Positions 1 to 32,582 of a stretch of 32,582 nucleotides of DNA are shown here, piece after piece. This DNA comes from a bacterium. Lineage in GTDB: Bacteria; JADJOY01. The notes beneath the pieces were generated by a model, which did no database searches, had not been told where the DNA came from, and saw only the letters and a program-made list of their open reading frames with translations. The stretch's first letter is position 1, and the number at the start of each line of letters is the position of its first letter. The stretch covers positions 124,001 through 156,582 of the forward strand of contig JAXLQJ010000014.1 of NCBI GenBank assembly GCA_046331705.1, written 5' to 3'. Made by a program: the position numbers and the translations under genes.

Positions 1-290
1 AGCTGCTCTTCGAGGCTTCGCACCGCGAGCAGACGCGAGGCGACCGGCGCCACCACGGCCGCGACACCCTCGAGCCGGGGCGGCGCGAGCTCGCGCTCGA
101 GCAGCCAGTCCAGATACCAGTCCGCGTGGCGATGCTCGTCGCCACCGAAGCCCGCGAGCGCGTGGCGTACGTCCTCGTTGGCGGTCGCCACCGCCAGCTG
201 GGCGTAGAGCTCCCCGCCGAGCTGCTCGGCGAAGTAGAACGTGCGCGCGGCGCGAACCGTGGCCGTGTCGGGTGATGGTGAGCGTGTCAC
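1..290 (-). CDS. Ferritin-like/rubrerythrin-type four-helix protein, N-terminal part (runs off the window)
   Basis: Not in the ORF track. Manual translation from GTG at 290 (GGAGG upstream) gives VTRSPSPDTATVRAARTFYFAEQLGGELYAQLAVATANEDVRHALAGFGGDEHRHADWYLDWL..., with the E...Y...DExxH ferritin-like pattern. The frame stays open to the window edge. Confidence 0.65.
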   Translation of the reverse strand, partial: MTRSPSPDTATVRAARTFYFAEQLGGELYAQLAVATANEDVRHALAGFGGDEHRHADWYLDWLLERELAPPRLEGVAAVVAPVASRLLAVRSLEEQ

Positions 291-361
291 GACCGGTCTC
301 GACCTCCGCGCGAGCCTAGCTCACCCCCCCATCGAACACCACCAACCCAGCCCCGCGAAGC

Positions 362-970
362 TCACCCGCCCGCGCGCGGGATGGCAGCGCTGGCGCGTTC
401 CAGCAGTCGTTGCCCCTCGGGGCCGAGCGCGATCCGTGCCGCCAGCGCTCGGCCTTCGGCGCTCATCTTCGCGAGGGTGCGCCGCAACACGTCGATCATC
501 TTCTCCTCGGGCAGCTTGGCGACGAGCTCCCCGAGCTGCAGCTCGAGCGTGACGAGGCTGACCGCATCCTGGAGCGCTTGAGCCTCGGCGTCGGTCTCGC
601 GACCTTCCTTGCGGATCAGCTTCTCGACCCGCGCCATCGCGCCGGCGTCGGCGCCGAGACTCGCGAGGACGTCCCGCGCCACCGCGACGTGGAGATCGGT
701 GAGCTTTCTGCGCCACGCGTGATATCCGGCGCGGCCCGCCGGAAACGCGTCGCGCGGCACCTCCCAGCGACGCACGTGCTGCGCTCGGCAAGCGAACGCG
801 AGCGCTGGGCTCGGTCGCTCGACCAGCAGCGACGTCCAGTGCTCGACGCGATCCGCGTACACCAGCTCGAAGGCGCGCTCGGCGCCCGCGCCGTCGTCCA
901 CGCGGCGGGGGTCTTGCGCGTTCGCCGCGTCCACCGCCGCTCGGGCGTGACGCCACCACTCGTCACTCAT
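362..970 (-). CDS. DUF4202 family protein
   Basis: ATG at 970 (MSDEWW...). Contains DAANAQDP, ELVYADR, ACRAQHVRRWEVPR, GRAGYHAWR and QALQDAVSLV, typical of DUF4202. Confidence 0.8.
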   Translation of the reverse strand: MSDEWWRHARAAVDAANAQDPRRVDDGAGAERAFELVYADRVEHWTSLLVERPSPALAFACRAQHVRRWEVPRDAFPAGRAGYHAWRRKLTDLHVAVARDVLASLGADAGAMARVEKLIRKEGRETDAEAQALQDAVSLVTLELQLGELVAKLPEEKMIDVLRRTLAKMSAEGRALAARIALGPEGQRLLERASAAIPRAGG

Positions 971-1043
971 GATTGAATGCCCCTTGGTCTCCGGCCGATG
1001 CTGGGGCGCGGCGTGAGCGCGCCCCACGTCGCCAGCCTGCCGA

Positions 1044-1721
1044 ATGCCGCAAGCCGACGCCAACCCATCGCGCGATCGGAACGCAGTCACGCCACGCTTC
1101 CGTGTGGTGCGCTGGGTGTTCGCGTTCAGCGCCGGCACCATCGCGCTGGTGGGTTACCTCGCCACCAGCCGCTGGAACCTGGCGCGCTTCGACGCGGGCC
1201 TCGCGCCGATCACGCTCTTCACGAGCCTCGATCATCACATCCCATTCGTGCCCCTCGCGTTCTGGGCCTACGTGCTCTACTACCTGCTGGCGATCTCGCC
1301 GACGTTTCTCGCGTGCAACTGGCGCGAGCTGCTCACCATGGCGGTCGCGTACGGCACCGCGTCGGTGATCGCGTGGCTCACGTGGGTGGTGCTGCCGGTG
1401 CGCATGATGGTGCCGCCGCTTCACTGCGCCGGGCTCACGTGCCGCTTGCTGGTGGCGTTCCAGGAGGGCGACGGCGGCGTGAACGTGTTCCCGAGCCTGC
1501 ACGTCGCACACACGGTGCTCGCCGCCGCGTTCCACGTGCACCATCGCAGCCGGGTGGCGCCGTTGGTGCTGGTGGGCACGATGCTGGTGGTCGCCTCCAC
1601 CGTGCTGATCCGACAGCACTACCTGGTGGACCTCCCCGCCGGTGCGCTGACCGCGGCGATCGGCTGGTGGATGGCGCGGCTGACGATGGGGCTGGGCATT
1701 CCGGCACGCGAGCGGGCATGA
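1044..1721 (+). CDS. PAP2-superfamily membrane phosphatase/phosphotransferase (PAP2_3, AUR1/IPC-synthase-like)
   Basis: About six hydrophobic segments, with NVFPSLHVA and STVLIRQHYLVD motifs. Confidence 0.75.
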   Translation: MPQADANPSRDRNAVTPRFRVVRWVFAFSAGTIALVGYLATSRWNLARFDAGLAPITLFTSLDHHIPFVPLAFWAYVLYYLLAISPTFLACNWRELLTMAVAYGTASVIAWLTWVVLPVRMMVPPLHCAGLTCRLLVAFQEGDGGVNVFPSLHVAHTVLAAAFHVHHRSRVAPLVLVGTMLVVASTVLIRQHYLVDLPAGALTAAIGWWMARLTMGLGIPARERA

Positions 1722-2572
1722 GCGTTCGGACACTCATCCTCGGTTGTGGCGACGTCGGCACGCGGCTCGGGCTCGCCCTCGCCGAGCGCGGCCACGAGGT
1801 GTGGGGATTGCGGCGCGACGCCGCGCGTATACCGGGCCCGATCCACGCGCTGGGTGGCGACCTCGCTCGGCCCGAAACGCTGCCGCGCTGGCCCGCAGGT
1901 CTCGATCTCGTGTTCTACACCGCTGCCGCGGACGACCCCTCGGAGGCGGCCTACACGGCCGCGTACGTCGACGGCCTGCGCAACGCGCTCGCATCGATCA
2001 CGGACCAGGGTTGCGCGCCGCGCCGGCTCTTCTACACCTCCAGCACCGCCGTCTATGCGCAGCACGAGGGCGAGTGGGTGGACGAGCGCTCGCCGACCGT
2101 GCCCGAGCACCACGGCGGACGCATCCTGCTCGCCGGCGAGCGGCTCGCCGCGGCGAGCGTCGCCGCCACCACGGTGGTACGCCTCGCCGGCATCTACGGA
2201 CCTGGCCGCACGCGCTTGATCGACGGCATTCGCGCTGGCGAGCTCCATTGCGGAGGGGCGATCGCCGAGATCACCAATCGCATTCACAGCGTGGATTGCG
2301 CGGGCTTCCTCGCTCACCTCGCGACACTCGACGAACCGGCGCCGCTCTACCTCGGCGTCGACGACGAGCCCGCCGATCGCTGCAGCGTGTTCCACTGGCT
2401 GGCCGAGCGACTCGGAGCGCCCGACCCCCATCGCCCCTCGCCGGCGAGCGCGAGCTCGCGCAGGGCTGGCAACAAGCGCTGCAGCAACGCGCTGCTGCGC
2501 GCCACCGGCTATCGACTGCGCTATCCGACGTTTCGAGAAGGCTACGCGGCCCTGCTCGCCGAGCGCGCCTGA
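1718..2572 (+). CDS. NAD-dependent epimerase/dehydratase (atypical SDR, YeeZ-like)
   Basis: ATGA overlap with the upstream gene. Contains the ILGCGDVG Rossmann motif, YTSSTAVY, RLAGIYGPGR, TNRIH and YPTFREG. Confidence 0.85.
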   Translation: MSVRTLILGCGDVGTRLGLALAERGHEVWGLRRDAARIPGPIHALGGDLARPETLPRWPAGLDLVFYTAAADDPSEAAYTAAYVDGLRNALASITDQGCAPRRLFYTSSTAVYAQHEGEWVDERSPTVPEHHGGRILLAGERLAAASVAATTVVRLAGIYGPGRTRLIDGIRAGELHCGGAIAEITNRIHSVDCAGFLAHLATLDEPAPLYLGVDDEPADRCSVFHWLAERLGAPDPHRPSPASASSRRAGNKRCSNALLRATGYRLRYPTFREGYAALLAERA

Positions 2573-2673
2573 GCCAGCGGGGGGCTGCCCCCAGTCCGCC
2601 GCGCGCTGGTGGAGCCACGGCGAAGGGTGGTACTAAGTCGGGTCGCGATGCCACTCGGCCGCAACCCACGCAC

Positions 2674-4236
2674 GTGAGCCGCTTCCTCGTCGATCTCGCC
2701 TGGGTGGCCTCGGGCATCGTCGCCTACGAGGTGCTGCGGTCGTTCGTGCTGCGCTCGGCGGCGCGCCGCATCGAGCGATCGGTCCGCGAGTTCATCCGCG
2801 AGGCCCACCTCTCGCGCGAGGCCTATCGCTTCGCGTCGAAGGTCGTGGTCATCGACGAGATGATGAACGACCCGGTGCTGAACGAGGAGATCCTGCGCAA
2901 GGCCTCGCGCGACGGCATCCGCATCGAGCAAGCGCGGGCGCTCGCCGAGCGCTACCTCGAGGAGATCGTTCCCTCGTTCAACCTGCTCTCGTATTACCAA
3001 GTCGGCTATCGGGTCGCGCGCGCCATCGTGAACGGGCTCTACGAGGTCGTCGTCGATCGCACGAACCTCGAGGCCGTGCAGCGGCTGCCGCGGCGCTCGG
3101 TCGTGATCTTCGTCGCCAACCACCGCAGCAACGTCGACTACGTGCTCATGGCGTACCTGCTCGCCCGCCACATCACGCTCAGCTACGCGGTGGGCGAGTG
3201 GGCGCGCGTCTGGCCGCTCGAGCACCTCTTCAAGAGCTTCGGTTCGTACTTCGTGCGGCGCGGCTTTCGCGACGACTTCTACCACACGGTCCTCAAGCGC
3301 TACGTGCAGCACATCAGCGCGCGCGGCATCACCCAGGGCATCTTCCTCGAGGGCGGCCTGAGCCGAGATGGCCAGCTGCGCGAGCCGAAGGTGGGCTTGC
3401 TCGACTACCTGGTGCAGCTCAAGGCCGATCCCGAGTTCCAGAGCGATCTGGTGTTCGTGCCGGTCGGCATCAACTTCGACTGGGTGCTCGAGGACGAGCA
3501 CCTGCTGGCCGAGCACGCGGGCCGCGTCACCAAGCCCACGCTCGCCGACAAGGCCGCGTCGCTGACGCGGCTGCTCGTCCTGGGGCCGCCGACGCTGATC
3601 GCCAACGCGTGGCGGCTCGCCACCGGCCGCATCAAGCGGCACGGCTACGCAAGCGTTCGCATCGGGGCGCCGGTCTCGTTCGACGAATACGCGCTACGCA
3701 CGGCGAGCGATCCCGAAGCGGGCTCGTCGCTCGCGGGCGGCACCCGCGCGAGTCGAGTCGCCGCCGTGAAGGACTTCGCCGATCACCTCATGCACGCGAT
3801 CGCCCGCGCGATCCCCGTCACGCCGATCCCCCTCGCGTGCGCCGCGTTGCAGCGCCTCGGGCCCGGGCCGGTGACGCACGACGCGCTCCGCGCCGAGATC
3901 GCGCGACTGCGCAAGAGCGCGGAGGCGCGCGGCGCGGCGGTGGTCATGGGTCACGAGTTCGAGGCCGAGCGAGGCGCTCGCGAGCGCCTCGGCGACGAGC
4001 GCGCCGACCGGCGCGGCGGCTTGGTCGAGTTCGAGGAGGCCTACCTGGACGCGGGCGAAGCGCGCGTGCTCCTCGATTGCGCGCTCGAGGTGCTGGTGCG
4101 CCGCCGCGTCGTGCGCATCCGCGCCGGCGCCATCGAGATCCGACCCGACAAGCAAGACGTCGTGCGCTACTACGCGAACTCGATCCGCCGCCATCTGGAG
4201 CCAGACGGTTCCGCCACGGAGTCCGTGAATGCCTAA
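2674..4236 (+). CDS. PlsB/GPAT-like glycerol-3-phosphate acyltransferase family protein
   Basis: Likely GTG start at 2674 followed by a TM helix. Acyltransferase motifs NHRSNVD (HxxxxD), FGSYFVRR, FLEGGLSRDG and FVPVGI are present. Confidence 0.8.
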   Translation: MSRFLVDLAWVASGIVAYEVLRSFVLRSAARRIERSVREFIREAHLSREAYRFASKVVVIDEMMNDPVLNEEILRKASRDGIRIEQARALAERYLEEIVPSFNLLSYYQVGYRVARAIVNGLYEVVVDRTNLEAVQRLPRRSVVIFVANHRSNVDYVLMAYLLARHITLSYAVGEWARVWPLEHLFKSFGSYFVRRGFRDDFYHTVLKRYVQHISARGITQGIFLEGGLSRDGQLREPKVGLLDYLVQLKADPEFQSDLVFVPVGINFDWVLEDEHLLAEHAGRVTKPTLADKAASLTRLLVLGPPTLIANAWRLATGRIKRHGYASVRIGAPVSFDEYALRTASDPEAGSSLAGGTRASRVAAVKDFADHLMHAIARAIPVTPIPLACAALQRLGPGPVTHDALRAEIARLRKSAEARGAAVVMGHEFEAERGARERLGDERADRRGGLVEFEEAYLDAGEARVLLDCALEVLVRRRVVRIRAGAIEIRPDKQDVVRYYANSIRRHLEPDGSATESVNA

Positions 4237-5074
4237 TCTCGAGCTTCGCCCCAAGACCAACGTCTCGACGTTCCGGCGCATCGCGCTCGGCACGTGGCGG
4301 ACCGTCGGCGATCCGAGCGTCTACGGCACCCTGACGCTGCGGGTCGACGAGGCGCTGCGCTACATCGAGGCGTTCCGCACGGCCACCGGCAAGCGCGTCA
4401 CCCTCACGCACCTCATGTGCAAGGCGATGGGCGGCGTCTACCAGCGGATGCCCGACGCGAACGCCATCCTGCGGTTCGGTCGCATCTACCTGCGCGAACG
4501 GATCGGTGTCTTCTTCCAGGCCGTGATCGAGGATCCGCGCACGGGCGAATACGACCTGAGCGGTCTCACGATCCTCGATCCCGAGAAGAAATCGCTGACC
4601 GAGATCGTCGCCGAGTTCGAGGAACGGGTCGAGAAGGTGCGCACCGGCAAGGACCGCGAGCTCGAGCAATCGCGCTCGATCTTCAAGCGGCTGCCGTTCT
4701 GGCTGTTGCGGCCCGTGCTCGACCTGATGGGCTTCCTGACGCTCGAGCTCAACCTGGACCTCCGGCGCTTCGGCATACCCAGAGACCCCTTCGGCTCGCT
4801 GATGATCACCAACATCGGCTCACTCGGCATCGACGAAGCGTACGTGCCGCTCGTGCCCTACAGCCGCGTGCCGCTCTTGATCGCGATGGGCGCCGTGCAG
4901 GAAGTGCCGATCATCCACGAGGGCACGATCAGCGTGGGCAAGGTGATGCACCTCAACGTCACCTTCGACCATCGCGTGATCGACGGCGCCCACGCCGCGA
5001 TCATGTCGAAGACCCTCAAGGACTGGTTCGAGCACCCCTTCGAGCGCTTCGACCCGATCCCCACGCCAGGCTGA
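4229..5074 (+). CDS. Stand-alone 2-oxoacid dehydrogenase E2 (acyltransferase) catalytic domain, no lipoyl domain
   Basis: Contains FRRIA, ITNIGSLG and the catalytic TFDHRVIDG motif. It is only 281 aa and overlaps the upstream stop by 8 nt. Confidence 0.85.
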   Translation: MPNLELRPKTNVSTFRRIALGTWRTVGDPSVYGTLTLRVDEALRYIEAFRTATGKRVTLTHLMCKAMGGVYQRMPDANAILRFGRIYLRERIGVFFQAVIEDPRTGEYDLSGLTILDPEKKSLTEIVAEFEERVEKVRTGKDRELEQSRSIFKRLPFWLLRPVLDLMGFLTLELNLDLRRFGIPRDPFGSLMITNIGSLGIDEAYVPLVPYSRVPLLIAMGAVQEVPIIHEGTISVGKVMHLNVTFDHRVIDGAHAAIMSKTLKDWFEHPFERFDPIPTPG

Positions 5075-5138
5075 CGAGCCCGCGCCCCGGGGGCGCGAAG
5101 ACGGCGCGCTCCGACGGCGGAAGTGCTTCGGCGCGCGG

Positions 5139-5693
5139 TCAGCCCTTGAGGTGCGGCAACAGGCGCTTGAACTCGGGCGTCCCCGCCTTGCCGAGCAGCT
5201 CGTAGATCACCATCTCCACCGGAGCGATCTGGCATCCGACGTCGCGCATCCGCTCCAAGCCGAACGCGTGATTGGCGGCGGTGCGCGAGCCGACGGCATC
5301 GGCCACCACGGTCACGTCGTAACCCGCGTTCCGGCACGCGAGCGCCGTCTGATACACGCAGATGTGCGCCTCGACGCCGGTGAGGACGAGTCGTTTCCGC
5401 CCGAGCTCCGTGAGCGCGCGCGCGGCCCCCTCGTTGGCGAGGCACGAGAACTCGGTCTTGTCGAAGGTCGGCTGCGACTCTCCGACGAGCTCGGCCACGC
5501 TCGGCACGATCGGGCCGATGCCTGCCTTGTACTGCGTGGTGACGAGCTTGGGGATCGCCTGGATCTCCGCCAGCCGAAGCAAGAGCGAGGCATTGCGAAT
5601 GACGTCGTCGCGGTTCGCGATCGCGGCCATCAGCCGCTCCTGAATGTCGATCACCACGAGCGCGACGGTGTCGGCGGCCAGTGCTCGATACAT
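5139..5693 (-). CDS. Isochorismatase-family cysteine hydrolase
   Basis: VVIDIQERL, KTEFSC, GVEAHICVYQT and DAVGSR motifs. Confidence 0.9.
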   Translation of the reverse strand: MYRALAADTVALVVIDIQERLMAAIANRDDVIRNASLLLRLAEIQAIPKLVTTQYKAGIGPIVPSVAELVGESQPTFDKTEFSCLANEGAARALTELGRKRLVLTGVEAHICVYQTALACRNAGYDVTVVADAVGSRTAANHAFGLERMRDVGCQIAPVEMVIYELLGKAGTPEFKRLLPHLKG

Positions 5694-5884
5694 GCGCTGC
5701 GTCTCCTTGGCGGCTCGCGCCGCGAGTGGGCCGCGCGCATTCTGGACCGCCGCGAGCGCTCACGGCTAGGCGTGTGGCGGGTTGCGCGGCGCGCCGCGCC
5801 AGCACCTCGCTCCACGTGCTCTCGGAGGTCTCGACCGACCGCGCCGCCGAGGCGCTCGGCAGCCTGCTAGCCTGCCGCGGTCGC

Positions 5885-8584
5885 ATGTGCCCGCTGACCG
5901 ACGCGCGCCCCACCGCATCCGACGCGACTCGCGCGCCCGCGATCCACCCGGTCGAGCTCGCGGCGATCGCGCTGCTCACGCTGGTCGCCGCGTGGATGCG
6001 CCTGCGCCAGCTCGGCGCGCTCTCGCTCTCGGGCGACGAAGGCTTCACGTTTCTCGCCGTCCGCGGCGTGCTGCACGACGGGATCCCGCGCCTGCCGTCG
6101 GGGGCGGTCTACTGGAAGAGCCTGCTCTACACGTATCTCGCCAGCGGCGCGGTGAGCGTGGTGGGACTCGACAGCGCCCACCTGGAAGCGGCGCTGCGGC
6201 TGCCGGCAGCCCTCGCGTCCACGGCGCTCGTCCCGACGCTGTGGTGGGCGGCGCGGCGCATGTTCACCCCAGCCGCCGGCGTGGCCGCGGCGGTCGTGAT
6301 CGCGCTCCACGTCTGGCAAGTCGAGATGAGCCGTTACGCCCGCTACTACCCGCTTCTCGAGTTGACGCTGGTGGCGTTCGTGGAGCGCTGCCATGCGGTC
6401 CACGTGCGACGCGCTGCGGGCGCACGCTTCGGGTTGGTGCTCTGCTTCCTGGCCTCGCTCGCGACCCACACCATCGCGCTGACGTTCCTGTTGCTCTACG
6501 TTCCGATCCTCGTGTTCGAGCGGCGGCGCGTGGCGCGCGACCGGGCGCTCTGGCTCGAGCTCGGCAGCCTGGCGCTCGTCGCCATCGGTTGGCTCGCCTT
6601 CGAGTCGCGCTGGGAGGTGGGCTTCGTGCGACGGCCCGACGGCGGCGCGTTTGGCGCGGTCGCCGCGCTCACGAACGGGCTCGGGCGCTGGTCGAGCCAG
6701 TTCTTCCGCTGGCTGCCGGTGCTGGTGCCGAGGATGGCTGGCGTGGTGCTCGCCGGCGGCGCGCTGTGGGCGTTGCTGGCGCTGTCGCCGCGCACGCGCG
6801 GAACGGCCGGCCATGGCGGCCGATTCGCCGCGGCGCTCGGCGCGACCGTGGCGGCGACGATCGCGCTCCTCGGGTTCGGCGAAGCGCACGCCGTTCCGCG
6901 CTATCTCTTCTTCCTGCTGCCGTTCGGCGCGGCGCTGGCGGGGCGACGAGCGGGGGGCGGGCGCGCTCGCGGGCCAGTGGACGCGGGCGCGCGCGGCGCG
7001 GAGCTGGGAGCCTGGCTCGGCGCCGCGCTGGGGACCGTGGTCACGCTCACCGATGCTCGCGTCGGCGAGTCGTGGCGAGTCGCGGCGCGCACGCACTCCG
7101 ATCGTGTGGAGGACGGGCGCTATCGACCGAGCATCGAGGTGCTCTTCACGTGGGATACCGCGGGCACCGGCCGATACGTCGCGCACCACCTCGCCCCCGG
7201 CGATCGGGTCCTCGGCACCCATCCGGTCTTCGCGTACGCGTACGCGGGGCGTCTCGACGGGTGGATGTGGTGGGGAACGCGCCAGCTATGGGATGCGTTT
7301 CACGAAGCACCCGATGGCCGCGTCGTCGACAACTACGTCGGCGCTCCGCTGGTGCGACGGCTCACCGATCTGACCGGGCTACTCGACTCGCCCGGGCGAC
7401 TCTGGATCGTCACGACCCCATCGATCCGGGAGCCGACCCACGTGGATCCGGCGATCGCGCGATTCCTCGCTCAGCATCCCGAGAACCGAGTCTTCGCGGG
7501 TCGCGACGGCGTCAGCGAGGTGTACCGATTCGACAGCCGTGCCGGCGCGGCACCGCGCCGCGTCGCGTCCTTCGAGATCGAGGCGCTGCCGGGTGAGACG
7601 GGGCACGCGGAGGATGGCGCCGGCGCGAGCGGCGGATCCGTGCGCGCGGCGCGGGCGGGCACCGACGCGGAGGGAGAGCTGGCATCGACGCGCCTGACGC
7701 TGGTCGAGGCTGGCCGGTATGCCGTGACCGCATCGTTCCTCGGCGGCGACCCTGGAGCGGGAGTCCTCGTTCAGGCGCTTCGCTCCCGTGGCCAGGTGGT
7801 GCTCGCCGAACGCTTCGTCCGGCTTCCCGCTCACGAAGCGCTGTCCCTTTCGCTCGCCTTCGACCTCTCGGCACCGGACGCCATCGCGCTCAGGCTGGTC
7901 TGGGACGGCGTCGGCGCGGTGATCGCCGACCAGCTCTCGGTCGTTCGCGACCCACCGAGCACCGCGGTCGCCAACCTCGGCCACGCGCTCACCGTGGCCT
8001 GCCTGGGCGACAGCATCACCGCCACCAGTGGCTATCCCGCGGTGCTCGAGACGCTGCTTCGCGCGCGACTGCCCGGACCGGTGCGAGTGCGCGACCTGGG
8101 CCGCCCCGGCGACAACGCTCGGCAATTCCTGGAGGCGATGTCGCGAGACGACGTCCTCTCGGACGCCGATCCCGACGTCGCGCTCATCCAGCTCGGCACC
8201 AACGACGCGCGGGTCGACTCCGATCACGAGACCCGTGACGAGTTTCGCGCCAACCTGGTCGCCATCGTCGAGCGCGCGAAGCGCTTCGAAAACCTGCGCG
8301 GCGTCCACCCGCGGGTGGCGCTCGCCACGTTGCCGCCGCTCCGCACGGCGCGACCGCCGTTCGGGCCGGGCTCGGCGGCGCGCATCGACGCGGAGCTCAA
8401 CCCCACGATCCGCGAGGTGGCGCGAGACGAAGCCGTCGAGCTGATCGAAGCCAGCGCGCTCTACGCCGACGCGAATGCCCTCTCCGACGGCATCCATCCC
8501 ACCCTCGCGACCGCGGAGCGCCTCGCCGCGGCGTGGGGGGAGCTGGTCGCCGGCGATCGCACCGGGCGCGAAGTCACTGACTGA
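5885..8584 (+). CDS. GT-C (PMT/ArnT-like) membrane glycosyltransferase fused to a beta-rich domain and a C-terminal SGNH/GDSL hydrolase
   Basis: N-terminus has RLRQLGALSLSGDEGFT, ALRLPAALAS, EMSRYARYY and many TM helices. C-terminus has CLGDSIT, GRPG, LGTND and DGIHP (SGNH blocks I, II, III, V). Start codon uncertain. Confidence 0.75.
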   Translation: MCPLTDARPTASDATRAPAIHPVELAAIALLTLVAAWMRLRQLGALSLSGDEGFTFLAVRGVLHDGIPRLPSGAVYWKSLLYTYLASGAVSVVGLDSAHLEAALRLPAALASTALVPTLWWAARRMFTPAAGVAAAVVIALHVWQVEMSRYARYYPLLELTLVAFVERCHAVHVRRAAGARFGLVLCFLASLATHTIALTFLLLYVPILVFERRRVARDRALWLELGSLALVAIGWLAFESRWEVGFVRRPDGGAFGAVAALTNGLGRWSSQFFRWLPVLVPRMAGVVLAGGALWALLALSPRTRGTAGHGGRFAAALGATVAATIALLGFGEAHAVPRYLFFLLPFGAALAGRRAGGGRARGPVDAGARGAELGAWLGAALGTVVTLTDARVGESWRVAARTHSDRVEDGRYRPSIEVLFTWDTAGTGRYVAHHLAPGDRVLGTHPVFAYAYAGRLDGWMWWGTRQLWDAFHEAPDGRVVDNYVGAPLVRRLTDLTGLLDSPGRLWIVTTPSIREPTHVDPAIARFLAQHPENRVFAGRDGVSEVYRFDSRAGAAPRRVASFEIEALPGETGHAEDGAGASGGSVRAARAGTDAEGELASTRLTLVEAGRYAVTASFLGGDPGAGVLVQALRSRGQVVLAERFVRLPAHEALSLSLAFDLSAPDAIALRLVWDGVGAVIADQLSVVRDPPSTAVANLGHALTVACLGDSITATSGYPAVLETLLRARLPGPVRVRDLGRPGDNARQFLEAMSRDDVLSDADPDVALIQLGTNDARVDSDHETRDEFRANLVAIVERAKRFENLRGVHPRVALATLPPLRTARPPFGPGSAARIDAELNPTIREVARDEAVELIEASALYADANALSDGIHPTLATAERLAAAWGELVAGDRTGREVTD

Positions 8585-9731
8585 CGTCGAGCATCCGCAC
8601 GGTGCGCTCGATGCGGTCCCGGAGCGCTCCGTCCGATTCGGCGCGCCACGGATCGGCCGCACCCAGGATCGCGAGCACCGCGCTCGCGAGCTCGGCGGAA
8701 GAGGTCTTCGTCATCGAGATGCGAGCGTCTTGCGCCTTGAGAAAGCTTTCCTTCGTGCGGTACGGGGTGTTCGAGCCTTTGCCCCACGCGACACCTTCGA
8801 GCGTTCGCGCCTGACCGATGTTGTCCATCGCCGTGTCGCGCAAGCGCAGCGCCATCCGCCCTGCCCGCAAGCCCTGCAACGACGCCGGCTCGGCGGCGAG
8901 CCCGCCGACCTTCTTCTCCGCGTCGGCGAGCTTCGCCTCCAGGGTGGCGGCATCCCCGGCGCGCAACGCCTCCGCGGCTTCGCGGGCGGGCGTCACGTAG
9001 GCGGTGTAACGCGGATCGACCGCCGGGTGGGCGGGCTCGACGGTGCTGGTGGGCGGACGCTTCGACGGGACGTGGATCAGCTTGGGCTCCACCCGCGGCT
9101 GCGCCTTCTGGCGATCGAGCCAATCCTCGTAGGCGAAGTACCCGAAAACGGCGCCGATCGACAGCGCGAAGACCACCAAGACCCACAGGAACGAGGCGGG
9201 CTTCTTCGCGCGCCGCGACCCGTTCGCGCGCGCGGGATCGGGACGCCGAACGGCCTCCGGCGCGGTGCGCGCCGCCGCCGGCTCGGCGACGGGAACCTTC
9301 GAATAGACCGTGTCCTCGTCCTTGGAGGACTTGGGCTTCTCGACCGCGGCCACGGATCCGGTGCGCGGGGCCTTCTCGAGCGCGGACTGCACGCGCGCCA
9401 GCAAAGCGTCGTTCACCTCCGGGAACGCGAGCAACATGCCGCGCCGAAGGGTGGTCGAGCCCTTGCCGGGGTTCGAGTACACCACCTCGACACGCACCCG
9501 CGTCCGGACCTCCTCGTCCTGAAGCGGCGGCAGCTCGAGCTCGGCGTGAGCACCGAGGCTGAGCATCGATTCGGCATCGACGAACAGCTTCTTGTTCTCG
9601 ATGCTGATCGGCCGGATGATCCGCGGCTCGCCCTTGTCCGTCCAGAGGACGAGCTTGCCGTCGCCAGCGCGTCCGCTTTTCGGATTCTGGACCCCCGGTT
9701 CGAGGTCGGGGGTTCCGGGGGGCCGGGTCAT
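8574..9731 (-). CDS. Bitopic membrane protein with an N-terminal degenerate PilZ-like domain
   Basis: KLFVDAESMLSLGAHAELELP...VRVEVVYSN...GMLLAFPEV resembles the PilZ barrel. A Pro/Ala linker, a TM segment (FLWVLVVFALSIGAVFGYFAY) and a helical C-terminus follow. Confidence 0.55.
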   Translation of the reverse strand: MTRPPGTPDLEPGVQNPKSGRAGDGKLVLWTDKGEPRIIRPISIENKKLFVDAESMLSLGAHAELELPPLQDEEVRTRVRVEVVYSNPGKGSTTLRRGMLLAFPEVNDALLARVQSALEKAPRTGSVAAVEKPKSSKDEDTVYSKVPVAEPAAARTAPEAVRRPDPARANGSRRAKKPASFLWVLVVFALSIGAVFGYFAYEDWLDRQKAQPRVEPKLIHVPSKRPPTSTVEPAHPAVDPRYTAYVTPAREAAEALRAGDAATLEAKLADAEKKVGGLAAEPASLQGLRAGRMALRLRDTAMDNIGQARTLEGVAWGKGSNTPYRTKESFLKAQDARISMTKTSSAELASAVLAILGAADPWRAESDGALRDRIERTVRMLDVSQ

Positions 9732-9768
9732 GCGTGCGAACAGGGAGGAGCGGAGCGAATCGCCGAAA

Positions 9769-9777
9769 ACTATATCA
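9769..9777 (-). promoter_or_regulatory. Putative extended -10 promoter (TGaTATAGT) for the PilZ-like gene
   Basis: AT-rich island in GC-rich DNA, about 40 nt upstream of the ATG at 9731. Confidence 0.4.
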
Positions 9778-9942
9778 TGGGGTCCGCGCACGCCGCATGC
9801 GACCCCACGGCGGCGGCACGCGCGCAACCCACCCGCGGCAACGGGACGGTGGCCGCACGCCACCGCTTCGCGCCCGGCGCTCGGGTGCCGCTTGAGCGGG
9901 CGACCGCGCACCATTACCTTCCGACCGCTTCCCATCCGCATC

Positions 9943-11730
9943 ATGGATCCCATCGAGCTCGCGACACTCGTCGACCAGGACCGCGACGCCGCCCGCCACG
10001 CGCTGGATGGGCTGAGCGTCGAGGCGGCGGCACAGCTCCTGAGCCGGATGCCGTCGCGCGACGCGTGGCGGCTGATCTTCCTCGCCCGCGACCCTCAGGC
10101 GCTGGTTCGCGCGCTGCCCAAGACCACGTTCTTCACCCTGTTCCACGAGATCGGTGCCGCCGACGCCGGCGAGCTGCTGCCGCTCGCCAGCCACCAGCAG
10201 GTGGAGTTCTGCCTGGATCTCGAGTGTTGGCAGCGCGGGGAGCTGGCCACGGAGCGGGTGGACGAGTGGCTCCGCCGCCTCGCCGAGGCGGGTGAGCGAA
10301 CTCTCTTTCGGCACCTCGCGAAGCTCGACCTGGAGCTCTTGGTGGCCATGTTCGCGGGCCGGATCCGGGTGGCCAAGCGCAACGAGGACGTCGATCCGCT
10401 GGAAATGGACGATCCCGAGGTCACGACCCTCGACGACCTCTACTACCTCGCCGTCGACGACGCGGAACGAGCGAGCGCACAGGAGCTCATCGAGGTGCTG
10501 CGCGTGCTGCGCAATCGCTCTCCCGAGCTCACCGTCGAGCTCATGGAGGAGCTGCGGCGGGAGCTGCCATCGGAGGCGACCGAGGACGCGCGACGCTTGC
10601 GCGACGGGCGGTTGTGGGACGAGGGGCTGCCGGACTTCGACAGTGCGCTGGAAGTGCTGGCGCGGCTGGATGCGAGCGATCTCGACGACCCGCGCTACCG
10701 CAAGCTCGCCAGCGGCTCGCCGGACGCCGAGGCGACCGGCGCGGAGCTGGTGCCGGTGGTCAACGCCGACGCGAGCTTCCTCGTCGCCGCGCTCGCGCGC
10801 CTGGCGCCGGCGGATCGGGGCCGCGTGGAGCACGAGATCGCCCATCTGACCAACACGGTGCTGGTCGCCACGGTCGGTGACTTCGCGGACCTGGCGGAGG
10901 TGCACCGACAGGCGACCTACGCGGTCGATTGCCTGGGAATCGGCCTCGAGCACGCGAGTCACGGGCAAAGCGCGGACGCCGCCGAGCGACTGCGCACCGT
11001 TCGGCTGGACGCGCTCTTCCGGGTGGGCCGGACGCTCATCCAGGGTCTGGTGACGCGCGCACATCGGCTGGCGGACGCGGCGTCGCGCGCCGGCTTCGGC
11101 GGACGCGCCACCATTCTCGGACACGTGGTGGCGCAAGCGATCGACTCGTTGCGGGCTGCGACGCCCACGTATCCGCGCGCGCTCGACGCCGACGGCGAGA
11201 TCGGAACGCGGTGGATCGAGAGCGTCGCCGATCTGGGCCGGATGGACGCCGTGCTGGCGCGCGGCGAGGCGGCCGCGGTCTTCCTCTTGGATCGTCTCTA
11301 CCCCGCCGCGACGAGCTGGGAAGCCGTGGACTTCAGCGATTGCACGGTGGAGCGCCTGGGCGAGCTCTCGGCGCATCAGGCGCTGGCGACGGTCGCTGCG
11401 AACCTGCTGCTGGGAGGCGACGGAGCGTTCGCGCCGATTCCGGTCGAATCGCTCGAGGAGCTGCGCGGCCGGCTGGCGGCGATTCCCGTGGATGCCACGA
11501 ACGGCCCGGCGCGTGTTCCCGAGCTCGAGCGCTGGCTCGAGCCGCTGCTCGCCGATCTGCCGCTCGCGGTGACGGGCGTGATGCGGCGCCTGGTCGACGA
11601 ATCCGCCAGCGCCTTGCTCAGCCAGCTCGGGCAGCTCGGCGAGAACGAGCCGATCGAGCCGCTGGCGATCCCGACCCTGGCGATTCGGGCCCCCGGCATC
11701 GTGCGCGCCGCCCGCGAAGAGATTCCGTAG
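9943..11730 (+). CDS. DUF6178 family protein
   Basis: DPQALVRALP...HEIGAADAGELL...QVEFCLDLECW...RDGRLWDEGLPDFDSALEV matches this deltaproteobacterial family as I recall it. Confidence 0.65.
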   Translation: MDPIELATLVDQDRDAARHALDGLSVEAAAQLLSRMPSRDAWRLIFLARDPQALVRALPKTTFFTLFHEIGAADAGELLPLASHQQVEFCLDLECWQRGELATERVDEWLRRLAEAGERTLFRHLAKLDLELLVAMFAGRIRVAKRNEDVDPLEMDDPEVTTLDDLYYLAVDDAERASAQELIEVLRVLRNRSPELTVELMEELRRELPSEATEDARRLRDGRLWDEGLPDFDSALEVLARLDASDLDDPRYRKLASGSPDAEATGAELVPVVNADASFLVAALARLAPADRGRVEHEIAHLTNTVLVATVGDFADLAEVHRQATYAVDCLGIGLEHASHGQSADAAERLRTVRLDALFRVGRTLIQGLVTRAHRLADAASRAGFGGRATILGHVVAQAIDSLRAATPTYPRALDADGEIGTRWIESVADLGRMDAVLARGEAAAVFLLDRLYPAATSWEAVDFSDCTVERLGELSAHQALATVAANLLLGGDGAFAPIPVESLEELRGRLAAIPVDATNGPARVPELERWLEPLLADLPLAVTGVMRRLVDESASALLSQLGQLGENEPIEPLAIPTLAIRAPGIVRAAREEIP

Positions 11731-11822
11731 CGGCGCGGGCCCGGTCGACGCGGGCGAACGCGCTCCACGGACCCCCGGCCCGTCGCCCGGCGGCACTGTC
11801 TCAGTTTGAGGTAACGAGCCGA

Positions 11823-11851
11823 TTGGCGACACCCGGACGCTGTGCTAGGTT
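11823..11851 (+). promoter_or_regulatory. Putative sigma70 promoter of rho (TTGGCG-N17-TAGGTT, with an extended TG)
   Basis: Sequence gaTTGGCGacacccggacgctgTGcTAGGTT has a 17-nt spacer. Confidence 0.45.
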
Positions 11852-12094
11852 CGCGCGCGCTCGGGACCGAAGGCAGCGATCTCACCCGGGCGAGACGAAT
11901 CCGATCGCCGCAAGCGCCCGCCCGCGACGACCCGCCGATCTCCTCGGCAGTCGCCGGCACCTCGTACGACGAGCGCCCAGCGGCGAACCACAATCGAGCC
12001 CATCGGTACCGCGCGCGCGGCGCTCGTCGCCGCGGCGGCGTTACTGCGCGCCTCGACGAGACGAACGGGGGTCAGCGTGGCGGGAGAGCGAGTC

Positions 12095-13540
12095 ATGAAG
12101 GGCGGCCCACAGAATCTGAATCGCAATCGCCCCGGACGCATGGGGCGACGGCGACAGCGCGGCAGTGGGGGCGGTGGTGGCGGAGGCGGAGGCTTTCGCG
12201 TGCCTGCCGGTGCGCCGCAGCTCGATCCCGAGGCGGACGCGGCGCTGATCGCCGAGGCGGGCGCCAACGGCGACTCGCTCACGGACGTGAACGAGCTGCA
12301 GAAGATGACCATCCAGGACCTGAACCGTCTCGCCCGCGAGCTCGGTCTCAAGGGCACGGGCCGCATGCGCAAGCCCGAGCTCATCTTCGAGGTCCTCAAG
12401 ATCAAGAGCGCCGGACAGCGCGCGTTCGTGAGCCAGGGCGTGCTCGAAGTGGTCTCCGACGGCTACGGATTCCTGCGCTCGCCGTTCTTCAGCTACCTGC
12501 CCTGCCCCGAGGACGTGTACGTCTCGCCGCAGCAGATCAAGCGCTTCAACCTGAAGACGGGCGACACGGTGCACGGCCACGTGCGGGCGCCGACGGACAA
12601 GGAAAAGTTCTTCGCCTTGATCCAGATCAGCACCATCAACGGCCAGCCGCCCGAGCGCGCACGCGAGCGCGTCTTCTTCGACAACCTGACGCCGCTGCAT
12701 CCGAATCGGCGCTTCGTGCTCGAGACGACGCCGGACGGCGTCGAGACGCGCATCATGGACATGCTGGTGCCACTCGGCATGGGCCAGCGCGGTCTGATCG
12801 TCGCACCGCCGCGCACCGGCAAGACGGTGCTGCTGCAGAAGATCGCCAACGCCATCGCCACCAATCACCCGGAGGCCGTGCTCATCGTGCTGCTGATCGA
12901 CGAGCGGCCCGAGGAAGTGACGGAGATGGAGCGCTCGGTGAAGGGCGAGGTGGTCGCGTCGACGTTCGACGAGCCACCCGAGCGGCACACGGTGGTCTCG
13001 GAGATGGTGCTCGAGAAGGCGAAGCGCCTCGTCGAGCACCGCTACGACGTCGTGATCCTGCTCGATTCGATCACGCGTCTGGCGCGCGCCTACAACACGG
13101 TGCAGCCGCCAAGCGGGAAGATCCTCTCGGGCGGCGTCGACTCGAACGCGCTTCAGAAGCCCAAGCGCTTCTTCGGGGCGGCGCGCAACATCGAGGAGGG
13201 CGGCAGCCTCACGATCATCGCGACGGCGCTCGTGGAAACCGGCAGCCGCATGGACGAGGTGATCTTCGAGGAGTTCAAGGGCACCGGCAACATGGAGCTC
13301 TCCCTGGACCGCCGACTCGTCGATCGGCGCGTCTTCCCCGCGCTCAACATCGAGCGCTCGGGAACGCGCAAGGAGGAGCTGCTGCTCGCCCCCGAGGAGC
13401 TCGAGGCGATCTACAAGCTGCGCAAGGTGCTCACGAACATGGGCCCGGTCGAGGCGATGGACAAGCTCATCGAGAAGCTCAACGACACCGGCACCAACCG
13501 CACCTTCTTGATGGAGATCGAGAAGATCCTCAAGGGGTGA
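12095..13540 (+). CDS. rho: Transcription termination factor Rho with an Arg/Gly-rich N-terminal extension
   Basis: [33 protein letters not shown] (Walker A), [36 protein letters not shown] and SGTRKEELL. Alternative GTG start at 12077. Confidence 0.98.
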
Positions 13541-14876
13541 GATCGGCGCGGATCTGCTTGAGCAACGCGATGTTGTCGCCGTGACCGGTCTTCTGGGCGG
13601 TGACCTTGCCGAGCATCGGGCGTCCGAGGAGATAGAGATCGCCGATCACGTCGAGCACCTTGTGCCGCGCCAGCTCGTCGGGAAAGCGCAGCGTGGTGTT
13701 CACGATCTTCTCGTCGTCGATCAAGATGAAGTTGTCGATGCGGCCGCCGCCGGCGAGGCCCATCTCGGCCAGCATCCGCACGTCCTTGACGAAACCGAAG
13801 GTGCGCGCGGGCGCGATGCTGTCGCGGAACGACTCGCAGCCCCGGTGCACGAACGTGAAGTCTTGCCTGCCGACCGGCGGCGGGTACTCGAGGACGTAAC
13901 GGACGGAGAACTCGTCCGAAGGCTCGATCGAGATGTACTCGCCGCTCGGCGATTCGTCGCCGACGACGTACTTCCGCGTCACGCGAATCGGCTCGATTCG
14001 CGCGTCCTGCTCCTCGATCCCGGCGTCCTCGATGATGCGGCAGAAATCGACCGCGGAGCCGTCCATGATCGGGACCTCGCCATCCATCTTCACCAGCAGG
14101 TTGGTGATGCCGTAGCTGTGCAACGCCGCGAGGAAGTGCTCGACCGTGCGGGCCTCGACGCCGTCGTTGCCGAGCGTGGTCGCGTAGCCGCTGGCGCGGA
14201 CGTGGTCGAGATGCGCCGGGAACGCCTTCCCGGTGGCGATGCTGCCGAACAGGATCCCGCTACCCGGGGGCAGTGGCGTGAGGATCAAACCGCCCTTGAT
14301 CCCGGAGTGCAGACCCTGGCCGCACACCACCATGCTGCGCCGAAGCGTTCGCTGCCGCTGGCCATGCGGGTCGGGCGGCCCAGGCAACACGGAAGGTCCC
14401 AGCGCCTCGCCCACCTGGGCCGCCAGGTTGGTGCGAAACACCGGCGCCGGCGTGTTGCCGGCTTCCATGATCCGGCTGCGCAGCTCGCGGTTCTCGCGCA
14501 CCAGACGGCGATGCTCGAGAGCGCGAGCGAGCGTGAGCAGAAGCTGCTCGCGGCTCAGCGGCTTCTCGATGAAATCGAATGCACCGAGCTTCACCGCCTG
14601 GACCGCGGTGTGCACGTTCGCATGCCCCGAGATCATGATGATCTCGATGTCGGGGCTCGCCTTCTTGATGTCGCGCAACAGCTGGATGCCGTCGAGACCG
14701 GGCAGCCAGATGTCGAGCAGCACGGCATCGGGCTTGAACTGGCGAATCGCGGGAAGCGCCTGATTGCCGTCGCCGACCGAGGAGGTCCGATAGCCCTCGT
14801 CCTCGAGAACTCCGCGGACGGTCCGCTGGATGGCGTCCTCGTCGTCGACGATGAGGACGTGAAACGTTGGATTCAT
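13530..14876 (-). CDS. lpxC: Response-regulator receiver domain fused to UDP-3-O-acyl-GlcNAc deacetylase (REC-LpxC)
   Basis: Residues 1-120 form a REC domain (VLIVDDE, LLDIWLP, MISGH, FIEKP). Residues about 175-448 are LpxC ([46 protein letters not shown]). Single uninterrupted frame; alternative ATG at 14894. Confidence 0.95.
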
Positions 14877-14954
14877 GTTCGCGGTGGCCCGCATCACGGC
14901 GTCGCGCTGGTGAGCGGAGAGAACGAATCGGTGGGACCGCGCAAGCGGTGCGCG

Positions 14955-14983
14955 AAGCTCGCACAGCACCTACCCCTTGTCAA
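14955..14983 (-). promoter_or_regulatory. Putative sigma70 promoter of REC-lpxC (TTGACA-N17-GAGCTT, with an extended TG)
   Basis: Perfect -35 TTGACA at 14983-14978 on the minus strand. The -10 is a weak match. Confidence 0.45.
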
Positions 14984-15049
14984 ACCCGCGCGGTGGCTCG
15001 CCGCGAGGCGAGGCGACGGCGCGAAACCCCTTCTGCGCACGCGTTTTGC

Positions 15050-15078
15050 TTGCCGGTGGGTGGCCCCAGTGCTAGCCT
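15050..15078 (+). promoter_or_regulatory. Putative sigma70 promoter of the rimP-nusA-infB operon (TTGCCG-N17-TAGCCT)
   Basis: 17-nt spacer with a TG extension before the -10. Confidence 0.45.
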
Positions 15079-15090
15079 CGCTGGTTTGAG

Positions 15091-15231
15091 ATGGACCTCG
15101 AATTCGGCGGGCGAGGTCCGTTGGTGCTTGCCCGAGATCGCTCGGGAAACCACTCACAAGGTGGGGTCGAAGCGGTCGGACGTTGCAGTCGTCCCGCGCC
15201 GGGCGGATGGGTGCGCGTTGCATCCACTCGC
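15091..15231 (+). promoter_or_regulatory. Structured 5' leader of rimP (several hairpins; the last resembles the rimP leader motif)
   Basis: Stems GGACCTCG/CGAGGTCC, CCCGAG/CTCGGG, CCAC/GTGG, GGACG/CGTCC and TGGGTGC/GCATCCA lie in tandem before the RBS. Confidence 0.4.
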
Positions 15232-15259
15232 GGAGGGACGACGCGGATGAAGGAAGGGA

Positions 15260-15841
15260 GTGAATCGTCGGGAGATCGCGGAGAACGTTCGAGCCCTCGT
15301 GGAGCCCACCGTACGCGCCGTGGGTTGCGAGGTGCTCGACGTGGAGATGCTGGGATCGGAATCGCGACCTACGATTCGCATCACGCTGGACCACGAGCAA
15401 GGCGTCAGCATCGAACACTGTGCGGAAGTCAGCCGGCGCGTGAGCCCCTTGTTGGACGTCGAGGACTTGATCAGCGGCTCGTACCAGTTGGAGGTGTCGT
15501 CCCCAGGTCTGGATCGACCACTCAAGCGCCTCATGGATTTCGACAGGTTTCAGGACAAGCGGGCCAAGATCGAGACCCGCAACCCAGTGGTTCCAGGACG
15601 AAACCAACGGCGTTTCGTCGGCAAGCTCCGAGGATCGCGAGACCAGAACATCGAGCTCGAGGAAGAAGGTGGGCAGCTCATCTCGATCCCGTTCACGGCC
15701 ATCGAACGAGCGCACCTGATCTACGAGTTCGGCGAGGAAGATTTCGGCAACCGAGGCAAGTCGCACGGACCGAGCGTACCGAGGCGCAGGAGCGATCGGG
15801 GCGCGAAGCACGGCTCGAGTGACCCTTCGAGAGGTGAGTAG
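15260..15841 (+). CDS. rimP: Ribosome maturation factor RimP
   Basis: GVSIEHCAEVSR, LDVEDLI and YQLEVSSPGLDRPL; lies upstream of nusA. Confidence 0.96.
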   Translation: MNRREIAENVRALVEPTVRAVGCEVLDVEMLGSESRPTIRITLDHEQGVSIEHCAEVSRRVSPLLDVEDLISGSYQLEVSSPGLDRPLKRLMDFDRFQDKRAKIETRNPVVPGRNQRRFVGKLRGSRDQNIELEEEGGQLISIPFTAIERAHLIYEFGEEDFGNRGKSHGPSVPRRRSDRGAKHGSSDPSRGE

Positions 15842-15846
15842 CCAGG

Positions 15847-17217
15847 ATGATGACGACCGACCTCAACCGCGTGATCGAGCAGGTGGGACGCGACAAGGGC
15901 ATCGCGCGCGAGGTGCTCGTGGAGGCCCTCGAATCCGCGATGCTCTCGGCCGCGCGCAAGAAATTCGGTCTCGAGCGCAACCTCGAGGCCAAGTACAACG
16001 ACGAGCTCGGTGAAGTCGAGGTCTTCGAGTTCCGGGTCGTGGTGGAAGAGCCCGAGCGAGCCAACGAGGTCTCGGTCGAGGAAGCCAAGCGCATCGACCC
16101 CGACGCCGAGCTCGGCGACGAGCTCGGCGAGAAGATCGACACCACCGGCTTCGGCCGCATCGCCGCGCAAGCCGCCAAGCAGATCATCATCCAGAAGATG
16201 CGCGACGCCGAGCGCGAGCTCGTGCTCGAAGAGTTCACGCAATCCAAGGGCGAGATCGTCAACGGCATCGTGCAGCGCTTCGAGCGCGGCGCGATCGCGG
16301 TCAACCTCGGCCGCACCGAGGCGTATCTCCCGCCCCGCGAGCAGATCCCCCGCGAGAACTATCGCCAAGGCGATCGCGTCCGGGCGCTGGTGCTCGACAT
16401 CCAGCACACGCCCAAAGGCCCGCAGATCATCCTGAGCCGCGGCCATCCGGACTTCCTGGCGGCGCTCTTCAAGCTGGAAGTCCCCGAGATCTACGAGGGC
16501 ATCGTCGAGATCAAGGGCGCCGTTCGCGAGCCCGGCGTGCGCGCGAAGATCGCGGTCGTGAGTCACGACCGCGACGTCGATCCCGTCGGTGCCTGCGTCG
16601 GCATGAAGGGCTCGCGCGTGCAAGCGGTGGTGCAGGAGCTTCGCGGCGAGAAGATCGACATCGTTCCGTGGGTGGCGGACATCGAGAACTTCGCTTGCAA
16701 CGCGCTCGCGCCCGCCGAGGTCTCGTCGGTGGTCGTCGACGAGGCCCGCCGCACCCTCGAGGTGATCGTCGCCGACGAGCAGCTCTCGCTCGCGATCGGC
16801 AAGCGTGGCCAGAACGTGCGCCTCGCCTCCCGCCTCCTCGGCTGGAAGATCGACGTGAAGAGCGAGACCAAGGTTGCGCGCCAGTACCAGGACGCGCACA
16901 AGAGCCTGGGCCGGATCCCGGGCGTCGGGCTCGACCTCATCAACACGCTCTACGAGGCCGGCTACCTGTCGGCCACCCTCGTCGCGCAGGCGCAAGCCGA
17001 CGACCTCGCCAAGCTCGACGGCCTGGGCGACACCATCCCCGAGAAGCTCATCGAAGACGCGAAACGGGTCGCCGCCAGCGAGCAGGCCGAGCGTGAAGAG
17101 GAATCGCACCGGCGGGCGGAAGAAGAGAAGGTCGCCGAGATCCAGCGCGAGCTCACGCAGCAGCCCAAGCCCACGGACGCCCCGAGCGCCGCCGGCAAGG
17201 AGGAAGCGCGCGAGTGA
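15847..17217 (+). CDS. nusA: Transcription termination/antitermination factor NusA
   Basis: FGRIAAQAAKQ, LFKLEVPEI, VDPVGACVGMKGSRV and AIGKRGQNVRLA, plus C-terminal HhH repeats. Confidence 0.98.
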   Translation: MMTTDLNRVIEQVGRDKGIAREVLVEALESAMLSAARKKFGLERNLEAKYNDELGEVEVFEFRVVVEEPERANEVSVEEAKRIDPDAELGDELGEKIDTTGFGRIAAQAAKQIIIQKMRDAERELVLEEFTQSKGEIVNGIVQRFERGAIAVNLGRTEAYLPPREQIPRENYRQGDRVRALVLDIQHTPKGPQIILSRGHPDFLAALFKLEVPEIYEGIVEIKGAVREPGVRAKIAVVSHDRDVDPVGACVGMKGSRVQAVVQELRGEKIDIVPWVADIENFACNALAPAEVSSVVVDEARRTLEVIVADEQLSLAIGKRGQNVRLASRLLGWKIDVKSETKVARQYQDAHKSLGRIPGVGLDLINTLYEAGYLSATLVAQAQADDLAKLDGLGDTIPEKLIEDAKRVAASEQAEREEESHRRAEEEKVAEIQRELTQQPKPTDAPSAAGKEEARE

Positions 17218-17238
17218 GCCCGGTGGAGGAATCGCACC

Positions 17239-17502
17239 GTGAGCACGCCGTTCCTACGGCAGTGTGTCGCGTGTCGTGCCCGGCAAGACCGGCGGCGACT
17301 TCTCCGGTTGGTTGTGAAAGACGGGGCCTTCGAGGTAGACCGCGCCCAGCGATTACCCGGACGTGGCTGGTACGTGTGCCCGACGGAGCCCTGCGTGGAT
17401 CGAGCATTGAGAGGACGTGCGAAGTGGACGCGGGGCGGACCCAGGATCGGTGACGAGGACGCACCTCGGATCAAGCGCAGGCTGCTGGAAGCGATCGCTT
17501 GA
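17239..17502 (+). CDS. ylxR: YlxR/DUF448 (RnpM-like) protein
   Basis: RQCVACR, LLRLV and PGRGWYVCP...C motifs; GGAGG RBS; located between nusA and infB. Confidence 0.88.
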   Translation: MSTPFLRQCVACRARQDRRRLLRLVVKDGAFEVDRAQRLPGRGWYVCPTEPCVDRALRGRAKWTRGGPRIGDEDAPRIKRRLLEAIA

Positions 17503-17536
17503 GGCCGCGGGGATCGGAAGCACGGGATTGACGACG

Positions 17537-20215
17537 ATGCGAATTGCGGAGTTTTCGCGCACCTACGGCGTCGAGGTTGAAGACCTCCTCGACAAATGCG
17601 ACGAGCTGGGTATCGACGCCACCACGGCGCAAAGCAGTCTCGGCGACCGTGACCTCGAGCTACTCCGAGCCGTCTACAAGAAGAAGGCCCCCGCGCCCGA
17701 GCCCAAGCGCGCCGAGCCCACCGAGCGCGAGAAGAAAGACGGAAAGAAGGTCATCCGTCGCAAGGCGACGAAGGTCGAAGCCGGGCCCGCCGAGGCCGCG
17801 GTGGAGGCGCTCCCGGCTCCCGAGCCGCGCGAGGTCGTGACCGAGGTCGCTCCGCCGCCACCTCCTCCCGAGCCCGAGCCCGTACCGACCCCGGAAGTCA
17901 CGGCGCCGATCGCCGCGCAAGCGCCCGAGCCCGTCGTTGCCGAGCCGGCCGCCGTGCCGCCCGCGCCGGTCGTCGAGGCCCGCGCGCCGCAAGCTCCGGA
18001 AGCGGTGCCGACGCCGCCGCCCGCGCCAGCGCCCGCGGCCCAGCCCGCTGCTCCGCCACCGGCTCCAGCCGCCGCTGCCGCGGCGCCTGCTCCCGCCGCG
18101 CCCGCAGCCGCCGGGGCCGGCGCCGGCGTGCGCATCCTGCGGCGCGTGGATTTCCAGGCCGTGCAGCAACGGCACGCGGATCTCGAGGCGCAGCGCCAGG
18201 CGGCACGTGCCGCGCAAGAGGCGGCGCAGCGGGAAGCCGCACGGCCCCGACCGGGCTTCACGCCGGCGCCGGCTGGCCAACCCGGCGAAGCGCCATCGGA
18301 TGGCGCGCCCGGGCGCCGCAAGGTCGACTTCCGCAAGCGTCGCCTCGAGAAGCGCTCGGAGATCGATGCCCGTCGCGAGCAGATGCTGCGGTTCGCGCCC
18401 CGCAAGAAGAAGGGCGGCAAGAAGGCCGGGCAAGCCACGCAGATCACCACGCCCAAGGCCAGCAAGCTGGTCGTGCGAATGGGCGAGAGCATCACCGTCG
18501 CGGATCTCGCCAAGCGGATCGCCGTGAAGGCGAGCGATCTGATTCGCAAGCTCATGGAAATGGGCCAGATGGTGACGGTGAACGAATCCCTCGATCCCGA
18601 CACCGCGGCGATCGTCGCCGCCGAGTTCGGATACGAGGTCGAGAAGGTCTCGCTGCAGCTCGAGGACCTGGTCGATCGCGTCGACGACACCGCCGAGGAC
18701 ATGCTCCCGCGTCCGCCCGTGGTCACCGTCATGGGTCACGTCGACCACGGCAAGACCTCACTCCTCGACACCATCCGGTCGGCCAACGTCGCCCGTGGCG
18801 AGGCTGGCGGGATCACCCAGCACATCGGCGCCTATCAGGTCGTTGCGCGCGACCGGCCGATCACGTTCCTGGACACCCCGGGTCACGAGGCGTTCACGGC
18901 GATGCGCGCTCGTGGCGCCAACGTCACCGACATCGTGATCCTCGTCGTGGCCGCCAACGACGGCGTCATGCCGCAGACGCTGGAAGCGCTCGCTCACGCC
19001 AAGGCCGCCGAGGTTCCGATCGTGGTGGCCGTGAACAAGATGGACCTCCCGGATGCGAATCCGGACAAGGTTCTGCAGCAGCTCTCGGCCAACGGGATCG
19101 TTCCCGAGGATTGGGGCGGCGACACGCCCTGCGTGCGGGTCAGCGCCAAGACCGGACAGGGCGTCGACGACCTGCTCGAGATCGTGCTGCTCACCGCCGA
19201 CGTGCTCGAGCTCACCGCCAACCCCGCGAAACCCGCGCGCGGCGTGGTGGTGGAGGCCAAGCTCACCCGCGGCCGCGGTCCGGTCGCGACGGTGCTGGTG
19301 AACGAAGGCACGCTCAAGGTGGGCGACTCGTTCATCACCGGCAAGCAATACGGCAAGGTCCGCGCCCTGATGAACGAGCGCGGCGCGCTGGTCCGCGAGG
19401 CCACTCCCGCGATGCCGGTCGAGGTGCTCGGCCTCTCGGGCGTGCCGCAGGCCGGTGATTCGTTCTTGGTCGTCAAGGACGACGCCAAGATGAAGCAGTT
19501 CATCGACGAGCTGGTGCGCAAGCAGCGCGAGTCCGCCGTGCAGGCGCCGCAGAAGATGAGCCTCGAGCAGTTCTACGAGAAGATGGCCGCCGGCGAGGCC
19601 AAGGAGCTGCGCGTCGTCCTCAAGGCCGACACGCAAGGCTCGATCGAGGCCGTCACGAGCGCCCTCACCAAGCTCACGACCGCGAAGGTCGAGGTCAAGG
19701 TGCTGCACGGCGGCGTCGGGGCGATCGCCGAGTCCGACGTCATGCTGGCGAGCGCATCGAACGCGATCATCGTGGGCTTCCACGTACGCCCCGAGGTGAA
19801 CGCACGCATCCTCGCCGAGAAGGAAGGCGTCGACGTCCGCTGCTATTCGATCATCTACGAGCTGCTCGACGAGATGCAGAAGGCCATGACGGGTCTGCTC
19901 GAGCCCGAGTTCCGCGAGCAGGTCGTTGGCCGTGCCGAGATCCGCGAGATCTTCAGCATCCCGAAGGTCGGCGTCGTCGGCGGCTGCCTGGTCACCCACG
20001 GCACCGTGTCTCGCCCGGCGCGCGCGCGCCTGCTGCGCGACAGCGTCGTCGTCCACGACGGCAAGCTCGGCAGCCTGCGGCGCTTCAAGGACGACGTGCG
20101 CGAGGTGAAGGAAGGCCTCGAGTGCGGTCTCTCGTTCGACGGGTTCTCGGACATCAAGCAAGGCGACGTGGTCGAGTCGTACATCCTCGAGGAAGTCCGA
20201 CCCAGCTTGGGATGA
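17537..20215 (+). CDS. infB: Translation initiation factor IF-2
   Basis: [50 protein letters not shown] and [12 protein letters not shown]. Confidence 0.98.
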
Positions 20216-20372
20216 TCCATCGCTTGCGGCGCCTGGGCGACGCGAGCGGATCGGACCGCGCGCGAGAACGAGACGAGGGCATGGCCCCGCGGCCGTCGCG
20301 CTGATCGCCCCTCCCACGAGACCCCGCTCCGCGGCAGCCGAAGTCCACATGCCCGATCTCGACGAAGCCGGA

Positions 20373-20660
20373 ATGGTGGTCGGGGTCGGCTGGGTCGACC
20401 TGCTCATCCCCGAGTCTCACTCGCTCAAGGACAAGCGCAAGGTGGTGCGAAGCGTCGTGGATCGGCTGCGTGCGCGCTTCAACGCCGCAGTCGCCGAGGT
20501 GGGCGACCAGGAGCTCTGGGGACGCGCCCGCATCGGTTTCTCGGTGGTTTCGAACGACAGCCGCCTGGTGAACTCGGTGCTCGACCAGATCCGCGACGCC
20601 ATCGACAACATGGCCATCGCGATCGTCGCCAACTCCGAGATCGAGATCCTGCACCTGTGA
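20373..20660 (+). CDS. DUF503 (YlxP) family protein
   Basis: MVVG...SHSLKDKRKVVRS...RFNAAVAEVGDQELW. Alternative start at 20349. Confidence 0.9.
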   Translation: MVVGVGWVDLLIPESHSLKDKRKVVRSVVDRLRARFNAAVAEVGDQELWGRARIGFSVVSNDSRLVNSVLDQIRDAIDNMAIAIVANSEIEILHL

Positions 20661-21040
20661 CCAGCCGCCGCCAGGACCGCGTCGCCAACCTCATCCATCA
20701 GGAGGTCGCGGGCATGCTCGCCCGCGGAGAAGCGAAGGACCCCGCGCTCGAGGGCGCCACCGTGACGGGTGCCAAGGTCTCACCCGACCTACGCCTGGCG
20801 ACCGTGTACTTCAGCGCGCTCGGCGACGCCGAGGCGCAAGACCGGGTCGCGAAGGCGCTGGCGCGCTCGACGCCATTCTTCCGTCGCGAGGTCGCGCGCC
20901 GGCTCACGCTCAAGTTCGCGCCCGAGGTGGTGTTCCGCCGCGACTCGTCCCTCGCCTACGGGCAAGAGGTGGAGGCGCTGATCGAGCGCATCCACGCCGA
21001 GGCACGCGACAGCGAGCCCGGCGACTCCTCCGAGAAGTGA
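20657..21040 (+). CDS. rbfA: 30S ribosome-binding factor A
   Basis: RQDRVANLI, KDP, VSPDLRLATVYFS and LKFAPEVVFRRDSSL. Confidence 0.95.
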   Translation: MTSRRQDRVANLIHQEVAGMLARGEAKDPALEGATVTGAKVSPDLRLATVYFSALGDAEAQDRVAKALARSTPFFRREVARRLTLKFAPEVVFRRDSSLAYGQEVEALIERIHAEARDSEPGDSSEK

Positions 21041-21984
21041 GCGCCACCGACGCGCCACACGCGCTCCCGGACGGCGTCCTGGTCGTCGACAAGCCGTCGG
21101 GCGCGAGCTCGTTCGACGTCATTCGCCGCCTCAAGCCCGTCCTCCGTCGCCGCAAGACGGGGTTCCTCGGCACGCTCGACCCGTTCGCCACCGGCGTCTT
21201 GCCGCTCTGCCTGGGCGAGGCCACCAAGCTCGCCGACGCGCTTGCCGGCGCCGAGAAGGAGTACCTGGCCGAGCTTCGGCTGGGGGTCGGCACCGACACC
21301 GGCGACCGGACCGGGCGAGCCGTACGCACCGCCGCGGTCCCGGCGCTCGCGCACGCGGCGCTCGTCGAGGCGTGCGCGTTCTTTCGAGGCGAGCACGAGC
21401 AGACACCGCCGATGCACTCGGCGGTGCACGTGAACGGCGAGCGCCTCTACGAGAAGGCGCGCCGTGGTGAGGTCGTCGACCGGCCCGCGCGGCGCATCCT
21501 GATCCACGACCTGGCGCTCCACCAGCTCGCGCCGGATCGGCTCGAGCTCCGCGTCGTGTGCTCGACGGGCACCTACGTGCGCGTGCTCGGCGAGGACATC
21601 GCGCACCGTCTCGGCACCGAGGGGCATCTCGCCGCGCTGCGGCGCACACGCTCGGGCGGTTTCGCGCTCGAGCGGGCGGCGACGATCGACGAGATCCTGG
21701 CGGACCCGGCGGGTGCGTTCGGCAAGGCCGGCACACCGCTCGACAGGCTGCGCCTTCCCGGTTTCGTCGAGGTGACGATCGACGACGCGGGCGCAGCCGC
21801 CGTCGGCCATGGCGCGGCCGTGCGACGCGAGCAGGTTCGCCAGGCGAGCGCTCCCCTTCCCCCGGGTGCACGCGTGGCGATCCGCCATGACGATCGCCTG
21901 CTGGCGCTCGGGGTCGTGGGAGACGACGACCAAGCGGCGATTCGCCCGACGCGCGTGCTCGTCCGGCGCGAGCACGCGGATTGA
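21037..21984 (+). CDS. truB: tRNA pseudouridine(55) synthase TruB
   Basis: VVDKPSG, GFLGTLDPFATGVL, TDTGD, QTPPMHSAVHVNGERLY, CSTGTYVR and LRRTRSG. Confidence 0.96.
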   Translation: MSATDAPHALPDGVLVVDKPSGASSFDVIRRLKPVLRRRKTGFLGTLDPFATGVLPLCLGEATKLADALAGAEKEYLAELRLGVGTDTGDRTGRAVRTAAVPALAHAALVEACAFFRGEHEQTPPMHSAVHVNGERLYEKARRGEVVDRPARRILIHDLALHQLAPDRLELRVVCSTGTYVRVLGEDIAHRLGTEGHLAALRRTRSGGFALERAATIDEILADPAGAFGKAGTPLDRLRLPGFVEVTIDDAGAAAVGHGAAVRREQVRQASAPLPPGARVAIRHDDRLLALGVVGDDDQAAIRPTRVLVRREHAD

Positions 21985-22040
21985 GTCGCGGATCGGCGCC
22001 GGCGCCGCACGAACGCTGAGCGCACGGTCCGGGGCGCGGT

Positions 22041-22061
22041 CTCCCGCGCTGGCCGCGGGAG
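22041..22061 (+). terminator. Possible hairpin terminator after truB (no U tract)
   Basis: CTCCCGCG-ctggc-CGCGGGAG forms a perfect 8-bp stem. Confidence 0.3.
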
Positions 22062-22073
22062 CGTCGTGTGCGC

Positions 22074-22116
22074 TTGACATCACGAGATGAATACGATTCA
22101 CTGAACTTAATTCATC
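22074..22116 (+). promoter_or_regulatory. Promoter (-35 TTGACA) with tandem TGAA-N5-TTCA palindromes, likely a TetR operator
   Basis: TGAATACGATTCA (22088-22100) and TGAACTTAATTCA (22102-22114) lie in an AT-rich patch just upstream of the tetR ATG. Confidence 0.65.
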
Positions 22117-22125
22117 CATTGTGAC

Positions 22126-22815
22126 ATGCGCGGCGACGAATCCCCATCCCGAAGCGCACGGAAGGCGCACACCCGAGAGCGGCTCAAGGCCGCGGCACGC
22201 GCGTGCTTCGCTGGCCGTGGGTACGCCGAGACGCAGATCTCCGACATCGCGAGGACCGCCGGCGTCGCGGCGGGCACGCTCTACGTCCATTTCCCGAGCA
22301 AGGAAGCGCTCCTGGACGAGCTATTGGACGAGCTCGATCGCGAGCTCGTGGCGAGCCTCGAAGGCGCCTGGCGCGTCGATCCCGCGCGCGACGCGAGCAC
22401 CGCCCTCGAGTCGCGTGTTCGCGCGGTGGCGCTCGCCTGCCTCGAGGTCTGGCACACCCATCGCGAGCTGCTGCGCTCGTTCGCCGAGCGCGCCACGCTC
22501 GGCATCGACGTGCGCCGCATCCACGACGGCGTGAGCCCCGGCGCGGCGCGTTGGCTGACGGAACGATTACGGACGGCGGCCCCGTTGCTCGGCGGGTCCA
22601 TCCCGAGAGCCGAGCTCGTCGCGCAGGCGCTGCTCGGATTGTGGCTGAGGGTCGGCCTCGCCTCGCTCTTCGATCCGTCGCCGCCACGCGCCGAGCTCGC
22701 CGAGCTGCTCACGAGGCTCTCGCTCGGCGCGCTCCAAGGGGTCCTCGAATTCCCGCATCGAACCGCGTCGGGCGGCGGCGCGAAGCGCTCCCGCCCACGA
22801 CGACCGCGGAGGTGA
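22126..22815 (+). CDS. TetR/AcrR family transcriptional regulator
   Basis: AARACFAGRGYAETQISDIARTAGVAAGTLYVHFPSKEALL is a TetR HTH. Confidence 0.93.
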   Translation: MRGDESPSRSARKAHTRERLKAAARACFAGRGYAETQISDIARTAGVAAGTLYVHFPSKEALLDELLDELDRELVASLEGAWRVDPARDASTALESRVRAVALACLEVWHTHRELLRSFAERATLGIDVRRIHDGVSPGAARWLTERLRTAAPLLGGSIPRAELVAQALLGLWLRVGLASLFDPSPPRAELAELLTRLSLGALQGVLEFPHRTASGGGAKRSRPRRPRR

Positions 22816-22818
22816 AGC

Positions 22819-23670
22819 ATGGCCACGAACGCCCCCACGAACGCCGCCTCGAGCACCACCGCGCGCACGAGCGCCTCGCCGGCGCGGCTCCTCGCCGCCG
22901 CGATCGGCGGCCCCGCGCAATGGCGCGACAAGCTGGTGCGCATCGCCGGCACCCTCGCCATCCAGCTCGACCGTCGCGAGATCCGCCGCCGTCTCGAGCG
23001 GCTGAAGGAGCGCGGCTACCTCGACACGATTCCCACGGGCGGGCAGCTGCTCGCGGGCGGCCTCGACATGCTCGCGTTCTTCATCGTCCCCGGCGCCGAG
23101 GACTACTACCAGACGCGCGGCATCGACTTCCGCTTCCACCAGGTGCTGCGCTTTCTCGACGACCCGGTCTCGGTGATGGATCCGGTGGGGCTCTTCTCGC
23201 GGCGCGACACCATCATCGGCCACCTCATGCAGGTGACCCACGCCAACCCGGTCTACGACCTGCAAGTCCTCGACATGTTCGACGACGGCCTCGACCGGCT
23301 GGAGGCGGAGCTCGCGCAGATGATCGCCGGTACCCATCCGCGCGCCGGCACCATCGGCGCCGTCGTCGAGGACGCGACCTACCACGCGCGTCTGCTCGAC
23401 TACGTCCGCACCTATCGCCGGAACCCCGCCGCGCCGCACCTGCTGCGAGAACAAGGCAGCGCGCGCTCGAGCCCGGAGTTCCGGCTCGCCGAGCACACCT
23501 TCGGCACGCTGCCCGCGTTCATGCGCTACGCGAATCGCCTTCCGCGCTCGCCCCGCGCGCTCTGGAGGCACGTCCGCCGGAGCACGATCGACCCCGCCTA
23601 TTGCGACGCCGAGCCCGCGGCCGCCTATCGCGCCGGGACGCTCGAGAGCCCCTACGCCCGCGCGGCTTGA
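22819..23670 (+). CDS. Hypothetical protein (283 aa)
   Basis: Strong GGAGGT RBS, typical GC3-rich codon usage, starts 3 nt after the tetR stop. No family recognised. Confidence 0.75.
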   Translation: MATNAPTNAASSTTARTSASPARLLAAAIGGPAQWRDKLVRIAGTLAIQLDRREIRRRLERLKERGYLDTIPTGGQLLAGGLDMLAFFIVPGAEDYYQTRGIDFRFHQVLRFLDDPVSVMDPVGLFSRRDTIIGHLMQVTHANPVYDLQVLDMFDDGLDRLEAELAQMIAGTHPRAGTIGAVVEDATYHARLLDYVRTYRRNPAAPHLLREQGSARSSPEFRLAEHTFGTLPAFMRYANRLPRSPRALWRHVRRSTIDPAYCDAEPAAAYRAGTLESPYARAA

Positions 23671-23718
23671 CCGCTCGCGGCCAGCGTCGATACTGACGAG
23701 CCTACCCGCGAGGCAACC

Positions 23719-24141
23719 ATGGTCGAGATCGAGATCCGCTACGAAGGTGATCTGCACACGACGGCCGTGCACGGTCCGTCGGGGACCGAGCTCGTCACCG
23801 ACGCCCCCAAGGACAACCAGGGGCGCGGCGAGAGCTTCTCGCCCACGGACCTGGTGGCCACGGCGCTCGGCACCTGCATCGCGACGACCATGGACATCGT
23901 GGCGCGGCGGCATGGATTCTCCGTCGCCGGCACGAGGGTGCGCGTCGGCAAGCACATGGTCAGCGAGCCGCGGCGACGCATCGGCAAGCTGGACGTCGAC
24001 GTCGCGATGCCGAGCGCGCTCGCAACCGACCAGCGCACGCTCCTGGAGCACACCGCGCGCACCTGCCCCGTGGCCGAGAGCCTGAGCCCGGCGATCGAGC
24101 TGCCGATGACCTTCCGCTACGGAGCCGGAACCGCGACGTGA
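23719..24141 (+). CDS. OsmC/Ohr family protein
   Basis: TDAPKDNQGRGESFSPTDLVATALGTC and TCPVAESL (two-Cys OsmC pattern). Confidence 0.92.
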   Translation: MVEIEIRYEGDLHTTAVHGPSGTELVTDAPKDNQGRGESFSPTDLVATALGTCIATTMDIVARRHGFSVAGTRVRVGKHMVSEPRRRIGKLDVDVAMPSALATDQRTLLEHTARTCPVAESLSPAIELPMTFRYGAGTAT

Positions 24142-24782
24142 CCGAGCGGCGGGCGCTCCGGGTGGTCGCGCTCAGCGACACCCACGGCTATCACGACCGG
24201 ATCGCCGTCCCGGAGGGAGACGTCCTGATCCACGCCGGCGACCTCACGCGATTCGGCAAGATCGCGGAGATCGAGCCGTTCGATTCGTTCCTCGCACGCC
24301 TCCCCCACCGCCACAAGCTGGTCATCGCGGGGAATCACGACTGGTGCTTCCAGCGTGAGGGGCGCGCGGCACGCGAGCTGCTGCGGAGCGCCACCTATCT
24401 CGAGGACGAAGCCCTCGAGATCGAGGGCTGGCGGTTCTACGGCAGCCCCTGGCAGCCGGAGTTCATGAATTGGGCCTTCAACCTGCCGCGTGGCCCGATG
24501 CTGCGCGAGAAGTGGGCGCTGATCCCCACCGCGACCGACGTGCTGATCACGCATGGTCCGCCGCTCGGCGCGGGAGATCGGACGTTCGGCGGCGAGCACG
24601 TCGGCTGCGAGGAGCTGGCCGTGGCGGTGTCCCGCCTGGCCCCGCGCTTCCACGTCTTCGGCCACATTCACGAGGCCGCTGGCGTCATCCGCGGATCGAG
24701 CACCACGTTCGTGAACGCAGCGAGCTGCGACCTGTTCTACGAGCCCGTGCAGCCGCCCGTCGTCTTCGATCTCGTGCCGTGA
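24138..24782 (+). CDS. Calcineurin-like metallophosphoesterase (MPPED/239FB-like)
   Basis: SDTH, HAGD, AGNHD, THGPP and FGHIHE; GTGA overlap with the OsmC gene. Confidence 0.92.
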   Translation: MTERRALRVVALSDTHGYHDRIAVPEGDVLIHAGDLTRFGKIAEIEPFDSFLARLPHRHKLVIAGNHDWCFQREGRAARELLRSATYLEDEALEIEGWRFYGSPWQPEFMNWAFNLPRGPMLREKWALIPTATDVLITHGPPLGAGDRTFGGEHVGCEELAVAVSRLAPRFHVFGHIHEAAGVIRGSSTTFVNAASCDLFYEPVQPPVVFDLVP

Positions 24783-24821
24783 CCGCGAAGCGAGCGGTGC
24801 TCGCGGCACCGCCGCCACGCA

Positions 24822-25850
24822 TCAGGAATCGAACATCAGTCCGAGGCCCACGTAACCGGGACGGGTGCGTTCGGTGAGGATTCCCAGATTCTTCAGATTC
24901 GGCAGCACCGTGTGGTTGTAGAGGTACACCTGGCTGAGCTTCCAGCCGTCCGAACGGATGGTTCCGCGCAGCAGCCGGACCGGATCCAGGCCGTACTTGG
25001 CGCCGAGAAGCTCGGTCATCCCCTTGCCCGACGAGTTGAAGAGGCATTCGAGGATGTCGAACGTCCAATCCTCGAGCTCGTCGCGCTCCGCCGGCGTGAG
25101 GCGAGGGAGCTGTCGCTTGAGCGAGTGGAACCCGAACGCGGCGTGGCGCGCCTCGTCGATGGTGACGCGACGAACGATGTCGCGCAACAGCGGATTGCGA
25201 ACGTTCTGCTCGAGCCCCGCGAAGATGCCGAGCGCGACTCCCTCGAAGAGCACCTGCATGCCGACCGCCTTCTGCCACCACTCGGGGGCCGCCAGCAATC
25301 GGTCGAGCAAGAACTTGAGGACCGGATCCACCACGTCCACCTGGCCATGCTTGCGCTGCAGATACGCGGCGAAGACCTCGCAGTGGCGCGCCTCGTCGAC
25401 CACCTGACTCGCCGCGTAGAACTTGGCGTCCATGTCGGGGATCGCGTTCACGAGCTGCGCCGTGAGCTGCAGCGCCGCCTGCTCACCGTGCAAGAGCTGC
25501 GAGATCGTGTAGCCGACCTCGTCGATCACCGCCTGCTTGCGCGTGTCGTCATCGCGACCGACGACGCCGAGCACGTTGGCCAGGATCGAGCTCTCGGGAG
25601 CAGCGAGCCATTCCCCGTCGTCGATGGGAACGGACCAATCGACGTCGGTCTGCGCGTTCCACTGACCGTTCTTGCCCTTCTCGTAGAGCGAGCGGAGCTG
25701 GTCCTCGCCGAGCGAGTAGTCCCATTGCCAGTGCATGGTGAGCGGAACGTCGACGTCTTGCAGTCGACGTAGGCGCTCGGCCTGATCCGCGGGCAGATCG
25801 ACTCGCGGATAGTCGGCGATCTCGCGCCGGTGATCGCTCAGCAACGTCAT
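24822..25850 (-). CDS. Ferritin-like diiron protein (AurF/fatty-aldehyde decarbonylase-like superfamily)
   Basis: LHGEQAAL, VVDEARH, FEGVAL and TIDEARH give two E...DExxH pairs. GGAGGT RBS before the ATG at 25850. Confidence 0.8.
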   Translation of the reverse strand: MTLLSDHRREIADYPRVDLPADQAERLRRLQDVDVPLTMHWQWDYSLGEDQLRSLYEKGKNGQWNAQTDVDWSVPIDDGEWLAAPESSILANVLGVVGRDDDTRKQAVIDEVGYTISQLLHGEQAALQLTAQLVNAIPDMDAKFYAASQVVDEARHCEVFAAYLQRKHGQVDVVDPVLKFLLDRLLAAPEWWQKAVGMQVLFEGVALGIFAGLEQNVRNPLLRDIVRRVTIDEARHAAFGFHSLKRQLPRLTPAERDELEDWTFDILECLFNSSGKGMTELLGAKYGLDPVRLLRGTIRSDGWKLSQVYLYNHTVLPNLKNLGILTERTRPGYVGLGLMFDS

Positions 25851-25911
25851 CGACACACCTCCCGCGCCTGGAACGACGCCGCACGCGTCGCCTGTTCCGG
25901 AGCCGTCTCAC

Positions 25912-25946
25912 GCTACCGCCCGCTCGATCGACGAGTCAATCGAGCG
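25912..25946 (-). promoter_or_regulatory. Putative promoter (TTGACT-N18-TAGCGT) overlapped by a 26-bp imperfect palindrome
   Basis: CGCTCGATcGACgaGTCaATCGAGCG at 25921-25946 covers the -35. Confidence 0.45.
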
Positions 25947-25993
25947 CGGCGAGCGAACGGCGCGAGCAACGCGGCTCGTTCGCCGGCTGAGGC

Positions 25994-27289
25994 TCAGAGG
26001 CTCGAGCGGCCCATCCGGTTGCGGATCAGCACCACGCCCAAGAGCACCGTGGCCATGCCGGCGGAACCGAGCAGCAGCGCGAAGATCGGTCCGAGCTCGC
26101 CACCGAGCTTGTCGTAGAGCTTGCCGATCGCGAGCGCCTGCACCACGGCGCCCAACTGCCCCATGCCGTTGATGATCCCGGCGGCCAGCGTCGCGTTCTC
26201 GCGCGAGCCGATCTCGATCGCGCCCGCTCCGGTCATGAGCGCATCCGGCCCGTAGAGCGTGAAGCCGATGAGCGCCAGCGCGGCGCCGAAGATCCACACC
26301 GCGCTCCCACCGAGCTTCCACATCGCCAGGCACGATCCGGTGAGGCCGAGCAAGAACACGAAGCTCACGATGGTGCGGCGGGAGCGAAAGTACCGATCGG
26401 AAACCCAGCCGGCGACGATCACACCCGGGATGCCCGCCGCGTCGAACAACGTCGAGAAGTAGCCACTCGACTCGGCGCTCAGCGCGTAGTTGAGCTTCAA
26501 GAAGTACGGCACCCACGACCAGAGCGCGTAGCGGATGAACTTCACGAAGAAATAGAAGGTGCCGACCAGCAGCACGGTGACGATCGCGTCGCGCGTCCAG
26601 CCGCCCTCGTTGGCCTCGACCGACGTCGGCGGCGCATCGGAATCCGAGTCCGACGTTTCCGCCGGGTCCTCGACCGGCGGCAGGTCCACGTCCTCGGGCC
26701 GGTTGCGCTGGTTGGGAACGAAGAAGAGCAGGATCGCAGCGAGCACCGCCGCGCCGCCGAAGAAGCTCGCCCGAAACCCGAAGTGCCCGAGCAGCCACGA
26801 CGCGAGAAACGTCGCGGCGAACGCGCCGACTTGGTAGTTCGTCGCCCACCAGCCCATCCAGGTGCCGCGTTCGCGCTTGTGGAACCAATTGCCCATGGTG
26901 CCGACACCGCCGGACCAGCCGGTCGCCTGCCCCAGGCCGTTCAACACCATGGCGATACCGAAGACCGCGAAGACATCGGTGACGCCGAACGCCACGCTGG
27001 CGACGATGGACGCGATCATCCCCGCGATCAGCGTCACGCGCGGACCGAGGCGATTGCCGATGCCGCCCGCGGTGAATTGCCCGAGCGTGTACGCGACGAG
27101 GTAGGCGCTTTCCAGGAACCCGAGCGCGGTGGCGGTCAGCCCGAAGTGCTCACCCAGCGTCGCCTTGGCGACGTAGAACGGCTTTCGGCAGAAGTACATG
27201 CCGAAGTAGCAGAGGTACGTGCTCCAGAAGACCCGCCATCGCCACGAGACGAGGCGCGGATCGAGAGTGACCTTGCCCGATCGAGTCAT
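25994..27289 (-). CDS. MFS organophosphate:phosphate antiporter family (GlpT/UhpC/SLC37-like) transporter
   Basis: YFGMYFCRKPF, NGLGQATGW, NWFHKRERGTWMGWW, AGWVSDR and AGIINGMGQLG; about 12 TM segments. Confidence 0.88.
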   Translation of the reverse strand: MTRSGKVTLDPRLVSWRWRVFWSTYLCYFGMYFCRKPFYVAKATLGEHFGLTATALGFLESAYLVAYTLGQFTAGGIGNRLGPRVTLIAGMIASIVASVAFGVTDVFAVFGIAMVLNGLGQATGWSGGVGTMGNWFHKRERGTWMGWWATNYQVGAFAATFLASWLLGHFGFRASFFGGAAVLAAILLFFVPNQRNRPEDVDLPPVEDPAETSDSDSDAPPTSVEANEGGWTRDAIVTVLLVGTFYFFVKFIRYALWSWVPYFLKLNYALSAESSGYFSTLFDAAGIPGVIVAGWVSDRYFRSRRTIVSFVFLLGLTGSCLAMWKLGGSAVWIFGAALALIGFTLYGPDALMTGAGAIEIGSRENATLAAGIINGMGQLGAVVQALAIGKLYDKLGGELGPIFALLLGSAGMATVLLGVVLIRNRMGRSSL

Positions 27290-27337
27290 GAGTGCGGCGA
27301 TCGTCTCACCCGTCGGCACGCGCAGCAAGCGCCCGCC

Positions 27338-28153
27338 TCAGGGCTCCGCGTTCTCGGCGAGCAGCTCGCGCGCCCGCACCCGCCCCACCCAGCGCGCGAG
27401 CCCAGGCGCCATGCGACTCGCGAAAGCCATCGCCCGCGCGCTGCGGGTCACGACGATCACCGCGCGATTCGCCGCCACGCCCCGCAGGATGATGCGCGCG
27501 GCTTCATCGGCCGGAGTGGGCTTGAAGCCGATCGCCTCGAACAAGCTCTTCGCGCTGCCCGACAAATACGTTCCCGTGCGGAAGATCGCGGTGTCGATGA
27601 AGCCAGGGCAAACCACCGAGACACGCACGCCTTTGTCGGCGGCCTCTCCCCACAGCGAGGTCGACAGCCCCACGATGGCGTGCTTGGTCATCGCGTACGC
27701 CGCCGTCCACGGCGTCGGAGCCAGCCCGGCGATCGACGACGTGTTCACGATGTGCCCACGCCGCTGCCGTAGCATGAGCGGATACGCCGCCTGGACACCG
27801 TGCACCACGCCCAGGAGATTGACGCCGACGATCCGGCTCCACTGCGCCGCCGACATCGCCTCCAGCGGCCCGGCGATCAGGATGCCCGCGTTGTTGAAGA
27901 GGTAATCGAGGGCGCCGTGCCGCGCCGCCACGTCCTCGACGAGCGCGCGGACCGCGCTCGCGTCGCTCACGTCGAGCACCGCCGCCTCGGCGCGGGATCC
28001 CGCGCCCTCGATCGACGCCGCCACGGCGTGCGCGGCACGCCCGTCGACGTCGGCGACCACCACCCGGGCGCCGGCGGCCGCGAGCTGGATCGCGAGCGCG
28101 CGTCCGATCCCGGATGCGCCGCCCGTCACGATCGCGACGCGATCGCGGAACAC
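27338..28153 (-). CDS. Classical short-chain dehydrogenase/reductase
   Basis: TGGASGIG, NNAG, NTSS and YAMTK. Start may be GTG 28153 (GGAG RBS) or ATG 28303 (ATGA overlap with hisE). Confidence 0.9.
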   Translation of the reverse strand: MFRDRVAIVTGGASGIGRALAIQLAAAGARVVVADVDGRAAHAVAASIEGAGSRAEAAVLDVSDASAVRALVEDVAARHGALDYLFNNAGILIAGPLEAMSAAQWSRIVGVNLLGVVHGVQAAYPLMLRQRRGHIVNTSSIAGLAPTPWTAAYAMTKHAIVGLSTSLWGEAADKGVRVSVVCPGFIDTAIFRTGTYLSGSAKSLFEAIGFKPTPADEAARIILRGVAANRAVIVVTRSARAMAFASRMAPGLARWVGRVRARELLAENAEP

Positions 28154-28299
28154 GTGGCCGTGCTCCCCGCGCGTGCCACGCGGCACCCCGACCGCCCCCG
28201 AGGCGGCGTCGCCCATCGCCTGGCGACCCGGGCTCATCCTGCCGTGCCAACCGCTGAGCGAGAGAGCGATGCGCTCGACGAACCGGTCGAGCCGATCGT

Positions 28300-28638
28300 T
28301 CATCCGCCCCGGCTCTCCTTCTCGGCGAGCCCGGACTGACCGAAGCGGCGCTCGAGCTCGGCGAGCAGCGTGTCGAGCACCACTCCGCGGCTCTCGAGCA
28401 AGACCAGCGTGTGGTAGAGCAAGTCCGCCGCTTCGTGGGTGACGGCGGCGCGGCCACTCTCGCCGTTCGAGGTGCGGGCGGCTTCCACCAGCTCGCGCGC
28501 CTCCTCCAGCACCTTGTCGGCGATCCGGTCCACTCCACCCTCGAGAAGCTGCGCGGTGTACGAGCGGCTCGGATCGGCCTCCCGTCGCGAATGGATGACC
28601 CGTGCAAGCTCCTCGAGCACGGTTGGCGAATGGCTCAC
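28300..28638 (-). CDS. hisE: Phosphoribosyl-ATP diphosphatase
   Basis: SYTAQLL, KVLEEARELVEAA, HEAADLLYHTLVLL and RRFGQSGLAEK; GGAGG RBS before the GTG. Confidence 0.93.
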   Translation of the reverse strand: MSHSPTVLEELARVIHSRREADPSRSYTAQLLEGGVDRIADKVLEEARELVEAARTSNGESGRAAVTHEAADLLYHTLVLLESRGVVLDTLLAELERRFGQSGLAEKESRGG

Positions 28639-28673
28639 GTCGAATCCTCCCCGTCGCGGCAGCGACGCGCGGC

Positions 28674-30023
28674 TCAGCCCGCGGTCACGCAATAGCGGTG
28701 AACGGCCTCCAGGAACGTCTGCACGCCCCACCGGAAGCCGTCGACCGGGATGCGCTCGTTGTGGCCGTGGTAGAGCTTCGAGAACTCGAGCCCGGGCGGA
28801 AACTTCACGGGCGAAAACCCGTAGGTGCGAATGCCCATCTTGGAGAGCTCGGCATCGTCGGTGAGGCCGACGATCAGATACGGCACGGCGCGCGCGCCCG
28901 GATCGCGCTCCTCGATGGTCTTCTGCAGCACGTTCCACATCGGCGTGTCGAACGGGGTGACGATGCCCATGCCCTCGTTCACCACCTCGAACGTGAATCC
29001 GGGGCCGACGATGTCGGTGATCTCGCGGATCAGCTCGTCGCGCGTGGTGCCGGGCATCACCCGGCAATCGAGCGTGACCTCGGCCACCGACGGGATCACG
29101 TTCACCTTCTTCCCCGCCGCGAGCCCGGTCGGGTTCACCGTGTCGTGGAGCGACGCGAAGATCACCTTCGCCTTTTCCTTGTCGGGCATGACCTTCTTGA
29201 GGATCAGGTCCGAGAACCTCGGATGGCGCGCGAGCTTCAGGATGAACGCCGGCACGGGCCCGAGCGCCTTCCCCATCTCGTCGAGAAAGCCGTCGATGAT
29301 CGGATGCACCTTGAGCGGCGTGGAGACGCGGTCCAGCTTGTCGATGGCGCGCGAGAGCTTCACCACCGCGTTGTTGCCGTGCGGCATCGAGCCGTGCCCG
29401 GGATCGCCCTCGACGCGCATCTTGAGCCACACGAAGCCCTTCTCCGCCACCTGCACCGGATAGAGCCGGTGCCCGCCGAGGTGCAGCGTGAAGCCGCCCA
29501 GCTCGTTGAGCGCGTACTTGCACGCGATCAGCTCCGGGCACTTCTCGACCATGTGCCGCGAGCCGTAGGTGCAGCCCGCCTCCTCGTCGGCGAAGGCGTT
29601 GAAGATCAGATCGTGCTCGAGCTTCCATCCCTGGCGCTTGGCGGTGAGGAACGTGGCCAACGAGTAGGCCGTCACGTTCTTCATGTCGATGGCGCCGCGC
29701 CCGTAGATCTCGCCGTCGAGGATCTGCCCTCCGAACGGGTCGGCCCGCCAGTGCTCGCGATCGACGGGCACCACGTCGAGGTGGCTCGTCATCATGAGGC
29801 CGGTGTCGCGCTGGGCCCCGCGCAGGCGACTGGTGATGCACGCGCGCCCGGGCGCGGTCTCGACCACCTTGCACTCGAGGCCCTCGCGCTCGAGGACGCC
29901 CCGCAGATAGTCGACCGCGAGCCTCTCGTTCCCGGGCGGATTGGTGGTGTCGATCCGGAGCAGATCGAGGAAATGCTGCTGGGCCTCGTCGAGGATCGGC
30001 TGCCAATCGAGCGCGAGCGACAT
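28674..30023 (-). CDS. M20/M25/M40 family metallo-hydrolase (ArgE/DapE/yscS-like)
   Basis: DTTNPPGNE, SHLDVVP, GRGAIDMK, DEEAG, GHGS and HGHNERI. Confidence 0.92.
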   Translation of the reverse strand: MSLALDWQPILDEAQQHFLDLLRIDTTNPPGNERLAVDYLRGVLEREGLECKVVETAPGRACITSRLRGAQRDTGLMMTSHLDVVPVDREHWRADPFGGQILDGEIYGRGAIDMKNVTAYSLATFLTAKRQGWKLEHDLIFNAFADEEAGCTYGSRHMVEKCPELIACKYALNELGGFTLHLGGHRLYPVQVAEKGFVWLKMRVEGDPGHGSMPHGNNAVVKLSRAIDKLDRVSTPLKVHPIIDGFLDEMGKALGPVPAFILKLARHPRFSDLILKKVMPDKEKAKVIFASLHDTVNPTGLAAGKKVNVIPSVAEVTLDCRVMPGTTRDELIREITDIVGPGFTFEVVNEGMGIVTPFDTPMWNVLQKTIEERDPGARAVPYLIVGLTDDAELSKMGIRTYGFSPVKFPPGLEFSKLYHGHNERIPVDGFRWGVQTFLEAVHRYCVTAG

Positions 30024-30136
30024 GGCGAAATCTCCGCGAAACGGCGGGGTCGTGGGCGAATCGCGAGTGTAGCAGGGTGTCACGATGCGAGGCCGCGCCC
30101 CCGCGAACGCCGCGCCCGGCGCGCGCGCCGCGTGGC

Positions 30137-31159
30137 TCAGCGCGGCCGCGAGGCGGCGGGTGTCGTCCCGGTCCAGCGCTTGTAGGCCCGGGTGAAGTTG
30201 GCGACATCCGAGTAGCCGAGCTGCGCCGCGATCCGCTCCATCGAGAGGTCGGGGTCAGCGAGCAGCCGCCGCGCCCGATCGAGTCGCACCTCGTCGAGCA
30301 GCTGCCGGTAGCTGGTGCGGTTCTCCGCGAGCCGCCGCTTGAGCGTGCGATCCGAGAGATGGAGCGCGCGCGCCACGTCCTCGAGCGCCGGCGCGCGCTC
30401 GCCGCCCGCGGCCACCAGCGCGCGGACCCGCGCCACGAATCGCCCGGTGTCGCCGATCGCCTGAAGCTCCCGCTCGCATTGCTCGCGGGCCAGGCGCGTC
30501 GCCACCGGATCGGCGCTGACGAGGGGCAGGTCCAGGATGCTCTCGGGGAAGAGCAGTCGACTCTGTGGCTGGCGGAAGCGCATCCGACCGGGCACCAGAT
30601 TCGCGAAGCGCCGGAAATGCGCCGGCTCGGCGAACGAGAAATCCACCCAGCCCGAGAGCGAGCGCCCGGTCAGCGCGTTGCCGATCTGCCAGAGCCCGAC
30701 GAAGAGCGTCACGACCAGGAACTCGAAGGCCTCGCCGCGCAGATCGCAGTTCTCGATCGCCAGCACGCCGCGTCCCGCCTCCGTGTAGCTGCGTAGCGAG
30801 AGCAGCGTGGTGCGGGTGCGGCTGAAGCGCTCCGCGAGCGTCAACGCCTCACGCACGTTCGCCGCGGTCATCGCCGCGAATCCCAGGAACCCGTGCATCG
30901 AGATGCGCATCTTCATGCCCATGGAGAACGCGAGCCCGGGCTCGCCGGTGAGCGCCAGCGCGCGACGCACGATCTCCGCGCACGTCGAGATGGGCAGCCG
31001 CGTTCCCGGGTCGGCGAGGATGCGCGGCGTGAGCCTGAGGCCGTGCAGCAGCTCGCTCGCGCGCACCCCCCAGTCGCCGGTGAGCTCGACCAGCTCGAGG
31101 ACGTAGTTCCCCGGCAGATCTCCTTCTTCCGGGGGCGCGAGGCGCGGCTTGGCGGGCAC
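30137..31159 (-). CDS. AraC family regulator (Arabinose_bd_2 N-domain, OruR/VqsM-like)
   Basis: HGFLGFAAMTA at the N-terminus; LEDVARALHLSDRTLKRRL and IAAQLGYSDVANFTRAYKRWTG at the C-terminus. Start uncertain. Confidence 0.9.
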   Translation of the reverse strand: MPAKPRLAPPEEGDLPGNYVLELVELTGDWGVRASELLHGLRLTPRILADPGTRLPISTCAEIVRRALALTGEPGLAFSMGMKMRISMHGFLGFAAMTAANVREALTLAERFSRTRTTLLSLRSYTEAGRGVLAIENCDLRGEAFEFLVVTLFVGLWQIGNALTGRSLSGWVDFSFAEPAHFRRFANLVPGRMRFRQPQSRLLFPESILDLPLVSADPVATRLAREQCERELQAIGDTGRFVARVRALVAAGGERAPALEDVARALHLSDRTLKRRLAENRTSYRQLLDEVRLDRARRLLADPDLSMERIAAQLGYSDVANFTRAYKRWTGTTPAASRPR

Positions 31160-31288
31160 GATCGAGGACCGATTCCGAGATGGCCCAAAATGACAAGAAG
31201 CCGGCACAACCTAACCTGTCGCGTGGCGCGAACCCAGGGGACGCTGTGCGCGTTCGATGCTCGCACCCGAGATCGACCGGAGGAGCCC

Positions 31289-32215
31289 ATGAGCCGAGCC
31301 CGCGCCGTTCGCCCCACTCGACGCGACACGACCCAGCCGGTCGTTCGCCGCCTCGACCTCGCCTTCGACCCCGCCGTCGTGCCGCGAGCCTGGCTCGAGC
31401 GCAGCCCGCACGTGAGCGTGCTCATGAACGGCCTGTCGCTGCTCTTTCCGGAGGGCGAGAAGTTCTTCGTCCAGTCGGTGAAGCATTTCGCGAACGCGCT
31501 CGAGGACCCGGCGCTGCGCAAGCGGGTCGCGGCGTTCGTCGGCCAGGAGGCCTTGCACGGCAGCGAGCACCGCGCGTTCAACGCGATGCTGCGCGCCCAG
31601 GGCGACGAGGTCGCGGTCCAGCTCGAGCGAGAGGTGCGCTGGCTCCTGATCCTCGGGCATCGCGTGCTCTCGCGCAAAGCGCAGCTCGGCGTCACCTGCG
31701 CGCTCGAGCACTACACCGCCATCCTCGCCGAGGAGCTGCTCTCGCGCCCCGATCTGCAAGCAACCATCGATCCGAGCGTGCGGCCGCTCTGGCTCTGGCA
31801 TGCGCTCGAGGAGAGCGAGCACAAGAGCGTCGCCTACGACGTCTACGAGGCCGTCGGCGGCGGCTACGTCACACGCGTCGCCATGATGCTGCTCGCGACG
31901 GTGTTCTTCCTGGCGGAGATCGGCAACACGCACCTGAGGCTGACGCGTGCGCGCGGCGCGCTCCTCGACGTGCGCGGCTGGCTCGCGCTCGCTCGCTTCC
32001 TCGGGAGCCCGAGCGGGCTCCTCCCCCGACTGGCCCGGCCCTACCTCGACTACTTCCGTCCCCGCTTCCACCCCGCGGATCGGGATACGCGGGCGCTGGT
32101 CGAATCGTGGAGCGCGCATTTCGCCACTCTCGATCGCAACTCGGCGCGCGGGCGGCGTGGATCGCGGCGGATCGAGCGAGACGAGCCGCGCCTCGCGGCC
32201 GCGGCGCCGGCCTGA
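31289..32215 (+). CDS. Predicted metal-dependent hydrolase (Metal_hydrol, PF10118-like)
   Basis: LSLLFPEGEKFF, FVGQEALHGSEH, LEHYTA, WHALEESEHKSVAYDVY and YFRPRFHP; GGAGG RBS. Confidence 0.9.
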   Translation: MSRARAVRPTRRDTTQPVVRRLDLAFDPAVVPRAWLERSPHVSVLMNGLSLLFPEGEKFFVQSVKHFANALEDPALRKRVAAFVGQEALHGSEHRAFNAMLRAQGDEVAVQLEREVRWLLILGHRVLSRKAQLGVTCALEHYTAILAEELLSRPDLQATIDPSVRPLWLWHALEESEHKSVAYDVYEAVGGGYVTRVAMMLLATVFFLAEIGNTHLRLTRARGALLDVRGWLALARFLGSPSGLLPRLARPYLDYFRPRFHPADRDTRALVESWSAHFATLDRNSARGRRGSRRIERDEPRLAAAAPA

Positions 32216-32310
32216 AACCCAAGCCGCGCGCCGACTGGCGTTCGCTCACGTTTGCTGACGAACGACGACGATTGCCCGCGCGGTAGCCCGCTAACGAACG
32301 CTGGCGTCGG

Positions 32311-32330
32311 TCGCCAACCGCGGTTGGCGA
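32311..32330. repeat. Perfect 20-bp palindrome TCGCCAACCGCGGTTGGCGA
   Basis: Read directly from the sequence. Imperfect arms (gcgtcgg/ccgtcgc) extend it. Confidence 0.8.
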
Positions 32331-32513
32331 GCCGTCGCGTGCTCGCGCGCGACCGTGCTGCTCGCTGCGCCGCGGCACGAGCGCGCCGCGATTCGGCGCG
32401 CGTCGCTCGCGCACGCGCGTCGTCGCGCGCGCCACCTGGCGCGCGACTTTCGTGCAACCGAGGCTCGCCCGCATCGACGCGCGGTAACCCCCGCTTCGAG
32501 CGTGGGTTCGCGC

Positions 32514-32530
32514 TTGGCGCAGCGCTTGCT
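32514..32530 (+). promoter_or_regulatory. Putative sigma54 (-24/-12) promoter for a gene beyond the window
   Basis: TTGGCGCAGCGCTTGCT matches TGGC-N7-TTGC(T), with exact GG-N10-GC spacing. Confidence 0.6.
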
Positions 32531-32582
32531 CTTCCGCCGCGCGCGACAGGAAGCGCCAAGGAACGAACCCCGCCGCCCATCC

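Follow-up and report, generated by a model that had tools for sequence, protein, structure and literature searches.

A receiver domain fused to a complete, single-copy LpxC: a candidate case of phosphorylation-dependent control in lipid A synthesis

The DNA analysed here, a 32,582-nucleotide stretch of contig JAXLQJ010000014.1 (the window), carries an open reading frame in which a response-regulator receiver domain (REC) is joined to a catalytically complete LpxC, and this is the only LpxC found in the genome. Taken as a whole, the observations are best explained if LpxC has here been built as a response regulator, with a kinase of the NtrY type phosphorylating D55 and so controlling LpxC post-translationally, a reading that we consider probable. 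The sequence architecture is already common in the databases; it is its biology that is undescribed.

The gene occupies positions 13530..14876 of the minus strand and comprises 448 codons and a TGA stop (ATG at 14876..14874, TGA at 13532..13530). The preliminary description of this DNA had reported a 448-aa ORF at these positions; the frame is real and runs open without a stop, and the point requiring correction is its strand, which is the minus one. Starting instead from the GTG at 14969, which is in frame, would give 479 aa, but the ATG at 14876 is the likely start, since it and the MNxxFH(V/I)LIVDDE segment are conserved in the orthologous loci whereas the stretch upstream is not. The receiver spans residues 7-114 (14535..14858, minus strand) and matches Pfam PF00072 (Response_reg) with E 2.2e-31 and 108.7 bits against a cut-off of 30.2. 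The phosphorylation residues named earlier prove to be exactly placed when read codon by codon on the minus strand: the acidic pocket D11/D12 (14841-14846), the phospho-acceptor D55 (14712-14714), the switch residue S83 (14628-14630), F102 (14571-14573) and K105-P106 (14559-14564). In the AlphaFold2 model of the whole protein (mean pLDDT 81.3) the receiver shows a (beta-alpha)5 fold, its five strands and intervening helices (residues 6-139) being modelled for the most part at a pLDDT above 90, and its secondary structure includes a long alpha-5 or linker helix at residues 109-139 (14460..14552, minus strand). This is followed by a flexible linker rich in proline and glycine (residues 140-172; 14361..14459, minus strand), which has low pLDDT (below 50 at residues 139-161 and 165-167, a predicted disordered segment) and varies in sequence inside the window's phylum.

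The LpxC deacetylase domain takes up residues 175-442 (13551..14354, minus strand; Pfam PF03331, E 2.8e-80, 270.1 bits, cut-off 27) and also exceeds the cut-off of the NCBIfam lpxC model TIGR00325 (249.3 bits against 187.25). That the LpxC part is complete, with its zinc ligands and catalytic residues, had been proposed before, and profile, alignment and fold agree on it. The motif residues, again with codons checked on the minus strand, are E246-H247 of TVEH (14136-14141), T359 of ARTFGF (13800-13802), H405/K406 of HKVLD (13659-13664), D409 (13650-13652), D413 (13638-13640) and H432 of TGH (13581-13583). By their known roles in LpxC, H247, H405 and D409 are the zinc ligands and E246, H432, T359 and K406 the catalytic set. 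The zinc and catalytic motifs match those of the solved Pseudomonas aeruginosa LpxC on alignment, and a Foldseek search places the domain with Aquifex aeolicus LpxC (3p3c, 2jt2; E about 7e-28, TM 0.85-0.87 normalised to the target). The LpxC part lacks a C-terminal tail: its match stops at position 274 of 297 in the TIGR00325 model, and against a P. aeruginosa chain of 305 residues it stops near residue 283. The Pfam scan shows no output domain other than LpxC. A complex prediction of the receiver (1-140) with LpxC (172-448), both taken from one alignment, returned a score of 0.00 and bears neither for nor against docking.

The genome that holds the window was assembled from a metagenome and consists of 118 contigs, and in one relative (G003) the gene is broken over three frames. 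The chance that we are looking at an assembly chimera, or at two genes taken as one, is nevertheless vanishingly small. The frame contains no stop, and contigs from two independent studies cross the domain join without indels, one spanning 14131-15100 (X1 record 4) and the other 13759-15100 (X2 record 13). The same architecture recurs in five other genomes of the phylum, in every one of the best 120 database matches and in dozens of other assemblies. We reject an assembly artefact on the strength of this recurrence and of the junction-spanning contigs. Moreover, each of the 99 two-domain sequences compared, at 51-96% identity, keeps all 15 key residues, seven in the receiver and eight in LpxC (including D413); as judged from these alignments, both domains are under purifying selection.

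The preliminary description had left it to be checked whether this is the genome's only lpxC, and a single Pfam LpxC match is indeed present in the window's genome (G000, 95.67% complete). Each of the six genomes examined from the window's phylum has a single LpxC locus, which is the long-frame fused one, and five further genomes with fused forms likewise have fused LpxC only. Elsewhere in G000, lpxA, lpxB and lpxD score above their cut-offs (338.9, 313.9 and 354.7 bits) on contig 9, which is not the contig of the fused gene, and an lpxK-like match is split across two frames and falls below its cut-off. As the sole LpxC, with every catalytic residue kept, the window's protein must work as an enzyme; it is a predicted deacetylase and, on the evidence of its sequence, the organism's housekeeping LpxC built as a response regulator.

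The convergent gene at 12077..13540 (plus strand) is presumably rho, as judged from its translation; its 3' end overlaps that of the fused gene by 11 bases (13530-13540). This neighbour is kept in five of six orthologous loci (L002, from the window's genome, L003, L004, L005 and L009); in the sixth, rho lies outside L006 and is found further out in the longer L017. On the other side, rimP (15260..15841, plus strand; RimP_N and DUF150_C) is divergent from the fused gene and is the first gene of rimP-nusA-infB. No histidine kinase domain was found among the scanned ORFs of the window. An element of the form TTGACA-N15-TGnGAGCTT, at 14955..14983 on the minus strand, is conserved in the five orthologous loci read and might possibly be the promoter of the fused gene; a scan of 13300-15400 for sigma70 and terminator consensus sequences returned no sites and did not call this element. 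The window has 8 matches to the sigma54 promoter consensus, where chance alone would give 8.38, and none of them lies upstream of the gene on its own strand. One contig from a metatranscriptome library covers 14056-14445, and, such data being contigs only, it proves neither transcription nor an RNA end; by the same token, stretches left uncovered by these contigs carry no meaning.

A candidate partner is indicated by related loci. A histidine kinase gene lies directly upstream on the same strand in 49 of 62 such loci, with a median gap of 13 bases, and encodes a protein of about 744 aa with NtrY_N, HAMP, PAS, HisKA and HATPase_c domains; two-domain fusions account for 37 of these loci and three-domain forms for 12. 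The other 13 comprise four loci without upstream sequence, five from the window's own phylum and four that are unclear under crude gene calls. In the window's phylum the fused gene has no adjoining kinase and the NtrY-type kinase has no adjoining regulator. G000 encodes one clear NtrY orthologue, on a different contig from the fused gene (C41:46814-48994; E 6.5e-173, 42% identity, the next kinase scoring 6.1e-45), and the orthologue is kept in six of six genomes of the phylum, with DUF4390 just before it and no receiver within the flanks read in these six genomes. Its DHp region has a median identity of 62% to 45 kinases adjacent to fused genes, compared with 41% for the whole protein. As the genes are not adjacent in the window's genome, the case for pairing there is built on gene order in other phyla together with the conserved DHp, and on these grounds an NtrY-type kinase is the likeliest candidate for the partner of the fused receiver. 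A competing claim on the kinase comes from an NtrX match on C116, a contig of 3158 bases in G000, which is cut by the contig end and scores 590.7 bits against a cut-off of 600. A search of the phylum's five other genomes found no counterpart at E <= 1e-100, and the G+C of C116 does not decide whether the contig belongs to the organism; if it does, its canonical NtrX could be NtrY's main partner.

The receiver itself points to the same class of systems. Its best NCBIfam match is NtrX (NF051870), at 150.5 bits against a cut-off of 600 and over residues 6-138 only, and its nearest solved structure is chain 5m7n, annotated as 'nitrogen assimilation regulatory protein' (E 9.4e-33), which we take to be Brucella NtrX. 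The window's protein does not belong to the NtrX family, the full REC-AAA+-HTH being missing, nor, with AAA+ absent, to the sigma54 enhancer-binding (NtrC) family; it is best read as the descendant of an NtrX-like regulator that stands outside the NtrX family itself. L075 is an unfused cluster of lpxC, DUF4390, a histidine kinase gene and a sigma54 regulator gene with GSFTGA intact. Residues 6-133 of the fused protein align without gaps to residues 25-152 of this regulator at 55% identity, and the AAA+ domain of the latter begins at residue 161; by this alignment, the alpha-5 or linker helix (109-139) is the homologue of the segment that joins REC to AAA+ in sigma54-type regulators.

REC-LpxC fusions are widespread in uncultured lineages, and the LpxC clade that holds the fused forms also contains REC-AAA+-HTH-LpxC proteins of about 740 aa. 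In one of them (P0012, 742 aa) residues 4-454 match positions 2-451 of the 452-position NtrX model, with a score of 328.8 bits, and are followed by lpxC. None of the 22 long forms keeps GAFTGA, none of 12 examined has the Asp-Glu pair of Walker B, and the AAA+ domain of these three-domain relatives appears clearly decayed; an HTH-like segment is retained, with PF02954 listed for one of the 22 (P0034). In the LpxC tree a single clade (SH-aLRT 97) takes in every fused form, with two- and three-domain forms interspersed such that the starred branches force at least five changes of the two-domain state. The clade also includes four apparently unfused LpxC representatives, which may be truncated gene calls or fissions. 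The family can be read as a series that leads from an unfused cluster to a complete fusion whose AAA+ domain has decayed, next to REC-HTH and finally to REC only, along which control would pass from transcriptional to post-translational.

We propose the following origin and mechanism. A sigma54-type regulator controlling lpxC would have been fused to LpxC, its AAA+ domain then decaying and being lost repeatedly, and with that loss control would have shifted from lpxC transcription to the enzyme itself. In the protein as it stands, an NtrX/NtrC-type receiver with its linker helix is tethered through some 30 flexible residues to a catalytically complete LpxC. NtrY would pass phosphate to D55, phosphorylation would switch the linker helix and the alpha4-beta5-alpha5 face in the usual way, and the switch would alter the packing of the receiver, which is probably a dimer, against LpxC, or its release from it. 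The architecture, the intact residues, the single-copy status, the broad distribution, the adjacency of the kinase and the evolutionary setting are observed; we infer the phosphotransfer from NtrY to D55, any effect on activity, the choice between activity and stability, and the direction of the change. The fuller account, in which the target of a transcription factor captured that factor, the ATPase and DNA-binding parts of the regulator decayed and were lost several times, NtrY serves as an envelope or LPS sensor, and control is neither proteolytic nor transcriptional, is plausible, at a little under an even chance.

The receiver might instead set the amount of LpxC and not its rate, with phosphorylation exposing or hiding a degron, or recruiting a protease or LapB-like partner, in replacement of the C-terminal FtsH degron of E. 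coli. We think this unlikely. Receiver proteins that steer proteolysis exist in RssB and CpdR, and the LpxC part is without the C-terminal tail. According to the review PMC12444477, proteolysis is the common theme in LpxC control, and lineages that have no degron use other means. The neighbourhoods scanned hold no link to a protease. G000 does encode a LapB-like protein, with TPR repeats and a zinc ribbon, the sole PF18073 protein found there, but it matches LapB only weakly, at 64.1 bits where the cut-off is 363. PF18073 (Zn_ribbon_LapB) was itself set aside as a LapB marker, being unspecific: in a control it matched 10 of 14 genomes, Gram-positives among them. Given this TPR and zinc-ribbon protein, proteolytic or LapB-type control may act as well as, or instead of, the receiver, and sequence does not separate control of stability from direct control of activity.

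Two further readings fare worse. If the receiver were a relic of the fused regulator, or a remnant of it that served constitutively as a scaffold or for dimerisation and left LpxC unregulated, its seven phosphorylation residues would hardly be invariant in all 99 sequences when overall identity ranges from 51 to 96%; nor would one expect the NtrY-type kinase upstream in 49 of 62 loci and the lone NtrY in each of the six genomes examined from the phylum, as a relic would not retain both the phosphorylation residues and a kinase. The decayed AAA+ domain of the three-domain relatives does show that fused regulator parts can lose function, and no kinase gene is adjacent in the window's phylum, yet we regard this reading as improbable. 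Still harder to credit, and in our view very improbable, is a flow of information from LpxC to the receiver, with the LpxC domain as a ligand sensor (a 'trigger enzyme') that reports the level of UDP-3-O-acyl-GlcNAc to NtrY/NtrX. The HTH-like segment of the three-domain relatives, by which some members might bind DNA, would suit such a role, but LpxC is the only output of the window's protein, it is a sole LpxC with every catalytic residue kept, and GAFTGA is missing from all 22 long forms.

Outer-membrane lipid synthesis is controlled at LpxC, which is also a drug target. As given in PMC12444477, the enzyme is known to be controlled through proteolysis (FtsH/LapB/YejM, Lon), through transcription and, in some bacteria, through protein partners; a receiver-fused LpxC that is the sole copy in whole lineages would add a fourth and direct mode, namely phosphorylation-dependent control of the enzyme. 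The earlier statement that no REC-LpxC had been characterised held up, in that our full-text literature search found no description of one; the main text of a 2025 review of lipid A regulation does not once use 'receiver', 'response regulator', 'fusion' or 'fused'. As a 'Rosetta stone', the fusion physically links an NtrY/NtrX-type system with LpxC and supplies a concrete hypothesis both for the poorly understood role of NtrYX in the envelope and for the two-component systems that Desulfovibrio dedicates to lpxC. In the bacteria that carry the fusion, phosphorylation may be a direct switch for the synthesis of outer-membrane lipid.

Several known systems invite comparison. LpxC-FabZ is likewise a natural fusion of LpxC with a second domain, but there the partner is C-terminal and metabolic, whereas the receiver here is N-terminal and serves signalling; the window's protein is not an LpxC-FabZ, since it reaches 192.9 bits on NF009667, where the cut-off is 465, and only its LpxC part is matched. 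The FtsH/LapB/YejM system of E. coli acts on the same enzyme with the same regulatory logic, the committed step being the control point (as described in PMC12444477), but there LpxC is degraded by way of a degron at its C-terminus; the LpxC part considered here stops short of that tail and carries a receiver instead. Closer are the NtrY/NtrX systems of alphaproteobacteria, which the fused protein resembles in a receiver that best matches NtrX and in the NtrY_N-HAMP-PAS-HisKA-HATPase kinase of the 49 loci, and from which it differs in having no AAA+ or HTH and an enzyme as its output. Loss of NtrYX in Rhodobacter sphaeroides is reported to raise lpxC mRNA 8.8-fold (PMC7240162; review PMC12444477), the control of lpxC by NtrX in Rhodobacter being transcriptional and described as indirect (PMC7240162). 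In Desulfovibrio, pairs of a kinase and an NtrC-family sigma54 regulator (DVU2931/DVU2934; Dde_3000/Dde_3003) are reported to have lpxC as their sole target (PMC3333781; PMC4045070), and in S. fumaroxidans lpxC is reported to adjoin the regulator operon (PMC3333781), much as in our unfused L075 cluster. What the Desulfovibrio regulators do is to activate lpxC from a sigma54 promoter, whereas in the fused protein regulator and enzyme are one chain. In the methylesterase CheB, phosphorylation of the receiver uncovers an active site that the receiver otherwise masks. CheB is unrelated to REC-LpxC in its output fold, in its receiver subfamily and in its kinase, CheA, but the shared order of N-terminal receiver, flexible linker and C-terminal hydrolase makes CheB, by analogy, a model for how REC-LpxC may work.

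The gene at 13530-14876 joins a response-regulator receiver (REC) to LpxC in a single open frame of 448 aa, as the preliminary description had it; its strand, to be added to that account, is minus, with the gene running from an ATG at 14876 to a TGA at 13532-13530, and the opposite (plus) strand of the interval is likewise open in translation. Pfam places Response_reg (PF00072) at residues 7-114 (108.7 bits) and LpxC (PF03331) at residues 175-442 (270.1 bits); the NCBIfam lpxC equivalog cut-off is passed (249.3 bits, cut-off 187.25), and the top NCBIfam receiver model is NtrX, at 150.5 bits over residues 6-138. Codons were checked for the residues previously named for phosphorylation (D11, D12, D55, S83, F102, K105 and P106) and within LpxC (E246/H247, T359, H405/K406/D409, D413 and H432), and all stand where they had been placed. 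The LpxC part aligns with the solved P. aeruginosa LpxC (E 2.4e-50) with its motifs matched, and the solved chain nearest to the receiver part, 5m7n (E 9.4e-33), carries the deposition name 'nitrogen assimilation regulatory protein'; we take it to be Brucella NtrX. In an AlphaFold2 model built from a 68-row alignment (mean pLDDT 81.3, pTM 0.72) the receiver and LpxC are well folded, with a long alpha-5 helix at 109-139 and disorder at about 139-167; the modelled LpxC part matches Aquifex aeolicus LpxC in Foldseek (TM 0.85-0.87, normalised to the target). Translation likely begins at ATG 14876 rather than at an in-frame GTG at 14969, because the N-terminus MNxxFH(V/I)LIVDDE is kept in orthologues and the stretch upstream of it is not. 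The GTG falls within a conserved TTGACA-containing element, TTGACA-N15-TGnGAGCTT (14955-14983, minus), which lies some 70-100 bases 5' of the ATG, is conserved in the five orthologous loci read and is possibly a promoter.

The REC/LpxC join, whose continuity had been left for confirmation, is spanned without indels by contigs from two independent sequencing studies: record 4 of contig set X1 covers 14131-15100 with 0 differences, and record 13 of set X2 covers 13759-15100 with 2. A metatranscriptome library contributes a contig of 390 bases, spanning 14056-14445, which as a contig shows presence rather than transcription. Near-identical sequence occurs in contigs of runs labelled as anaerobic digester (X1) and activated sludge (X2 and X7) metagenomes. 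The fused gene also proved to be the genome's only lpxC, being the one Pfam LpxC match in the assembly (G000; 8.17 Mb, 118 contigs, 95.67% complete), and each genome of our phylum sample (six species genomes from one family and two genera, 5.5-8.4 Mb) has one LpxC locus, with a long frame. In G003, of the same genus, the gene is split over three frames (C4:92243-93576), which we would guess reflects sequencing indels rather than a pseudogene. The genes lpxD, lpxA and lpxB, all above cut-offs, are clustered away from lpxC in the C9:52917-62346 region of G000, near an lpxK-like match in two frames and below cut-off (C9:52917-53668), where the assembly may carry a frameshift or the gene may be divergent. 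Contig C36 of the same assembly (L103:1435-2808, minus) encodes a 458-aa LapB-like protein that starts with a membrane segment, has TPR repeats and ends in Zn_ribbon_LapB (31.1 bits); against the LapB equivalog cut-off of 363 it scores only 64.1 bits.

Within the window, of 70% G+C, rho (plus) is convergent with the fused gene (minus), their 3' ends overlapping by 11 bases at 13530-13540, and a scan found no terminator-like site at this overlap; rimP-nusA-infB is divergent from the fused gene. Both rimP and nusA lie beside the fused gene in all six orthologous loci read, and rho does so in five of the six, falling outside locus L006 and lying further out in the longer L017. A DUF6178 protein (9952-11727, plus) is found upstream of rho, in relatives as well. 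Elsewhere in the window, where the interval 1684-4233 (plus) was also noted, are a PAP2 protein, a frame of 850 aa carrying Acyltransferase and GPAT_C, and one of 993 aa with a GDSL lipase domain at its end.

The fusion is present in independent genomes, the point on which its reality had been made to depend: the best 120 matches among 5.8 billion proteins all carry PF00072 and PF03331, 98 of them shorter than 520 aa (REC-LpxC) and 22 of about 720-770 aa, in which Sigma54_activat and an AAA lid lie between REC and LpxC. Among these 120 the database names are LpxC or NtrX only, and the source organisms are given as Candidatus Binatia, Deltaproteobacteria and Tectomicrobia. Full-length relatives in a species-genome collection are labelled Binatia, Syntrophobacter(aceae), Thermodesulfobacteriota, Myxococcales, Desulfurellales, Nitrospinota and others, these labels being depositors' names for metagenome bins and unreliable as taxonomy. 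Two of 35 sampled genomes from other families have a fused form (G022, and G008 in a 757-aa frame), and in all five further genomes carrying a fused gene it is the sole LpxC match. In the phylum of G041, a two-domain carrier, LpxC was found in 58 of 61 sampled genomes; 13 matches, in 13 genomes, lie in frames of at least 417 aa (REC being confirmed for G041 alone), and such a frame is the sole LpxC match in 12 of the 13. Fused sequences are common in databases as plain 'LpxC'.

When the LpxC part alone was searched against 1.84 billion representative proteins, nearly all of the roughly 48 best representatives had a C-terminal LpxC after 140-460 additional residues, and ordinary LpxC (270-320 aa) ranked next, at no more than 46% identity. 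We classified the 150 listed representatives, left out 24 whose LpxC match was below 245 residues (fragments) or missing, and built a 76-row tree (quick IQ-TREE, SH-aLRT support only) that includes the first 30 of 81 unfused representatives. A single 48-row clade (support 97) contains every fused form: 20 two-domain rows including the query, 15 three-domain (REC-AAA+-HTH-LpxC), six N-terminally cut, two REC-x, one REC-HTH and four apparently unfused, which may result from fission or from truncated gene calls. Within the clade the two-domain rows are intermixed with the three-domain ones, the starred branches giving at least five changes of the two-domain state, and the rows nearest the query, with weak support (81-83), are the two-domain P0125 and the three-domain P0127.

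By sequence, each long form is a complete NtrX-like regulator with LpxC attached. In P0012, residues 4-454 match positions 2-451 of the 452 in the NtrX model (328.8 bits, under the equivalog cut-off) and residues 467-737, following this NtrX-like part, match lpxC. Such three-domain proteins, of about 740 aa, were noted among P0006-P0106 (22 long forms) and P0123-P0154. Walker A is present in all 22 long forms, the GAFTGA loop that contacts sigma54 in none, and the Walker B Asp-Glu pair is missing in all 12 examined, with a change to Asp-Ala; judging by these motifs the AAA+ domain is decayed. Intermediates are seen as REC-HTH-LpxC (P0139) and as a partial AAA+ domain (P0142). At L075:1941-7359, lpxC, DUF4390 and an NtrY-like kinase are clustered, unfused, with a sigma54 response regulator whose GSFTGA and Walker B are intact; this cluster may represent the pre-fusion state, and it agrees with the arrangement described for S. 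fumaroxidans (PMC3333781). Query residues 6-133 (REC and linker helix) align without gaps with residues 25-152 of the L075 regulator at 55% identity, the aligned stretch of the regulator stopping eight residues short of its AAA+ domain, and from this ungapped alignment we infer that the two-domain form would have arisen by deletion of the AAA+-HTH part.

Among the window ORFs that were scanned, none has a histidine kinase domain. Of 62 related loci, for which crude ORF calls were clustered, 49 encode a protein of about 744 aa immediately 5' of the fused gene on the same strand (37 two-domain and 12 three-domain; median gap 13 bases); of the other 13, four are short of upstream sequence, five are in the window's phylum and four are unclear. 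This protein is an NtrY-type kinase with NtrY_N (36.5 bits, cut-off 23.2), HAMP, PAS, HisKA and HATPase_c. In two-domain loci L019-L050, labelled Binatia or delta proteobacterium, the order yebC - ruvC - ruvA - ruvB - ntrY - REC-lpxC - DUF2203 - queG is conserved. G000 has one clear orthologue of the kinase, at C41:46814-48994 (E 6.5e-173, 42% identity over residues 19-731; the runner-up gives E 6.1e-45), with the same domain series and NtrY_N at 20.4 bits, just below cut-off; its DHp region has a median identity of 62% to 45 kinases adjacent to fused genes, as against 41% for the whole protein. A DUF4390 gene precedes the kinase, and the next gene is on the other strand and is not a regulator. 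The DUF4390-ntrY pair (C41:46760-48991; L104:845-3681) occurs in all six genomes of the phylum sample, with no receiver beside it in the flanks read. On synteny, the regulator-less kinase and the kinase-less regulator of this phylum probably correspond to the pair that is operonic elsewhere. G000 also has a canonical NtrX gene (C116:2015-3157; L108), truncated where its 3158-base contig ends and scoring 590.7 bits against a cut-off of 600. At E <= 1e-100 the five remaining genomes of the phylum gave no match to it, its G+C is uninformative, and the gene may be a binning contaminant or a second NtrY partner.

Links between such regulators and lpxC have been published. In D. vulgaris, lpxC is the single target of the NtrC-family regulator DVU2934, and in S. 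fumaroxidans it adjoins an operon orthologous to that of DVU2934 (PMC3333781); in a D. alaskensis mutant of the kinase Dde_3000, lpxC alone is upregulated, via the sigma54 activator Dde_3003 (PMC4045070); and in R. sphaeroides lacking NtrYX, lpxC mRNA rises 8.8-fold and LPS increases (PMC7240162). A 2025 review of lipid A regulation gives these effects as transcriptional, and 'receiver', 'response regulator', 'fusion' and 'fused' each occur 0 times in its main text (PMC12444477). The earlier account knew of no characterised REC-LpxC, and searches of the available full-text literature, a body outside which subscription journals and response-regulator censuses lie, turned up no description of one; the biology of the fused protein is apparently undescribed there, the sequences themselves being already in databases. 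The protein would be a response regulator whose output is enzymatic, and would bring LpxC under a new mode of control.

A phospho-acceptor module and an enzyme are intact in one chain that is the sole LpxC copy; both parts are conserved across wide divergence, and an adjacent kinase is conserved in most lineages. In receivers of the NtrC family, the alpha4-beta5-alpha5 face and the linker helix mediate dimer rearrangement. In the mechanism we propose, NtrY would phosphorylate D55, the corresponding face and linker helix would shift the placement of the receiver relative to LpxC, and LpxC activity, or alternatively stability, would be altered in consequence; that the published kinases lower lpxC expression in the conditions tested is only a hint as to the direction of control. 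On balance we think it rather probable that phosphorylation controls this LpxC, with NtrY as its partner. Sequence analysis, within its reach, supports the preliminary proposal of a post-translational switch of LPS flux by a histidine kinase, which is extended here by a candidate kinase partner, three-domain sister forms, a putative evolutionary path and a wide distribution. CheB, whose receiver masks its hydrolase, provides a model for how the fused LpxC may work, with no claim that the two belong together.
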